Sequence record: NC_054909.1
From: Escherichia phage EC121
Length of the DNA: 64,000 nt
Reading direction: 5' to 3' (one strand)
The position numbers and the translations under genes were made by a program. Shown here piece by piece: positions 1 through 64,000 of this stretch. Every line of letters starts with the position of its first letter. Within the stretch, counting starts at the first letter, position 1. The notes beneath the pieces were generated by a model, which saw only the letters and a program-made list of their open reading frames with translations, did not search any database and was not told the origin of the DNA.

Positions 1-2178
1 TTAGGCCGCAAGGGCCTTCATAGTTTTAGCGATTTGGGAAACTTCATCATCACTCAAAGAGCTGCGATAACCGATGAAGTCGGAAACAATACGGAATTTC
101 TTGGTAAACTCAGCAACCATTTTATCACTGTTTTTTGAAGCATTATTTGATAATACATCAAAAAGATTAGTTATTGTCCAGATGTCATGACCGATGGTAT
201 CTTTTCCACCGTTGAAATATACACCCTGTAATGAACTAACCATATTAGCGAGTCGTGTATATTCTTCAGAAACTTCATCTATACTGAAGTACTTCATCAT
301 AAAATCTAATTCAGGATACTTAATAATTTTATCAATATATCGTTTAGCTGAACTTGAATAACCTACATACTTATCATAATCTACAGCATCAAAAGCATCT
401 ACATATAAATCACGTAGAGTTTCAAAAATACATTGGCACTGACCAAGTTCTTTTACCTTTTTCTGTAAAAGTGGACGAATAACATAAAATTCATTAATGC
501 CAATAAGATTAGCCATACGAGTCAAAATACTCGTAGATGGATGACAAAGCGATGTAGTACCATCCATAGAGAAAATATCAGAACGATGCATATACGCTAC
601 ATAACCAGTAATTTCATCTGCTTCTGATGTGAGTGTAAACAGTTCCTCTTTTTCCCAGCGTCCGTCTTTAATTTCAAACTTAAATGCAGTAGCAGCTTTA
701 GGACGAGGAGCTTTACTTTTAACTACCTTCGGAATATAACTTTTAACTAAAGCTTCAATTTCTGACAAATAATGAATGTTAACTTCATCACTTTCAAACA
801 TTGCCATAATATCAGGGAGTAAATCAATCTGCGATTCTACTTCCGGATTAATAAACAGAAGACGCTCATTGTGATGAATATTTAAAGTGTTATTAAATTC
901 ACTATCATCTAATGCACGTGCTAATCCACGGATAATATTAACACGATTTTTAATATTATCAATGACGATATTAATTTTTGTTGTGTTAATACCAAACAAA
1001 CGATAGCTTGACGCAACGGCTGAAGTTTCATGACTTTGCTTAATGCGTTTCAGTCGAGGGTCAAGATTTACTTCATACACAACCCCTGCATTGCATAACT
1101 TACTGTCAGGTTCAAACATGCTCTGCATCTTCTTATATGACAGATTTTTAGTCGTGAATTTGACCGAATTACTAATCATATAATCTCGAGCAGAATACCC
1201 CATCTTCATCAATTCACGGTATGTATGACGAGGAGATGTAGATTCTTTAAATCGTTTTACATCTTCATTAAATGCCTTCTCACTGAGTTCTTTAACACGC
1301 TCAATAATATTTTTACGAGTACGATCATCTAATGAAAGAGCCTCACGCGATGGAGCAATATCAAGTGAACCCATTGGAAACTTAATGTAATTCACTTCAT
1401 TGCGGATGCTTAACCAGTTACGGTCTCTAATAACACCATCAATAGGATAAACAATACCGCCATAGATAGCGTACAATCCACCACGATCTGGCCAATATCT
1501 TTCTGGATTTACACCGTAATAGTCATCAAAATCCGGAAAATAATCAATTTCACGGTCAAGACCATTAATGATAGCCAAATCTTTGAATGGTCGCATGATA
1601 TAAGAAACTTCATAAGCAAAGTTTCTAAAGTCTTTTTCTTCAACTGGAACTACGATTTCAATACCAGTTTTATCGTTTGGACCCATTTCTTTTACGAATG
1701 TAGGTTTAATCTGCGGACCGTCACCATCCATGTAAGCTACATAACCGCGAATTTCACCTTTATGGTACGAAGTAATACTAAACGTATCAGTATAACTAAA
1801 CGGAGATTTAGAACCTAAACCAAATCCACCAATGAAATCGTTAGATTCAGCCTTAGATGAACTAAAGTATGAATTATACAACCCGGGAGAATTATCATCA
1901 CCTTGAATATCAAAATCGCTCATACCTGGACCAAAATCTCGGCAAACAAATCGTGGATCTAAACGTCCAGGAACTTGAATGATAAATTTTTCAGGATTTC
2001 CATTGAGAGCATGGGCATCAATCATGTTGGTAATCAATTCACGGACTACTGCGCGAATCTTGTTTGTATACAAGTCAGATGACAGAATTTTAAATACTTT
2101 AGGAGATGCTGTGATGCTAAATGCTTTTGATTTAGAACCATTACCAAGAATTGTTTCTTTTTCAGTGGTGATAATCAT
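1..2178 (-). CDS. rIIA: rIIA protein (membrane-associated, rapid-lysis / exclusion-sensitivity locus)
   Basis: 725-aa ORF; stop codon at positions 1-3; sequence and length agree with recalled T4 rIIA. Confidence 0.95.
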
Positions 2179-2188
2179 AATTTCCTCA

Positions 2189-2392
2189 TTAATTCATATT
2201 GCGTTTAATAACTTCAGCAACTTCTAGTAGTTCATCTTTAGTTGCGGTGTCGGATTGAATTTTATCTCTAATATCCTTAAAGCGGTTTTTAAACTCTTCA
2301 GCTTCTCCCATATCGAAAAAGCGTTGAATGATTCTATATTCTCGATGAACTGCTTTATCAAAAAGTTCTAAATTTACTTTATATGATTTCAT
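2189..2392 (-). CDS. rIIA.1-like small protein
   Basis: 67-aa ORF immediately upstream of rIIA, same strand, 10-nt spacing; position matches T4 rIIA.1. Confidence 0.6.
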
Positions 2393-2417
2393 TTCAATAT
2401 CCTCATTTGCCCAATTA

Positions 2418-2447
2418 ATTATACCACATCCTTGTGGTAAAGTAAAC
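2418..2447 (-). promoter_or_regulatory. sigma70-type early promoter (GTTTAC, 17 nt, TATAAT)
   Basis: Minus strand reads GTTTACTTTACCACAAGGATGTGGTATAAT just upstream of rIIA.1; a near-identical copy lies at 48692-48721. Confidence 0.6.
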
Positions 2448-4264
2448 TACTGGCTCATCCATTCTTTACGAAGGTCAGCATTATCCCCCATGAGCATTTC
2501 AAAAAGCTCTTTCCAATTCTCAGGAAGTTTAACAACATCATATACTGGGTTTTGAATCATCTCACGATATTCAGATTTTTCCAAAGAGCCAAGTCCCTTA
2601 ATATAACGGATGCTATGTTTAGGTAGAGCATCTTTGGCACTCTCATATTCAGCGACCGTATAAAACCATTCTTGTTTTTTACCGACCTGAGCGATGATTA
2701 CGGGAGTTTTGACGAAGCGAATTCTTCCTTGTTCAAACAGTTCTGGCCAATTACTAAAAAATCCGAGCAGAGAAGGATAAATGCTTCCTAGACCATCGTG
2801 GTCAGCATCAGTCATAATAGCAATATTATGATAATTCAAGTTTTCAGCCTTTTCACCAAGAACTAATCCAGTGATTGCGCAAATATCAAACAGTTCTTTG
2901 TTTTTAAGCATATCAGCATATGACATACCCCAACTGTTGAGAACTTTACCACGTAATGGATAACCGCCATGAAGTTCTTTATCACGAACATCAATAAGAT
3001 ATCCGATAGCAGAATCACCCTCAGTCAAGAAAAGAGTAGTGTCAGCGTCTTTACCGCAAAGATTCGCTTTAATATGTTTATGAACCTTAGCTTTAGAAGC
3101 CTTTTTAGCTGCTTTAGTTTCTGCTGCCTTTTCTGCCGCCAATTTACGAGCCAAAGCAGCTTCAATAATTGGCATTAAAATTGCTTCATTATTTAAAATA
3201 GCACGTGAAATCTTTTTAGCATCAAGCTGAATATGACTACGAATTTCACCAAATGGAGAAGTCAAACGCTCTTTAGTCTGAGAATCAAATCGCATGTTTT
3301 TCATATCACGAACAAACATAACGATAGTCAAACATTCTTTAACCCGTGCTTTAGTTACATCAATTTTGAACTTACGTTTGATTTGTGGAATAAGGTCTTC
3401 ACAAATATCATCCATAACGCAGTCAATGTGATGGCCGCCATTCTTAGTATGAATGTTATTAACGTATGTTAATTGACGAAAACCATCCAGTGAACGACCA
3501 ATCGCAATAGAACAATTTTCTTGTTCTTGAACGATAGCATGCTCATCATATTGGCGTGCGTATTTCTTAAAATTGCCCTGAACCTTTTTACCATTAAAGG
3601 TAAATTGAATATCAGGATAAACTACTGCAAGTGTCTGGAGACGATCTAGTGTAATGTCAAGATAAACCTGAGATAGCTCATTAGTTTCAAATGACATAAA
3701 ATCAGGAATGAAAGTAACACGAGTTCCTTTCCATTTTCCAGGAATAGTTTCCCATGATTTATTTTCCATGCCATTTGAACAACGAACTACAATATTATTT
3801 TGACCATCGCCAGTTTCACCGACAAACATCACAGAAAAAATGTTAGTTAAACTAGAACCAACACCGTTCATACCGCCAGTGACGCGTTCTTTATCATCAC
3901 CGAAGTTACCACCTGCTTTTGGAATAGTCCAGGCGGCAACAGGACCAGGAATTTCTTCGCCAGTAGGTGTTTTAACCATCGCTTGTGGAATACCACGACC
4001 GTTATCTTCAACAGTTACTTGATTGTTTTTAATAGTAACATTAATTTTATTCGCGAATTTAAACTTAGTACGAATACCTTCATCTACCGAGTTATCGATA
4101 ATTTCATCAATAAGCTTAACAAGACCAGGTACATACTGAACACTTTCCCATTTACCAAACAGAAAGCGCTCATGCATTTCATTAGCGGAAGAGCCAATGT
4201 ACATGCCGCTACGCTTTTTGATATGTTCAATATCGCTCAGAATTTTAATTTCATTCTTAATCAT
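2447..4264 (-). CDS. 39: DNA topoisomerase II large subunit, uninterrupted gp39 (T4 gene 39 plus gene 60 as one ORF)
   Basis: 605 aa from ATG at 4264 (track start 4267 is GTG); GyrB-like ATPase N-terminus; C-terminal 160 aa matches recalled T4 gp60 with no bypass gap or mobA insertion. Confidence 0.92.
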   Translation of the reverse strand: MIKNEIKILSDIEHIKKRSGMYIGSSANEMHERFLFGKWESVQYVPGLVKLIDEIIDNSVDEGIRTKFKFANKINVTIKNNQVTVEDNGRGIPQAMVKTPTGEEIPGPVAAWTIPKAGGNFGDDKERVTGGMNGVGSSLTNIFSVMFVGETGDGQNNIVVRCSNGMENKSWETIPGKWKGTRVTFIPDFMSFETNELSQVYLDITLDRLQTLAVVYPDIQFTFNGKKVQGNFKKYARQYDEHAIVQEQENCSIAIGRSLDGFRQLTYVNNIHTKNGGHHIDCVMDDICEDLIPQIKRKFKIDVTKARVKECLTIVMFVRDMKNMRFDSQTKERLTSPFGEIRSHIQLDAKKISRAILNNEAILMPIIEAALARKLAAEKAAETKAAKKASKAKVHKHIKANLCGKDADTTLFLTEGDSAIGYLIDVRDKELHGGYPLRGKVLNSWGMSYADMLKNKELFDICAITGLVLGEKAENLNYHNIAIMTDADHDGLGSIYPSLLGFFSNWPELFEQGRIRFVKTPVIIAQVGKKQEWFYTVAEYESAKDALPKHSIRYIKGLGSLEKSEYREMIQNPVYDVVKLPENWKELFEMLMGDNADLRKEWMSQ

Positions 4265-4317
4265 CACTTATCCTCGTTTGGTTTCGGGAATATTATACTC
4301 CGGTAATCATAAAGCTA

Positions 4318-4333
4318 AAGGCCCGAAGGCCTT
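4318..4333. terminator. GC stem-loop AAGGCC-CGAA-GGCCTT (UUCG loop on minus-strand RNA)
   Basis: Perfect 6-bp stem with tetraloop directly after the stop of the lipoprotein ORF; T-rich flank on plus side. Confidence 0.4.
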
Positions 4334-4603
4334 TTATTTAAAACGGATAGTCGAATCCTTGAAGAATAGACCAGAACATACGGTTCCTTCTACTTTCTGC
4401 CCGGTAGGTCCAATAGCACGAAATCCAGTATGTTGGAAATCATTTTCAGAGCAACCGAACCAATTGTATCCAGTGATTTCAATATTAGTAAAACCACTTG
4501 AAGATAAAACTTTGGTTGCATTATCAGCATCAGTACATCCTGCTAAAGACACTGCTAATACTAATGCTGCGATAGAACGATTAATATATTTCATAGTTTT
4601 CAC
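4334..4603 (-). CDS. predicted lipoprotein
   Basis: 89 aa; signal peptide ending in lipobox LAGC. Confidence 0.5.
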   Translation of the reverse strand: MKTMKYINRSIAALVLAVSLAGCTDADNATKVLSSSGFTNIEITGYNWFGCSENDFQHTGFRAIGPTGQKVEGTVCSGLFFKDSTIRFK

Positions 4604-4974
4604 TCAAATTTAATGGCTTGAAGGAGACTAATAATTCTCAAGCGACTTCTTTCATCTTTAACTGTAAAAGAAAGAGGGTCGCCAGATTTCATAGTGATAG
4701 TGCATTCAAAATCAAAATCTTCAGGAACTTCTTCGAAGAAGTCAAATTCTTCATCATAAATTAGAACTTCACTCCGCAGACTGTGAAGAATTTTTCCAGC
4801 ATTTCTGCTAGTTGCTGTACTAATCATTGTAACATTATGACCTTTCATATCTTCAACGATAAATTCGCTTGTAGATATTACGGCATTAATAGAACCATTC
4901 CTATTACTAGCAGAAAGTAGATATTTCTTTTCTTCACCTTCGCGAATGCGATATTTCTTACCAATTTTAAACAT
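4600..4974 (-). CDS. hypothetical protein
   Basis: 124-aa ORF, 4-nt overlap with downstream gene; no recognised domain. Confidence 0.45.
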   Translation of the reverse strand: MFKIGKKYRIREGEEKKYLLSASNRNGSINAVISTSEFIVEDMKGHNVTMISTATSRNAGKILHSLRSEVLIYDEEFDFFEEVPEDFDFECTITMKSGDPLSFTVKDERSRLRIISLLQAIKFE

Positions 4975-4976
4975 AA

Positions 4977-5153
4977 TTACCCTTTAAGTAAGTCGTAAAA
5001 ACCACCATTCACATGCTTAGGAGCGGAAACTAACCGAATAGCAACCCGATGACAATCAGGACATACATCAGTATCCCTTTCAGAAATTTTCTTGATTTTT
5101 TCGTATTCTTTTGCACAGTCTTTGGATTGACATTTATAATCATAAAGCGGCAT
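4977..5153 (-). CDS. small zinc-ribbon protein (FmdB-like CxxxxC...CxxC)
   Basis: 57-aa ORF not in the track (below 60 aa): MPLYDYKCQSKDCAKEYEKIKKISERDTDVCPDCHR...; fills the gap between neighbours with 2-nt spacers on both sides. Confidence 0.5.
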   Translation of the reverse strand: MPLYDYKCQSKDCAKEYEKIKKISERDTDVCPDCHRVAIRLVSAPKHVNGGFYDLLKG

Positions 5154-5155
5154 AA

Positions 5156-5569
5156 TTATTCCTTAAAGTGAGCTTTCAACATCTGATACAAAGACCATGC
5201 CTGTACATTATTTTCAATAGTAACGTTCATAACCGGGAATTCAGATGGATCAGTTATTGTTGCAGATTCTTCCTGCTCTTCAGCTGCCTGGTATGGATTT
5301 TCAACTTCATTAAAGAATTCAGCTTCATTCGATGAAAGCCAAATAAAATCTTCATCCAAAATATCTTTACCAGAAGATAGTACTAAATTTCCAGCAAATG
5401 ACATAATTTTAATAGGACGCCCAAGAGCATCCACATCTAAAATTTTAAAAGGATGCATACCTAAACGGCGTGCATAGATTCCGTTATCAGTATGGTCTTT
5501 AATAAAATTTTCTTGAGCTTGTTTATTTTTAAATTGATACCATTTATTAACTTCAAATTTAATAGCCAT
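5156..5569 (-). CDS. hypothetical protein
   Basis: 137-aa ORF, tightly packed; acidic C-terminal half. Confidence 0.5.
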
Positions 5570-5784
5570 TAATAAATTTCCTTCCAGTAAGTTGTACCAT
5601 CTTCAGTGATTTCACGAAATACACCGTAAATTGGTTGTTTATCCCCAACCTTTTCATACACATAAACCGAAGTCAAGTGAGTAAACTTAGCAGTGTGTTC
5701 CTTTTGAACTACTACCAAATCTGGATCGAATAACACATCTTCAAATTCGTCATTAGTGCAGCTCTGAACAATTTTACGTTTCAT
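5569..5784 (-). CDS. hypothetical small protein
   Basis: 71-aa ORF with GAGGAA RBS 5 nt upstream of ATG; overlaps downstream start by 1 nt. Confidence 0.5.
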
Positions 5785-5823
5785 TACAATTTCCTCATTA
5801 ATTGAACATTGGAGCGATGCGTT

Positions 5824-5945
5824 TCAGAAGAGTAGCAGCACCTTTGGCAAATTTTCCATTTTATTCTCCAAGTTATTTTCTGTATCAGTAGTTGATATTG
5901 ATATAGTACCATAATCAACTACTGATGTATACAGTTTTATGAAAA
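5824..5945 (-). repeat. promoter-leader cassette copy A (palindromic variant) with 11-codon upstream ORF
   Basis: Shares about 60 nt with copies at 25.1 and 53.1 kb (GGTACTATA..ATCAACTACTGATACAG..TTGGAGAATAAAATG); here a 17-bp inverted repeat flanks the -10 region; leader ATG at 5859 opens MENLPKVLLLF-stop. Confidence 0.5.
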
Positions 5946-5956
5946 AATTTTAAACT

Positions 5957-6445
5957 TTATGCATAGAGAGCTTTGCTATAGTGTTTAATCCAGCTTTCAG
6001 GAATGACTTTGTATGTTCCTAAAAATACCACATTATACAGCTTAACACCGTCTTCTACCCACTGATCGGTAATGTATGCGCACATAGCACGAGTATAAAC
6101 AGCCAAACCATCATCTTTGATAAATTTAAATTCACAAGGAGCAATGAACTTAATAGCCTGACCGAGTTTCCACTTAAAGTCTACACCTACATGCGAAGTA
6201 TCAATCGTTTCAATTCCTTTAGCAGGAACAGCTTTCAAAAACGCAGATTCAAGAAATTTCGCACGAACATAGCCAAACTGAGGTTTAGACTTTCCATCTT
6301 TAGGAATGATACGCACTTTTACTTCAGAATCTTCATCTTTAACGCCGTGTTTAAGCTGAATGCTTACAATTTCGACCAATTTTCCTGCTGCTTTAGAACG
6401 GGATTTATCAGATACACGAGCAATTTCACCAATATTAATAATCAT
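5957..6445 (-). CDS. hypothetical protein, paralog A of a tandem pair (motB-region)
   Basis: 162 aa; C-terminal CAYITDQWVEDGVKLYNVV matches CGWVTDQWIEDGVELLNVV in the next ORF. Confidence 0.55.
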   Translation of the reverse strand: MIINIGEIARVSDKSRSKAAGKLVEIVSIQLKHGVKDEDSEVKVRIIPKDGKSKPQFGYVRAKFLESAFLKAVPAKGIETIDTSHVGVDFKWKLGQAIKFIAPCEFKFIKDDGLAVYTRAMCAYITDQWVEDGVKLYNVVFLGTYKVIPESWIKHYSKALYA

Positions 6446-6489
6446 AGTTATCTCTCACTTGTTAAAAAGATTTTATACTCCACAGGACC

Positions 6490-6519
6490 ATTATACTCTG
6501 GTCCCAAGAGTTTGTAAAC
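6490..6519 (-). promoter_or_regulatory. early promoter (GTTTAC, 18 nt, TATAAT)
   Basis: Minus strand GTTTACAAACTCTTGGGACCAGAGTATAAT between the two paralogs; -10 lies in the loop of a short hairpin. Confidence 0.5.
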
Positions 6520-6521
6520 TA

Positions 6522-7007
6522 TTAATTCAAAATAGCTACCACTGCACTACGAGGTACTACGCTAAAATCACCTGCATGAACAACGTTCAGAAGTTCAACA
6601 CCATCTTCAATCCATTGGTCTGTTACCCAACCACAGACCGAAATAAATGGAGTCTTGATAGCTACTGCACGAGTCAAAAGGTCAGTAGGATCAACTTCTT
6701 TGAAGAGGATAAGCTCTGCTTCAAAGACTATAGTTTTAATTACTTCATCATTATCTAAGCGATGTGCTCGAATCACGTAAGCTTTATTCTTATCATACCA
6801 ATTACTTTTTGAAAAACTTTTAACCACAAACTCGCCTTCACCAAAAACACTAGTCAATGCTTTATAACCCAAATCTAGTTCAGTAGTTTTAATTTCAGTT
6901 TCAACCAGTTTGTAGGTTTTGCCAATTTCGATGGTCCGAGCAGTCATAAAGGTTTCCTTAATTTCTAATGGTTTAACAAGAGTGCCGTACATGCTTGCTA
7001 TATCCAT
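6522..7007 (-). CDS. hypothetical protein, paralog B of a tandem pair
   Basis: 161 aa; shares C-terminal motif with 5957-6445. Confidence 0.55.
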   Translation of the reverse strand: MDIASMYGTLVKPLEIKETFMTARTIEIGKTYKLVETEIKTTELDLGYKALTSVFGEGEFVVKSFSKSNWYDKNKAYVIRAHRLDNDEVIKTIVFEAELILFKEVDPTDLLTRAVAIKTPFISVCGWVTDQWIEDGVELLNVVHAGDFSVVPRSAVVAILN

Positions 7008-7067
7008 ATCAAATATTTTATCTATAGGATTTGGGGGTGTATTCAGGATTATAATTAAATTTCATAA

Positions 7068-7580
7068 TTATCTCATTTCAATAAAATCTACAAGTTCAGC
7101 ATGGGATTTGCGGAACATTACTTGGTGTCCGCCAATGATAACTTCATCTTCAGGAACTTCATAAATCGCAATGTACATTCCACGATCTTTTAAGTCTTCA
7201 CGCTCTTCTCGGGTGAACCATCTCATCATATCATATTCACTAGCGAAAGCAAAATGGTATAATGCAATAAACCGCGATGGAATATACTTTTCAGACGGTG
7301 AATAATTTTTATCCCATTTAGTTTTAATAGCATTATTAGCATTTTCAACTAATAACTTATCATCGTGTGGAATAGGAATACTTTCATGGCTTTCATAATT
7401 ATCGCTATGATGATGAAATGACGATGAATTAATACCACAAAATTTTAGCCAAGTTCGAGTTTTCATAGAATCAAATCCACGATAAGGAGTTGATTGCACG
7501 CATAACTCTTGCCTAATTTTCACTATACCACTATCATCATTTAATGCGCTAAACGATGATTCAACACGATAAATTTTCAT
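7068..7580 (-). CDS. hypothetical protein
   Basis: Track ORF trimmed to ATG at 7580 (MKIYRVESS...) with GAGGATAATAAA RBS; the longer track start falls inside the promoter. Confidence 0.5.
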   Translation of the reverse strand: MKIYRVESSFSALNDDSGIVKIRQELCVQSTPYRGFDSMKTRTWLKFCGINSSSFHHHSDNYESHESIPIPHDDKLLVENANNAIKTKWDKNYSPSEKYIPSRFIALYHFAFASEYDMMRWFTREEREDLKDRGMYIAIYEVPEDEVIIGGHQVMFRKSHAELVDFIEMR

Positions 7581-7605
7581 TTTATTATCCTCAGTAGCTA
7601 TGGTG

Positions 7606-7637
7606 TTATAATACCACAACTAACCGAGGAAGTAAAC
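7606..7637 (-). promoter_or_regulatory. early promoter (GTTTAC ... TATTAT)
   Basis: Minus strand GTTGTTTACTTCCTCGGTTAGTTGTGGTATTATAAC. Confidence 0.45.
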
Positions 7638-7643
7638 AACTTT

Positions 7644-8327
7644 TTATCGTTTTGTTGGAAGAGATAGAGGATCGCACTCTTCCTCTGACGGAGCATCTTC
7701 AAGACCCATAGCATACCGCAAAGCATACTTCATCATCAGGATGTCTTTCGCACAGTCATGAATAGAATCATGCGCAACGAACCCGTCTAAAGTTCCCTTT
7801 GGAAGAGGACATGTGGTCATATCACGAACAAGCAGAAGTGCTTCAATTCTGGTGCGAATATCGCGTTGATTCCAGAATTTACAAGGTTCTAACTTAAACG
7901 TATCAAGCTCATTCTCGGAAACGCCGTTAAGACGTTGAATATCGCGAATGAGATCAACTAAAATTGGAAAATCAAACGACATTCCACGGCACCAGCCCTG
8001 AGATTTCCAAGGATCGATATTATGCGCATTGATGTAATCATTAAATTTTGCAATACCATCGATAGTGCTTACATCTTCATCTGATGGCGCAATATTTTTT
8101 CGAGCTTCAGGAGATTGATTTTTCCACCATTCGATAGTGCTTTTAGTAAAAAGACGATGTCCTTTTTGGCTTTTTAAATCAAATTTGATTTTAATGCCGC
8201 GTGAAACTAATTCATCAAATGTTTCAACTACTTCTGGATTAGGGTCAAAGGCAATAACAGCCAAATCAATAACAGCTGCCTTTTCACCGCTTCCCATTGT
8301 TTCAAAATCTATAATAAAATCAAACAT
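7644..8327 (-). CDS. dexA: exonuclease A (DEDD-type 3-prime to 5-prime exonuclease)
   Basis: 227 aa; N-terminal IIDFETMG (DxE exonuclease motif I); size and position match T4 dexA. Confidence 0.8.
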   Translation of the reverse strand: MFDFIIDFETMGSGEKAAVIDLAVIAFDPNPEVVETFDELVSRGIKIKFDLKSQKGHRLFTKSTIEWWKNQSPEARKNIAPSDEDVSTIDGIAKFNDYINAHNIDPWKSQGWCRGMSFDFPILVDLIRDIQRLNGVSENELDTFKLEPCKFWNQRDIRTRIEALLLVRDMTTCPLPKGTLDGFVAHDSIHDCAKDILMMKYALRYAMGLEDAPSEEECDPLSLPTKR

Positions 8328-8602
8328 TAAATTTTCCTCGCTAAATCGCGAATTTGACCTACAGTATAATCTTGGATATAAACTTTATTAATAGGCTCAT
8401 CAATAAATTTTGCCATAGATTCAATATCTTTTTGTATCTCTTCAAGACTGTATACTATCTTTAAAGCTTTTTCGCGAATAGTAACATTATCAGGTCCTGA
8501 ATTTTCTTGGATGACAGCTTTAACATTTGTCATAAGAGATTTAAACTGCTGCAAACTTAATTCAATCATTAATAACCGCCTTATAAAGATGGCTAATTTC
8601 AC
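8327..8602 (-). CDS. small acidic helical protein (dexA-dda intergenic family)
   Basis: 91-aa ORF (probable start at internal ATG near 8569); same architecture as its two neighbours. Confidence 0.45.
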   Translation of the reverse strand: MKLAIFIRRLLMIELSLQQFKSLMTNVKAVIQENSGPDNVTIREKALKIVYSLEEIQKDIESMAKFIDEPINKVYIQDYTVGQIRDLARKI

Positions 8603-8822
8603 CTAAAACATAATCACTGATTGTAACAGTTTTCACTTCGCCGCAAAAGAATTCTAACGCAATCAAATCTCGTTCAATTTCTTCCAATTGAAGCATTAAC
8701 TTGCCTGATTCAATTTTCACGTTTTTGCGATTTTTACTATAAGCTATTTCATAAATTTCGCTCACTTTATCTTGAAGCAGATAAAACTGGTCTTTAGTTA
8801 TTTCCACGAATAGCTTCCTCAA
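8562..8822 (-). CDS. small acidic helical protein
   Basis: 86-aa ORF in tandem array; overlaps neighbours. Confidence 0.45.
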   Translation of the reverse strand: MRKLFVEITKDQFYLLQDKVSEIYEIAYSKNRKNVKIESGKLMLQLEEIERDLIALEFFCGEVKTVTISDYVLGEISHLYKAVIND

Positions 8823-9054
8823 ATTTAATCAGCAGCTTACAGACACTTTCATCTAATGTAATTACCGTGTCTGTATTACTATGATATGATTGTTTTTCAA
8901 TTCGTTTAATTGCTAGTATAGTATCACTTATAAGATTAAGCTTATAAAGGAGCTCAGCTCCTGTTATCATAACACTGAGGTTATCTTGCTTATCAGTATG
9001 CTTCTTTATACCATCTATTAGACGATTTAAATATTTTGAATTGATGTTAATCAT
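8794..9054 (-). CDS. small hypothetical protein
   Basis: 86-aa ORF directly downstream of dda. Confidence 0.45.
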   Translation of the reverse strand: MININSKYLNRLIDGIKKHTDKQDNLSVMITGAELLYKLNLISDTILAIKRIEKQSYHSNTDTVITLDESVCKLLIKFEEAIRGNN

Positions 9055-9060
9055 ATATCC

Positions 9061-10380
9061 TCACACATAAAACACATCATAACGACCACGAGTGACACCA
9101 ACATAAAGAAGCTGCTGAGCTAGTTCAGCATCTGCATAATGAATACAAGGCGTATAGATGAAAGCACGGTCTACAGACATGCCCTGAGCTTTATGGAATG
9201 TTGATGCAGGAAGTGCTTTCACTTTACTAAACTGTGATTTAGCATCCCAAAAATCACTCCACGGAGCTTTTCCACCTTTATTCCAATTTTTATACGTTTC
9301 TGCCGTTTTACCTAAAAATAAGTTAAACTTATACAGCTCTTCATCAGATGAAATTATTTTAATCTTTTCACGATAATATTCATCATCGCCGTAAGTTTCT
9401 ACTGTTAAATCCCAATAACGAATTAGATATTCTCCAGAAACACCACGAGCTTTAACAAATGTTGATGTATACTCTGCTTCTATAATACGAACTAATTGTC
9501 CGTTATTAAAAATAATTTCTGACACAGGCTTTCCATCAATTTTATATGTTTTAATTAATGGTTCCTGCATTACAATAATTTCACCAACGATAAAATCTTT
9601 ATCAGTTTCAAAAATCTTTTTGCGAATAATGCTATTTAACTTGTCGACAGATTTATTCGTAAATGCCATTACGCGATTTTCAAACAAATCATCTAGCGAT
9701 TTTACGATTGAAAAATAATTTACCATAAAATCGCGTAAAGCGGTATCACCAGTAAATCCACGTACTCCATGCCCGTCAACAACTTTATCATAAATCCACT
9801 TACCGTTGCGAACATCAGTAGCTACATCAATAATAGGAGCATTACTGCGTTTAACTTCAGTGAGTTCACACTGATAAAAATCTTTATGCGTAAAGAATGG
9901 ACTGATATAAGCAGTGTTTTCTCCTGGGTCAACAGGTCTAATTTGCTTATTATCGCCTATTCCAATTATAGTACACCACGGCGGGATAGTTGAAAGCAGA
10001 ATTTTAAATAGCTTTCTATCATACATTGACACTTCGTCGCAGATTAATACTCTGCATTTAGCTAAATCCGGTACTTCTTTTTGTTCAAAAAGAACGTTTT
10101 CTTCATATGTTACCGGGTTAATTTTGAGAATACTGTGAATAGTACTCGCTTCTTTCCCTGACAGTTTAGAAAGAATCTTTTTAGCTGCATGAGTAGGAGC
10201 TGCTAAAATAATGCCAGTTTCGCCCGTAGATATTAAGGCTTCAATGATGAACTTAGTAAGAGTAGTCTTACCAGTACCAGCAGGTCCATTAATAGTTACA
10301 TGATGTTTCTTTTCTTTAATAGCCCTCATAACGATGTTAAAGGCATTTTTCTGGCCTTCGGTCAAATCATCAAATGTCAT
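9061..10380 (-). CDS. dda: Dda DNA helicase (SF1B)
   Basis: 439 aa; Walker A GPAGTGKT; near-identical to recalled T4 Dda over its full length. Confidence 0.97.
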   Translation of the reverse strand: MTFDDLTEGQKNAFNIVMRAIKEKKHHVTINGPAGTGKTTLTKFIIEALISTGETGIILAAPTHAAKKILSKLSGKEASTIHSILKINPVTYEENVLFEQKEVPDLAKCRVLICDEVSMYDRKLFKILLSTIPPWCTIIGIGDNKQIRPVDPGENTAYISPFFTHKDFYQCELTEVKRSNAPIIDVATDVRNGKWIYDKVVDGHGVRGFTGDTALRDFMVNYFSIVKSLDDLFENRVMAFTNKSVDKLNSIIRKKIFETDKDFIVGEIIVMQEPLIKTYKIDGKPVSEIIFNNGQLVRIIEAEYTSTFVKARGVSGEYLIRYWDLTVETYGDDEYYREKIKIISSDEELYKFNLFLGKTAETYKNWNKGGKAPWSDFWDAKSQFSKVKALPASTFHKAQGMSVDRAFIYTPCIHYADAELAQQLLYVGVTRGRYDVFYV

Positions 10381-10688
10381 CGTAAATTCCCTGCAATTGG
10401 TATACTAACAATACGCCCAGTATCTAAAATTCGCCGATATAATCTTTGTGTGTCTACATCAGGCTTAACATGTTTAACTTCTATTTTATTAAACCAAAAC
10501 TTGCGTGGAGTCTCAACTAATCTCGGAATTCCCATACCTAAAGCTAGTCGATACTGATCTTTAAGAGTGGTAAATACTTTATCAGCAATCTCCCTTTCAA
10601 AAAATACAGCAGGGCGGTGTTCATCAAGAGGAACAGGCACTGCAAATCCATCTTTGTCTCTATACACTATCGCATATACATAAAACAT
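10377..10688 (-). CDS. hypothetical protein (dda.1 position)
   Basis: 103-aa ORF overlapping dda start by 4 nt. Confidence 0.55.
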   Translation of the reverse strand: MFYVYAIVYRDKDGFAVPVPLDEHRPAVFFEREIADKVFTTLKDQYRLALGMGIPRLVETPRKFWFNKIEVKHVKPDVDTQRLYRRILDTGRIVSIPIAGNLR

Positions 10689-10689
10689 A

Positions 10690-11436
10690 TTATCCTCGGA
10701 TAAGTTTAAAAATTGAACAATTTAGCGGGTATCCTCTTTTCAGTTTAAGTTTATCAATAAAAGACAAGTTTTGATACCGCTCTACACCTTGAATAATTTT
10801 ATCACACATATCATATTGCATTTCTGCTTCTGACAACTTTTTCACAGTTTTCCAATCAGAGCCTTTAAGAAGAACGTTCAATTTAACAACTTCAGCGCCT
10901 TCTGCTATACGAGAACCATCAATACGAGCTTTGAGTGCTACAATCGTTAGCTTAATGTCAGAGGTTTGTTTTGATTTAGAAAGCTGAGAAATGTGTTCAA
11001 TTCGGTTTTCACGTTTTTTCTGTATAGCTTTAATTTGATTATAAGTCTTTTTGATTTTAGCCCATTTCTTTTCATCTAAATTTAGTTTATGAACTTTTTT
11101 CGCAGATGAACGACCAATTCGCAAAGCAAATAAATCACGCTTTTCAATCAACTCTTCTAAAGTATAATCAGAACGAAATGTATTATACTTTTTCTTTACT
11201 GCAATAACATTCCCTTTAATGTATCCAACGTTATTATCAAAACGTTCTAATGATAATTTCTCTCCTTCAATACGATTATCAAAAGGTTCTCCTGAGTAAG
11301 CGCAAACTTTCTGGTCTAAAATGTTCTTAATGTAATTGAAGTCTAAGTTAAAATCTTTAGAACGTCTTTTTGCAGATGCCTGAGTATGCTCTAAACGACG
11401 TTTAATTTTACGAATTTGATTATTAGACAGTTTCAT
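10690..11436 (-). CDS. srd: Srd-like protein (basic, about 29 kDa)
   Basis: 248-aa basic ORF at the position of T4 srd between dda and modA; assignment by position and size only. Confidence 0.45.
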   Translation of the reverse strand: MKLSNNQIRKIKRRLEHTQASAKRRSKDFNLDFNYIKNILDQKVCAYSGEPFDNRIEGEKLSLERFDNNVGYIKGNVIAVKKKYNTFRSDYTLEELIEKRDLFALRIGRSSAKKVHKLNLDEKKWAKIKKTYNQIKAIQKKRENRIEHISQLSKSKQTSDIKLTIVALKARIDGSRIAEGAEVVKLNVLLKGSDWKTVKKLSEAEMQYDMCDKIIQGVERYQNLSFIDKLKLKRGYPLNCSIFKLIRG

Positions 11437-11479
11437 ATTTTTCTCACATCTTACGGACGATTGACTACTATACTATAAC

Positions 11480-11510
11480 ATTTTTACCTTGGCTTGTAAA
11501 CAACTTTATG
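11480..11510 (-). promoter_or_regulatory. early promoter (GTTTAC, 17 nt, TATAGT)
   Basis: Minus strand GTTGTTTACAAGCCAAGGTAAAAATGTTATAGT upstream of the srd-like gene. Confidence 0.45.
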
Positions 11511-11558
11511 CAAAAATGCTTTAAAACTTTCGTGGTATAATGAATCTAAGTCCTTCCA

Positions 11559-12161
11559 TTATAGATTAAATCCTTCAAAATCAAGAGTATAGATAGTGTA
11601 TGTTGAATACTTTTTATACTCATATCTATCTGCAATTCTAAATACACTTCCAGCTGGTATCATTACTTCCTGTTCATCTGAAACTAATTCCATATTACGA
11701 TAACGATGGCTATCTGGAAACTTAAAACTCGGACTATATTCTTTACAACGTAGAGCTTTTATAGCATACTCCTGGAAATTAAACACCATAGGAGCTTTGA
11801 ATTCAAAAATAACTTGTGTGTTGTATTCTAATCCAGAAGCAAAGTGTAGAGCTATATTTTTATCATATGAAGCTGATACTACTTTATCAAATGTAATAAT
11901 ATCAATTCCTTGATTTAACACCTGTTTAGTCTCAACTGGAACACCTCTCCAAAGAGGTTTATCGTTTGGAACCAAACGAGATTTGATTATTTCATTTAAC
12001 CAAGAATGATCGTCTGGCTTATTAGTAATACAATGAATTAAAAGTTCAATTTCGGATAAATTAAATCCTTCAGAAAGTAATTCTTCACGAATAGAAGCAC
12101 GCACCGATGCATCCATTGATTTGATTTTAAAATCTTTTAATTGCATTGCTGAATATTTCAT
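11559..12161 (-). CDS. modA: ADP-ribosyltransferase ModA
   Basis: 200 aa; R-S-E triad context (WRGV..., SAS, EQEVMIP); size matches T4 ModA. Confidence 0.75.
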   Translation of the reverse strand: MKYSAMQLKDFKIKSMDASVRASIREELLSEGFNLSEIELLIHCITNKPDDHSWLNEIIKSRLVPNDKPLWRGVPVETKQVLNQGIDIITFDKVVSASYDKNIALHFASGLEYNTQVIFEFKAPMVFNFQEYAIKALRCKEYSPSFKFPDSHRYRNMELVSDEQEVMIPAGSVFRIADRYEYKKYSTYTIYTLDFEGFNL

Positions 12162-12781
12162 TCAACTACCTCAACATCATACACTTTAAATGTTCCAAAT
12201 GAATCGTGTAATTTTTCTTTTGAAATAGAAGTTATTTTATACTTTCCAATTGGAATCATCCATTCTTGTTCACGTACAATCATCATTAAGTTATCAGTAC
12301 GTTCTGAATCTAATCCATCAGTATCTTCATATGTATACTTAAACTCAGTATTAGGAGAAGAAAGTATAATATCGCTGATATGGTCAGAATAATTAAAAGC
12401 TTTATCAGTTTTTAAGCGAAATATTATTTCAGTGGAATATTCAACATAAGAAAAAGAACACGCTGTGTGCAAACTAGTAGTAAATGAATCTACTCTGCTC
12501 GTTGAAAACACTTCTCCGACTTGTAAATCTTTAATGAGTTCTTTTGTCGATTTTGATATACCACGATATAGCTGATAAGGCGATTTAGTTAAATGCTTTT
12601 TAACGATTTTATTCAACTGCTGATGAAGAGCTTCATTCTTTTTGGCTTCCATACATTGCCAAAGAATTGACTGTTCAAAGTCAGTAAATTTTTCACAGAC
12701 CTTTTTATACATATCATATTGAAAATCGACACTTTCAGCTTTTATAGATAACTGTTCAACATCTGCAAGATTAATAATCAT
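12158..12781 (-). CDS. modB: ADP-ribosyltransferase ModB
   Basis: 207 aa; paralog of ModA with YRGIS, STS, EQEWMIP motifs; 4-nt overlap with modA. Confidence 0.75.
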   Translation of the reverse strand: MIINLADVEQLSIKAESVDFQYDMYKKVCEKFTDFEQSILWQCMEAKKNEALHQQLNKIVKKHLTKSPYQLYRGISKSTKELIKDLQVGEVFSTSRVDSFTTSLHTACSFSYVEYSTEIIFRLKTDKAFNYSDHISDIILSSPNTEFKYTYEDTDGLDSERTDNLMMIVREQEWMIPIGKYKITSISKEKLHDSFGTFKVYDVEVVE

Positions 12782-12805
12782 GATAGCCTCCGTATACTTC
12801 AGAAG

Positions 12806-12838
12806 CTATCATATCATTGTTAGGAAGGAAAGTAAACA
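12806..12838 (-). promoter_or_regulatory. early promoter (GTTTAC ... ATATGAT)
   Basis: Minus strand GTTGTTTACTTTCCTTCCTAACAATGATATGAT upstream of modB. Confidence 0.45.
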
Positions 12839-12849
12839 ACTTTTTTGAA

Positions 12850-13032
12850 TTATTTTGCCCAGGGAGCCCAGGGCGGAGGGTCAAGATGGTATGAAGCTAG
12901 TTCTTCTAGAAGAGCATCTGGGGCTTCAATTCCATAATTCTGTAATACTATACGGTACTCTTTCTTATAATCACTAGAATCATTCTGGATATTCGTAGAA
13001 TGATTATCTTCTAACATCTCAAATAAATCCAT
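12850..13032 (-). CDS. small hypothetical protein with Pro/Trp-rich C-terminus
   Basis: 60-aa ORF; C-terminus LDPPPWAPWAK is encoded by an unusually GC-rich stretch. Confidence 0.4.
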   Translation of the reverse strand: MDLFEMLEDNHSTNIQNDSSDYKKEYRIVLQNYGIEAPDALLEELASYHLDPPPWAPWAK

Positions 13033-13040
13033 ATTAATTC

Positions 13041-13511
13041 CTAGCGATAAAAACCAAAATGACGATTAGCTTCAATAATCTTTCTTTCTTCTTCGGACAT
13101 TCTCCAGCGTAGTCCAACATCAAAATGAGCCCAGACCATCTTAACAAATGCATTTATATCTTTAATATCTTCAATAATGAATGTTTTACTTTTATAAGGT
13201 TGACTAGCTAATTTAACTTTATCGTCTTCAAACAGGTCAAAAAGACCATATTCATGAGCTCTTTTATAGCCTTTAATAGTTAAAGCTTCAGAAGAAGAAA
13301 ACGGTGAATCAGTATTCCGTAAAATATCTTCAGTATGCTTTATAATTAGAATAACATTTTCTGGATATTTTCTTTCTTTTATATCTTTAATTAAAAGATC
13401 CGGATTTTCTGCTAAAGGAATAATTAATGAACACTTTTTATCAAGTGTATTTACTGATTTACCTTCTTTAGACATAAATTCTATTGAATAACGTTTTGCT
13501 ACTTCAATCAT
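13041..13511 (-). CDS. hypothetical protein
   Basis: 156-aa ORF, no recognised domain. Confidence 0.5.
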
Positions 13512-13668
13512 GTGATTTCCTTTTGCCTACTAATGGACCGTCAGGAATTTTGTTTTCCTGAATGTATTTCTCATTTTCTTCCATCATTTTACTGCCAATT
13601 TTAAGAAGCAAATCCATTGCTTCATTTGCTTTAGCTTTAGCCTCTTCTAACGTCATATCTTTGTTCAT
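13504..13668 (-). CDS. small hypothetical protein
   Basis: 54-aa ORF not in the track; GGGGA RBS; ATGA overlaps with both neighbours. Confidence 0.4.
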
Positions 13669-13868
13669 GATTTATCCCCATAGATGTCTCTCATCAATTT
13701 AAGCGCTGAGCGTTCTAATTTCTTTTCTTTCTCAGCACTAATCATTGATTTCATCCATTCTTCTGATTCGTTCTGCATTTCTTTATTTACTTGTTCAACC
13801 CAACCATCATCAATATACATTGAGTTTGGTCTATTGAACCATTCAAGCATCTTCTTCAGAACTTTCAT
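13665..13868 (-). CDS. small hypothetical protein
   Basis: 67-aa ORF, ATGA-coupled to the downstream ORF. Confidence 0.45.
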
Positions 13869-14340
13869 TTGTTTTACCTAAAACAATAGTAGGAGCATCG
13901 TCAAATTTATGAATTTTTAGTAAATTTGGATTTAAATTATTCCATAAAGAGGTAATAAAATATGATAGCGCATTTTCTTCTGTAATTATAAATTTATTTC
14001 CCTTATCTATTTTCCAGTCATATATTGAATCATATGAATATAATGGCAATGGTTTATTGTTATAATATGATTCAGCAACATCAATATAGTTAGATTTAGT
14101 AAATGCTTGAATTGACATAAATGGAGAATTTCGTACAGTTTCAATAATTCCGATCTTTTTAAGTTTTATTTCAACATCTTCTGGAACTGGCATTGAAATA
14201 AAATCTTCTACTAGATACATGTTATTATCATATCTTTTATCAATCATTACTGCTACGGTAATTGGAACGTCTTTAGCAAACGACAAACTATTACTGCTAA
14301 TATACATTTCAAACAAAATCGCTTCCATAATTTTCCTCAA
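13843..14340 (-). CDS. hypothetical protein (mrh-region)
   Basis: 165-aa ORF; no recognised domain. Confidence 0.5.
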
Positions 14341-14675
14341 TCACAAGATGTAGATGAACAACTAGAATCACAAGAACTTCCACATGAATCGCCCGTCCAT
14401 ACATGAACAGGAACATTAGTGTCATATGAATCAGAACTAGACTGTGTATTCTGCGTATTAGATGATGTAGGTGTTGACCAACGCCAAGGATTTTTATAAT
14501 ATTCCTGGGCTTCTTCATAAGTCATAGTAACTGCTTCTACTGTTCCATCTCCCATATAAACATATTCAACTACAGTTAAAGGAAGGTAGTCATTTGAAAT
14601 AGGAACTACACCTTCTCCCGGAGTCGTAGAGAAAAAATCCGTAAAGAAACTTTTAAACCAATTAAAGATAAACAT
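14337..14675 (-). CDS. hypothetical protein with Cys/Ser-rich C-terminal tail
   Basis: 112 aa; hydrophobic N-terminus; tail [18 protein letters not shown]. Confidence 0.45.
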
Positions 14676-14887
14676 TACAAAAAGCCTCTTTGAAATTCGA
14701 CTCTTTGAAATCCACCCCAGTCAGTATATCGCATTTCAGCATTGAACTCGACTGAACCATCTGCATGCATCATGAATGAATGCGTGACGATATCACAATC
14801 CCAGCTTTTCATACCCCATTTATCAGAGATAGCTTTATCAAGAACCTTCTGGAGGTCTTCATTTGGTTTAATCCAACGATTTAACAT
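14675..14887 (-). CDS. small hypothetical protein (srh position)
   Basis: 70-aa ORF; GAGGAG RBS; first gene after the promoter at 14914-14943. Confidence 0.5.
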   Translation of the reverse strand: MLNRWIKPNEDLQKVLDKAISDKWGMKSWDCDIVTHSFMMHADGSVEFNAEMRYTDWGGFQRVEFQRGFL

Positions 14888-14913
14888 AGTGCTCTCCTCT
14901 ATAAGATAATTCT

Positions 14914-14943
14914 ATTATACCATACTCATTGTGGAAAGTAAAC
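14914..14943 (-). promoter_or_regulatory. early promoter (GTTTAC, 17 nt, TATAAT)
   Basis: Minus strand GTTTACTTTCCACAATGAGTATGGTATAAT immediately after the soc terminator hairpin. Confidence 0.6.
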
Positions 14944-14952
14944 CGGTAAAAT

Positions 14953-14980
14953 GAAAAAAGGACTCCCGAAGGAGTCCCTG
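14953..14980 (-). terminator. intrinsic terminator after soc
   Basis: Minus-strand RNA GGGACUCC-UUCG-GGAGUCC followed by UUUUUU, starting 6 nt after the soc stop. Confidence 0.7.
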
Positions 14981-14985
14981 AATTA

Positions 14986-15231
14986 TTAACCACCAGTTAC
15001 TTTCCACAAATCTTCGTTTGCAGTAATCCATGCATCACGTTGATTTTCTTCGTATACAGTAGTATATGCTGCTTTTTCTGAAGGGAATGTCTGGTAATGA
15101 GCGCCAGAAATTTTGTGAACGTCAGAATAAAGAGGGAAAGCTACAGAAATTTCCTTTCCTTCAATTTTCTTATTTCCGTCTAATTTCTGCTCAAATGTTT
15201 TAATATTAACATAACCGCGAGTACTAGCCAT
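14986..15231 (-). CDS. soc: small outer capsid protein Soc
   Basis: 81-codon ORF, sequence matches recalled T4 Soc (MASTRGYVNIKTFEQKLDGNKKIEGKE...); late promoter upstream. Confidence 0.95.
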   Translation of the reverse strand: MASTRGYVNIKTFEQKLDGNKKIEGKEISVAFPLYSDVHKISGAHYQTFPSEKAAYTTVYEENQRDAWITANEDLWKVTGG

Positions 15232-15262
15232 GTAATTCTCCTTTTATTTAAATTACATGACT

Positions 15263-15270
15263 ATTTATAA
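15263..15270 (-). promoter_or_regulatory. late promoter TATAAATA
   Basis: Plus strand tatttata is the reverse complement of TATAAATA, about 30 nt upstream of the soc ATG with GGAGAA RBS. Confidence 0.6.
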
Positions 15271-15303
15271 TAAATTCTCACAGCTTTTAAGCCGTCGTTT
15301 ATA

Positions 15304-15822
15304 TTAATAACCTCGGTCTTGACGAGCGAAGTTTTCAGCATTTTTCAGATAATAAAGTTTAAAGATTTCTTCAGCCGTAAGACCGAGACCTTGGAACATG
15401 TTCAGAACGAAATGAAGAATATCAATCATTTCGAATTTAATTTCCAACTGGTCTTGTGGAGATAAATCAGTAATCAGAGTTTCACGACGTTCACCGTGTT
15501 GCGACTTCCAAGGCTTCCATACAGCAGACGCATCTTTTTCGCCATTGCTCATACCACCAAGAGAAGTCAGAAGTTCGCGGAATTCATCATCAATATAATC
15601 TTTCTGATTACGCAGCCAATCAACAACTTCACCTGCAGTAGCCAAATCATCAGGATGACGGTTATATTCAGGTTTATCTTTAGCTAAACGAACTTGCAGA
15701 GATTTCTGCATATCAAGCATAACCTGCAGCGGGTCTTTTTCATCACCGAGAATATCCCAGTATTCATTTTGAGCTTTATCAGCGCCTTCAATCAGTTGAC
15801 TACATTCGTTAAAGTATGCCAT
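15304..15822 (-). CDS. 56: dCTPase/dUTPase gp56
   Basis: 172 aa from ATG at 15822 (track over-extends with a hydrophobic N-terminus); matches recalled T4 gp56; GAAAGGA RBS. Confidence 0.9.
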   Translation of the reverse strand: MAYFNECSQLIEGADKAQNEYWDILGDEKDPLQVMLDMQKSLQVRLAKDKPEYNRHPDDLATAGEVVDWLRNQKDYIDDEFRELLTSLGGMSNGEKDASAVWKPWKSQHGERRETLITDLSPQDQLEIKFEMIDILHFVLNMFQGLGLTAEEIFKLYYLKNAENFARQDRGY

Positions 15823-15855
15823 TATTTTTCCTTTCAATTCATGGGTTAGTAGATT

Positions 15856-15880
15856 AATTATACAATAAATATATAAAGCA
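15856..15880 (-). promoter_or_regulatory. candidate MotA-dependent middle promoter for gene 56
   Basis: Minus strand TTGCTTTA (MotA box), 11 nt, TATAAT. Confidence 0.5.
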
Positions 15881-15893
15881 ATAAGGAGGATAT

Positions 15894-16094
15894 ATGGTAC
15901 AAAAATTAATGGCACTTGTTAATGCCATAAAAGGTAATAAAAAACGTATAGCTTTTACTATTTCTGCTATGGTAGGAATTTTACTCTGGAATTTTGTTTT
16001 ATCACCAATTGCTATTGCTCATGGTGTTAATATTCCAGTAATTACTCTTGATACATTCGTAGATTTAGCATTTGCTTTAGTTGGGTTAATTTAA
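15894..16094 (+). CDS. small hydrophobic protein encoded on the plus strand
   Basis: 66-aa ORF with strong SD AAGGAGGA 4 nt before the ATG; two predicted TM segments; sits in a 270-nt gap with no minus-strand ORF. Confidence 0.45.
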   Translation: MVQKLMALVNAIKGNKKRIAFTISAMVGILLWNFVLSPIAIAHGVNIPVITLDTFVDLAFALVGLI

Positions 16095-17119
16095 ATCTTA
16101 GCATATTTAGATAGCCGCATTTTAGCCATCAACCCTTGAGCAATATTATTTTTCATATATTCCATAATTTGTTCAGGGGTTGCACCTTCCTTTCTAATCA
16201 TATCATTAACATCTTTTGATTTCCAGGGAGATTTGTCCCAAAACATAACCCTTTCTCCTGCATCAACTAATTTAGTCATTCGTTTAATAGTGTCAGGGTG
16301 ACGAGGTTCATTATCTAAAACCCATACACGTCTATCTTTAAATGGAACAATTTCTAGGTCTAATTGACCACCCGTAATAGCTATACCATTTTCAATAAAA
16401 AGTGAATCTATAGGTCCTTCTAGAACATATACATCACCATCTTTGACTCGTTCAACTCCATAGATTTTTGTTGCCTCAGGATAAGCTTTGATGGTGATAT
16501 ATTTTTGAGGAGCATCTTTCTTTAATGCACGTCCTTGAAAAGACTCGGCTTTTCCGTTAGCATTATAAATTGGAATAACAAGACGAGGCTCGGGCATTTC
16601 CTTTTTATATGTTCCTGGCGCTATACTATTAACTAATTTAGGCCATTCGGTTGTAAACCAAAGATATTTCCATTTATCCTTTGGAATACAACGAGCTTTT
16701 ACATATTTTATAATTGGATGGTCTTCCGCCAGTTTATCTAGTCTAATGCATGACGGAAGAGATTTAATTATTTTCTTCTCAGGTTGTTTAGAAAGTTCTT
16801 TAGGTTTTTCTACTGGACGACTTTTACCTTTTTCTTTTCTTATTTCAAAGATATACTCACGATATAAATCAGGTTCAAACTCCTTTAAATATATTCCGAT
16901 TGGTGCATGATAGTTACAGTTATAACAATGAATATTTCCTTCATTATTATCGCCATAATACCATCCACGGGCTTTATTTTGATCGGTTTTTGAATCTCCA
17001 CAAACAGGACATCTAAACCGTAATTTAAAAGTTGAACTATTATTTACTTGTGCGAATTTAGGTAAATGAGCTAATGCACGGTATGCAAACTCATTATCAA
17101 TCCAAGGTATTGATGACAT
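16091..17119 (-). CDS. 61: DNA primase gp61
   Basis: 342 aa; zinc ribbon CPVCGDS...CYNC and TOPRIM region; matches recalled T4 gp61. Confidence 0.96.
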   Translation of the reverse strand: MSSIPWIDNEFAYRALAHLPKFAQVNNSSTFKLRFRCPVCGDSKTDQNKARGWYYGDNNEGNIHCYNCNYHAPIGIYLKEFEPDLYREYIFEIRKEKGKSRPVEKPKELSKQPEKKIIKSLPSCIRLDKLAEDHPIIKYVKARCIPKDKWKYLWFTTEWPKLVNSIAPGTYKKEMPEPRLVIPIYNANGKAESFQGRALKKDAPQKYITIKAYPEATKIYGVERVKDGDVYVLEGPIDSLFIENGIAITGGQLDLEIVPFKDRRVWVLDNEPRHPDTIKRMTKLVDAGERVMFWDKSPWKSKDVNDMIRKEGATPEQIMEYMKNNIAQGLMAKMRLSKYAKI

Positions 17120-17121
17120 TT

Positions 17122-17286
17122 TTACTCTTCTTTTTCTTTAGATTCCTCTTTTTTCTTTTTAGGAATCTGTTCAGGACCTTTATTTACTACAGCGCCTGAC
17201 GTTGTTCCAGTGGAGATATTTTCAGGATTACCACCTGAATCTCCAGCTACCATATCTTCTTTGATAAATTCTTTATATGTTTTCAT
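17122..17286 (-). CDS. small Lys/Glu-rich protein
   Basis: 54-aa ORF not in the track; 2-nt spacers to both neighbours. Confidence 0.4.
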   Translation of the reverse strand: MKTYKEFIKEDMVAGDSGGNPENISTGTTSGAVVNKGPEQIPKKKKEESKEKEE

Positions 17287-17287
17287 A

Positions 17288-17914
17288 TTAACCTCTATTC
17301 ATAAAAGCATTAAAAATTTGGTCATCAATAGAAACATTTACTTTAGACTGTTTTTCTGATGGTAATTCATATCCACATATTACAATTTTGTGATCAATAT
17401 CAAAATACACAGAAGCAATATGATTAATGATGTTTTCAGTAAAGTCTAAATCAACATCAATATCTTTTTGACCACAGCCCAAAGGATAAATAATGCGAGT
17501 AATTCGATTATCTTTAACAAAGATTCCACCGATATACTCTGTGCTGCGTTTAAAGTCTACACGCCGACGAAATGAAAAATATTCAGGCTCTTTATGAGCT
17601 CTGCTCATAGGACACAACGAGTAACTAGAATAAGAGATGTCAAATCCTACGCCTTCGATATGAGCCAAAGTGTCATGATTAAACCAATTATAATCGTACG
17701 CCAAATCCATTAGATTATAATATGTAAAGGGCACCGGATTAACATCATTAGTCACAAGCATGTAATTAGCAACTGCTATAATTTCATTGTTTTTAACGAA
17801 TACAAACCGTGATTGATGTGAATGACCTGGACCCGCGTTTTCACGATTAATGATATAACACTGGGCACCTTTATATTTGTATGTATCTTTGCACTTGTGC
17901 ATTTGATAGAGCAT
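17288..17914 (-). CDS. hypothetical protein (61.x region)
   Basis: 208-aa ORF between spackle and primase. Confidence 0.55.
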   Translation of the reverse strand: MLYQMHKCKDTYKYKGAQCYIINRENAGPGHSHQSRFVFVKNNEIIAVANYMLVTNDVNPVPFTYYNLMDLAYDYNWFNHDTLAHIEGVGFDISYSSYSLCPMSRAHKEPEYFSFRRRVDFKRSTEYIGGIFVKDNRITRIIYPLGCGQKDIDVDLDFTENIINHIASVYFDIDHKIVICGYELPSEKQSKVNVSIDDQIFNAFMNRG

Positions 17915-18207
17915 TATTCACCTACCACTTCAGCGATGATATTTTTATTATTAAAGTTTTTATCGCAATACAGAACATAATTATACTGCATTACACCACC
18001 AGACTTAAGCTGTTTTTGCACTTCAGCTTTCATTTCAGGACGGTCACGCTCAACGATATTCATAATATCTGCTTCAATTTGAGTTTCAACTTCAGTCTGA
18101 TCTGCAGTCATAGACCACTCGCACAAATCTTTGTCATAACCCGCCATAGCAGGCTGAGCAGCGCAAGAAGATAAAGCAAAAATTGCAGCAAAGATAAATT
18201 TTTTCAT
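17914..18207 (-). CDS. sp: spackle periplasmic protein Sp (superinfection exclusion, lysozyme inhibitor)
   Basis: 97 aa with signal peptide; near-identical to recalled T4 Sp. Confidence 0.9.
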   Translation of the reverse strand: MKKFIFAAIFALSSCAAQPAMAGYDKDLCEWSMTADQTEVETQIEADIMNIVERDRPEMKAEVQKQLKSGGVMQYNYVLYCDKNFNNKNIIAEVVGE

Positions 18208-18234
18208 GATAATCTCCTCAGTAGTTTATGTTTA

Positions 18235-18265
18235 TATAGTATCTCAATTTCCAATAAAAGTAAAC
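18235..18265 (-). promoter_or_regulatory. early promoter upstream of sp
   Basis: Minus strand GTTTACTTTTATTGGAAATTGAGATACTAT; GAGGAGATTATC RBS follows. Confidence 0.45.
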
Positions 18266-18267
18266 AG

Positions 18268-18525
18268 TTATTTTAAAACTTCTGCATAATCACATGTTAC
18301 AAACTGTTTCTCTAACTTGGCGATTTTACGAAAGTATCTTTTGCATTGACGAATCTGTCGCTTCGTAGGGCGCACAGCAAACTTAATAAATTCCACTCGA
18401 CCAAATGGAGGACTTTCTTCTGCTGGAATATCTAATACTAATTCCCACGTATCTGCAATAAGTGCTTTGAATTGAGTATTTTTCCTAACATTATACGGAG
18501 TAGGTTTAAATAAAACGATATGCAT
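18268..18525 (-). CDS. hypothetical basic protein
   Basis: Track ORF trimmed to ATG at 18525 with GAGGA RBS (85 aa), which removes the overlap with the upstream ORF. Confidence 0.5.
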   Translation of the reverse strand: MHIVLFKPTPYNVRKNTQFKALIADTWELVLDIPAEESPPFGRVEFIKFAVRPTKRQIRQCKRYFRKIAKLEKQFVTCDYAEVLK

Positions 18526-18526
18526 A

Positions 18527-18709
18527 TTATCCTCGGCAATCCACTTCGCATACTTTCTTGTCATCAATGAAAGCTTTAACTAGTGCTTTATTAACTTCAG
18601 CATATTGATTAGTAGCCCAGTGAACGTCATCTTTCATCATTGTGATTTCTTTAGTAAACATGCTTTCATTCTTAAACCACCCCATAAAAACTACCTTTAC
18701 CAATTCCAT
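18527..18709 (-). CDS. small hypothetical protein
   Basis: 60-aa ORF directly downstream of gene 41. Confidence 0.45.
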   Translation of the reverse strand: MELVKVVFMGWFKNESMFTKEITMMKDDVHWATNQYAEVNKALVKAFIDDKKVCEVDCRG

Positions 18710-18767
18710 AACAATCTCCTCATTTAACCAACAAGACTACTATACCATAGTCTTGTCAGCTTGTAAA

Positions 18768-20195
18768 CTAAAATTTTAATTCATTTGCCAAAGCATCTAA
18801 CTGAGCTCGAGCGGATTCGTTTCTTTGATAGCGATTCTGTTCAGCTTGAATCTGCTGTGAACCTGCTACTTCGTTCACTTCAGTTGGAGTAGAATCTTGT
18901 TCAATTTCTACCCATTTCTGATTTCCTTTTTGAACACCCATCAAAAACTTATTCCATTTATTCTTATCACCGTATCGTGATTTGATTTGCTTAATGAGTT
19001 GTTGTTCAGCAGCTGCTAGCTCCTCGGTTTCAATGACCGCAAGCATAAAATCGGCTGTTGCTGGAAGACCGGCAGATTCCGCAATATCGCTCATGTTAAC
19101 ATCAGAAGAATCCCAAGCTTGCTTACCAACCTGTGCTGCAGTCCAAAGAACGGTTTCGGTTTCAACAGCCAGAGCACGCAATTCCTCTGCGATAGCTTTA
19201 ACAGTTGTGTAACTATTTTCTGAATAAACTCTGATGCGGCAAGATTTACAAATACCTAGATAGTCAACAATAATGATTGTTGGAACAAAATTCTTCTTGA
19301 GCTTTAATTCATTTAAAAGCGACCGAAATGTATTAGCGTCTGCTCCACCAGTAGGATACTGTTTAACGATTAAACGACCGAGAGTAGATTTCTCACGCCA
19401 TTTTTCCATCTTTCCTTTATACTCAGCGTAAGAAATATGCCCATCATCAATGTCATCAAGAGAAACATCAAGCATATTAGCGTCAATACGCTTAGCACAA
19501 ACTTCTTCTGCCATTTCCATGGAAATGTAAAGAACATTATGTCCGAGCTGCAAATAATCTGCTGCCAATGAACACAGACCTAATGACTTACCGACGTTAA
19601 CACCAGCCATTAAAACGTTCAGTGTTCCAGTTTCAGCTCCACCTTTAGTAATTTTGTTTAGAATTCTGAGTTTAAATGGAACTTTACGAGCTTTATTCAT
19701 ATAAGATAGCCAGCGTGCTTCGTAGTCATCCATCCAATCATGACCAACGTAGCTATCAAATGAAATTGATAATGCTTGGCGCATGATGTCAGGAATAGCA
19801 CCAACGTCCGGCATTTTCTTATTTCGTTTTTCCGGAGGAAGCTCAGCATTAGTTTGAATTTCGATTATTTTAGACGTAGCATTAAACATCGCCCTTTGCT
19901 GAACATATTTTTCTGTTTCTTTTATTAACCAACTGTGGTCTTCTGGAGAATCGGCTAGTTTCGAAATAAGTGTTTTTACACCAGAATATTCTGTTTCAGT
20001 AAATGAACTATTTTCTAATGCAACATTTAACGCATTAATAGATGGAACGCTATGGTACTCATTAACATGAGATTTAATTAATTTGAATGTATTTTTAGCT
20101 GGACCACTTTCAAAATATTCTGAATCCATATATGGCCAAACTTTTGAAAAATAAGCTTGATCAAATATGAGATGAGAAAGAATAATTTCTACCAC
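18768..20195 (-). CDS. 41: replicative DNA helicase gp41 (DnaB-like)
   Basis: 475 aa; Walker A AGVNVGKS; matches recalled T4 gp41. Confidence 0.97.
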   Translation of the reverse strand: MVEIILSHLIFDQAYFSKVWPYMDSEYFESGPAKNTFKLIKSHVNEYHSVPSINALNVALENSSFTETEYSGVKTLISKLADSPEDHSWLIKETEKYVQQRAMFNATSKIIEIQTNAELPPEKRNKKMPDVGAIPDIMRQALSISFDSYVGHDWMDDYEARWLSYMNKARKVPFKLRILNKITKGGAETGTLNVLMAGVNVGKSLGLCSLAADYLQLGHNVLYISMEMAEEVCAKRIDANMLDVSLDDIDDGHISYAEYKGKMEKWREKSTLGRLIVKQYPTGGADANTFRSLLNELKLKKNFVPTIIIVDYLGICKSCRIRVYSENSYTTVKAIAEELRALAVETETVLWTAAQVGKQAWDSSDVNMSDIAESAGLPATADFMLAVIETEELAAAEQQLIKQIKSRYGDKNKWNKFLMGVQKGNQKWVEIEQDSTPTEVNEVAGSQQIQAEQNRYQRNESARAQLDALANELKF

Positions 20196-20204
20196 ACTTA
20201 CTCC

Positions 20205-20549
20205 TTAAAAGAATTTAAATTTTTTCTTTGACCTTTTATTAAATGCATCTTGTAGTTGCATTGTAATACATTTTTCTACATGAGGAGCTAACTCAGCTTT
20301 TCTTTCTTGGTCAAGAACAGCAAAGTCCATTACGACTTTTCCATCAACCCAATCTAATTTTGTCACATACACAATGTGTGTAGAACCGTCTTCTAGTTTA
20401 ATGACAATCTCCTGGATAACATTTTCCATGGCAGATTTAATTATCTTAAGAGATTCATTAAAAAGACGTTCTTTTCTTTCTTCTTCCCCCTCCGAAGAGG
20501 GGGATTCATCGATAATTTCTAGATCTAAATCTAAATCATCTTTATTCAT
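20205..20549 (-). CDS. 40: gp40 head vertex assembly chaperone
   Basis: 114 aa from ATG at 20549; position between uvsX and 41. Confidence 0.7.
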   Translation of the reverse strand: MNKDDLDLDLEIIDESPSSEGEEERKERLFNESLKIIKSAMENVIQEIVIKLEDGSTHIVYVTKLDWVDGKVVMDFAVLDQERKAELAPHVEKCITMQLQDAFNKRSKKKFKFF

Positions 20550-21723
20550 TAAATTCTTCCATATCACTTAACTGATCTAGGTCAGTTTCTAAATCAGCTG
20601 CTGATTTACTTTTACTTTCTGGAGATTTAAATTTTTCAACCTTTGAGTTAATCAATTCATCAACTTCAGCTTCAACAATTTCATTACTATCAATAGCACC
20701 TAACTGATAAGCACGTTTAATAGCATCTCGGAATGGTTGATGCTTAAATAAAGGACCCCAGAATGTAGTGCAATTGGTATCTTTTGCACGCCAAGATTTT
20801 TCTTCGCGAATCATCTCGCCGGTTTCTTCGTCAAGAAATTCACGAGCATACCAGCCATTTTTAGGTTTTACCACAAATCCTAATTCAAGAGCCATATCTA
20901 ACAATCCAGAATAAGGATCGATACCACCGTCAAATTTAACATCAATAAAGAATTTACTTTTTTCTTTAACGGTACGAGATTTTTCTACATTTAGAACAAA
21001 TTGATACCCCTGAAGATCAGAACCATCTTTAATCTGGCGCTTACCGATAATGAATACAGTATCAGCCGAATACATTACGCCTGTACCACCTGTCATCACG
21101 GTTTTACTAAACATTTCAATTGTTTCAATTGTATGGTTAACCGCAACACATGGAATGTTTTTAATACTAAAATAAGGAGTAACAATACGGAATAATGACT
21201 TCAGTGATTTAGCACGAGTCATATCTGCCACAGATTTTTCATTCAAGGCATCTTCCGTTTCTTTCTTAGAAGCCATATTACCAATTGAGTCGATGAATAC
21301 AATAACTTTTTCACCACGCTCAATAGCTTCAAGCTGATTCACCATATCAATTTTCAGCTGTTCAACTGACTGGATTGGTGTATGAATTACTCGTTCCGGG
21401 TCAACTCCCATGGATCGCAAATAAGCTGGAGTAATACCAAATTCGCTATCATAGAATAGACATACCGCGTCAGGATATTTGTTCAAATACGCCGCAACCA
21501 TAGTCAAAGACATATTTGATTTAAAGTGTTTAGAAGGACCTGCAAAAATGGTTAAACCAGACTGCATACCACCGTCAATCGCACCAGAAATAGCGATATT
21601 AAGCATTGGGATTTTTGTACGGATTACATCCTTTTCATTAAAGAATTTAGATGTAGTCAGTTCAGCAGTCATTTTAGAAGTGGAAGCTTTAATCAAACGG
21701 GATTTTAAATCTGCAATAGACAT
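20542..21723 (-). CDS. uvsX: UvsX recombinase (RecA-like)
   Basis: 393 aa; matches recalled T4 UvsX along its length. Confidence 0.97.
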   Translation of the reverse strand: MSIADLKSRLIKASTSKMTAELTTSKFFNEKDVIRTKIPMLNIAISGAIDGGMQSGLTIFAGPSKHFKSNMSLTMVAAYLNKYPDAVCLFYDSEFGITPAYLRSMGVDPERVIHTPIQSVEQLKIDMVNQLEAIERGEKVIVFIDSIGNMASKKETEDALNEKSVADMTRAKSLKSLFRIVTPYFSIKNIPCVAVNHTIETIEMFSKTVMTGGTGVMYSADTVFIIGKRQIKDGSDLQGYQFVLNVEKSRTVKEKSKFFIDVKFDGGIDPYSGLLDMALELGFVVKPKNGWYAREFLDEETGEMIREEKSWRAKDTNCTTFWGPLFKHQPFRDAIKRAYQLGAIDSNEIVEAEVDELINSKVEKFKSPESKSKSAADLETDLDQLSDMEEFNE

Positions 21724-21800
21724 TCATTTTTTCCATAGGCAACATTATATTTTCCTCACTGGTTAAAGATAGAATAATTATAACACAATAAATTTAGGCA

Positions 21801-22643
21801 TTAATCAACTGCTATTGGATGAATAGCATTAAACTTATGAAACGCTTCTGATTTTTCTTTGCGCGAAACACACATGCGAAGAACTTTTAATGGCTCGTCT
21901 TCTTCACCCAACGATTTTCTCTTTTCGATATTCGATGTTTTCCAACGAGCTTGCTCTGGAAACTCTCTATTGATTTGCTCAAGAGCTCTATTATGTTTTG
22001 AATTACTACGAATTGAACTACATCCGCCTGGAGCTTGTGCTTTTCCAGATACAACCAGATATTTGAACAAGGCCAAATGCGGATAACCTTGATTAATTAA
22101 ATTGAGAAATGCATACATATCTTCGCATAAATCAATTTTTCCATACCCAATTTGTTCTGTCGTAAGTTTTCCAAGGTCATACCATGTATTCGTGAATCCA
22201 TATGAATTTTCACGATAATTACCCCAAGATGAAGTAATTTTAAAAATTGGTAGACGAGCATGGCCATGATAATATCCGCAATCCATGGCATCCTCAACAT
22301 ATTGAATCAATTCATAGAACTGTTCACGAGTTAATTGATTAATTTTATCTACACAGCGACGATCATCTTTCTTTCGCATTGAACTCATACGAATAGTAGT
22401 ATCATCGTCAATCATCCAAATTCGTTGACCTGCATACATATCAGTAATTGCTTTACGAGTACCAGCAATTCCATTGACATCATCAGGAATAGTTATAATT
22501 TTAGCTCTAGACCCATAAGCGTCATAATAAGCTTTTTCTTCGTGTTTACGTACTACAATATGAGGTTCATAATCAGATGGAAACATATCAAGGGCAGAAA
22601 CTGCCCCGACACGCTGATAACTTGGAATTACGAATTGAATCAT
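21801..22643 (-). CDS. GT-A fold glycosyltransferase at the beta-glucosyltransferase locus
   Basis: 280 aa; VIPSYQR start and IDDDT (DxD) motif; unlike recalled T4 beta-gt; sits between uvsX and gene 42. Confidence 0.6.
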   Translation of the reverse strand: MIQFVIPSYQRVGAVSALDMFPSDYEPHIVVRKHEEKAYYDAYGSRAKIITIPDDVNGIAGTRKAITDMYAGQRIWMIDDDTTIRMSSMRKKDDRRCVDKINQLTREQFYELIQYVEDAMDCGYYHGHARLPIFKITSSWGNYRENSYGFTNTWYDLGKLTTEQIGYGKIDLCEDMYAFLNLINQGYPHLALFKYLVVSGKAQAPGGCSSIRSNSKHNRALEQINREFPEQARWKTSNIEKRKSLGEEDEPLKVLRMCVSRKEKSEAFHKFNAIHPIAVD

Positions 22644-23281
22644 TTAAGTGCCTTACATTTGTCAAAATGGTATCTTGTCATATTTGGCCCACGTCCTTTT
22701 AGTCCGCAATGCGGACATATTTTTTCTATCAAATTATGAGGTTTTCCTTTACGATTTTTAGACATCGTTTCTTTAATTATTTTAGCTTTTTCTACGCCAA
22801 AAATTTCTTCATAAGTTTTACCAGAATTTTCCTTGGCTCGATTTATAATTCCATATGCCTGCTCATTTTTACCATACATTGGATTACCTTCGCCTTTCAT
22901 TCTTTTAGAATGATCAGGACGCTTGATTCCACGAAAGGCATTTCCGCACTTATATCTTTCTTCTGGAGATAGTTTTTTACCGTACATTCCATTTAATTTG
23001 CCTGGAAAACTTCCTCCCCATGCTTCATTCTTTAAATTATATGAATCCGGACAATTAGCAGCATCTAAACAAGTTAAAATAATTTCTTCAACCTGTCTAA
23101 ACATTGGTCCTTCATATAATATTTCTTTATTAAAGGATTTTATTCCATATTTCTTTTTAGCATGTTGCCAAACTACACCCGAACCATCATAATTCGGGTT
23201 GTGACCATCATGACTTCCTATATACCACTTTTTAGTTTTAGGATGTTTATACTTATAAACATGTGGCACATTTACTTCCAT
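22640..23281 (-). CDS. free-standing GIY-YIG homing endonuclease (Seg-like)
   Basis: 213 aa; VYKYKH...KWYIGS motif, repeated NUMOD-like segments (NPMYGK), C-terminal CPHCG...C zinc finger; paralog of 42362-43192. Confidence 0.7.
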   Translation of the reverse strand: MEVNVPHVYKYKHPKTKKWYIGSHDGHNPNYDGSGVVWQHAKKKYGIKSFNKEILYEGPMFRQVEEIILTCLDAANCPDSYNLKNEAWGGSFPGKLNGMYGKKLSPEERYKCGNAFRGIKRPDHSKRMKGEGNPMYGKNEQAYGIINRAKENSGKTYEEIFGVEKAKIIKETMSKNRKGKPHNLIEKICPHCGLKGRGPNMTRYHFDKCKALK

Positions 23282-24012
23282 TTTCCAGTATAATCCTTTT
23301 TAGCAATATGAGTCTCACCGGTGTTCCACCAATGGTCAACTAAATAAAACTGATTTTCGTACACATGAAGACTTCCAACGTTCCATATAATAGAACCTGC
23401 TTTATATTGCCGCGATGGGTCGCCTGCATTCAAATCAGATACTAATTTATCTAGTACGTATTTTTGCCAAGCATAATCATTACGATAGCCTGCCCAGCAA
23501 TCATTGCTTCTCATGCTAACAACCGCATTGACTTTCTTATCACGAATCAGGTACTGTACTGTATTAGTACACATGAAATCTGACATACCATCTTTATTGT
23601 AGTCAAATTGCATGGATGGACGAGTATAAATCATGATACCACGTCGAGAATCAGGATTTTGACCAAGTTCAGCTAAACACATATCATACTGGGCATAGTT
23701 ATTTTCTGACCAAATAGCCCAACCATAATTCGAGTTAATTTCGCCTTTAGAAGATGCTACCTGCTGCCAAATCTTTGGTGTTTCACCTGGAATATCTTTA
23801 ACAAACAAGCTCTTAGATTTATACCATTCAAGTTCGCGCTGAATGTATTCATCATTAAGAGCGCCAAAAATAAACGGTTCATCTGCTATAAATGATGCGC
23901 CAATAATTTCAATAGTTTTAACGCCAGTTTTATCAACTACGAAATCTTTTTCTTTTAATGCAAGCCCCAAATGAAGACGGATTTCTTCAACTGTCATAGA
24001 GTCACTAATCAT
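23272..24012 (-). CDS. 42: dCMP hydroxymethylase gp42
   Basis: 246 aa; near-identical to recalled T4 gp42. Confidence 0.96.
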   Translation of the reverse strand: MISDSMTVEEIRLHLGLALKEKDFVVDKTGVKTIEIIGASFIADEPFIFGALNDEYIQRELEWYKSKSLFVKDIPGETPKIWQQVASSKGEINSNYGWAIWSENNYAQYDMCLAELGQNPDSRRGIMIYTRPSMQFDYNKDGMSDFMCTNTVQYLIRDKKVNAVVSMRSNDCWAGYRNDYAWQKYVLDKLVSDLNAGDPSRQYKAGSIIWNVGSLHVYENQFYLVDHWWNTGETHIAKKDYTGKWK

Positions 24013-24019
24013 TTAAACC

Positions 24020-24169
24020 TCAATTGATACATTCATATTTAACTTGTAACAGTAATAAACCCCACCCTATGATAAGAGTTGGAATCATAGCAGGAACTGT
24101 TACGCTATAGTATATACTTATTATAACCATCAAGATTAAAAGCAACACTGCTATAATTTTGCTTTTCAT
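24020..24169 (-). CDS. small membrane protein
   Basis: 49-aa hydrophobic ORF not in the track; its ATG overlaps the imm stop in an ATGA arrangement. Confidence 0.45.
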   Translation of the reverse strand: MKSKIIAVLLLILMVIISIYYSVTVPAMIPTLIIGWGLLLLQVKYECIN

Positions 24170-24417
24170 TCCTTCTCTCTGATGATAATTACCTGATTTG
24201 GTTGTGCAGACTTTTTAGTTTCACCCACAATTGACCAAATAAATGTAATAAACCAACCAATAATTGACCAGTTAAACAGTAAAGATGTGAAAAAGATTCC
24301 TACTGTCGATTTTGACCCACGCATCAAGGCGATAAACCATGGAAGCATGTATATAATAATAGCCAACACACCTGAAACTAAAACCATAAAAATTGAACCT
24401 GCTACTAAAGTTTCCAT
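24166..24417 (-). CDS. imm: immunity protein Imm (superinfection exclusion)
   Basis: 83-aa polytopic membrane protein; size, position and sequence as recalled for T4 Imm. Confidence 0.85.
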   Translation of the reverse strand: METLVAGSIFMVLVSGVLAIIIYMLPWFIALMRGSKSTVGIFFTSLLFNWSIIGWFITFIWSIVGETKKSAQPNQVIIIREKE

Positions 24418-24424
24418 GTTTTCC

Positions 24425-24805
24425 TCACTTAGTCAAATTTTTTACACATGAATTATAAGAATTCACTACATACTCCATCGGAGCATTTTTACCAGTACGC
24501 CATTGGTAATTATTAGCCCAATTAGCCCAAATTTCGGCGCAGTAATTTTCAATTTTTTCTTCGCGTGTAATTACATCCGAATTACGATATGCTTGAGCAG
24601 ATTCATCTGGACGAATAGCTTCGTCAAAATTCGCCTGCATTTGTTCGACTGTTTGCTTTGGAGCTTCTTTATAACACTTGACATTAGGATTATAAAATTT
24701 GCTTGAACAGTTTACAATTTTTCCTACATCAGACTGATTTACTACCGGTCCTTGAGCTACACAACCAGTAAGACCTAATGCAATAACCAAAATAGCGATT
24801 TTCAT
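24425..24805 (-). CDS. predicted lipoprotein
   Basis: 126 aa; signal peptide with lipobox LTGC. Confidence 0.5.
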   Translation of the reverse strand: MKIAILVIALGLTGCVAQGPVVNQSDVGKIVNCSSKFYNPNVKCYKEAPKQTVEQMQANFDEAIRPDESAQAYRNSDVITREEKIENYCAEIWANWANNYQWRTGKNAPMEYVVNSYNSCVKNLTK

Positions 24806-24815
24806 AATAATTTCC

Positions 24816-25052
24816 TCAAATGCAAGTAGTAATTACTCCAGTAGTGCTTATGCAGGTATTACCCATTTGCACACCTAAAGATCCATTTGTATTCACATGA
24901 AGATTATCATCAATTTTAACTGATATTTTACCATTAGTGTGAATAACGGTGCTAGATTTAATCACAGGTTGAGTATCATTTTCAACACTAACAAATGGAA
25001 CTGCTACTAATGCAACTAAACAAACTGCTAAACATCCCATAACAATTTTCAT
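24816..25052 (-). CDS. small secreted/membrane protein
   Basis: 78 aa from ATG at 25052 (track start is TTG); hydrophobic N-terminus; driven by cassette copy B. Confidence 0.5.
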   Translation of the reverse strand: MKIVMGCLAVCLVALVAVPFVSVENDTQPVIKSSTVIHTNGKISVKIDDNLHVNTNGSLGVQMGNTCISTTGVITTCI

Positions 25053-25150
25053 TTTATTCTCCAAATCTGTATCAGTAGTTGATAGTTGTATAGTACCACA
25101 GAAGAACAGTCTTGTAAACAGTTTTGTGAAAATTTTTTAGGGAATTCTAA
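25053..25150 (-). repeat. promoter-leader cassette copy B
   Basis: CCCTAAAAAATTTTCACAAAACTGTTTAC, 17 nt, GGTACTATACAACTATCAACTACTGATACAGATTTGGAGAATAAAAATG; homologous to copies at 5.9 and 53.1 kb. Confidence 0.6.
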
Positions 25151-25202
25151 AGGTCCAGAATCATCTGTTTTTCATAAGTATAGATTTATATTACTTGTAT
25201 GA

Positions 25203-25228
25203 AAAAGGGACCCGGAGGTCCCTAGATT
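25203..25228 (-). terminator. intrinsic terminator after gene 43
   Basis: GGGACC-UCCG-GGUCCC followed by U-run on the minus-strand RNA. Confidence 0.6.
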
Positions 25229-25235
25229 TATTCTA

Positions 25236-27932
25236 TCAGCCAAACAGGAAGTCTAACGAAGCTTTTTCTTCATAGTCCATACCAGCCGATTCACACATGC
25301 CTGCAAGCGGTTTAACAAACGATTTTTGGAACAAAGTTGAGTAGTCAATCCAAGACAGTACATCAGAACGAATTTCTTTTGGAAGTTCTGTACCCGACGG
25401 CCAAGCAATGCACTTGTCACCAAATGGATTTCCCTCACGTAATGGAAGAACCATTACTTTATTTCCATCCAAAATTGGAGCTACACCCAGACCACTAACA
25501 GCTCGACGATAAGTTAGCACCCCACGAATATGGAACGGGCATTTAAATCCTGGCCAACCTTTATCATCATATTTCGCTATATCGTTCGCAGTTTTTACTT
25601 CAGCAATAACTTTATAGTCAAGTTGACGATATTCTTTCTCAAAGTTCTTATAATATTCTTGAACAGACTCTTCGCCTTCTTGAAGAATACGACGGATACT
25701 TTCTTCAAGAGCTTCTTGGACCGCTTTAGGCGTTGAACTCTGCTGAGTTTCCATACCCATGATTTTTAGATGCGGTTCAGCAAATCGCTTATCTTCCATA
25801 TCATAAACGTTCAGAGCATAACGCTTTTTCGCTTTCCAAAATCCACCAACGCCCTTTGAACCAAGTGGAGGGCAAGAAATAGCTTCACGGTCCATATGCA
25901 TCAGATGCTCGCGGTTATTCATATAATCACATAACTCACGATATGCAACATCAATCATAGGTTCCATCTTTTTCTTACCGAACTGATTCATGAATTCAAC
26001 TAAATCGTTCTGCTCTTTGAATCGGTCAAGACCAACTTTTTCAATAACTTTATCTACACAAACATATACCGAATCAGTATCACCTGCTGCGATGAAATCT
26101 TCGCCATTAGTTCCACATACTTTATTCAGATACTCATTAATTTTACGAGCAATCCACTGAATACCGACTTGGCCGAAAATTGTGATAGCAGTAGCATTTC
26201 GCAAATCATAGTAGCGGAAATGAATATTACCAAGAGCACCGTAAAGGCTGTTAATAAGAATTTTACGGTTCAGCTGATTTGTATTAGCAAGTGTAGCCGC
26301 TTTTTCACATTCTTCAATCAAACTATTGAGAACAGATTCAGTATAATTCGATAGTTCATTTAAGAAATCATCACTGAACTTAACATATCGTTTAACTTCA
26401 GGTTTAGTTGAACAAGACCCTGCGCCTTTCATAATAATCTTTTTAATAGCTTCGGCATTCATTTCTTCGGCGAACATTTTCTTTTTCCAGTCTTTACGCT
26501 GGAAAAATACTTTAGCGATTTCCTTTGGAATGATACCTTCTTGATGCTTATCATACATCCATCCATTCGGAGAACAAGAATATTCATCACTCGGTTTAGG
26601 AGCTGTTCCTGCGATATATTCATGAATTGGATGAACTTTAAACTGACCACGAATAGTCTCAGGACTAATGTTAACCTGACGAATAATGCTAGGATACAGA
26701 GACGTCAAGTCAAAACTCATAATATATCGACGAGCAATTGGTTTAGGTTCAAACACAAATGCACCCGGAAAACTTTGTTTAACGTGCGAACCTTGTTGAG
26801 GAATAACCTTATGTTCACCTTTCAATGAGTTAAAAATAATAGCATCCCAAGTTTTAATAGGACTCATTACACCAGAAAAAGGCATTTTAGCGTAATAAGA
26901 CATACTTAAAACTAGATCGATAAACCCGCGAATTTTATCAATTGCTTGAACTGATTCTACGTCAATGATGTTATAACTGATATATCGTTGATGATTAGTC
27001 TCACGAAGTTTATTAATAGGACCATCGTACGGTAATTTACCTTTTTTGGTTTCATGCTGAGCAACTGATTCCAAAGAGAATGACGGCAAATTAGTAAATG
27101 CGAATTTCTTATACAAATCTAAATAATCAAGAATAGATACGCCATCAATAGAATAAATTTCTTTGCTACCGTACATATTTTGAATTAGTTTAGATTTTAC
27201 TCGACCGATTGGAGAGAAACGTTTCATACTGCGTTCACCGAGAACCATTTTAACGCGATTCATGATATACGGAACGTCAAATCCCTCAATATTCCAACCA
27301 GTAAAAATAGCAGGTCGTTTCTGTTCCCAAAGATTGATATATTCCATGAGCATATCGCGCTCATTATCGAATGGCATATAAATTACTCGGTCAAGAATTT
27401 CTTGAGGAACTTCATCACCACCTTCACAGTCAAGCTTAGCAGCTAACTTTGCGTCCCATTTTGATACTGAACCATACATTGAATTCAAAAGGTCGAAAAC
27501 ATAAAAACGATCATCAATTGAATCGTAATGAGTGATAGCATCAATTTCATATTCAGCTTTCATTGGGTCAGGAAATTTATCACCAGTAACCTCAATGTCA
27601 CAGTTAGCTACACGAACAAATTTTCGGTCATAAACAATTTCTGAACCGTATGTATCACTGATATAAGCGAGTTTAAAATCGTTCATACCGAGAGCTTCGA
27701 GACCGATGTCTTCCATTCGTTTCATCCAATCTCGAGCATCTTTCATTGATGGAAATTTTTGAGGAGCGCAGTTTTTACCATAGATGTCTTTGTACTTTGA
27801 CTCTTCCTTACAATGTCTAAACATAGTTGGAAGATATTCTACTTCACGAGTACGTTCCTTTCCGTTTTCATCAATATAACGTTCAACAATGTTATTTCCG
27901 ACTGTTTCGATAGAGATATAAAATTCTTTCAT
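25236..27932 (-). CDS. 43: DNA polymerase gp43 (family B)
   Basis: 898 aa; matches recalled T4 gp43. Confidence 0.98.
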   Translation of the reverse strand: MKEFYISIETVGNNIVERYIDENGKERTREVEYLPTMFRHCKEESKYKDIYGKNCAPQKFPSMKDARDWMKRMEDIGLEALGMNDFKLAYISDTYGSEIVYDRKFVRVANCDIEVTGDKFPDPMKAEYEIDAITHYDSIDDRFYVFDLLNSMYGSVSKWDAKLAAKLDCEGGDEVPQEILDRVIYMPFDNERDMLMEYINLWEQKRPAIFTGWNIEGFDVPYIMNRVKMVLGERSMKRFSPIGRVKSKLIQNMYGSKEIYSIDGVSILDYLDLYKKFAFTNLPSFSLESVAQHETKKGKLPYDGPINKLRETNHQRYISYNIIDVESVQAIDKIRGFIDLVLSMSYYAKMPFSGVMSPIKTWDAIIFNSLKGEHKVIPQQGSHVKQSFPGAFVFEPKPIARRYIMSFDLTSLYPSIIRQVNISPETIRGQFKVHPIHEYIAGTAPKPSDEYSCSPNGWMYDKHQEGIIPKEIAKVFFQRKDWKKKMFAEEMNAEAIKKIIMKGAGSCSTKPEVKRYVKFSDDFLNELSNYTESVLNSLIEECEKAATLANTNQLNRKILINSLYGALGNIHFRYYDLRNATAITIFGQVGIQWIARKINEYLNKVCGTNGEDFIAAGDTDSVYVCVDKVIEKVGLDRFKEQNDLVEFMNQFGKKKMEPMIDVAYRELCDYMNNREHLMHMDREAISCPPLGSKGVGGFWKAKKRYALNVYDMEDKRFAEPHLKIMGMETQQSSTPKAVQEALEESIRRILQEGEESVQEYYKNFEKEYRQLDYKVIAEVKTANDIAKYDDKGWPGFKCPFHIRGVLTYRRAVSGLGVAPILDGNKVMVLPLREGNPFGDKCIAWPSGTELPKEIRSDVLSWIDYSTLFQKSFVKPLAGMCESAGMDYEEKASLDFLFG

Positions 27933-27985
27933 AGATATTCCTTAGTTTATAGCCCGAGTTATTAGGCTCTTGATATATTATACTC

Positions 27986-28005
27986 CAATTAAGGGGGCCG
28001 AAGCC
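27986..28005 (-). terminator. stem-loop GGGGC-UUCG-GCCCC between regA and gene 43
   Basis: Stable UUCG-loop hairpin; weak U tract, so it may be an RNA-stabilising element rather than a terminator. Confidence 0.4.
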
Positions 28006-28011
28006 CCTTGC

Positions 28012-28380
28012 TTAATTACCAATCGTATATTTAGGAACGAGTTTCCATTCATGTTTTTGTTTAAAAGAAATAACTCGGAAGTTATTAGTTAAATCTTTCA
28101 TAAAAGTTCTTTGACCAGGAACGATTTCAATCAGTCCCCAATCTTCTAACAGCCATGCAATCGAATCACGACGAACTTCATCTTCTTCTGTCATTTCAAC
28201 TTGACGACCATCCATACGAAGCATTTCTTTAAAATGAACGATATAGTATAGTCCTTTTTTCTGAAGAATATGACAGGACTGATACAGAACTTTATCTTTA
28301 TTATTAGCAATTCCCATACGAGTCAAAGTTTCTTTTACTTTCAGAAAATCTTCAGGTTTTTTAAGAGTAATTTCAATCAT
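28012..28380 (-). CDS. regA: translational repressor RegA
   Basis: 122 aa; size and position as in T4. Confidence 0.9.
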   Translation of the reverse strand: MIEITLKKPEDFLKVKETLTRMGIANNKDKVLYQSCHILQKKGLYYIVHFKEMLRMDGRQVEMTEEDEVRRDSIAWLLEDWGLIEIVPGQRTFMKDLTNNFRVISFKQKHEWKLVPKYTIGN

Positions 28381-28381
28381 T

Positions 28382-28945
28382 TTACCATTCCAATGCTAGT
28401 TTTTTGAGTTGTTTCTGTTCTTTTACGTTCTTAGTCACTTCTTTCAAAAAATCATCCGTGACTAAACCTTTTAGTTCTTTTAATACTAAAGGAAGTTTTC
28501 CATTTTTAGTAAGAATTGATTTATAGTTAATTGCATCATTTGTATTAACTTGATACCGCTTAGCAAGTAACTTAATAATCAATACTTCGGTAGAATCTTC
28601 GACCAGTTTTGCCCATTTACCATATCTTTTACCCCGAGGAACAGCAGCCATCAGATAATTAAAATGGGCTTCATCGCTTAAACCTGATCCAATTAAATTC
28701 ATCGCATATACAGCTGGCATGCATTCAGGAAATTGTGATAATGCATTCTCAACCATGTATTTTGAATAATCTTTTTGAGCAATAGAGCATTTAGTTTTAT
28801 TATTAATAGCTCCAATTATTTCAAAAAATTCATTTTCAGCTTTTTCCTTAAAAGAATCAGCAGCAGATTGGACAGCTGTCCAATCTTTTGAATACCAAGC
28901 AACTTGATGCTCGTTTAATTGAATATCATCTTCAAATAAGCTCAT
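28382..28945 (-). CDS. 62: clamp loader small subunit gp62
   Basis: 187 aa; position between regA and 44. Confidence 0.9.
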
Positions 28946-28946
28946 A

Positions 28947-29906
28947 TCACTTCCACTGCATTTCGCATGCTAATTGAATGAAAAGATATGCTAAATGTAA
29001 TTCCGTATTAGCCGCAATTCCGTGATACTGGTTATTTTCACCAACAATTTCATACATACGAATAATACTTTGTGGAGTTACGCGTGTATAGATTTCTTCG
29101 GCAAGTTTACCTACGAACCACGAATAATCAGCTGCATATTTTGGTGCTAAAGCTCTGAGCTGTTTAACATCTTTATTTTTGAGAGACTCAAGAACATCAT
29201 CAATAGCACCACGATCGTTAGTAACCAGTGATAAAATACCAGCATCCAAAACACCTTTAGATGAATAACTATCGAGCTCACCAATAGTTTTACGAAAATC
29301 AGGAAAATTCTTTTTAACTAAAGCTGCTACAACTTTCATATCAGCTATAGCAATTCCTTCATGCTTACAGATTTCAGTCAATCGACGAATCATCTGCTTC
29401 ATCATTTCAATTTTATCTTCATCGGTCGGTTGACCGAACGTAATAACTCGGCAGCGTGACTGAAGCGGTTTAATAATACCATCAATATTGTTAGCAGTAA
29501 TAATAATACTACAGTTTGAACTATAAGCTTCCATAAAGGAACGAAGATGTCGCTGAGACTCTGCTAATCCTGAACGGTCAAATTCATCAATAACGATTAC
29601 TTTTTGACGACCATCAAATGAAGCTGCGCTGGCAAAATTAGTCAAAGGACCGCGAACGAAATCAATTTTACAATCTGACCCATTCACAAACATCATATCA
29701 GCATTTACATCATGACACAATGCTTTTGCTACAGTTGTTTTACCTGTTCCTGGAGAAGGAGAATGAAGAATAATATGTGGAATCTTACCTTTACTTGTAA
29801 TAGATTTAAAGGTTTCTTTATCAAAGGCGGGAAGAATACATTCATCGATAGTAGATGGACGATATTTCTGTTCAAGAATGTGTTCTTTTTCATTTACGGT
29901 AATCAT
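28947..29906 (-). CDS. 44: clamp loader ATPase gp44
   Basis: 319 aa from ATG at 29906 (track start is TTG); Walker A SPGTGKTT; GAGGAAA RBS. Confidence 0.93.
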
Positions 29907-29937
29907 AATTTCCTCATTCAAGTTTTAGTGTAAATTA

Positions 29938-29956
29938 TAAAGGGCCGAAGCCCTCT
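29938..29956 (-). terminator. stem-loop GGGCUUCGGCCC
   Basis: UUCG hairpin between genes 44 and 45. Confidence 0.4.
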
Positions 29957-29957
29957 A

Positions 29958-30644
29958 TTAAAAATCGTGGGTAGAATCAGCTTCAAGAGCTACTACATAA
30001 TTCGCGTGTTCACCTTCAAATTTAGCAGCACCTTGTTTACCTTTTGCCCAGAGCAGAAGTTTATAATTTCCTGGTTGCATTTTCATATTTGCCATATTGA
30101 TAATGAAATTAAATGTATTTTCACCATCATAATCACCAAGAGTCAAAGAATATTTAACACGGGTCAAAGCAGAATCTTCTACTTTATTAAAACCGTTAAT
30201 TACGATTTTACCTTCTTTTACTGTGATAGCAATTGTATCAATCTGCAGACCACGAGATACACGCAACAGTTGTTGAAGGTCTTCAGCTTTAATTTCAGTA
30301 ACAACAGATGCTACCGGGAATGGAATTGGTTTATTAGGAGCAACTACTGTACTCGGATCGGCTGCTGGCCAAAAAATTGTTGAACGGGCATCAGCAATTT
30401 TAATATTTCCATCTTCTGACTGGGAAATTTCTGCATCATCATTAACTAGAGACAGAATACCGAGAAAACCGTTCAAATCGTAAATTGCTACATCAAAATC
30501 AATAACGTCAGAAATATTTGCTTCCGCATAAGTTGTACCATTAACTGCGCGAGTCATAATAAATTGACCTGATTTAAGCATAATGCCAGAGTTAATAGTA
30601 GCGAAATTTTTCAAAATATTCAGTGTGTCTTTAGATAATTTCAT
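29958..30644 (-). CDS. 45: sliding clamp gp45
   Basis: 228 aa; size and position as in T4. Confidence 0.92.
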   Translation of the reverse strand: MKLSKDTLNILKNFATINSGIMLKSGQFIMTRAVNGTTYAEANISDVIDFDVAIYDLNGFLGILSLVNDDAEISQSEDGNIKIADARSTIFWPAADPSTVVAPNKPIPFPVASVVTEIKAEDLQQLLRVSRGLQIDTIAITVKEGKIVINGFNKVEDSALTRVKYSLTLGDYDGENTFNFIINMANMKMQPGNYKLLLWAKGKQGAAKFEGEHANYVVALEADSTHDF

Positions 30645-31387
30645 TTCAATTTCCTATTTACATAATAGTTAGACCAGGACCGTACAGCACCCTGATAAGA
30701 TTCGTCGTTAAACCCATTAGCTACTGCAATTTTACGAAATTTATTATAACTTGGTTTTCCGTAAGCATGCCATAAAGATTTTAATTCATCTTCATGTTCA
30801 ATCCAAGTTCCTCTAGCTTTAGATTTTCTAAATTTTGATTTGAATTCCGGTAAATTATTTCTAACAGTTGCTTGAATTGAAGCTCTCTGTCTTCTTTCAG
30901 CATTATTCCATAATTCTTTTTGAGATTTAGAAATTTTTGATCTTACACTTTCTGAATTCATTATATCACTAAACTTTTTAGCATAACTACAATCAAGATA
31001 TTTCAATTTCATCTTATTTGAGAGTTTAAGCTTTTTCTCATCGGTCCAGTGATTCTTCATTGAATTAGATATTTTGTATTTTACTTCAGAACTATGTTTG
31101 TAACCTTTACGAATACCGACATACTCAGGCGTAATTTCAGATTGCGAAAGCTTTACAATTTTTCCAGTTAAAACATTTTTATATGTTCCATATCCTTTAG
31201 CACCAATTAAAGTATTTTCATCTGCGTATGCTTTATTAAAATATTTTATATTACTTTTTGCTTTAACTTTTAATTGAAAAAATCTCTCCAATTTTCTTGG
31301 ATCTAATATAGTTTCAGCTAAAATTTTGACGGTATATTTAGTGGTTTTAATAAGTTCAAAATATTCATCGCTATAACTCGATGACAC
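30641..31387 (-). CDS. homing-endonuclease-like protein, N-terminus unresolved
   Basis: 248 aa starting at GTG; NUMOD-like repeats; C-terminal domain shared with the HNH protein at 33867-34721; 44 in-frame codons upstream carry no start codon. Confidence 0.5.
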   Translation of the reverse strand: MSSSYSDEYFELIKTTKYTVKILAETILDPRKLERFFQLKVKAKSNIKYFNKAYADENTLIGAKGYGTYKNVLTGKIVKLSQSEITPEYVGIRKGYKHSSEVKYKISNSMKNHWTDEKKLKLSNKMKLKYLDCSYAKKFSDIMNSESVRSKISKSQKELWNNAERRQRASIQATVRNNLPEFKSKFRKSKARGTWIEHEDELKSLWHAYGKPSYNKFRKIAVANGFNDESYQGAVRSWSNYYVNRKLK

Positions 31388-31525
31388 GCTTCCAGTATAA
31401 ATCTTTCCAGCTGAATCAATTATATTTGTTCCATCGAAAATTGCGTTAATTTTTGAACCTATATAATAACACGGGAAAAATATTTTTAGCTTCCCGCTCT
31501 GGAAAGCTAATAAGATATACTAAAT

Positions 31526-31915
31526 TCATTTATTAAACTCGGCCACAATTGTTTCCGCAACAATTTGTGCAGCAACAATCAGACGTTCATCTGCATTACC
31601 GCAATAATCATCTTCAAGGCGTTCACCACATGAAGTCATAATAAATTTAGCACCGGCGTTTAGGGATTCTGCAGTATGTTTGCGCATTAGTTCAATCCAT
31701 TTATTACTTACTTCACGATCGATAGCTTCATAATACGCATGACGAGCAGGTGCAGATTTAATTTTGTTCTGAATAACTTCCATTGCGTTATCAGAAAGAG
31801 ACAAAACCCATGCGCGACGAATTTTATTTTGGTTTTGCGGATTTGAGTCAGAACGCACGTGTTTTGGCTGAATATCTTTTACATCAACAGTATAATTCAC
31901 AGTAATTTTAGTCAT
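31526..31915 (-). CDS. rpbA: RNA polymerase-binding protein RpbA
   Basis: 129 aa; matches recalled T4 RpbA. Confidence 0.85.
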
Positions 31916-31924
31916 AATACACCT

Positions 31925-32113
31925 TTAGTCATAATAATCAGTAACAGTCCAAGCTTCATTTCTATTGGACATTATTTTTGTATATTCTGCTTTAAATGCA
32001 TTCCTAAGCATAGATTCAGTAACTATATGCTCTTCATTAGAAAAATTATTTCTCAGAATATATCGTTTTATTTCAGGAAAAGTTAATAGATGCTGTCCAG
32101 TTGAATATTCCAT
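31925..32113 (-). CDS. small hypothetical protein
   Basis: 62-aa ORF between gene 46 and rpbA. Confidence 0.45.
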   Translation of the reverse strand: MEYSTGQHLLTFPEIKRYILRNNFSNEEHIVTESMLRNAFKAEYTKIMSNRNEAWTVTDYYD

Positions 32114-32168
32114 GTTTTTCCTCCATAGAGATTATACTCTAATAAATTAAAGCATAATCTCTTATAAA

Positions 32169-33851
32169 TTAAACCATTACAGTAAATCGACCAACTTTCT
32201 TCATTTGAAGATGCTGACCGTATTCTTGCGGGTCATGGTCTTTATGCGAAATTATAAAAACATTAGTGTTTTTCATTGAATTTATAATATTAGCTACACC
32301 TTTAATACCTTCGGCATCAAATGACCCATCAAACACTTCATCGAGTATTAATGTACTAATACTAACACCAGATACAATAGAAGCAATATCACGCCAAGTA
32401 AATAAAAGAGCAATATCAATTCTTGCTTTTTCACCTTCACTAAATGAAGCATAACTAAAATCTTCGCGACCACGGGATTTAATTGTCTCATTAAATTCTT
32501 CATCTAATGTAAACACATAATCCGCTTCCATTATTTTAAGATAATGGTTAATCTGCTTATTAAATAATGGAATGTACTTTTTAATAATAGCACCTTTAAT
32601 ACCAGAATCTTTGAGCATATCAGTCAAAATTCCTCGGTGGTATTTTTCCATTACTAAATTAGTTTTTGTCTTAACAATTTTATCAAGTTCTTCTTGAAGC
32701 AGTGCTATTTCATCAGCATGGTCAATAAACTCAGAAGATGCTTTTTCTATAGCCGCTTTAACCTTTTTAGCTTTATCTACTGTCGTGATTAGAGATTGCT
32801 TTTTATTGCGAATATCATTTGCCAACGACTGTTGGGTTTTAATATTATCTCGGTATTCATCAACAAGAACTTTTAAATTATCACGATGCGTTGAAAGCTG
32901 CTCAAACGAATGCGTGCATTCAGAAACTTTATCTTTAATTTTAGAAACAACTTTATCACCGGAACTCAATTGTGACAAACAGGTTGGACATAATCCACCT
33001 TCGTGATACATATTAATGACTTTATTATACGAGTCAATTTTCGATTTAATTAAAAATGCTTCTTGGCCGATTTTATTAAATGCATCAGTCGGGTCTTCAT
33101 CCAAAACAATATTAACTAATCTTTCATTAGCTTCTTCTATTTCCGATTTTAGCGTTCTAGCTTCTTTTGCTAAATCATCATACATATTTTGCAGACGAGT
33201 AAGGTTGTCACCCGTTAATTTTTTCTGGCGTTCAACGTTATCATTATATATTTTAATTTGTTGGATAATATTATCTTTTTTAACATCAAGCACCTGGTTC
33301 TGCGAATTTAATTCACGTATTAGTGCTTTATTAAGCTTATCCATTTCAGCTAATGTTCCTACCTCAAGCAGGTCTTCCACAAGCTTTCTTCGCGCAGGGG
33401 TCGACAAACCCATGAAAGGGGTATACCCTGCTGTACCAAGGACAACAATCTGCTTGAAACTGGCATATGACATTCCGATAAGCTGTTCAAATTCTGCTTG
33501 GAAATCTTTACTGCTGGCAGATTCATTAAGACGTGTACCGTTAACGGTGATTTCGAAAACGTTTGGTTTTTGTCCTCTTTTGATATAGTACTTTTTCTCA
33601 TCATATTCCATCCACAGTTCAACTAAAAGTTCTTTCTTATTTGTGCTGTTTATTAATTGACCTTTCTTTACATCACGAAATGGCTTGCCAAAAAGCCCAA
33701 ATGTGATGGCTTCTAGCATAGTAGACTTACCACCGCCATTTCGTCCAGTAATAAGAGTTTTTTGAACCTTATCTAATTGAATGTCAACTCCATTTTGACC
33801 AACTGACATTATATTTTTATATTTTACTCTATTAAGTTTAAATGATTTCAT
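32169..33851 (-). CDS. 46: recombination endonuclease subunit gp46 (SbcC/Rad50-like)
   Basis: 560 aa; Walker A GRNGGGKST, coiled-coil middle, CPTC zinc hook, ABC signature. Confidence 0.96.
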   Translation of the reverse strand: MKSFKLNRVKYKNIMSVGQNGVDIQLDKVQKTLITGRNGGGKSTMLEAITFGLFGKPFRDVKKGQLINSTNKKELLVELWMEYDEKKYYIKRGQKPNVFEITVNGTRLNESASSKDFQAEFEQLIGMSYASFKQIVVLGTAGYTPFMGLSTPARRKLVEDLLEVGTLAEMDKLNKALIRELNSQNQVLDVKKDNIIQQIKIYNDNVERQKKLTGDNLTRLQNMYDDLAKEARTLKSEIEEANERLVNIVLDEDPTDAFNKIGQEAFLIKSKIDSYNKVINMYHEGGLCPTCLSQLSSGDKVVSKIKDKVSECTHSFEQLSTHRDNLKVLVDEYRDNIKTQQSLANDIRNKKQSLITTVDKAKKVKAAIEKASSEFIDHADEIALLQEELDKIVKTKTNLVMEKYHRGILTDMLKDSGIKGAIIKKYIPLFNKQINHYLKIMEADYVFTLDEEFNETIKSRGREDFSYASFSEGEKARIDIALLFTWRDIASIVSGVSISTLILDEVFDGSFDAEGIKGVANIINSMKNTNVFIISHKDHDPQEYGQHLQMKKVGRFTVMV

Positions 33852-33866
33852 TTTGTATCCAATTGT

Positions 33867-34721
33867 TCACAATGAAGAAAATTCTTTAACTAAAGCCTGT
33901 AATGAAGCCTCTATTGGATATCCATTCTTAACTAACATTTTCCTAAACATTACATGTTTAGGACGATTATATGATATCCACAATTCATACAATTTATCTT
34001 TATTATCCCAATGATAGCCTTTTCGTCGAGATGCTATATGAGCTTTTCTAATCTCCGGATTTTTCCAACTAGCAGCTACTGAATTTGATATAGCTATTTT
34101 ATATTCAGGTTTTGATAAAGCAGCACGAACAGCCTTTTGGTGTTTAATTTTATTTTCTTCGTTATTAAACCATTCCCTTGAAGCCATTGAAATTTTTTGT
34201 TTTGTTTTAAAATTATTTAATCTTTCTTTATTATCTTTCCTATTTTTTGCTACTGAAAAATATTTTAATGCCCTTTCTCTAGCAGCATTTCTATTTTGCG
34301 GATTTGAATAATACTGTTGAAGCCTTTTTGATATTGTGTCACTTACATCTTGTTTTATAAAACTATATTCAGCAGCTATTAAATCAACTTCGGCTAAAGA
34401 TAAATTTTTATATGTTTTTCCTGACATCATTCTATTTAAAGCATTTAACATTTTTCCATTTTTACCTTTTGCTAATAAGAAGTGTGCTTTAAAATGATTA
34501 AAATGACTTAAATTAACTAAATTCCATGTAGATTTTAAATATTCAGGAAATATTGATTTAGGAAGCACGTGGTGTGCTTCCGTTTTACCTGGAGTTTTAA
34601 CAGTTGAATTCACAGAAATAAAATTAATGTAAGACTTGGCGTCTTCTTCACTCAACGCTAATTTTTCAACTAATTCCTTTATTAAAAATTCATCATTAAT
34701 GTCAAGTTTAAAATTCTTCAC
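33867..34721 (-). CDS. free-standing HNH homing endonuclease (Mob-like)
   Basis: 284 aa from GTG with AAGGA RBS; HNH motif TEAHHVLPKS; NUMOD-like repeats. Confidence 0.7.
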   Translation of the reverse strand: MKNFKLDINDEFLIKELVEKLALSEEDAKSYINFISVNSTVKTPGKTEAHHVLPKSIFPEYLKSTWNLVNLSHFNHFKAHFLLAKGKNGKMLNALNRMMSGKTYKNLSLAEVDLIAAEYSFIKQDVSDTISKRLQQYYSNPQNRNAARERALKYFSVAKNRKDNKERLNNFKTKQKISMASREWFNNEENKIKHQKAVRAALSKPEYKIAISNSVAASWKNPEIRKAHIASRRKGYHWDNKDKLYELWISYNRPKHVMFRKMLVKNGYPIEASLQALVKEFSSL

Positions 34722-34981
34722 AAAAGATTCCTTTTAATGTATCTTTTAGACCATTCTATCATATCATCATAATCTAAAAAGTATTCATCAAATTCAGCCA
34801 TGCAAACAACACCTTGTGCTGCTTTTGATGTGATATAAATTATTCCAACATATCTAGAATCTTCTTCGGTATAATCAATATTTGCTATGAATTCATCGTT
34901 AATGTCAAATGTCGAAAACTTCACAATATGCATCCTTAATACAAGATACAGCCATATCTTGTAATGATTTAGGTGTGTCAT
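34718..34981 (-). CDS. small hypothetical protein whose 5-prime region is duplicated in the HNH gene start
   Basis: 87-aa ORF; segment FDINDEFIANI mirrors LDINDEFLIKEL of the HNH gene; overlaps the upstream ORF, start uncertain. Confidence 0.35.
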   Translation of the reverse strand: MTHLNHYKIWLYLVLRMHIVKFSTFDINDEFIANIDYTEEDSRYVGIIYITSKAAQGVVCMAEFDEYFLDYDDMIEWSKRYIKRNLL

Positions 34982-35168
34982 TATCTAAAATGTTGAAGTT
35001 AAAAGATACAGCCCAGTCAGTGCAGACCGTAACCTTTTTAATACAATTATCTTCAACCTCTAGCGGTTCAAACCAATATTCAATAATTTCTTTATGCCCA
35101 ATATCATCTTTTACTTCGCATTCAAAATGCTGACTCATCATAACATTTTTAAATTCATCAAAAGTCAT
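34905..35168 (-). CDS. small hypothetical protein
   Basis: 87-aa ORF overlapping the gene 47 stop by 4 nt. Confidence 0.45.
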   Translation of the reverse strand: MTFDEFKNVMMSQHFECEVKDDIGHKEIIEYWFEPLEVEDNCIKKVTVCTDWAVSFNFNILDNDTPKSLQDMAVSCIKDAYCEVFDI

Positions 35169-36184
35169 TGTGTTGCCTCTACATATAGCTGATTCGCATA
35201 TTGAATAAGTGCTTCACGGTCAGAATCAGTGATGTCTGGAATTGCATTAATGTATTCTTCCATCAACGTCTGAAGAGATTGAACTTCAACTTCTTCACTG
35301 TCATCTGACTCGACAGAGTTATCAATCTTTGACACAACTCGTAACGAATGCACAACTTTTTCTAGTTCAGATTCGAACTTCGTCAGATTTTTGTCTACTT
35401 CAGTTACTATAACACGTACTGATAGATTTGTAAAATCTTTATAGTCAATTTTTCCCTTAAATGGATATTGAATTCGACGATGCCAGGTAGTGTTGTTTGG
35501 AATAAATTCCATTCGTTCTGTTTCTGTGTCAAACATCCAGAACCCACGAGGGTCATTCTCGTCACCTGCAGTTAGTGTCCATGGTGTCCCAATATATCTG
35601 ACGTTTGCAGCCTCAGAAATAGTATGGAAGTGACCAGACCACACTTCTTTATAAGTCTTAAGGAAATCAGGTTCAAGACCGTGAGATTTCATTCCTTTAT
35701 AAAAATAAAATCCATTCAGTTCCCAGTGACCAACACAAAAAGAAGCAGATGAAGTTTTGATGTGTTCAAGAATTTCACCAGTATTTTCTTCGCACATCCA
35801 AGGAATTAAATCAATCAAACACCCGTCAAAATCTACTGTTGTAGGCTTATCATATACTTTAACATTAGGATATTTAGCCAAAAGCTCAGTAGAGGCATTT
35901 GGATGCATTACATTTTTGTAGTGGAGATCGTGATTTCCTACAATAGTATGTAGGGTAATACCAGCACCATCAAGCATTTGAACTATTTCACGGGCAAACT
36001 CCATAGTTTTATGCGTGATCGCTTTTCGCACATCAAAAATATCACCGTATTGAATCCATACCGTAATTCCATTTTTCTTAGAATATTCTATCGCTTGCTT
36101 AATTCCATCAATTTGAATACCGCGAATCCACTCATCATCAGCTTTAACGCCTAAATGCCAATCACCTAAATTTAAAATTTTCAT
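35165..36184 (-). CDS. 47: recombination nuclease subunit gp47 (SbcD/Mre11-like)
   Basis: 339 aa; calcineurin-like phosphoesterase motifs (DWHLG, GNHD). Confidence 0.96.
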   Translation of the reverse strand: MKILNLGDWHLGVKADDEWIRGIQIDGIKQAIEYSKKNGITVWIQYGDIFDVRKAITHKTMEFAREIVQMLDGAGITLHTIVGNHDLHYKNVMHPNASTELLAKYPNVKVYDKPTTVDFDGCLIDLIPWMCEENTGEILEHIKTSSASFCVGHWELNGFYFYKGMKSHGLEPDFLKTYKEVWSGHFHTISEAANVRYIGTPWTLTAGDENDPRGFWMFDTETERMEFIPNNTTWHRRIQYPFKGKIDYKDFTNLSVRVIVTEVDKNLTKFESELEKVVHSLRVVSKIDNSVESDDSEEVEVQSLQTLMEEYINAIPDITDSDREALIQYANQLYVEATQ

Positions 36185-36321
36185 ATATCAAGAACCGTCA
36201 TTGAAATGCAAAATAAAATTATTGAAATAAATCCATCTGGAGTGCTAAAGAACCCAATCCAACATGCTCTAGTGAATAGATAAAATGCAAGAAAAAGTAT
36301 CACATATCCAAGAAATATCAT
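36181..36321 (-). CDS. small membrane protein
   Basis: 46-aa hydrophobic ORF not in the track; its stop overlaps the gp47 ATG (ATGA). Confidence 0.4.
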   Translation of the reverse strand: MIFLGYVILFLAFYLFTRACWIGFFSTPDGFISIILFCISMTVLDI

Positions 36322-36344
36322 TATATCAAACTCCGTATAAAGCT

Positions 36345-36362
36345 AAAGGGCCGAAGCCCTTT
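36345..36362 (-). terminator. stem-loop GGGCUUCGGCCC at the alpha-gt stop
   Basis: UUCG hairpin overlapping the TAA stop of alpha-gt; T-rich flanks. Confidence 0.45.
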
Positions 36363-37563
36363 ATTTTGTAATAATGTCAAACTGTTCTTTAAAGCAGAAG
36401 CTTGAATCTTGATGCTGATACAAAAATTCATAAGCTTTTTCACGTTCGCGGTCATAAAGAGTTCGGTCAGATGACAGTTCTTTAATACGTTCAAATGTTG
36501 ATTCCATGTCATTTTCATCAAACCAAACGATACCGCTATCATGAGAAATTAATGGAGTATTATCAACACGGAATTTTAAATTTTCGCCTGTAGATTTCCA
36601 AAATACCGGAATTGTTCCACATGCACCAAGCTCGAGATGAGTATATTCTAAAGAACGTTGTAGATATTTTTTATCCAACTTACTCAACTGATAACCAAAT
36701 CCGGATTTACTCATGCGTTCAAGCATTTCGCTATTTACATAACGGTCAAGAATTTGCGTTGGCAAATTAGGAGCAATTTTAATTTGGTCTACTTGATGAA
36801 GACGATAATACTCGTATGGAATTCCTTTTTCTTTAATAGGAATGAACGCTGGAGAACGTTCCAGACCTTCCATAATAGTACTTAGTCCTGCAGGTTTAAG
36901 ATGTTTTTCATGAAAATCAAACATCTGATAAAAACCTTTCCATGTAGTCGTACGACCAATCCAACGGTTAACATTCATGTTAACTTCAGAAACATCTTTC
37001 CAGTAGGTTGACCGAACCTTCGCAATATCCATAGGAGGCTGAAAGTTATATACGGTCGGTGCTTCTTCAATATCATCAAACAGAGAAACTGTTTCTGGAT
37101 ACCATTCTTTCATCAAAACTTTATTAAAATCGCCATTATCAGAATGACTAAAAATAACATCAGCTCGACGAACAGTTTCTTCTAATCCCAAATTTCGGCG
37201 CAAAGAAAGAGAAGAATGGTCATGTTGATAAACTACAACACGAACCGAAGGCTTAATGTTATCAATAATTTTTTTATAGTTATTAATAGTGTCTTCTTCG
37301 ACCGAAGTAGCAGGAACTGAATTGATAATTAGAATATCACAATCATTTACCAGCTTAAGTGTTTTATCGTATTCTTTTGCCAATAAAACCGGAATTGAAA
37401 ATGATTTATAATCATGCGCACAATTACGAGTAAATGATTTATCTTTAGCATAAACCAAAGTTACTTCATGACCATTTTTAATAAACCAATCACGTTGCTC
37501 AAGAGAAAATTTAGTTACACCACAACCTTCAAGACCTCGAGCCATAAAAATACATACTTTCAT
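36361..37563 (-). CDS. agt: DNA alpha-glucosyltransferase
   Basis: 400 aa; near-identical to recalled T4 alpha-gt. Confidence 0.96.
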   Translation of the reverse strand: MKVCIFMARGLEGCGVTKFSLEQRDWFIKNGHEVTLVYAKDKSFTRNCAHDYKSFSIPVLLAKEYDKTLKLVNDCDILIINSVPATSVEEDTINNYKKIIDNIKPSVRVVVYQHDHSSLSLRRNLGLEETVRRADVIFSHSDNGDFNKVLMKEWYPETVSLFDDIEEAPTVYNFQPPMDIAKVRSTYWKDVSEVNMNVNRWIGRTTTWKGFYQMFDFHEKHLKPAGLSTIMEGLERSPAFIPIKEKGIPYEYYRLHQVDQIKIAPNLPTQILDRYVNSEMLERMSKSGFGYQLSKLDKKYLQRSLEYTHLELGACGTIPVFWKSTGENLKFRVDNTPLISHDSGIVWFDENDMESTFERIKELSSDRTLYDREREKAYEFLYQHQDSSFCFKEQFDIITK

Positions 37564-37806
37564 TTAATATCCTCATTGTTTTGGTTTATTTTACCAAAAA
37601 TTTATAAAGCAATATAGGAGCCGAAGCTCCTATCCGCATAATACACCATACAGAGGCTCATTAGAGCTTCTAAATTTTATACGCTTATATGTTATAGTTC
37701 CTTCTGCTTTAGCTTTATCATGAGACTCTTTAAAGCGTCTCATCATTTCTGCTTTAGAGGAACGAATTTTATTATAATCTATTTCAGAAGTCTGGGTGTT
37801 CATCTT

Positions 37807-38013
37807 TCACAGTTGCCACCATTTTTTGACTTGATAGGAATCAACCCACACTTTCATATTAGGGTCTGCTCTTACAATAGGAGGATTAACTTCTTTAATT
37901 GAACTATCATGGTATTCTTTTTCAGAAATTTTCACACAAAGATGACCGTTCAAAGATTCAGTAAATCCTGCATTAATTTTAAGACGCTTGAATTTTACGT
38001 TTGTAAGCATCAA
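37807..38013 (-). CDS. small hypothetical protein
   Basis: 68-aa ORF. Confidence 0.4.
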   Translation of the reverse strand: MMLTNVKFKRLKINAGFTESLNGHLCVKISEKEYHDSSIKEVNPPIVRADPNMKVWVDSYQVKKWWQL

Positions 38014-38296
38014 TCATATCCTCAATCTGCGATCTAGTAGTCTTCCAAAGAATACTAATGAGTTCATCGTTATATGGCTGTTTTAGAATATCCCGACTTT
38101 TCTTGATAGCATATTCGTATTGAGCAAAATTATTGTTTTCAGCTGCAATCTGAGCGTGCTTATAAAGACGGTTCAGTTCGCGTTTGTTTTTAGACAATAA
38201 CTTATTTGCTTTTCTTTCTGCTTCAAGACGGTTCTTTTCTTCAATAGAAGAAATAAGCTTTTCCACTTCAGCATTAATTTCGGGTTTATCAGTCAT
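37979..38296 (-). CDS. hypothetical helical protein
   Basis: 105-aa ORF, charged and helical. Confidence 0.45.
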   Translation of the reverse strand: MTDKPEINAEVEKLISSIEEKNRLEAERKANKLLSKNKRELNRLYKHAQIAAENNNFAQYEYAIKKSRDILKQPYNDELISILWKTTRSQIEDMIDAYKRKIQAS

Positions 38297-38297
38297 A

Positions 38298-38516
38298 TTA
38301 TTTCTCTAATATAAAATAAAAATCATCATCTGTTAAATGATACCGATAGTTTAATTCTACACCATTAGATTTAAAAGCGGTATCATACGGATTTTCTGGA
38401 TCAATATCAATGTCAAGAGCTAAAACTTCCCTGAGATACATTTTAAGTAAATAGGGAATAGCTTCAACTTCAGGTATTTCTTCCAGGAATCCGGAGAGGT
38501 TAATCGTTAGCCTCAT
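38298..38516 (-). CDS. small hypothetical protein
   Basis: 72-aa ORF overlapping the gp55 3-prime end. Confidence 0.4.
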
Positions 38517-39057
38517 ATAAAAAATCCAAACTAGGAGAATCGTCTACAACACTTTTCTTTTCAGCCCCCGGTGTTCTATAGGTTGATTCTTCGTAATGCG
38601 TCATTTTATCGTAGATGTCTTGAATAAAAGTTTCATCTACTAACGCAACCATATCGTCGTCACGACTGTCATAGACATTGTGAACGAAGTAACTGTATTT
38701 CTTTGCAACTTCCTTACGTTCTTTTTTAATACGTTGGACGAATGCATTAAAACAAGCTTGAGTTATATATGCATGTGGGTTTTTATATTTCGTTTCATCA
38801 AAATTATGAAGCCCCTTAATAGAAGCTTCTATACCATCTGCAATCATTTCTTGTTTCCAGGATTGGGTGTATCCTGAAAAGTTGAAACGTTTAGATAAGC
38901 CTTCTGCAATAAGCATAATGGCTAATCCGATAGTATCATTCTGACGAACTACTTTATTTGGATCTTTATTATTTGCTAATTCTGTTTTCCAATCAATAAT
39001 AGCTTGTAAAAGCTCTTTATTGTTTACGTAATTATATTTAGGCTTAGTTTCTGACAT
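38500..39057 (-). CDS. 55: late-transcription sigma factor gp55
   Basis: 185 aa from ATG at 39057; matches recalled T4 gp55 ([23 protein letters not shown]...). Confidence 0.92.
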
Positions 39058-39135
39058 TTTCACCTCTTAGCTCAATTCATAGATCTATTATATCATAATA
39101 TTTGAAGATCTATCTTAAAGCATAGAGGATATCAG

Positions 39136-39405
39136 TTATCTAAGTAAGCAGTATGCTTGGAACACTTTCTCCATCATCTTTTTAAATTCATGAATATCTA
39201 TGTAATGACTAGTTAAATCAGCGTGATATAAAAAGTCTAAAAACTTTTCATGCGTGCTAACATATTCACTTTCATTTAATTCAGAAACATGGCTTTCCCA
39301 ATATCCAACACCAGTCTTATTTGGGAAAAATGAAATTTTCATGTATTGATCAACATAGAAAATGCCATAATTTTCAATAGTAATAGAAATATTAATAAAT
39401 TTCAT
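39136..39405 (-). CDS. small hypothetical protein
   Basis: 89-aa ORF. Confidence 0.45.
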   Translation of the reverse strand: MKFINISITIENYGIFYVDQYMKISFFPNKTGVGYWESHVSELNESEYVSTHEKFLDFLYHADLTSHYIDIHEFKKMMEKVFQAYCLLR

Positions 39406-39617
39406 ACATTCATCAACTTAGCCGCTTCAAGAGCTGCATCTAGTGAATCAAATTGGTCAACATATTCAATCAATTCGCCGTAATTAGCATATAACCACCA
39501 TTGGCTAAATTCATACTCAAGGATGAATCCGTTTCCTTCAATTTGAGTTAAACCAATGCCATTTGTATTTACTTCATATCCAGCAAGACGCAAATCGTTA
39601 ATAAGAGCTTCGTTCAT
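39402..39617 (-). CDS. small hypothetical protein
   Basis: 71-aa ORF, ATGA-coupled. Confidence 0.45.
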   Translation of the reverse strand: MNEALINDLRLAGYEVNTNGIGLTQIEGNGFILEYEFSQWWLYANYGELIEYVDQFDSLDAALEAAKLMNV

Positions 39618-39619
39618 AA

Positions 39620-39946
39620 TTATACCTTAGTAATTTTCAGGTCTGCAAATTTTTTCTTGCGTTGATTTTTCATGCGACGAATAGTTTTATCGGAAATTTC
39701 ATGCTTTTGATAAGCTTTAGATTCTACACCAAAAGCTTTAACATCAAATTCTGACAAGATATATTGAACCAACAATTCACGGACAGTGTTGCGTCCAATC
39801 TTCTGATCATTCTGTTTCATCGTCTGATGAAGTTCTTTTTCCCATTTATCCAAAATTTGAGGAGTTACAATATCGCCTTTTTCTAGCAAAGAAACTACTT
39901 TATCATATGCGTAAGAATTGATGGCGTTTTTAATTTGAATAGTCAT
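39620..39946 (-). CDS. hypothetical protein
   Basis: 108-aa ORF with GAGGA RBS downstream of a terminator hairpin. Confidence 0.5.
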   Translation of the reverse strand: MTIQIKNAINSYAYDKVVSLLEKGDIVTPQILDKWEKELHQTMKQNDQKIGRNTVRELLVQYILSEFDVKAFGVESKAYQKHEISDKTIRRMKNQRKKKFADLKITKV

Positions 39947-39985
39947 ACATTATCCTCAATTGCGTTAAAATTTTATTATCCAAAA

Positions 39986-40000
39986 AAGGGCCGAAGCCCT
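39986..40000 (-). terminator. intrinsic terminator GGGCUUCGGCCC plus U-run
   Basis: Hairpin followed by UUUUUU on the minus-strand RNA. Confidence 0.55.
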
Positions 40001-40200
40001 TAGCTAAACTGTTTGGCACCCTTCCAGCCTTCGTACATCATTGCGGCTGATATTAATATTGCTCCTGAGCAACTTGAATATTTGTGATTCCAAAACCAGT
40101 TTAGAAAAACTTCGTCATCAATACCTTGAGCTATCATATTTTCAAAGAACTGACGACGAGCTTCAGCAATTCGTTGCGATAATTTAGATTCAGGATTCAT
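40000..40200 (-). CDS. small hypothetical protein
   Basis: 66-aa ORF. Confidence 0.45.
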   Translation of the reverse strand: MNPESKLSQRIAEARRQFFENMIAQGIDDEVFLNWFWNHKYSSCSGAILISAAMMYEGWKGAKQFS

Positions 40201-40416
40201 TTAAATTTTCCAGTTACCATTTTCATCAATAAATTTAATCCAGTCATTTACTGACCACTTGGTCGTATCGCCCTTTGGAGCAACATTTAAAGTGTATAAT
40301 CCTTGTTTAAAAAGCATTCGTTTGATATTCATATTTTCCTCAGCTGTAACGATAGCACTCGTTTGATTTACGCTTAGCAACTCGTTGAGAAGTATTATAA
40401 TCAAAATCATCATCAA
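40201..40416 (-). CDS. small hypothetical protein
   Basis: 71-aa ORF; likely starts at an internal ATG, since it overlaps the upstream ORF. Confidence 0.35.
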   Translation of the reverse strand: MMMILIIILLNELLSVNQTSAIVTAEENMNIKRMLFKQGLYTLNVAPKGDTTKWSVNDWIKFIDENGNWKI

Positions 40417-40678
40417 TGTAAACTGATTTTTTCAACTTTCTTACTTCACCACGTAATTGGCGATTTAGCTCATCTTTAACTTCTGAATCAATGCCTTTCA
40501 TTCTACGCCATTTATCAGAGCGAAAAATGTTTTCGACAATATCTTTATGACTTACACCATCAGGAGCTTTACGCTTTCCGAAATAGTCATAATCACGAAC
40601 TTTCAAGTCTTTACGACGATACGTTTTACCCATGGAGTTTAATTTCCTTAGCAACTGAACTAAATACAGCACGGTCAC
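40340..40678 (-). CDS. basic hypothetical protein
   Basis: 112-aa ORF; probable start at internal ATG near 40633. Confidence 0.45.
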   Translation of the reverse strand: MTVLYLVQLLRKLNSMGKTYRRKDLKVRDYDYFGKRKAPDGVSHKDIVENIFRSDKWRRMKGIDSEVKDELNRQLRGEVRKLKKSVYIDDDFDYNTSQRVAKRKSNECYRYS

Positions 40679-40814
40679 AAATCATCTGTTTATGTAACTT
40701 GAGTATAAGATAATAAACTTCAAAACCGTTTACATAAGTAACACGAACAACATTACCATTAATAAAATAATATTGTCCCTTTTTTAATTTCTTTATCAAC
40801 CACAACCATATCAA
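40626..40814 (-). CDS. small hypothetical protein
   Basis: 62-aa ORF, first gene after the promoter at 40866-40897. Confidence 0.45.
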   Translation of the reverse strand: MIWLWLIKKLKKGQYYFINGNVVRVTYVNGFEVYYLILKLHKQMICDRAVFSSVAKEIKLHG

Positions 40815-40865
40815 ATCCTCAAAGGCAATTCATGTGTTAATAATACCACAGTTTGAACTTCTTGT

Positions 40866-40897
40866 AAACAACTTTGTGAAAATTATTTTAGGGAATG
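40866..40897 (-). promoter_or_regulatory. early promoter with conserved upstream element
   Basis: CCCTAAAATAATTTTCACAAAGTTGTTTAC, 17 nt, GTATTAT; the upstream element is shared with cassette copies B and C. Confidence 0.55.
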
Positions 40898-40925
40898 ATA
40901 AGAAGGGAACGATAATATACAGAAT

Positions 40926-40948
40926 GTGAGAAAGAAAGGCCCAGAGGG
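40926..40948 (-). terminator. intrinsic terminator after nrdH
   Basis: GGGCC-CUCU-GGGCC followed by UUUCUUUCUC on the minus-strand RNA. Confidence 0.55.
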
Positions 40949-40954
40949 CCCGTC

Positions 40955-41278
40955 TTAGTCTTCTATGATATCTCTATCATATCCAAGTGAAATGAGAGTT
41001 TCTTTGAAGTGTTTAATGTTCTTTTGTCTAGAATCATTAATGAAAATGACTGGATAACGAATGTTAAGAGATGTAAATCCAGCGCGTTTAGCAAGAGATA
41101 CAATCAGTGGACGATCATACTCGATCTTACCATTATTTGTAAGAACTTTATAGAAAGTAAAAGGAGCATTGAGCTCCTTTAGAAGTTTTGTAACTGATTG
41201 ACATCCAGGACAACGACCAACTTCATCTGGAATTCCATAGACTTCAATCTTATTCTTTAAGTTCGAGTTTTGTTCCAC
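40955..41278 (-). CDS. nrdH: glutaredoxin-like protein NrdH
   Basis: CPGC active site in KIEVYGIPDEVGRCPGCQ; no in-frame ATG near the fold start, so a GTG start with AAGGA RBS is proposed (track over-extends to 41407). Confidence 0.6.
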   Translation of the reverse strand: MEQNSNLKNKIEVYGIPDEVGRCPGCQSVTKLLKELNAPFTFYKVLTNNGKIEYDRPLIVSLAKRAGFTSLNIRYPVIFINDSRQKNIKHFKETLISLGYDRDIIED

Positions 41279-41561
41279 GAGAAATAATTCCTTGATAAGC
41301 CCAATATGGCGGGTTAACAGAATCATCGCCAGAATTTTCTTCAGGAAAATAAACCTGGATAACAAATCCAGATTCATCAAAGGTAAAATAAACCGTAGGT
41401 AATTCACCTAACAATTCAGCACGATTATTAATTTCTTCGAGTTCTCGTTCACGTCCGGCCCAAAAACTAGGATTTAGACTACATTCATAGAAATAATAGT
41501 CATTACCGAACATATCAAAACCATTCCAACTCTCTACCACATACCGCTCAAAACTAATCAT
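41250..41561 (-). CDS. hypothetical protein
   Basis: 103-aa ORF. Confidence 0.45.
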   Translation of the reverse strand: MISFERYVVESWNGFDMFGNDYYFYECSLNPSFWAGRERELEEINNRAELLGELPTVYFTFDESGFVIQVYFPEENSGDDSVNPPYWAYQGIISRGTKLELKE

Positions 41562-41563
41562 AA

Positions 41564-41779
41564 TTAAGCCTTTTTATCAAGAACAGCATTCAGTTTGCTA
41601 GTAATTTTATCCAGACGCTCATTGAACTCGCTAGAAGACAGTCCTTTTTCTGGAGAAATCAAACTAATCACGAAAAATATAGCAATAAAAGGAATAAGGA
41701 AAATAGCTCCAACTGCCATAAACAGAAAGAATGTTACAGTTGTAAGAAAATCAGCTAAACCTTTACGAAATTTATACAT
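41564..41779 (-). CDS. small membrane protein
   Basis: 71 aa; long hydrophobic N-terminal segment. Confidence 0.45.
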   Translation of the reverse strand: MYKFRKGLADFLTTVTFFLFMAVGAIFLIPFIAIFFVISLISPEKGLSSSEFNERLDKITSKLNAVLDKKA

Positions 41780-41894
41780 ATTTTACCCTTAATTGATTAA
41801 CCAAGCATTGATAAGCACTAAACTATACTGTGAATAAAATTCTGGACCAAAATGAAAAATCATATCATTTATAGTATCCATAATATAATTCAAT

Positions 41895-42365
41895 TTAATC
41901 ATGTTTCCACACCCCATCGGTATTTGACCAAAGTCGCTGATTATCTGATCCTCGCCACAGCTTTTTAGTCGGAAGATTTTTCTCATACTTCCCATCAATA
42001 ATAACATCAACATATTTAAGCATTTCTAGTTGTTTAATATCTTCAAACTTATATCCTGTCCACAACCAAATGCTTTTATTTGGATAAAGATTTTTTACTG
42101 TTTGAACAATGCAATGAACAGCATCTCGGTTATCAGGATAGAGAGGGTCTCCTCCAGTTATAGTTAATCCTTCTATATAATCGTTATTCAAACATTCAAT
42201 TAATTGTTCCAGCGTTTCACCAGTGAATGGAACACCATTTCTAGCATTCCATGTTGATTTATTATAACACCCTTCGCATTTATGCAAACAACCTGTAACG
42301 AAAAGAACGACCCTGCAACCAGGGCCATTCACAAAGCAGCACGGGTATATTCTGTCATAATTCAT
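41895..42365 (-). CDS. nrdG: anaerobic ribonucleotide reductase activase NrdG (radical SAM)
   Basis: 156 aa from ATG at 42365; cysteine cluster CLHKCEGC; ATGA overlap with the upstream endonuclease gene. Confidence 0.9.
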   Translation of the reverse strand: MNYDRIYPCCFVNGPGCRVVLFVTGCLHKCEGCYNKSTWNARNGVPFTGETLEQLIECLNNDYIEGLTITGGDPLYPDNRDAVHCIVQTVKNLYPNKSIWLWTGYKFEDIKQLEMLKYVDVIIDGKYEKNLPTKKLWRGSDNQRLWSNTDGVWKHD

Positions 42366-43192
42366 AATAATATCCAATTTTTCCAAGCTTCATCAGTAGA
42401 ATTACAGCGTTTTAGTATAAGATGTCTAGAAACTTTTATGGCATTTGAGCACTTTTTAATTGAATCATATTTAATACCGTCAACTGAAACGGTTTTGCTA
42501 GTTGGAGAAATTTTTCCATACATTGGATTTTTTGAACCAACTTGAAGTCCTTTTAAAGCTTTTGAAAGCTTTTGTCTAGATTCCAATGACATGGGAGAAT
42601 TCTTTTTACCTTCAATAATTCGCTTGCGATGAAGTTCGCGTTCTTCTTCACTCAAAGAATTGTAATATTTTTTAACACCGTTTGATATAGATAATTTATC
42701 TTTCTCAGACCGCTCTCCAGCTAATTTACTTCTAACATCTTTTCGCTTCATAGCTATGCTTACGGCTTTATTTAAATTTGCTTGATGCTCTGGCGTACGT
42801 TTATATTTCTTTAAAGCACGTGAAATAGCTATTTTAGTTTCTTCTGTTCTCTTTTTACCTTTATTTGCTAAACTATTTTTGCGGCGATGTTCAAGTGTCT
42901 GTTCATAGGCAGTTCCACCTTTTCCACCAGGTTTAATATTATATGTATTTTCTTTTAGACAATACTCTTCGGTTACAAGTTCAGCTTCTTTATCATACAT
43001 TTGTTTTTCATTATCAAAAACATGTAAAATTTCTTTATTAAAATTTTTTCTACCATATTTTAATAAAGCGGCACGAATCAATGTTCCTGACCCCATATAA
43101 CCGTCATTTATGTTATCGGTGCTATGCGCACCGATATATTCCTTTGAATTAATTATATTTGTTATTTTATAAATTATATAATACCTATGCAT
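42362..43192 (-). CDS. free-standing GIY-YIG homing endonuclease
   Basis: 276 aa; canonical YYIIYKITN...KEYIGAH motif, NUMOD-like repeats, C-terminal HTH-like tail; wedged between nrdD and nrdG with overlaps on both sides. Confidence 0.8.
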   Translation of the reverse strand: MHRYYIIYKITNIINSKEYIGAHSTDNINDGYMGSGTLIRAALLKYGRKNFNKEILHVFDNEKQMYDKEAELVTEEYCLKENTYNIKPGGKGGTAYEQTLEHRRKNSLANKGKKRTEETKIAISRALKKYKRTPEHQANLNKAVSIAMKRKDVRSKLAGERSEKDKLSISNGVKKYYNSLSEEERELHRKRIIEGKKNSPMSLESRQKLSKALKGLQVGSKNPMYGKISPTSKTVSVDGIKYDSIKKCSNAIKVSRHLILKRCNSTDEAWKNWILL

Positions 43193-45002
43193 GTTTTACT
43201 CGTTTTACCATTTCTTTCATTTTACCTAAATTCCATGGAACAACGCTAGGAGTTCCAAGATATCCGCATGTTCTTCTTATTGTGTTCATCTTTTTAGGAT
43301 CAGTTTCTCCACAAATAGAACAAACAAACCCGTTTTCAGTAGGAGTCATTTCATGGGTACTTCCGCATGTAAAACACTTATCTACTGGCATGTTAACACC
43401 AAAATAATCTAAATGTTGTGCAGCATAATCCCACACGGCCTCAAGACCTTTTAAGTTATTTTTCATATCAGGAAGTTCAACATAAGAAATGTGACCACCT
43501 GTCGCAATGAAATGATATGGCGCTTCACGAGAAATCTTTTCAAACGGAGTAACATTTTCTTCTACTGAAACGTGGAAACTGTTAGTGTACCAGCCTTTAT
43601 CAGTAACATCCTTTACACTTCCATATTTTTCTGTATCAAGTTTACAGAAGCGATAGCAAAGGTTTTCAGCAGGAGTAGAATACAAGCTAAAAGCAAAACC
43701 AGTTCTTTCAGTCCACTGTTTAAGATGAGCATTCATTTTAGTTAAAATTTCTTGTCCAATATCACGACCGACAAGAATATTCAATTCGTGAATACCAATG
43801 TATCCCAAAGACACTGAACTTCTACCGTTTTTAAATAACTCAATTATGTCGTCATCAGGTTTAAGACGAACCCCAAATGCACCTTCTTGGTAAAGAATAG
43901 GAGCAACAGTAGCTTTAACTCCTTTTAAGGAACTAATTCTACACATCAAAGCTTCAAAACACAAATCCATTCGCTCATTGAATAATTCAGTAAATTTCTG
44001 TTCATTGAATTGTGTTCCAATATAAGAATCTAACGCAATACGAGGAAGATTCAGTGTTACAACACCAAGATTATTACGTCCATCAAGAATTTCATTACCA
44101 GTCGAATCTTTCCATACGCTCAAGAAACTACGGCAACCCATTGGAGAAACAGGAACAGATGAACCAGTGATAGCTTTATTGTTCTTAGCTGAAATAATAT
44201 CAGGATACATCCTTTTGCTTGCACACTCTAAAGCAAGCTGCTTAATATCATAGTTCGGATCGTCTTTATAAAGATTAACACCTTCTTCAACGAACATAAC
44301 AAGTTTAGGGAAAATAGGAGTTATCCCATCACGACCAAGACCTTTAATACGATTTTTCAGAATTGCTTTCTGAATCATTCGTTCAGTCCAGTCAGTTCCC
44401 GTACCAAATGTAATTGTTACAAAGGGTGTTTGTCCGTTTGAACTAAAGAGAGTATTTACTTCATATTCATAAGCTTGGAATGCATCGTATACATCTTTTT
44501 CTGTTTTAGATTGAGCATAATTCAATGCATCAGCGATTTGCCATTTTTCTGCATCCTCAATATGTTTTGCATAGGTGCGTTTAACATAAGGAGAAAGTAC
44601 TTTATCTACATTAGCAAAAGTCGTTCCGCCGTATTGGTGGGAAGCAACCTGTGCAGTAATTTGTGCCATAATTGCAGTAGCAACGCCAATTGATTTAGGA
44701 GTTTCAATCTGCGCATTACCTAGCTTAAATCCGTTCTCAAGCATTCCTTTTAAATCTACTAAACAACAATTAGTAAATGGAAGAGCAGGGGAATAATCAA
44801 TATCATGGAAATGAATAATTCCGCTTTCATGCGCTTTCATAATAAAAGACGGGACCATATTTTTGGCAATGTGTTTAGACACAATACCAGCCATAAGGTC
44901 CCGTTGAGTTGGAAAAACACGAGAATCTTTATTAGCATTCTCGTTCAAAAGGTCTTTATTAGTTTTATGAATCAATCCTTCAATTTCTTTTTCAATTGTC
45001 AT
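43185..45002 (-). CDS. nrdD: anaerobic ribonucleoside-triphosphate reductase NrdD, intronless
   Basis: Contiguous 605-aa ORF; C-terminal glycyl-radical region and zinc ribbon CFTCGS...CSICG. Confidence 0.97.
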   Translation of the reverse strand: MTIEKEIEGLIHKTNKDLLNENANKDSRVFPTQRDLMAGIVSKHIAKNMVPSFIMKAHESGIIHFHDIDYSPALPFTNCCLVDLKGMLENGFKLGNAQIETPKSIGVATAIMAQITAQVASHQYGGTTFANVDKVLSPYVKRTYAKHIEDAEKWQIADALNYAQSKTEKDVYDAFQAYEYEVNTLFSSNGQTPFVTITFGTGTDWTERMIQKAILKNRIKGLGRDGITPIFPKLVMFVEEGVNLYKDDPNYDIKQLALECASKRMYPDIISAKNNKAITGSSVPVSPMGCRSFLSVWKDSTGNEILDGRNNLGVVTLNLPRIALDSYIGTQFNEQKFTELFNERMDLCFEALMCRISSLKGVKATVAPILYQEGAFGVRLKPDDDIIELFKNGRSSVSLGYIGIHELNILVGRDIGQEILTKMNAHLKQWTERTGFAFSLYSTPAENLCYRFCKLDTEKYGSVKDVTDKGWYTNSFHVSVEENVTPFEKISREAPYHFIATGGHISYVELPDMKNNLKGLEAVWDYAAQHLDYFGVNMPVDKCFTCGSTHEMTPTENGFVCSICGETDPKKMNTIRRTCGYLGTPSVVPWNLGKMKEMVKRVKHA

Positions 45003-45472
45003 TTTAAACTCTTTCTAAGCTGCTTCTTGAATGAAGCTATTAATTGTGTTTTGGTGTCAGATTCATTATATTCAAATCCTCTTTGAAGCATCTCGGCCAT
45101 CATTTCCTCTTTTCCTAAACGAGAAAATTCCTTTGATTTATCTCCAACGAAGTTAGGGTGAATATTATTTTGGGTGTAATCGGATTTTAAATAAGTAAGT
45201 AAATTTTCTAACCATTCAAGATAATCAACACCTTGTCCCTTTAAGCCAGAACGATTAAATTTATGCTTCATTTGACCTTCTGCGGCATTGCAGAGATTAC
45301 AAAGCAATCCACGTACCTTTCCTGCTTTTGGTCCATTTAATTCATGGTCATGGTCGAGGTGATTAGCTTGAACGTCAGGATTTAGTTCTCGTTGGCAAAT
45401 TAAGCATTTACCATTTTGTGCATCATAAAATTTCTGTTTTTCTTCTTTGTATAATTTGCCAGTCAATAACAT
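44999..45472 (-). CDS. 49: endonuclease VII (Holliday junction resolvase) gp49
   Basis: 157 aa; zinc-binding CLICQ...CNLCN and H-N-H-like core. Confidence 0.9.
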   Translation of the reverse strand: MLLTGKLYKEEKQKFYDAQNGKCLICQRELNPDVQANHLDHDHELNGPKAGKVRGLLCNLCNAAEGQMKHKFNRSGLKGQGVDYLEWLENLLTYLKSDYTQNNIHPNFVGDKSKEFSRLGKEEMMAEMLQRGFEYNESDTKTQLIASFKKQLRKSLK

Positions 45473-45515
45473 AATAAAACCCTTACCTTAAATAGATAAG
45501 GGTATTTATTATTTT

Positions 45516-46019
45516 TCAAGTATTGTAAAACATTTGATGCAATCGCTTATATTGCTGAATCATTCGGTCAGAAAAAGAAATTTGAGTTTCAAGCCATTCA
45601 ATGTATTCTGCGGCAGCTTGCATCAGGTTACCTTCATAGCCATCGTTATTTTCTTGCGCAGCTAATTTAGCTAATGCGTATGAAATACGTTCACCTTGAA
45701 AATCGGCTTTAGGCTTCTGAACAACTTGATTAGTTCGCTCTACAACTTCTTCAATTTCGCCATTTTCGACTGATTCAGTATTCCATAAGCACCAATACGT
45801 AATTGACTTATCATAGATATTAATAATCTTTCCGTCGGAAAGTTCAATTTCAATAATTCCAGTATCAGGCTCTATATCATCTTCACATTCTTTTGCAAGT
45901 TCACGAACTTTAAAGACAGTACCTGCACTAAGTTCCGGCCAGTAATTACACAGCCCTGTATCAGCACGATTAATTCTAAACCACTTATCTACTGTAATCA
46001 TGTCCCATCTCCATATCAA
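45516..46019 (-). CDS. hypothetical protein at the pin locus
   Basis: 167-aa ORF between gene 49 and nrdC; assignment to Pin would be by position only. Confidence 0.45.
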   Translation of the reverse strand: MIWRWDMITVDKWFRINRADTGLCNYWPELSAGTVFKVRELAKECEDDIEPDTGIIEIELSDGKIINIYDKSITYWCLWNTESVENGEIEEVVERTNQVVQKPKADFQGERISYALAKLAAQENNDGYEGNLMQAAAEYIEWLETQISFSDRMIQQYKRLHQMFYNT

Positions 46020-46124
46020 TTAAGTCATTTATCGTTGGTTCATTATATATTGTTTCTTCATCAGTGTAAACCGGTTCTTCCGGCTCTGGCTCTACAGTTT
46101 CCCATCTAGCCGCCCACCAAGGTT

Positions 46125-46445
46125 TTATAGCGTAATCCATTCTCGTACTGTCTGAGTTACTACACGTTCATGGGGCTCGACTAGTTCAACAGTCGGAACT
46201 GCATAATACCAGTCAGAATGATAAGAACCTGACCGAGATTCATTTACCGCTACATGTACGTTATGTTTTGGACTAAAATAAACACACTGACGATATTGAC
46301 ATTTGCCGTCTTGTACCCAGTCTTCTATTTCGACAGGTTTAAGATAATCGGAAAAATCGAAATCATAGTTTTCCGAAAATGCATCATGGTCTTCAATGAT
46401 TTCGCTCAGAACTGCATCAACATCTAATTTATTTTCAATAGTCAT
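46125..46445 (-). CDS. hypothetical acidic protein
   Basis: 106-aa ORF. Confidence 0.45.
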   Translation of the reverse strand: MTIENKLDVDAVLSEIIEDHDAFSENYDFDFSDYLKPVEIEDWVQDGKCQYRQCVYFSPKHNVHVAVNESRSGSYHSDWYYAVPTVELVEPHERVVTQTVREWITL

Positions 46446-46455
46446 TTTTCACCAA

Positions 46456-46626
46456 TTAATTTCGCAATTTATTAAGTTCTTCATCATCAATCCAGGATTC
46501 TAGTCCTGATGGCAGGGCACATTCAATTTCCCAAAGAAGTTCTTCAATTTTCTGAAGACGTTCTAGTTCTTCGGCTGGAATAGCAACCATTGACGGAGCT
46601 CGTGATACATTAATATCGTAAATCAT
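46456..46626 (-). CDS. small hypothetical protein
   Basis: 56-aa ORF not in the track; 2-nt spacer to the upstream gene. Confidence 0.4.
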   Translation of the reverse strand: MIYDINVSRAPSMVAIPAEELERLQKIEELLWEIECALPSGLESWIDDEELNKLRN

Positions 46627-46628
46627 AT

Positions 46629-46844
46629 TTACCCCAATTTAACCACACAATCGCCGTATTTCCACTTAGAAATAGACTTTTCACCATTAGAATAATAAAC
46701 TTCGAGTTTAGCACGATTATTTTTAATTTGAATAACCTTTGCTGTCATCAAAGTTCCATACCCATAATAAACTGCAACTTCATCACCTACATATACCGCG
46801 CTTCCGCGGTAATCATGGATATAATCAGTTCCTTCGAGAATCAT
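46629..46844 (-). CDS. small hypothetical protein
   Basis: 71-aa ORF overlapping the nrdC stop by 4 nt. Confidence 0.45.
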   Translation of the reverse strand: MILEGTDYIHDYRGSAVYVGDEVAVYYGYGTLMTAKVIQIKNNRAKLEVYYSNGEKSISKWKYGDCVVKLG

Positions 46845-47104
46845 TTAAAGTATTCCCGCAATTGGTCAAATCCACCAATATGACTTCCATCAGGAGCAAA
46901 TACCTGAGGCATCGTCAAACCAATTTGAGTATCACGACCTAGTTTCGTTAGAAGCTCAGCGATTTTCTCATCATCAAAAACACCTTTTTCCGGCATAATG
47001 TTGATAAATTCAAACGGCTGTTTCTTCACAGTCAAGAGACGTTTTGCATTATCGCAATACACACATTTATGGATGTTGCTATCATAACCATATACTTTAA
47101 ACAT
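46841..47104 (-). CDS. nrdC: thioredoxin/glutaredoxin NrdC
   Basis: 87 aa; CVYC active site; matches recalled T4 thioredoxin. Confidence 0.9.
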   Translation of the reverse strand: MFKVYGYDSNIHKCVYCDNAKRLLTVKKQPFEFINIMPEKGVFDDEKIAELLTKLGRDTQIGLTMPQVFAPDGSHIGGFDQLREYFK

Positions 47105-47105
47105 A

Positions 47106-47348
47106 TTATTCCTTAATTCCTAGTACTTGTTTAAAAGTCTCGTCGTAATCAAGACTTTGACCTGTTTGTTCTTTATGTTTGTATATAATATCACTTACTT
47201 CTGATAGCATATTTTTATATGAACGAGTTAAAGCAGATTTAAGCACGCTGTATCTATCAGGAAATTTACCATGTTCATTATAATAAGCTATTGCTAATTC
47301 ACGGACTGCCTTTTCAGCAATCTCCATATATTCTTTACGCTTTGTCAT
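47106..47348 (-). CDS. hypothetical protein
   Basis: 80 aa from internal ATG (MTKRKEY...), which avoids overlap with the upstream ORF. Confidence 0.4.
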
Positions 47349-47349
47349 T

Positions 47350-47739
47350 TTAATCCAAAATATTATTAGGCATTGGTTGAACACTCGCAAGTTCTTTAAA
47401 GAACTCAGTAGAGTCAGGTAATTTAACCATTTCCGGAGCATGCTTACTAAATTTATGTTTGCAATGACGGCATTTATATTCAAGTTCCGGTTTACGCCAG
47501 TTAATCAATTGAACTTGTTCAGTACCGCATTCAGGACAATTAGGAACGTTTTTAGAAGCCCTTTCGCGACGTTCAACCATAACCATAATAGCATCCCAGG
47601 CTGGAGGTTTAAAATCTAAATCATCACAACCATGAATCTTTCCGCGCATTTCCAGATCGTCTTCTTCACCAGCCATAATAATTTTAATTAGACTGGAATT
47701 ACTTGAAGCTGCAATATCTTCTAATAGACGCTTTTTCAT
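47350..47739 (-). CDS. zinc-ribbon protein
   Basis: 129 aa; CPECG...CRHC motif pair. Confidence 0.5.
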
Positions 47740-48692
47740 TTCAATACCTCAATAGCATTACGTAAACCATTTGCTTTTGCATTAAGAGCTTTTAACAATT
47801 TAGTGTGTTCGGCAATCTGAGCTTCAACTTCAACCAGTCGAGATTTGAGATATTCACGTTCTTCACTCATGTTATCAATCTTTTCTACTTTAGGCTCTTT
47901 TACAACTGTCTTATATGTATTAGGATTCTTCAGTTTAATTAGAATACGTGAACTGTATAACATTGAACCATTATCTTCGATTTCGTCATACATTTCTACT
48001 ACGTCCATAATTTTTAACATCATGCGAAGTTTATAAGACAACGAACGAATAGTTTTGTTGTGCTTATTAATTTCTCTAGCTGTCATGGTGCCGAGATTAC
48101 GTGAGTAATAATAAGGAACCTGGATATTAATTAATACTGATGAACCACCTGGCTTGTGTGTTACTTCATCAGCAATAACCCAGTCCTTAACATGAACTGT
48201 ATTTGTACGGTCATCGCCTGCGGTAAATAGTTTGCGAGCATGCTTAAAAAGCATATTCACTTGGGTATTGAATTGACAAGCAAATTTATCAGCAAATTTA
48301 GTTTCAGGAATGGTAGATAACCAATCAGCTAAATGGGTCTTTTTAACATCGTTAACAATAGTAAATTCAACCAAATCGATTATAGATGTCGCAGATTTAA
48401 TGAAGCTTGGCTTCATAAAGTTTTTAATGTTATCGCGAGCTACAGTAGAAGATAACATACGAGAACGTTTAAACCATTCAAGCAAATTGCCTAACGAATG
48501 AGAATAAGCGTTTTGAGTATCTTTACAGATATGATTTTCCTGGCCAACATATTGAAGGAAATCACGAAGAATATTATTAATTACTGATCTGTGTCCGATC
48601 TGATAATTGCGGTGTTTAGTAATAAGACTGTCAAAATAATCAATATAATGTTTACGAGTCATATTAATCTCCTCAGTAGAAAGTAAGAACAT
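47736..48692 (-). CDS. hypothetical protein with C-terminal coiled coil
   Basis: 318-aa ORF; the promoter at 48692-48721 suggests the true start is the internal ATG (MTRKHY...). Confidence 0.55.
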   Translation of the reverse strand: MFLLSTEEINMTRKHYIDYFDSLITKHRNYQIGHRSVINNILRDFLQYVGQENHICKDTQNAYSHSLGNLLEWFKRSRMLSSTVARDNIKNFMKPSFIKSATSIIDLVEFTIVNDVKKTHLADWLSTIPETKFADKFACQFNTQVNMLFKHARKLFTAGDDRTNTVHVKDWVIADEVTHKPGGSSVLINIQVPYYYSRNLGTMTAREINKHNKTIRSLSYKLRMMLKIMDVVEMYDEIEDNGSMLYSSRILIKLKNPNTYKTVVKEPKVEKIDNMSEEREYLKSRLVEVEAQIAEHTKLLKALNAKANGLRNAIEVLK

Positions 48693-48721
48693 TATACCAC
48701 ATCCTTGTGGCGAAGTAAACT
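48692..48721 (-). promoter_or_regulatory. early promoter (GTTTAC, 17 nt, TATAAT)
   Basis: GTTTACTTCGCCACAAGGATGTGGTATAAT; spacer nearly identical to the rIIA.1 promoter at 2418-2447. Confidence 0.55.
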
Positions 48722-49739
48722 AGTTTAGTGCATTTAGTGCATTGTTCAGTTTAGAACGTTGCTTCGTGAGATTTTTGACTTTTTCTTGAGCTTTTTCTAG
48801 CATCTTTTCAGCTTCTAACACTTCATTAGTTGCTTTAACGAGTTCATCATCTACTGCCTTAAGGGACTTCTCAATCGCATCCGCGTGCCATTTTTCAACA
48901 GGTTTAAGACTCGGATTTTCAACAGGAAGAAAATTCGCTTTATTGAATTTCCATGCATCCTTATTACCTGAACTATACATCCAAAATTTAGGATCGTTTG
49001 ATGAGTAATTGGATAAATTTAAGATATCTTGCACTTCCTGCTTTTTCTCTTGCGGGATTTCGTCCTTTCTCAAAAAATCGTATTTAAATGAAACGATCAT
49101 ATCAAGTTCATATATTGTTGTGTCTAATTTAAATCGCTCAAAACGAGGTAAAATCTTAGACTGAACAGCGGCAACAACATCCATATACTTAAATGCTTCT
49201 GCCAACTGCGATTTAAGGCATTCGCAAATTGAAAGAGAATTTTTTGTATTAGGTTTAAAGCTAATTCGTGCAGTTCTGTTATTTTCTTTTAATGGTCTTA
49301 CTTCCATCTGAAGAGTATAACCATCAAATTTCAGGTTCTTTAAGTTAATGTCAGAACCTTTTAATCGACTAGCCGTCGACAAAATTTGCTTTAATTGTTT
49401 ACGGAATAGAGCAATAAATCTCCATTCAATACGATAATGATTTGGATTAAAAAATCCAGATGATAAATCGACCTTACTCTGACCAACGCCTTGAACAAAT
49501 AGAGGATTTTTATAATCAATAGTTTTACAGAAATCGGTGAGCTGCTCACGAGCCGTCATTTGTGTAATATACCCCGCTTTACTAAAATGACGTAACCATT
49601 CACTGCTATTCATATATTTAAAGTGAATATCACGATTAACTTTATCAGGGTCTAAATTATTTTGGCACAAAAATGTCATAACATCACGAGTATAGCTGGC
49701 ATTACGAACCATATCTTCAATTTGAGAACGAGTTTTCAT
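48720..49739 (-). CDS. hypothetical protein with C-terminal coiled coil
   Basis: 339-aa ORF. Confidence 0.55.
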   Translation of the reverse strand: MKTRSQIEDMVRNASYTRDVMTFLCQNNLDPDKVNRDIHFKYMNSSEWLRHFSKAGYITQMTAREQLTDFCKTIDYKNPLFVQGVGQSKVDLSSGFFNPNHYRIEWRFIALFRKQLKQILSTASRLKGSDINLKNLKFDGYTLQMEVRPLKENNRTARISFKPNTKNSLSICECLKSQLAEAFKYMDVVAAVQSKILPRFERFKLDTTIYELDMIVSFKYDFLRKDEIPQEKKQEVQDILNLSNYSSNDPKFWMYSSGNKDAWKFNKANFLPVENPSLKPVEKWHADAIEKSLKAVDDELVKATNEVLEAEKMLEKAQEKVKNLTKQRSKLNNALNALN

Positions 49740-49747
49740 GGTGTTCC

Positions 49748-50671
49748 TTAAGATTTAAGTAAATCGACAATTTTAATTAACTTTTCACGCTCAGATTTAG
49801 CTTTACTACTCAGTCCAGATAGTCTGAAAATTTCATCATCATATTGTTGAATAGAAATATTCAGCTCTTCAATCTGTTTATTAAAATAATCAATTTGTTC
49901 AGAATGTTTTTCGTTACTACGAACTGGTACAGGTTTCGTAGGCAATTTAGTTAAACTGGATTCATCCGGGCGATAAATTAAAATACAACTTGAACCAATC
50001 GGGCATTTTGCACCAGATGAATATTCTAATGTTCCAGCTTCTTTTAAAACTTCAAAAGCTAAACAGAGATGATGCCCCATATTAACATAATCTGTAGAGC
50101 GAGCTCTGATGTAATAATCATCTCCGCGAATACTAAATTTAAAGCATTTAAGGTCTTCTGTATTATTGGTCTTAAAAATCATTTGTTTATCTAGACCTTT
50201 AGCTAATCGAGCGCCTAATGCTAATAATCGTCGTTGATTTTTCCACAAATCCGCAATCATTTGATCGAATGATAATTTTGGCATTAGTCGACCATAAAGG
50301 TCATATCCTTTATTATAATTACGAAGGATTTCACTCGCATTAATGCGAGACAACGCTCCAATTTTATTAAGGGCTTTCATGATACGATTAGATAAACTCA
50401 TTCCAGACCCGTTTGTTCGCTGTAGATGTTTTTCTAATCCAAATCCAATATCAACTTTAAACTTATCTAAAATTTCTGCATGAACATCTTTGTCGATAAC
50501 ATTCAAATCCAAAGTTGGGTTAAATCTATGAAAAAATTTATCTGGCTCTCCACGGCGAAGTACAGTCCATTCATTCAATTTTTTATTAACTAAAGATTTA
50601 ATTACTGCATTGACATTATTAATTACTACTGACATATTTTCCTCACTCATTTTCAATTTTACTAAATACAC
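49748..50671 (-). CDS. hypothetical protein with C-terminal coiled coil
   Basis: 307-aa ORF. Confidence 0.55.
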   Translation of the reverse strand: MYLVKLKMSEENMSVVINNVNAVIKSLVNKKLNEWTVLRRGEPDKFFHRFNPTLDLNVIDKDVHAEILDKFKVDIGFGLEKHLQRTNGSGMSLSNRIMKALNKIGALSRINASEILRNYNKGYDLYGRLMPKLSFDQMIADLWKNQRRLLALGARLAKGLDKQMIFKTNNTEDLKCFKFSIRGDDYYIRARSTDYVNMGHHLCLAFEVLKEAGTLEYSSGAKCPIGSSCILIYRPDESSLTKLPTKPVPVRSNEKHSEQIDYFNKQIEELNISIQQYDDEIFRLSGLSSKAKSEREKLIKIVDLLKS

Positions 50672-51050
50672 AGAATATGATTGAACAGACTACATAAGCA
50701 CCACACACAGATTGAACTAATACCATTCCAAAGAACCAGACAATATTATCAAACCATGTCTGTTTTACGTCGAAAGGACGTAAACTTACAGTAATATTAT
50801 CACCTTTTTCTATTGAAGAATACATCTCTGGGGAAATATATTCACTAAATCTATAACCGTCTTTGAGTTCATATACAGCAATAAACGATAAACTAGACCC
50901 CTTTCCTTGAGTTCCTGTAAGGGTATTAACTACAGTAACATCATAATCTTTATAATGCATATAATCATTAATAGCATAATAACCATATGCAATTGCTATA
51001 CATAAACAACATATCAATAAATTCAATCTTTTAATTATCAACTGTTTCAT
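50643..51050 (-). CDS. membrane protein
   Basis: 135 aa; hydrophobic segments at both termini. Confidence 0.5.
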   Translation of the reverse strand: MKQLIIKRLNLLICCLCIAIAYGYYAINDYMHYKDYDVTVVNTLTGTQGKGSSLSFIAVYELKDGYRFSEYISPEMYSSIEKGDNITVSLRPFDVKQTWFDNIVWFFGMVLVQSVCGAYVVCSIIFCVFSKIENE

Positions 51051-51105
51051 AATAATCTCAATTAAAAGGGCTTAGAACCATTATACCATCCTTGGTATAA
51101 AGCGG

Positions 51106-51633
51106 TTATGCGAGTACCGTCTTTAACCGTTCTTCAAACTTCCGAAGAGTATTTTGGCGTTCAGCTCTTTGCTTTTTGTAAGTTTCAATACGCTCTGAAA
51201 TGAGAGTGTATCGTTCATTTACTGATTCTTTCATAAAATCAGGAATTTCACGAGAAGCTTTAATCTCGTCAAATTTATCAATAACAGCTTGCTCTTCAGC
51301 AATTAAGTTATCATACATTAAAATATCTTTCTTGATGAACTCAATATCTTCTTGAGTTACACGAGATAATTTAGATGCTTTATCCTTTTTGTACTGTTCG
51401 TTAGTATCACGAGACCAGTGTAATGTACGATTTTTATTCGTATTTTTGTAAATTTCTACAATACCGATCTCATCAATAATAACGATCCAATTCCAACGCG
51501 ATTTGTAAATTTGTCCTCCATCAACAGTGATTTCACCTCCGATTGAGATGTCATTAAAGAACTTGCTTTGTGCTTCTGATTTAAATTTACCATCGTTGTA
51601 ATTTACCAGGTTGAAAATATCTTTAGCGTTCAT
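51106..51633 (-). CDS. hypothetical protein
   Basis: 175-aa ORF, charged C-terminal helix. Confidence 0.5.
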   Translation of the reverse strand: MNAKDIFNLVNYNDGKFKSEAQSKFFNDISIGGEITVDGGQIYKSRWNWIVIIDEIGIVEIYKNTNKNRTLHWSRDTNEQYKKDKASKLSRVTQEDIEFIKKDILMYDNLIAEEQAVIDKFDEIKASREIPDFMKESVNERYTLISERIETYKKQRAERQNTLRKFEERLKTVLA

Positions 51634-51693
51634 TTTGTGTTCCTCCGTAGTTGATAGGGTAATAATACCACAGAGGAACAGTCTTGTAAACCA

Positions 51694-52008
51694 CTAAAAG
51701 AAACTTCTTTCACAATTTTTTCCACTGAACCATGCGCTCACTGCTTTCTTAGTCTCAGGAGCAGTGTTATCCATAAACCATTCAAAGGCAGCCTTTTTAT
51801 GATTCTGGAGGGCTTCTCGGGCTTTAATCTGCTCACGGTCTATTAACACTAACATATGAGCCTTTCTTGTCACCATGGGCTTCTTATGATTTTTTGAATA
51901 CTCCCAATCATTTGTCCATCGCATTGTTGTTGCGAACTGAAATACTGCTTCTTTAATTTTAGTTTCGTAAATTTCACGAGCCTTTGAGTATAACATCACT
52001 ACCTCCAT
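51694..52008 (-). CDS. hypothetical protein
   Basis: 104-aa ORF. Confidence 0.45.
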   Translation of the reverse strand: MEVVMLYSKAREIYETKIKEAVFQFATTMRWTNDWEYSKNHKKPMVTRKAHMLVLIDREQIKAREALQNHKKAAFEWFMDNTAPETKKAVSAWFSGKNCERSFF

Positions 52009-52097
52009 TCACCAGTTTAATTCTAGTCATCTTTTTAATGGCAGTCCATATAATCTATTTCTGAACTGCCTTTTTGTCATAGAAGTCCTCTTATGAA

Positions 52098-52841
52098 TTA
52101 TTTCAGAAGAGTAACCTCAGCGATTTCTTCCCAACCGTTTTTGTCGGTCATAATAAAGTCAGCAAGATAAAGAGCAGTACGCAGTGAAACATTGCGTAAA
52201 CGATTAACATTGACTTTCATCCATGATAATGCTTTATAAGTTTCTTCATCAGAAAGACCGCGCTTTTGCATCATGTCAGTTGAAAGAATAACATCTTCAA
52301 CCCTGACCATAATTTCTTCATTAGTGTGAACACCCAAATCCAAATAAACTGAGCGGGACACTAATGCTTGTAAATGTGGAGCAAGTTTAGTACCACGGTC
52401 TAATTCGCGGTCAATATCAACGTTTGTGATAAAAACAATAGTTCCTTTAAATTCAAACTCGCGCTCAATGCCTTTTTCTTCTAAGTAAGAAGATGCAGTG
52501 CTCCAGCAGACTTTACGGGTCTCTCCAGTGTCCAGAGCAGCTTTTAGAAGATTAAGAATGTCCATATCAGAGAAAACATCCACATCATCAATCAAAAGGA
52601 CAGAATTCTCTTCACGATTATTCCAAAGCTGTTCATAAAGACCAATACCAGAGATTTTACCATTAATGCTTTTATACTCAATGTATCCAATATCATTTGC
52701 TTTATTTAAAGCTTTATCTAAAGAATACGTTTTACCAATACCTGCTGCTCCCGAGATAATTAATGAACGAATGTTTCCGTTAATAATACCATTCGTCATC
52801 ATTCCCATAACATTAAATCTTTTATTAATGCGGGTTTTCAT
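52098..52841 (-). CDS. P-loop NTPase (AAA-like ATPase), 5-prime end unresolved
   Basis: 247 aa; Walker A SGAAGIGKT and Walker B VLLIDDVD; the frame stays open for about 68 codons upstream with no start codon. Confidence 0.6.
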   Translation of the reverse strand: MKTRINKRFNVMGMMTNGIINGNIRSLIISGAAGIGKTYSLDKALNKANDIGYIEYKSINGKISGIGLYEQLWNNREENSVLLIDDVDVFSDMDILNLLKAALDTGETRKVCWSTASSYLEEKGIEREFEFKGTIVFITNVDIDRELDRGTKLAPHLQALVSRSVYLDLGVHTNEEIMVRVEDVILSTDMMQKRGLSDEETYKALSWMKVNVNRLRNVSLRTALYLADFIMTDKNGWEEIAEVTLLK

Positions 52842-52996
52842 ATCTTCATACGATTCTTTAACTTCTTCAACTTTTACACCATCATATGAAATGTCTGATT
52901 TGTAAACCCAAACACCGCGACGCTTACCGTCAATTTCAACAAAAACTTTACCATCTCCTTGTGCATCTACCGGAGCATTATCTGGGAACCATTCGC

Positions 52997-53068
52997 CTAA
53001 GAGTTCAAAAGTTCCAGAGATTTCTTTACCGAAGTAGATACCCTCTTATTGATAGTTACAGTTTTCAT
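52997..53068 (-). other. 23-codon leader ORF behind cassette copy C
   Basis: ATG with GGAGAA RBS encodes MKTVTINKRVSTSVKKSLELLNS; it overlaps, in another frame, the open upstream extension of the ATPase ORF. Confidence 0.35.
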
Positions 53069-53150
53069 TTTATTCTCCAAATCTATATCAGTTGATAGTT
53101 GTATAGTACCATAAAGCTTTATGCTTGTAAACAGTTTTGTGAAAAATTTT
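53069..53150 (-). repeat. promoter-leader cassette copy C
   Basis: TTTTTCACAAAACTGTTTAC, 17 nt, GGTACTATACAACTATCAACTGATATAGATTTGGAGAATAAAATG. Confidence 0.6.
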
Positions 53151-53162
53151 TGAAATAAAAAA

Positions 53163-53180
53163 GGGAGCCCGAAGGCTCCC
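53163..53180 (-). terminator. intrinsic terminator after the NTase-fold gene
   Basis: GGGAGCC-UUCG-GGCUCCC followed by UUUUUU on the minus-strand RNA. Confidence 0.6.
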
Positions 53181-53182
53181 TA

Positions 53183-54196
53183 TCATTTATAATAACTTCT
53201 GTGGTTTTCAAGATAGACCTTCTCAAGGAAGTCATCCCAGAAACTCATGTCTACTGTTTTAGGCATACCGTTCTTAGAAGCTTCAGTAGATGCTGCTTCT
53301 ACTTGATCGACCACATCTTCTAAAAACTCTTGAACCGTTTTAAATGGATGCTTACCCAACTTCACGTCGAGAATAAATGGAGCGTCTTGAAGTGGATAAA
53401 TCAAGTCGCCAGTTTTGTAAATTTCCAATAGTTGGAGTCCACCACGACAAGCATGACTTAGTGCTTTCCAATCAATACCTTCATTAGCTTCGGCTTTACG
53501 AGCACGTTCACCATATTCAGCATCTAATTTGTTCAGTGACTGCTTAAGCTCAATAAGAGAAAGCGTTGTCTGATATTTACGACCCAGCACTGTATAGAAC
53601 GTTTGTGGACCTGTTTTCTCATGATTATGGAACACCCATTCACAGAATTCGTTCTCTGGAAGACGATGCTTAATATCTTCAATTTTAGTGCGACGTTGTC
53701 CTTGTGTTCCATCTTCTCGGTAAACATTCCGTTGATCAGGAATTTGATTAACTACTTTCAATACATCACGTAATGCAGCCAAACGAGAACCTTTAACACC
53801 ATATTTAGAGGCTTGTTTACGAACATATCCTAAATAGGATTTCATGTTAGTCGTATAAAAACGAGAACGGTTGTCTTGAATAAACTTCCACACATCAGGC
53901 AAATCAGATTTAACCACTAGTTCAGGTGGAGTGTGAAGCATATCCAATGCTACAGTTTCACCATCTGCTGCTAATTTAAAGAAATATTTAAGACTGTATA
54001 GTTCATGGTCAATATCATCTTTAGTGTTTTTAGATGATGTGTTGTTAGTGTTTTTACTCATGTGCTCTTTGACATTTCCGATAAGAATATCGCGAGCAGG
54101 AGGAACAAAGATTTCTTTAAAATCTACATCAGATTCTGGGGTAGAAGTTCCATAAAGATGACTACCGAAATAGCTTTTCATTACTGTTTTCATCAT
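53183..54196 (-). CDS. nucleotidyltransferase-fold protein (pol beta / minimal NTase superfamily)
   Basis: 337 aa; N-terminal FGSHLYGTSTPESDVDF matches the GS-x(9-13)-DxD NTase signature; rest of protein unassigned. Confidence 0.55.
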   Translation of the reverse strand: MMKTVMKSYFGSHLYGTSTPESDVDFKEIFVPPARDILIGNVKEHMSKNTNNTSSKNTKDDIDHELYSLKYFFKLAADGETVALDMLHTPPELVVKSDLPDVWKFIQDNRSRFYTTNMKSYLGYVRKQASKYGVKGSRLAALRDVLKVVNQIPDQRNVYREDGTQGQRRTKIEDIKHRLPENEFCEWVFHNHEKTGPQTFYTVLGRKYQTTLSLIELKQSLNKLDAEYGERARKAEANEGIDWKALSHACRGGLQLLEIYKTGDLIYPLQDAPFILDVKLGKHPFKTVQEFLEDVVDQVEAASTEASKNGMPKTVDMSFWDDFLEKVYLENHRSYYK

Positions 54197-54654
54197 TCAG
54201 CCTTATATTCAATAACAGGACATACTTTAGCTTTACGAGCTTTTAAAAATTCAACGATAATCGATTTCTTGGGTTGAATAAGAGGTAAACCTTTATTTTT
54301 CCTATCAATGTTTTCTACGTGTAAAGCATAATCCTTTTTCCATTTATAATCTTTATATTTTTCACGCAAATGTACAGGAATAACAAATGAACCAATAATA
54401 AGTAAAACAACCAAAAGCGCAAGTATAAATGCTGATGGAAGCAAAGTCCATAAACTACCAAAAATAAGCCAGCGCTGTAAACTTTCTGCACAAATAATTG
54501 TCAGCCCTACGAGTATAGCACACCCAAAAATAGAAACGAAAAATGTAGGGATAACAATAGACCAAAAGTATGCACATAGCGTCTTAGGTCGTTGCCATTC
54601 GTCGTTAAACAATTTGAATAATTTATAATGCCAAGAGTTTTCATTAATAATCAT
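54193..54654 (-). CDS. membrane protein
   Basis: 153 aa; two to three predicted TM helices; basic C-terminus. Confidence 0.5.
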   Translation of the reverse strand: MIINENSWHYKLFKLFNDEWQRPKTLCAYFWSIVIPTFFVSIFGCAILVGLTIICAESLQRWLIFGSLWTLLPSAFILALLVVLLIIGSFVIPVHLREKYKDYKWKKDYALHVENIDRKNKGLPLIQPKKSIIVEFLKARKAKVCPVIEYKAE

Positions 54655-54656
54655 AA

Positions 54657-55178
54657 TTATCCTTTCATTGGAGGCGTAACGGTTGTTAAATACTTAATCA
54701 TAGCTTCAGCTTCTGATTTTGATAATGAAATTTCTTCATTGTTTTGACGAATAGAAATAAAATCCGGATGACGGTCACCACCAGCTTTTAAAACACACAT
54801 ATAAGTATCAACTTCGCCTTCAATATTTGAAATGATTGAAGCAGTTCCACATGAATGCGGTTTTTGATAAATCAATACAGCTTTTCTTCCACCGTTTGAC
54901 TGTTCATAGGCTTTTAATACATCAAGCAAATCAGTTCTTTTATCAATAGCTAAAATATTATTTTCATCTTCAATGTTAAATCCTTCGGATACTTCATAAA
55001 GCGTTACCCATAAATCACCGATGTCAATAACAGCATTTACTTTTCCACGGCTTTCAAGAGTATGACAAATTTTCTTGATTTCGTCATAACTCATTTTAAT
55101 AATATCATCTCCTTGACTAAGAAAGATGTCATTTTTAAATTCAACACGAATTAAACCGCTTCCACTTGAAATAAACAT
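54657..55178 (-). CDS. hypothetical protein, tandem paralog 1
   Basis: 173 aa; C-terminus ...EAEAMIKYLTTVTPPMKG resembles that of the next ORF. Confidence 0.5.
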   Translation of the reverse strand: MFISSGSGLIRVEFKNDIFLSQGDDIIKMSYDEIKKICHTLESRGKVNAVIDIGDLWVTLYEVSEGFNIEDENNILAIDKRTDLLDVLKAYEQSNGGRKAVLIYQKPHSCGTASIISNIEGEVDTYMCVLKAGGDRHPDFISIRQNNEEISLSKSEAEAMIKYLTTVTPPMKG

Positions 55179-55184
55179 ATTTCC

Positions 55185-55739
55185 TCACTTTGAAATCATA
55201 GTTGGAATGACAGAATCAAGATAAGTCTTTAGTGCAATAGCTTCATCTTTGGTAAATGTGACAATATGTGCTCGAGAATCATCAATTTGGCGAACAAGTA
55301 CGACATCGCCATCTTCATAAGAAGTCTTGACATCCAAAGTCGTAGTATAATTTGCAGCTACTGGATTAATAATGCTAGCACCGCGATCTTTAGCCCATTG
55401 AAGTTTAGCCTTTTCGGGTGTTTCGATTGTTTCAGATTCCAAGAATTCTTTCACCTTGGTAACGAATGTTGCCCAATTGTTGATAGAAAGACACATAAAT
55501 TCAGTTTCAATATTACCGCCGTAAAGGCCACGATAAAAACGAACTTGGAGGTCGCCTGTAATATTAGTTACACCGGTAACTCCTGAGGGAGCATAAGATA
55601 AAATCGCAGCCAGTTCCATAGGAAGAATAGTAATATTATCGTCTTCCTGCGTCAGAACGTATACATTATCACGTTTTTCGATAACCAGGTCACCGAACAA
55701 ATCAGTTGTTTCAATTACAGCTTTCATATTATTTACCAA
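55185..55739 (-). CDS. hypothetical protein, tandem paralog 2
   Basis: 184 aa; C-terminus ...DEAIALKTYLDSVIPTMISK. Confidence 0.5.
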   Translation of the reverse strand: MVNNMKAVIETTDLFGDLVIEKRDNVYVLTQEDDNITILPMELAAILSYAPSGVTGVTNITGDLQVRFYRGLYGGNIETEFMCLSINNWATFVTKVKEFLESETIETPEKAKLQWAKDRGASIINPVAANYTTTLDVKTSYEDGDVVLVRQIDDSRAHIVTFTKDEAIALKTYLDSVIPTMISK

Positions 55740-55914
55740 TTAAAGTTTCAATATAAGAATCAAGATTTACTTTAGCTTCTTCCATAAGAGTTTTGTATTT
55801 AATCTTGTTAGCATGTCCGGAGAAAGCTGATTCATCAATAATTGTTGATGTATGAACAGCTCTACTATACGTCTCAATTAATTCTCTTAATTTAAAAGCC
55901 TGCTCACTTGTCAT
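55729..55914 (-). CDS. small acidic helical protein (array member)
   Basis: 61 aa; shares N-terminal (S/T)xEQxxKL..LI and C-terminal DxYIE pattern with neighbours. Confidence 0.45.
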   Translation of the reverse strand: MTSEQAFKLRELIETYSRAVHTSTIIDESAFSGHANKIKYKTLMEEAKVNLDSYIETLIGK

Positions 55915-56078
55915 TACATACTCCTTTGAATAATATCAATAATGTTGTTCACCAAATTATACGTAAACATTGGGTAATTATATTGAATCATCACATACAC
56001 AACAAACAAAACTTTCATTCTCTTCTCCTTGGCAGTTGACAAGATTACTATACCATAACCTTGCCAACTTGTAAACCA

Positions 56079-56252
56079 TTAAATGACGTTTTCGATAAAA
56101 TTCTGAAGCTTTGTATGAGCATCAACCATGATTTTCATTTCTTCCTTTGCGAAAGCTGTGCCTCTTTCACGAGAAGAACATTCATAGTCAGAAACTGCAT
56201 TAGCATATTCTTCAATTAGCTTCATTAAAAACATCTGCTTTTCAGTTTTCAT
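56079..56252 (-). CDS. small acidic helical protein (array member)
   Basis: 57-aa ORF not in the track: MKTEKQMFLMKLIEEYANAV... Confidence 0.4.
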   Translation of the reverse strand: MKTEKQMFLMKLIEEYANAVSDYECSSRERGTAFAKEEMKIMVDAHTKLQNFIENVI

Positions 56253-56436
56253 TATTCCACCTAATCATTTCAAGATATTGAACTAACTTAGCTTTGGATT
56301 TATCCAAATCCTTTTTAGCTGTTTCTATACCGTCGTATGAATATCCTTCACAATGCTCAACTGCTAATTGATATGAATCTATTTCAACATCACGTGCTAA
56401 TTTAATGATTTTTTCAAACTGTTCGTGTGTTAGCAT
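56242..56436 (-). CDS. small acidic helical protein (array member)
   Basis: 64-aa ORF. Confidence 0.45.
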   Translation of the reverse strand: MLTHEQFEKIIKLARDVEIDSYQLAVEHCEGYSYDGIETAKKDLDKSKAKLVQYLEMIRWNNEN

Positions 56437-56438
56437 AC

Positions 56439-56642
56439 TTAAACTCTCGTATTATGATCGATAATTTCATCAAGAAACATATCTAACGCTTCTAAAGCAT
56501 TATCAACTTTAGTTTCAAAGTCTTTAATGCCTTTATTCGAAATACCCGATGAATACCAAGCAAAGTCAATCAGCTCTTCATCTGCTTTACGAATTGAAGC
56601 CACTAATTCCTTGATTTTATCTGCTTGCTCTATACTAATCAT
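56439..56642 (-). CDS. small acidic helical protein (array member)
   Basis: 67 aa from internal ATG ([14 protein letters not shown]...). Confidence 0.45.
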   Translation of the reverse strand: MISIEQADKIKELVASIRKADEELIDFAWYSSGISNKGIKDFETKVDNALEALDMFLDEIIDHNTRV

Positions 56643-56830
56643 TATTCCACCACATATGACAGAGAGAATATTGCACACGCCATGTGAGTTGCAACTTCAT
56701 CACACATATTATAACGTTTCTTAAGAAGTTCTACCAGTTCTTCACTAGTAACTTCATCCATGTCGACGAAAAAATCACCATTAATGATGACGTAGATATT
56801 TCCTTCTTGATTGAGTGCTTCAATTTTCAT
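56642..56830 (-). CDS. small hypothetical protein
   Basis: 62 aa from ATG at 56830 with GAGGAG RBS; the longer track start lies inside the promoter. Confidence 0.5.
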
Positions 56831-56851
56831 GATGTTCTCCTCTTTATCCGA

Positions 56852-56888
56852 TAGTTGTATAGTATCACAGCTCAAACGGAAAGTAAAC
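56852..56888 (-). promoter_or_regulatory. early promoter (GTTTAC, 17 nt, TACTAT) with cassette-type leader
   Basis: GTTTACTTTCCGTTTGAGCTGTGATACTATACAACTATC... immediately after a terminator hairpin. Confidence 0.55.
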
Positions 56889-56903
56889 CGGTAAAATGAA
56901 AAA

Positions 56904-56921
56904 AGTCTCCCGAAGGAGACT
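56904..56921 (-). terminator. intrinsic terminator
   Basis: GUCUCC-UUCG-GGAGAC followed by UUUUUU on the minus-strand RNA. Confidence 0.6.
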
Positions 56922-56925
56922 AATG

Positions 56926-57312
56926 TTATTCGAGGGAAAGAAGATACTTACTCTGGTAAAACATCCCAGTAATATCATCTATCGTGCTTTGAATGGCTGG
57001 AGGCATTTCTTTATAAATGCTGTTAGATTGGTCTAGTATGCGATCAATCATTTTAATTGTGTCGGTAGGAAGTTTACTGGCATCTGGAATTGAAGGTGTG
57101 TATTTTCTACCAGAATACCCCAAATATTGCTCACCAAATTTATCAATCAAATCTGGCAATTCGGAGAAAATAAAATCGTATGCTTTGTGTCTAGCATAAC
57201 TTTTAGTTTCAAAATGTGCAGAATGAAAATAAGCTTGTGCAGCCATTAATAAACCTAAGTATTCATCTGCCTTTGAAGGTTTTCCACTTTGTGAAAAGTC
57301 GCTGAATTTCAT
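56926..57312 (-). CDS. hypothetical protein upstream-adjacent to rI (rI.-1 position)
   Basis: 128-aa ORF overlapping the rI stop by 4 nt. Confidence 0.55.
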
Positions 57313-57602
57313 TCAGTCTCCAATTTAATGTTCATAATTCTAGCGTATGATTGTGCCATCTCCGCGCCTCGTTCTATACATTCGAAATCAGAAGAGCACG
57401 GGTCATTTTTATAGGTCGTTCTCATAAAACTATAGAATTGTTCAGATGATTCTACGCTTTTATTTTCAAAAAGCATATAAACATGTCTAATACCAGATTC
57501 CATAAATTTATCAAAATGAGGATCGACATTCGCTTCAATCGATGGAGATAAAACAAATGACAATCCTAGCATGGCAAATAGTGCCGTTGCTTTTAAGGCC
57601 AT
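57309..57602 (-). CDS. rI: lysis inhibition regulator RI (antiholin)
   Basis: 97 aa with N-terminal signal-anchor; sequence as recalled for T4 RI. Confidence 0.8.
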   Translation of the reverse strand: MALKATALFAMLGLSFVLSPSIEANVDPHFDKFMESGIRHVYMLFENKSVESSEQFYSFMRTTYKNDPCSSDFECIERGAEMAQSYARIMNIKLETE

Positions 57603-57614
57603 AAAGGCCTCCTA

Positions 57615-57827
57615 TCATTTTTGTCCTGTATTTACTTTATGCCGATGCACGGCCTTAACTTTATCAAGGTATTTTTCAAAATTTCGCAATCTAGTATAGT
57701 CTGCCGGAGATTGGTTGAGTGATACTTCTCGACGCAAAGCTGAAATGATATTTCCAACTTCCCTACGAATTTCATCTAATTGAAGCACAGTAAGATTGCG
57801 AAGTTGCTTTTCAGTTAATTGTAGCAT
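57615..57827 (-). CDS. small basic protein
   Basis: 70-aa ORF. Confidence 0.5.
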
Positions 57828-57869
57828 ATATACCCCTTTAGTTAGATAAACCTATTTATAACTTTTGCA

Positions 57870-58451
57870 CTAACCGAGCTTTTTAGTTAATTCGTTCCAG
57901 TGTTTTCTACACAAAGAAACATAAATTTCATCACCAATACAGATTTGATTACCTTCTTTAACTGGTGTTCCATCTTCCATTAATCGAGCTGTCATAATCG
58001 CTTTTTTGCCGCAATGACAAACTGCCTTTAGTTCAATAAGTTTATCTGCAATCGCTAAAAGTTCTTTAGAACCTTCAAACAATTTTCCAGCGAAATCAGT
58101 CCTTAATCCATAAGCCATAACAGGAACATTATATGTATCAACAATTCGGCTTAATTGGTGCACCTGTTCAGTTTTTAAAAACTGAGCTTCATCTACAAAT
58201 ACGCAATGAATATCTTTTTGTGCTTCAGCCCATTTATAGAACTCGAAAATATCCATATCATCTGTAATAATATTCGCTTCCTGTTTAATTCCAATGCGAG
58301 AAACGACTTCGCAGACAGAATCGCGAGTATCAATAGCAGGCTTAAGAACTAATACACCCATTCCACGTTCTTTATAATTATGTGCAGCAGTCAAAAGAGA
58401 AGCAGATTTTCCAGCATTCATTGCTGCATAAGTAAAAATTAAACTCGCCAT
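57870..58451 (-). CDS. tk: thymidine kinase
   Basis: 193 aa; P-loop AAMNAGKS and zinc-binding cysteines near the C-terminus. Confidence 0.95.
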   Translation of the reverse strand: MASLIFTYAAMNAGKSASLLTAAHNYKERGMGVLVLKPAIDTRDSVCEVVSRIGIKQEANIITDDMDIFEFYKWAEAQKDIHCVFVDEAQFLKTEQVHQLSRIVDTYNVPVMAYGLRTDFAGKLFEGSKELLAIADKLIELKAVCHCGKKAIMTARLMEDGTPVKEGNQICIGDEIYVSLCRKHWNELTKKLG

Positions 58452-58452
58452 C

Positions 58453-58641
58453 TTAGTCCTTAGTTAAATTTTCTAAATATGTTTCTAAATCATTTTCAGC
58501 TTTATCGATAGATTTTACTAATTCGTAATATGTTTCGGCATCTCCATATTCAGAAGATATTTCAAAAGACAAATCCTTTTCTAAACTAACAATTTCACTA
58601 ACTAAAAATAATATTTCGTTCTTTTGTTCGCGAGTAATCAT
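58453..58641 (-). CDS. small acidic helical protein (tk.1 position)
   Basis: 62-aa ORF; same family pattern as the 55.7-56.7 kb array. Confidence 0.5.
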   Translation of the reverse strand: MITREQKNEILFLVSEIVSLEKDLSFEISSEYGDAETYYELVKSIDKAENDLETYLENLTKD

Positions 58642-58823
58642 AATGAATTTATATAATCAATGAGTTCTTGTTCTTTATTATCGAATTCTTTAGAAAGTTC
58701 TTCGTACTCGTTTGCACTAAAAGGACCGCATTCATTACAAACTTTTTCCAATTCGCTATTTTTATCCATAACTTCGTGGATAAGAGAAAAGAGTTTGTCT
58801 TTTTGTTCTTTACTCAGACTCAT
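58638..58823 (-). CDS. small acidic helical protein (tk.2 position)
   Basis: 61-aa ORF, ATGA-coupled. Confidence 0.5.
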   Translation of the reverse strand: MSLSKEQKDKLFSLIHEVMDKNSELEKVCNECGPFSANEYEELSKEFDNKEQELIDYINSL

Positions 58824-58993
58824 ATATTAAATCCTAGAAGTTTTAAGATAATTCGCTTTTGCTTAAATATTTCCATCGTTAAATGATCAGTATCTTTTTG
58901 ACCAATTCCAATAGCAAAACCCTTATTTACGGCAAGTTCAATTAAATTATCAATATTGCGTAAAACTTCATAGCGTAACTCAAAATTATTCAT
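58820..58993 (-). CDS. small hypothetical protein (tk.3 position)
   Basis: 57-aa ORF not in the track; ATGA overlaps on both sides. Confidence 0.4.
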   Translation of the reverse strand: MNNFELRYEVLRNIDNLIELAVNKGFAIGIGQKDTDHLTMEIFKQKRIILKLLGFNI

Positions 58994-59217
58994 TTTGGTT
59001 CACCTTCTTTAACGAAATCCGGATAAGGATTAAATCCAGAATAAAATCCTTCACCTTTATGATTGCTACAACCCTTGTTCGAGCAATAGCACCAATAATC
59101 GAAATCACAAGCCATTTCATCGTTGCATAAAGCAAAAACAACCGGCCACTTACACTTTTCACAGTGGGCATTTTTAAGAATACTAGTTTGGCTCATAACC
59201 ATGTAACCTTTAAGCAA
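58990..59217 (-). CDS. Cys-rich small protein (tk.4 position)
   Basis: 75-aa ORF with about 9 Cys (HCEKCKWP...CNDEMACDFDYWCYCSNKGCSNH), likely metal-binding. Confidence 0.5.
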   Translation of the reverse strand: MLKGYMVMSQTSILKNAHCEKCKWPVVFALCNDEMACDFDYWCYCSNKGCSNHKGEGFYSGFNPYPDFVKEGEPK

Positions 59218-59405
59218 TATTCTTCTACATGTTGTTTACGACCTTTCTTATCAATAAAGGTATATTCAACGAATGTTCCAATGTAGTCTTTATCTACATC
59301 ATGTGGACTATTAATTGGACATTTAGTACGGCAAATGCGTTCCCATTGACGAATAATTACTGCTTTGTTTTTAGGATCAAACGGATGCGGGTAATGTACT
59401 TTCAT
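59193..59405 (-). CDS. small hypothetical protein
   Basis: 70-aa ORF with one CxxxC pair. Confidence 0.45.
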   Translation of the reverse strand: MKVHYPHPFDPKNKAVIIRQWERICRTKCPINSPHDVDKDYIGTFVEYTFIDKKGRKQHVEEYCLKVTWL

Positions 59406-59856
59406 AATCCACCACTATTAAATCAATATCAGGAGTAAACATGTCGATTAATTTAGAAACCTTATCCCAATCGCCGCCAGCAATACCACAACCTATACGC
59501 GGAATGTAAATTACTGGTTTAAACAAAAGGGTTTCTGCCTGTAGATTTAATTCTATCATGCAGTTTACTAAAGCACCATAATCAAGATTAGGACCTGGTT
59601 CGTATTGCGTATACAGGTTATAGCATATGCCAAAACCATTAGGTTTATGTTTAAAAACAATAGACATATCGCCTAATTTATCACGAGAACCGTACTCAGT
59701 AGTGGTTTTATCTATTTCTAAAATTTTGGGATAGGCTCTTGCTAATTGACCCGCTACGCCTGAACCCATAGTATGAAAACAATTGCACCCGTGCGCAATA
59801 ATATTACCTTGAAGAAATAGGGCGACAATATCGCCCTTGATATATTTTACAATCAT
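59377..59856 (-). CDS. macro-domain-like protein (possible ADP-ribose binding or hydrolysis)
   Basis: 159 aa; GDI...QGNIIAHGCNCFHTMGSGVAGQLA and IPRIGCGIAGGDW resemble the macro-domain nucleotide-binding loops; judged by eye. Confidence 0.5.
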   Translation of the reverse strand: MIVKYIKGDIVALFLQGNIIAHGCNCFHTMGSGVAGQLARAYPKILEIDKTTTEYGSRDKLGDMSIVFKHKPNGFGICYNLYTQYEPGPNLDYGALVNCMIELNLQAETLLFKPVIYIPRIGCGIAGGDWDKVSKLIDMFTPDIDLIVVDYESTLPASV

Positions 59857-60200
59857 CTAGTACTCAATCCTCGATTATAAGAATCTACTAAACGGTCAAC
59901 CATTGAATGACAAGCGGCTTTATCTTTCTCCTCCGCAACTGAACATTCTAAGGTATTCCACTTTTTAGCATATCGTTTTAACAATGTATCATTTTTGTAT
60001 CTGCTTGATTTATCTCTTTCTCCGTCTTTATATGCATATATTAATTTCTGCGCAAATTCAGCTTGGCATGCTTTATTTTTCCCACAATAATCCGCGGCAG
60101 TACGGTTTACATACTCTCTAATTTCAGTATATGATGTATCTGCTGATGCAGAAGCAGAAAATGAAATTAATCCTATACATAAAACCAAAATTTTAGTCAT
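59853..60200 (-). CDS. secreted protein
   Basis: 115 aa; cleavable signal peptide MTKILVLCIGLISFSASASA. Confidence 0.5.
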   Translation of the reverse strand: MTKILVLCIGLISFSASASADTSYTEIREYVNRTAADYCGKNKACQAEFAQKLIYAYKDGERDKSSRYKNDTLLKRYAKKWNTLECSVAEEKDKAACHSMVDRLVDSYNRGLSTR

Positions 60201-60738
60201 TTACTATTTCCAAAAGTTTATTATTTTTAAGGTAATTAGCCTTTTCTAGGACTTCAGAAGCATATTTAGAACCTGCTTTAACATTCCATCCCGAATTATA
60301 AGAGGATATCGCCTTTCTTATATCGCCCTTATGTATATTTAACCAATAAGAAAGTTCAATGTACGCCCAGGAAGCTGAATTGGACCGTTTATTCAACATT
60401 CTTTTTATTTCAGCATCGGTCATATTATAACCAAGTTCCTTAACTCTTGCTCGCATGGTCGGCAAATAATTTTGGAACATTCCATAGGCATGATGCTTTG
60501 GTTTAGATTTTAAATTAACTCCGGCAGAGCTTTCTTGCCATAAAATAGCAGCCATTATATGACCCAATCCGCTCTTGTGGATATTTTTGTGTGTTTTATA
60601 TTTTCCATCCTTAGAAAATTGTTCCCCGAATTGATATGCGTAACGCATGTTATCGAGTTGGACATTACTGAAAGTATGCTCGGAGCTATGTGCCATCATT
60701 GAAATGGCCAATAGACCAGCGAGTAGTGCTTTTCTCAT
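60193..60738 (-). CDS. periplasmic lytic transglycosylase-like protein
   Basis: 181 aa; signal peptide; ILWQESSAG...YGMFQ resembles the SLT catalytic E-S...G-MQ motif. Confidence 0.55.
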   Translation of the reverse strand: MRKALLAGLLAISMMAHSSEHTFSNVQLDNMRYAYQFGEQFSKDGKYKTHKNIHKSGLGHIMAAILWQESSAGVNLKSKPKHHAYGMFQNYLPTMRARVKELGYNMTDAEIKRMLNKRSNSASWAYIELSYWLNIHKGDIRKAISSYNSGWNVKAGSKYASEVLEKANYLKNNKLLEIVND

Positions 60739-60745
60739 GCTTACC

Positions 60746-61207
60746 TCATTGAGTTTTAATTACTGCTTTAGAAGCCTTTCCTGGTAAACGACGACTGTTG
60801 ATAATTGCCATCCTGCACTGAAGCGACGGGTCTTTGAACTTTGCATTAGGTTTACAAACTGTAAATCCAAGCCAAAGATTTCCATCTGTGATTTCTAAAC
60901 GCCCAGGGCGATATTCAACCCCATCAATAAAATCCTCATCAATGTCAGGACGCGGAGGCATACTCAGGAATTCATTAACTTCTAAAACATGGTCTTTTAT
61001 TTTGTGGAATAATTCAAAAACATATGTCTCATCAATCTCCCGTTGAATTGCACGATCAAGAAGATGCTGAGAATATTTTAGATGAAACGATGAGACTCCT
61101 GCTGCTTTTGATGCCTCACGAATCTCATTGTTAATTTGACGAAACTCCGACTCAAAGTGACGACGGAGCTTATTTCGACGGATAAAAACTTCTGTGTTGA
61201 TAGTCAT
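60746..61207 (-). CDS. regB: RegB endoribonuclease
   Basis: 153 aa; size, position and sequence as recalled for T4 RegB. Confidence 0.8.
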   Translation of the reverse strand: MTINTEVFIRRNKLRRHFESEFRQINNEIREASKAAGVSSFHLKYSQHLLDRAIQREIDETYVFELFHKIKDHVLEVNEFLSMPPRPDIDEDFIDGVEYRPGRLEITDGNLWLGFTVCKPNAKFKDPSLQCRMAIINSRRLPGKASKAVIKTQ

Positions 61208-61234
61208 GTTATTCTCCTCTTAACTGATAGAAAA

Positions 61235-61265
61235 ATTATACCACAGTCAAGAGGAAAAGTAAACA
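61235..61265 (-). promoter_or_regulatory. early promoter (GTTTAC, 17 nt, TATAAT)
   Basis: GTTTACTTTTCCTCTTGACTGTGGTATAAT upstream of regB. Confidence 0.55.
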
Positions 61266-61266
61266 G

Positions 61267-61587
61267 TTATTCTTTAAATCTAATCAATTTATTCATAGAC
61301 TTTGAAACTTCTTCACGAACCTCATGTAGATTTTTAAGCTGTTCAAGACGCTGCTCATAGTAAGCAATTTCATCTTCTTCGAGACAGTCCTGTGAATCTT
61401 CTTTAAGATAACGTGCGTAGTCCTGGAAAGCTTTACGGACTACTTCTTGGAAGTCATCAAGACTTTGAATTTTCTTAGGAGCAACAGATACACGACGAGG
61501 GGCAGTATAATACTCGTAACCAAACCCTGCGCTTAATTGAGCCATTAATATTTTTCCTCTGGTTGGAACACTGCGCGACAAGCCCAC
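61267..61587 (-). CDS. hypothetical helical protein
   Basis: 106-aa ORF. Confidence 0.5.
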
Positions 61588-61847
61588 ATACTAGCTTCTT
61601 TGAGTTTCGTTTTAGCAATAGTTAACTGATCGAGGCTTTCAGCATAATTCTTCGCGAGTTCATCATCTTCACAGCTATCGAATGCTTCCCAGAATTCATC
61701 GTATAAAGCATCAAAGATAAGTCCTAAACGAACTTCAGCGTCTTTGATAGCATTCACTTTACCGATTTTCTCTTCAGTATGCGGCTTATAACCTTTAATG
61801 TCTTCAATCATATTTGACTTCCTCACCAGTACATAAATCATATTCAA
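61545..61847 (-). CDS. small acidic protein (vs.4 position)
   Basis: 100-aa track ORF; probable start at internal ATG ([11 protein letters not shown]...), giving about 88 aa. Confidence 0.5.
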
Positions 61848-62025
61848 CTAAACGAATAGGTTCATGAATGCCATATCCTTGAACAGAAATTTCTGTCGTA
61901 GGATAAATTCCATCAATATCACCCATATTCCAGGCTTCATTAAATTGTTGTTCGCCTGAATTACTAAACCACTCGGCGAAAGCATTTAGCACATCTTTAG
62001 AACCTTCAATAATTATCTTTGCCAT
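61804..62025 (-). CDS. small hypothetical protein
   Basis: 73-aa ORF; its stop abuts the downstream start. Confidence 0.45.
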   Translation of the reverse strand: MAKIIIEGSKDVLNAFAEWFSNSGEQQFNEAWNMGDIDGIYPTTEISVQGYGIHEPIRLVEYDLCTGEEVKYD

Positions 62026-62387
62026 TACAAACTCTCAGTAAAGGTACGAGCGATAACGTCGCGCTGCTGTTCCGGAGTCAGAGAGTTAAAGCGAACTGCA
62101 TAACCGGATACACGGATGGTCAGCTGCGGATATTTTTCCGGATGCTTAACTGCATCTTCCAGAGTTTCACGACGCAGAACGTTTACGTTCAGGTGTTGAC
62201 CACCTTCAATTTTAACTGTAGGTTGTGTTTCAATTTCAATTTCACGGGCATGCAAACCGTAGAAAATTTCTGGGTCTACAAAAGAGTCCTCTTTAAAGGT
62301 TTTAGAGACAATAATTCGTGCTTGAATACCATCTTCAAAATAAATAGTACCTTTATGTGTGCCTTCAAGAATTTGATATGCTTTCAT
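62025..62387 (-). CDS. autonomous glycyl-radical cofactor (GrcA/YfiD-like)
   Basis: 120 aa; C-terminal [17 protein letters not shown] is the glycyl-radical signature shared with pyruvate formate-lyase and YfiD. Confidence 0.75.
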
Positions 62388-62394
62388 ATAAACC

Positions 62395-62724
62395 TCAATT
62401 AGAAAATAAATTTATCCAAGATTGTTCTTTAATTAAAAATGGCTCAGAATCATATGCCATTAAACTTTGGGTGATTAGTCCTTTAAAAGGTCCATCAATA
62501 AATTCCATGGTAAAATATGGAATTTTATTCATTAACTGCGCGTTAGGAGCAGTGCACAAAACTCTGCATCCTTTGAATACGCCTTTTTGTAATTTGTATT
62601 GCTTGGGATAAAATTCGCTCAAAATGTTATTATTTGCCAAAATTTCAAAATGATTCACCAATTTATTTTTAATAGTTTTTGGCGAAAAATAAAGATATTC
62701 GAAAAGCTGTGTGTCTGTCATCAT
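62395..62724 (-). CDS. hypothetical protein
   Basis: 109-aa ORF. Confidence 0.5.
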
Positions 62725-63311
62725 TGCATTCCAATCACAAAAAATTGAGGACGAACTGTTTCACCTGTTTCAGCATTATAGCTTCGACAACAGTGTTGTA
62801 CCGTTTTAATATGGATATTGTAAATCTTATCCATATCAGGAGCTTTAATAGGTTCGTCAATTATGTACAAGATACGAGAAAGCGATAACCCACGGAATTT
62901 ATGACCTTCATTACCGATAAAACTACGGACAGAATCAGTAAATAAACGGAATCGAATATCATCATTAGAATAACGCGAAAATTCCTTTTTAATGTTATTT
63001 GCAGAAATTTTAGCGTAAGCTGAAGTATTAGAAAGAACAATAACTGTTCCGCCATCATACAACCAATTAGCAGCAAAGTTAGTCACAGCAATTGATTTAC
63101 CGGATTGACGTCCACCATCTAGTCGAAGTGTACAATACTGTTTAAGTAAGTCTTCAAATGGCGGGATATATTCGTTTTTACAAATTTCTTCTACTCTAGC
63201 ATCAGAATGGTGTGTAAAAGCATTCATCAGGGATAGATAAGGACCGGTTAAAAATGTTCTCATTTTATTCTCTCTAAGTTTGGGCCATTCCGTGGCGCAT
63301 GAATTGTCCAT
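62721..63311 (-). CDS. hypothetical protein with P-loop-like motif
   Basis: 196 aa; GGRQSGKS resembles Walker A. Confidence 0.5.
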   Translation of the reverse strand: MDNSCATEWPKLRENKMRTFLTGPYLSLMNAFTHHSDARVEEICKNEYIPPFEDLLKQYCTLRLDGGRQSGKSIAVTNFAANWLYDGGTVIVLSNTSAYAKISANNIKKEFSRYSNDDIRFRLFTDSVRSFIGNEGHKFRGLSLSRILYIIDEPIKAPDMDKIYNIHIKTVQHCCRSYNAETGETVRPQFFVIGMQ

Positions 63312-63404
63312 TTCTGCATTTACCCATTACCGCACTTGGGCTCGACCTTATCACAGGTTGGCGGGAATCCCTCACAGAATCATGAGGTCCAGGTTGTTCC
63401 CATA

Positions 63405-63878
63405 TTATTTGAACGATTTAACGTACTGAATAGAACCCTTACTATTCACGAAAGCGATTTTACCATTTTTGTTATACATGGTAGCAGTACGTTGATAACC
63501 ATAAGTTTGTTTACCAGATTGATAACCAACTAATGCAAAATTATCTTCACCCATTTTATTCTGCTTAGCGCGAATGCGTTCATGGCCATGTGCCATAAGA
63601 ACCTTAGCATCACCCGTTGCAATGGATCTACGAGTTTTTTCATCTTCAACTGTATTAACAAAGTCGTCAAATGAATCAAATTTAGCATGAGATTTATTAT
63701 ACAGTTTTCCATCTACTGCATAATTATATCCTTGTACATCCATCTCAACTTCTGTACCGTCATCCAATACAGCAGTGATTTTCTGTCCTTTTTTAAATTT
63801 CAAAAGATCAGTAAAAGATTCAGCAATAATTTGAGAATTAATAGCTGCTTCAGTAATAAATTCTTGATATGTTTTCAT
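63405..63878 (-). CDS. hypothetical protein
   Basis: 157-aa ORF; does not match recalled T4 DenV. Confidence 0.5.
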   Translation of the reverse strand: MKTYQEFITEAAINSQIIAESFTDLLKFKKGQKITAVLDDGTEVEMDVQGYNYAVDGKLYNKSHAKFDSFDDFVNTVEDEKTRRSIATGDAKVLMAHGHERIRAKQNKMGEDNFALVGYQSGKQTYGYQRTATMYNKNGKIAFVNSKGSIQYVKSFK

Positions 63879-64000
63879 GTGTATCCTTTAATTTTTATTC
63901 TTTAGGGAAGTTTTTAGAATATGCATCATAAAGCTTATTTCCAATACGGCGGAAAACTCTAGCCGCAAAACGATTTTCTGGGTTTTTAATCATGATTTGC

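What the first reader, a model, noticed from the sequence alone, without database searches (positions are those of the whole stretch)
59377..59856. Macro-domain-like gene in a phage that encodes ADP-ribosyltransferases
The 159-aa ORF carries both glycine-rich loops typical of macro domains (NIIAHGCNCFHTMGSGVAG and IPRIGCGIAGGDW). The same window encodes ModA and ModB, which ADP-ribosylate host proteins. As far as I recall, T4 has only tk.1-tk.4 between tk and vs, so this ORF and the 70-aa ORF before it look like accessory insertions. A phage macro domain could reverse or read ADP-ribosylation, or counter host ADP-ribosylating defences such as DarT-type toxins.
Basis: partly seen in the sequence, partly recalled or inferred. 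Interest (0 to 1): 0.6.

Follow-up and report, generated by a model that had tools for sequence, protein, structure and literature searches.

The report
T4 tk.4 (AdfM) macrodomain, divergent allele
The ORF is a real macro-domain gene, but it is this phage's copy of the known T4 gene tk.4 (recently named adfM), which protects T4 from the bacterial DarTG2 defence that ADP-ribosylates DNA, so the finding is correct but already known.

Summary
The 159-aa ORF at 59377..59856 (- strand) exists and is a bona fide macro domain: Pfam PF01661 scores 33.1 bits against a cutoff of 22, the AlphaFold2 model has pLDDT 93.8, and the best PDB fold matches are TARG1, Poa1p, BT1257 and DarG macrodomains. It is not an accessory insertion. 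It sits exactly where T4 tk.4 sits, between tk.3 and vs, and is 57% identical to T4 Tk.4. The 70-aa ORF before it is tk.3 (96% identical). The real insertions relative to T4 are two small ORFs at 58820..59217. Two points go beyond the literature. First, the family has an invariant Gln84 where DarG and TARG1 have their catalytic Lys, as in Streptomyces SCO6735, a proven thymidine-ADP-ribose hydrolase. Second, tk.4 exists as two old allele lineages that cross genus boundaries. The window carries the lineage with the canonical IGCGIAGGDW loop, whereas the T4 allele that was tested belongs to the other lineage. Verdict: already known, modest interest.

The parts
59377..59856 (-). tk.4 / adfM ortholog: a stand-alone 159-aa macro domain of the allele lineage with the canonical IGCGIAGGDW loop. 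Key residues are H22, G23, N25, Q84, G122 and G124.
   Evidence: ORF. Pfam Macro 33.1 bits. 57% identity to T4 Tk.4. AF2 pLDDT 93.8. Foldseek top PDB hits are TARG1, Poa1p, BT1257 and DarG macrodomains. Invariant residues from a 51-sequence alignment.
59380..59732 (-). Divergent block within tk.4, covering about the C-terminal two thirds of the protein, with only about 40-65% DNA identity to T4. The 5' ~125 nt of the gene (59733..59856) and both flanks are T4-like, so the allele is mosaic or replaced.
   Evidence: 50-nt sliding identity of the window/T4 alignment. Per-gene protein identities.
59193..59405 (-). tk.3 ortholog (70 aa, DUF7202). Its start overlaps the 3' end of tk.4 by 29 nt. It is not an insertion.
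   Evidence: 96% identity to T4 Tk.3. PF23832 at 132 bits.
59853..60200 (-). vs (valyl-tRNA synthetase modifier), the upstream neighbour. Its TGA stop overlaps the tk.4 ATG (ATGA), which suggests co-transcription and translational coupling.
   Evidence: 100% identity to T4 Vs. Sequence read.
58820..59217 (-). The true insertion relative to T4: a 57-aa ORF (phrog_3452) and a 75-aa ORF (PF23895, phage zinc-binding domain). It is context only and not part of the macro-domain function.
   Evidence: Gap in the T4 alignment. Pfam and PHROG hits. The same ORFs are annotated in phage BECP11.

Best explanation
The ORF is this Tequatrovirus's ortholog of T4 tk.4, recently renamed adfM (anti-DarT factor macrodomain). 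It is most likely a stand-alone ADP-ribosyl glycohydrolase, expressed from the tk-vs-regB leftward early/middle gene block. Its proposed job is to remove the ADP-ribose that the host DarT2 toxin attaches to thymidines in single-stranded phage DNA, so that replication can go on. What is shown for this window protein: the macro fold, the intact ADP-ribose-binding loops and orthology by position. What is shown elsewhere: genetics for the T4 allele only, and in-vitro removal of DarT2-made ADP-ribose from DNA for two related enzymes, SCO6735 and PhiKZ gp104, but not for any Tk.4 protein. What is inferred: that this 57%-identical allele has the same target, and that catalysis follows the SCO6735-type route. 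In that route Gln84, held by Asn25, positions the distal ribose and a water molecule, instead of the catalytic Lys used by DarG and TARG1.
For: The gene sits in the same slot as T4 tk.4 and is 57% identical to it at E=1e-69. The flanking genes are 96-100% identical to T4. T4 tk.4 was the only significant HIDEN-SEQ hit under DarTG2, and a knockout sensitised T4. The best NCBIfam match is the DarG antitoxin model, aligned over the macro domain only. The fold matches TARG1, Poa1p, BT1257 and DarG macrodomains at TM about 0.73-0.78. Gln84 aligns with TARG1 Lys84 and with SCO6735 Gln85. In the same alignment H22, N25 and G124 match SCO6735 H24, N27 and G128. Those SCO6735 residues were shown by mutagenesis to matter for dT-ADP-ribose hydrolysis (PMC9411070). 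H22, G23, N25, Q84, G122 and G124 are invariant in 51 family members.
Against: No enzyme assay exists for any Tk.4 protein. The T4 evidence is genetic and comes from a preprint. The tested T4 allele belongs to the other allele lineage and differs in the phosphate-binding loop (IGAGIGKGNW versus IGCGIAGGDW). The window protein scores only 27.7 bits on the DarG model, against 137.8 bits for PhiKZ gp104. It lacks the 5-residue Lys-bearing extension of the SCO6735 mobile loop that aids DNA binding. Poa1p, an ADP-ribose-1''-phosphate phosphatase, is an equally good fold match.
Confidence: 0.65

Rival explanations
1. The fold and chemistry are the same but the target differs. This allele lineage would be tuned to another ADP-ribosylated substrate, such as a different DarT variant, ADP-ribosylated RNA or glutamate/aspartate-linked protein ADP-ribose, rather than the DarT2 product countered by the T4 allele.
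For: The window and T4 alleles are only 56-57% identical in a 96-100% identical background, and they differ in the phosphate-binding loop. The two lineages persist across genera. SCO6735, which has the same Gln-type site, acts on both DNA and protein substrates.
Against: All active-site residues that are invariant in the family are kept in both lineages. Several other genes in the window are just as divergent from T4 (motB.1 50%, mrh.2 57%, mobD.1 48%), so divergence alone need not mean a new specificity. T-even phages are sensitive to the mRNA ADP-ribosyltransferase system CmdTAC (abstract of PMC11618068), so at least their alleles do not neutralise that system.
Confidence: 0.15
2. It is a small-molecule enzyme, an ADP-ribose-1''-phosphate phosphatase or O-acetyl-ADP-ribose deacetylase. 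This is the classical 'phosphatase / A1pp' annotation.
For: RefSeq annotates T4 Tk.4 as 'phosphatase; contains A1pp phosphatase motif'. Yeast Poa1p is among the best sequence and fold matches. The His of the Poa1p H23A mutant aligns with H22.
Against: The T4 phenotype is specific to DarTG2. As far as I know, the T4 RNA repair pathway (Pnkp plus Rnl1) does not generate ADP-ribose-1''-phosphate (my own knowledge, not tested here).
Confidence: 0.1
3. It reverses or reads the ADP-ribosylation made by the phage's own Alt, ModA and ModB enzymes.
For: ModA and ModB are encoded in the same window.
Against: The genes are 47 kb apart and show no linkage. Alt, ModA and ModB make arginine-linked ADP-ribose, which is reversed by ARH/DraG-type enzymes rather than by macro domains (established knowledge, not tested here). 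The same macro family occurs in about 2770 phage records from many genera, although I did not check how many of these lack Mod-type transferases.
Confidence: 0.04
4. It is a non-catalytic binder that blocks DarT2 directly or merely sequesters ADP-ribose.
For: Catalytically dead SCO6735 Q85A still inhibits DarT through interaction.
Against: The catalytic-site residues are invariant across the family. The protein has no extra DarT-binding domain of the kind found in DarG (159 aa, macro domain only).
Confidence: 0.05

Closest known systems
Phage T4 Tk.4 / AdfM (NP_049723; bioRxiv 10.1101/2025.11.20.689424)
   Same: It occupies the same position between tk.3 and vs, has a similar length (155 versus 159 aa), is 57% identical, has the same invariant H/N/Q/G residues, and has a near-identical N-terminal ~45 residues.
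   Different: The C-terminal two thirds come from a different allele lineage. The phosphate-binding loop is IGCGIAGGDW here and IGAGIGKGNW in T4. Only the T4 allele has been tested.
Streptomyces coelicolor SCO6735 (PDB 5E3B), an ALC1-like macrodomain that hydrolyses thymidine-linked ADP-ribose on DNA
   Same: It has Gln at the catalytic position (Q84 here, Q85 in SCO6735), a conserved His and Asn in loop 1, and a PRIGCG[IL]AGGxW loop.
   Different: Overall sequence similarity is low. The window protein lacks the 5-residue longer mobile loop with Lys89 and Lys94, and has Gly23 where SCO6735 has Val25. SCO6735 is a bacterial chromosomal gene.
DarG antitoxin macrodomain (PDB 5M3I, 5M31; NCBIfam NF048014) and PhiKZ gp104, also called 'AdfM' (PMC13309987)
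   Same: Both have the macro fold and the ALC1-like class. The proposed reaction is the same: removal of DarT2-made ADP-ribose from DNA.
   Different: DarG and gp104 carry the FPTK catalytic Lys and are close to each other (gp104 against Mtb DarG, E=9e-25; 137.8 bits on NF048014). The window protein has Gln, scores 27.7 bits and matches gp104 only weakly (BLASTP E=0.001). DarG also has a C-terminal DarT-binding domain that is absent here.
Human TARG1/OARD1 (PDB 4J5R), yeast Poa1p (6LFR) and Bacteroides BT1257 (2FG1/2AFC)
   Same: These are the best fold and profile matches. BT1257 shares the Gln and the GCGLAGGKW loop.
   Different: The TARG1 Lys84/Asp125 dyad is replaced by Gln84/Ala126. Poa1p acts on a small molecule. 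BT1257 has no known function.

Membership tests
Macro domain (Pfam PF01661) | Profile match above the curated gathering score | tested here: met
   33.1 bits against a cutoff of 22, E=6.2e-08, residues 22-136 covering profile positions 2-117 of 118.
Macro domain (Pfam PF01661) | Three-layer alpha/beta/alpha macro fold | tested here: met
   AF2 model with pLDDT 93.8 and pTM 0.89 and alternating strands and helices. There are 164 Foldseek PDB matches at E<=0.001; all 50 listed matches but a few designed hydrolases are macro domains, with TM 0.73-0.78 for the best.
Macro domain (Pfam PF01661) | Two Gly-rich ADP-ribose-binding loops, with the conserved Asn in loop 1 | tested here: met
   H22-G-C-N25...G31-S-G33-V-A35 and P119-R-I-G122-C-G124-I-A-G-G-D-W130. 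H22, G23, N25, G33, A35, P119, G122, G124 and W130 are invariant in 51 sequences.
T4 Tk.4 / AdfM orthologous group | Position between tk.3 and vs in a T4-type genome | tested here: met
   T4 annotation. tblastn of the T4 neighbours tk, tk.1, tk.2, tk.3, vs, vs.1 and regB gives 96-100% identity in collinear order.
T4 Tk.4 / AdfM orthologous group | Full-length sequence homology to T4 Tk.4 | tested here: met
   57% identity over 155 aa without gaps, E=1e-69.
T4 Tk.4 / AdfM orthologous group | Protects the phage from DarTG2 | not testable with these tools
   Shown only for the T4 allele, by Tn-seq and knockout.
DarG antitoxin (NCBIfam NF048014, equivalog) | Score at or above the curated cutoff | tested here: not met
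   27.7 bits against a cutoff of 250.
DarG antitoxin (NCBIfam NF048014, equivalog) | Catalytic Lys (Lys80 of T. aquaticus DarG) | tested here: not met
   Gln84 occupies the position of TARG1 Lys84 and of SCO6735 Gln85, which PMC9411070 equates with DarG Lys80. The direct profile alignment to the Lys-bearing gp104 is poorly resolved in this segment.
DarG antitoxin (NCBIfam NF048014, equivalog) | Two-domain protein with a C-terminal DarT-binding domain, encoded next to darT | tested here: not met
   The protein is 159 aa with a macro domain only, and its neighbours are tk.3 and vs.
SCO6735-type (Gln) ALC1-like macrodomain | Equivalents of His24, Asn27, Gln85 and Gly128 | tested here: met
   H22, N25, Q84 and G124 align with chain residues H44, N47, Q105 and G148 of 5E3B, which carries a 20-residue tag offset. 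Residue roles are from PMC9411070. The alignment was obtained with a chimeric query, but residues 1-112 were the window protein's own.
SCO6735-type (Gln) ALC1-like macrodomain | Extended mobile loop with Lys89 and Lys94 | tested here: not met
   There is a 5-residue gap in the window protein right after Q84-Y85 relative to SCO6735.
TARG1-type terminal ADP-ribose glycohydrolase | Lys84/Asp125 catalytic dyad | tested here: not met
   The profile alignment puts Q84 opposite Lys84 and A126 opposite Asp125.

The most novel reading that the evidence does not exclude
tk.4/adfM exists as at least two ancient allele lineages that move between Tevenvirinae genera by recombination. Type A has IGCGIAGGDW and is found in this window and in Dhakavirus KIT01. 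Type B has IGAGIG[KG]GNW and is found in T4 and in Mosigvirus mobillu. The lineages may have different specificities towards DarT2 variants or other ADP-ribosylating defences, so the T4 result would not simply transfer to the roughly 300 sequenced phages that carry the window's type. Both lineages would use a Gln-based, SCO6735-like mechanism and not the Lys mechanism of DarG, which would make 'AdfM' of T4 and 'AdfM' of PhiKZ two independent recruitments of different macrodomain subfamilies.
Probability: 0.25. Interest if true: 0.5.

Novelty: already known. Interest (0 to 1): 0.25.

Why it matters
The finding adds no new kind of system. T4 tk.4 has been annotated with a macro (A1pp) motif for years, and a 2025 preprint showed it to be an anti-DarTG2 factor. 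Macro domains are reported in about 41% of myoviruses (PMC9503650). The useful residue is practical. The allele tested in T4 is the atypical one. This window carries the allele with the family-consensus active-site loop, which is found at 90% identity or more in about 311 phage records, against about 224 records for the T4 type. The Gln-for-Lys active site also gives a concrete mutagenesis target (Q84, N25) for working out how phage macrodomains clean ADP-ribose off DNA.

Tried and rejected
- **Accessory insertion:** rejected. The T4 alignment shows that the ORF is tk.4 and that the insertion lies at 58820-59195.
- **Membership of the DarG equivalog:** rejected on score, on the catalytic Lys, on domain architecture and on gene context.
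- **Direct relationship to PhiKZ gp104 'AdfM':** only remote, with BLASTP E=0.001 over 33 aa and hhalign probability 96%. The hhalign register around the catalytic position was unreliable and I did not use it.
- **Own promoter or terminator for the gene:** the scan found fewer promoter-like sites than shuffled sequence gave (11 against 14.6) and none upstream of tk.4. The hairpins at 59782-59837 lie inside the coding region and I treated them as chance.
- **First structure job:** I rebuilt the alignment without it.
- **Alignment to SCO6735:** HMMER prints only the top five alignments, so I used a chimeric query made of window residues 1-112 plus the SCO6735 C-terminal motif. This served only to display the alignment.

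Full report
**Observation.** The window is a T4-type (Tequatrovirus) genome segment that starts at rIIA. The region 58400-60800 is 98.5% identical to Escherichia phage vB_EcoM-BECP11 and matches 724 phage records. It scores 33.1 bits on Pfam Macro (PF01661, gathering cutoff 22, E=6.2e-08), covering almost the whole profile. It also scores E=1.8e-71 on phrog_335 'phosphatase'. The large protein collection holds 794 homologues at E<=0.001, and tblastn matches occur in 2772 phage records. ModA (11562..12161), ModB (12161..12781) and gp61.2/AdfA (17291..17914) are encoded in the window, all on the - strand. The sequence observation is therefore real.

**Synteny.** The claim that the ORF is an accessory insertion absent from T4 is wrong. 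The T4 RefSeq record has, between tk and vs, tk.1 (62 aa), tk.2 (61 aa), tk.3 (70 aa) and tk.4 (155 aa, 'phosphatase; contains A1pp phosphatase motif').
- The window ORF is 57% identical to T4 Tk.4 over 155 aa without gaps (E=1e-69).
- The 70-aa ORF at 59193..59405 is 96% identical to Tk.3.
- A DNA alignment with T4 shows one insertion of about 375 bp at 58820-59195. It carries a 57-aa ORF (phrog_3452) and a 75-aa ORF (PF23895, phage zinc-binding domain).

**A divergent allele.** Tk, Tk.1, Tk.2, Tk.3, Vs, Vs.1 and RegB are 96-100% identical to T4, whereas Tk.4 is 57% identical. At the DNA level the divergence (40-65% identity) is confined to about 59380-59732. The first ~125 nt of the gene and both flanks are T4-like.

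Comparison with two other genera shows two old allele lineages:

| Pair | Tk.4 identity | Identity of other genes in the block |
|---|---|---|
| Window vs T4 (same genus) | 56% | 96-100% |
| Window vs KIT01 (Dhakavirus) | 76% | 46-74% |
| T4 vs mobillu (Mosigvirus) | 84% | 66-81%, except Tk.3 at 100% |

- The window lineage has the phosphate-binding loop IGCGIAGGDW, which is the family consensus. The T4 lineage has IGAGIG[KG]GNW.
- About 311 phage records carry the window type at 90% identity or more, and about 224 carry the T4 type.
- This mosaicism is not unique to tk.4. MotB.1 (50%), MotB.2 (60%), Mrh.2 (57%), gp56 (73%) and MobD.1 (48%) are similarly divergent in the same window. It should therefore not be over-read as a special arms-race signature.

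**Fold and class.**
- An AlphaFold2 model built on a 51-sequence alignment has mean pLDDT 93.8 and pTM 0.89.
- The top Foldseek PDB matches are TARG1, Poa1p, BT1257 and the DarG macrodomains of T. aquaticus and M. tuberculosis, with TM 0.73-0.78.
- Sequence searches of the PDB give the same set plus Streptomyces SCO6735.
- The best NCBIfam match is the DarG antitoxin model. The score is only 27.7 bits against a cutoff of 250, and the match covers the macro domain alone.
- The protein therefore belongs to the ALC1-like/TARG1-like class of macro domains but is not a DarG.

**Active site.** Invariant residues in the family are H22, G23, N25, C26, G33, A35, D49, G62, N80, Y82, Q84, P119, G122, G124 and W130.
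- In the profile alignment to TARG1, Q84 lies opposite the catalytic Lys84 and A126 lies opposite Asp125.
- In an alignment to SCO6735 (5E3B, 20-residue tag offset), H22, N25, Q84 and G124 align with His24, Asn27, Gln85 and Gly128.
- PMC9411070 reports that SCO6735 hydrolyses thymidine-linked ADP-ribose on DNA and lacks the Lys of DarG and TARG1. It also reports that Q85A abolishes activity, that Asn27 locks Gln85 in place, and that G128E reduces activity.
- The window protein lacks SCO6735's 5-residue longer, Lys-bearing mobile loop.
- I infer a SCO6735-like, Gln-based mechanism rather than the Lys mechanism. This is inference, not a test.

**Published function.** A bioRxiv preprint (Humolli et al., 10.1101/2025.11.20.689424) reports that tk.4 was the single significant hit when a T4 transposon library infected a DarTG2-expressing host. 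It also reports that a clean knockout sensitised T4 to DarTG2. The authors renamed the gene adfM and suggested that it removes ADP-ribose from DNA. This fits earlier work showing that T4 lacking adfA and adfN remains resistant to DarTG2 (PMC11825919).

Independently, a Cell Reports paper used the same name AdfM for PhiKZ gp104 and showed in vitro that it removes DarT2-made ADP-ribose from DNA (PMC13309987). That protein is a different subfamily:
- It has the DarG-type FPTK lysine.
- It matches M. tuberculosis DarG at E=9e-25.
- It scores 137.8 bits on the DarG model.
- It resembles the window protein only weakly, although PHROGs lumps both into phrog_335.

**Mechanism and rivals.** The best-supported reading (confidence about 0.65) is that the window gene is an anti-DarT2 DNA ADP-ribosyl glycohydrolase.
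- It is co-transcribed with vs, since the vs TGA stop overlaps the tk.4 ATG.
- It would act on thymidine-linked ADP-ribose in phage single-stranded DNA.
- The rivals are a shifted substrate specificity of this allele lineage (0.15), a small-molecule Appr-1''-p phosphatase or deacetylase role as in the old annotation (0.10), a non-catalytic binder (0.05), and reversal of the phage's own ModA/ModB/Alt arginine ADP-ribosylation (0.04).
- The last rival is disfavoured because macro domains are not known to cleave Arg-linked ADP-ribose (my own knowledge).

**Verdict.** The sequence observation is correct and the functional guess about DarT-type toxins is borne out by published genetics on the T4 ortholog. 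The 'insertion not in T4' argument is wrong, and the gene is already known (T4 tk.4/adfM). Interest is low to modest. The untested remainder is whether the two allele lineages differ in specificity and whether catalysis is Gln-based.

Noticed in passing
window 58820..59217 (- strand): Two small ORFs absent from T4 are inserted between tk.2 and tk.3: a 57-aa ORF (phrog_3452) and a 75-aa ORF (PF23895 phage zinc-binding domain, phrog_2306). Both have unknown function and both are also present in phage BECP11.
   Followed up: partly
window 59377..59856; L001 4923-5390; L004 1801-2268; L005 1801-2268: tk.4 alleles cross genus lines. The window allele is closer to that of a Dhakavirus (76%) than to T4's (56%), and the T4 allele is closer to that of a Mosigvirus (84%). 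Flanking genes follow the genus relationships.
   Followed up: partly
window 15304..17119: No dam methyltransferase gene is present. tblastn with T4 Dam finds nothing in the window, and only about 180 bp separate the gene 56 ORF (15304..15915) from gene 61 (16091..17119). segF is also missing at its T4 position.
   Followed up: partly
window 2447..4267 (- strand): The topoisomerase II large subunit is one uninterrupted 606-aa ORF. In T4 it is split into genes 39 and 60, with mobA, 60.1 and the gene 60 translational bypass element. mobA and 60.1 give no hit in the window.
   Followed up: partly
window 5159..7580, 14678..14887, 15307..15822, 55188..55724: Several other genes are highly divergent alleles relative to T4, in an otherwise 95-100% identical background: goF 76%, motB.1 50%, motB.2 60%, mrh.2 57%, gene 56 73%, mobD.1 48%.
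   Followed up: no
literature (no window coordinates): There is a name clash. 'AdfM' is used both for T4 Tk.4 (bioRxiv 10.1101/2025.11.20.689424) and for PhiKZ gp104 (PMC13309987). The two belong to different macrodomain subfamilies: Gln-type in T4 and DarG-like Lys-type in PhiKZ.
   Followed up: yes
window 59819..59837 and 59782..59799: Two G+C-rich hairpin-forming inverted repeats lie inside the 5' part of the tk.4 coding sequence, and the terminator scan flagged them. They are probably chance or coding-constrained.
   Followed up: no
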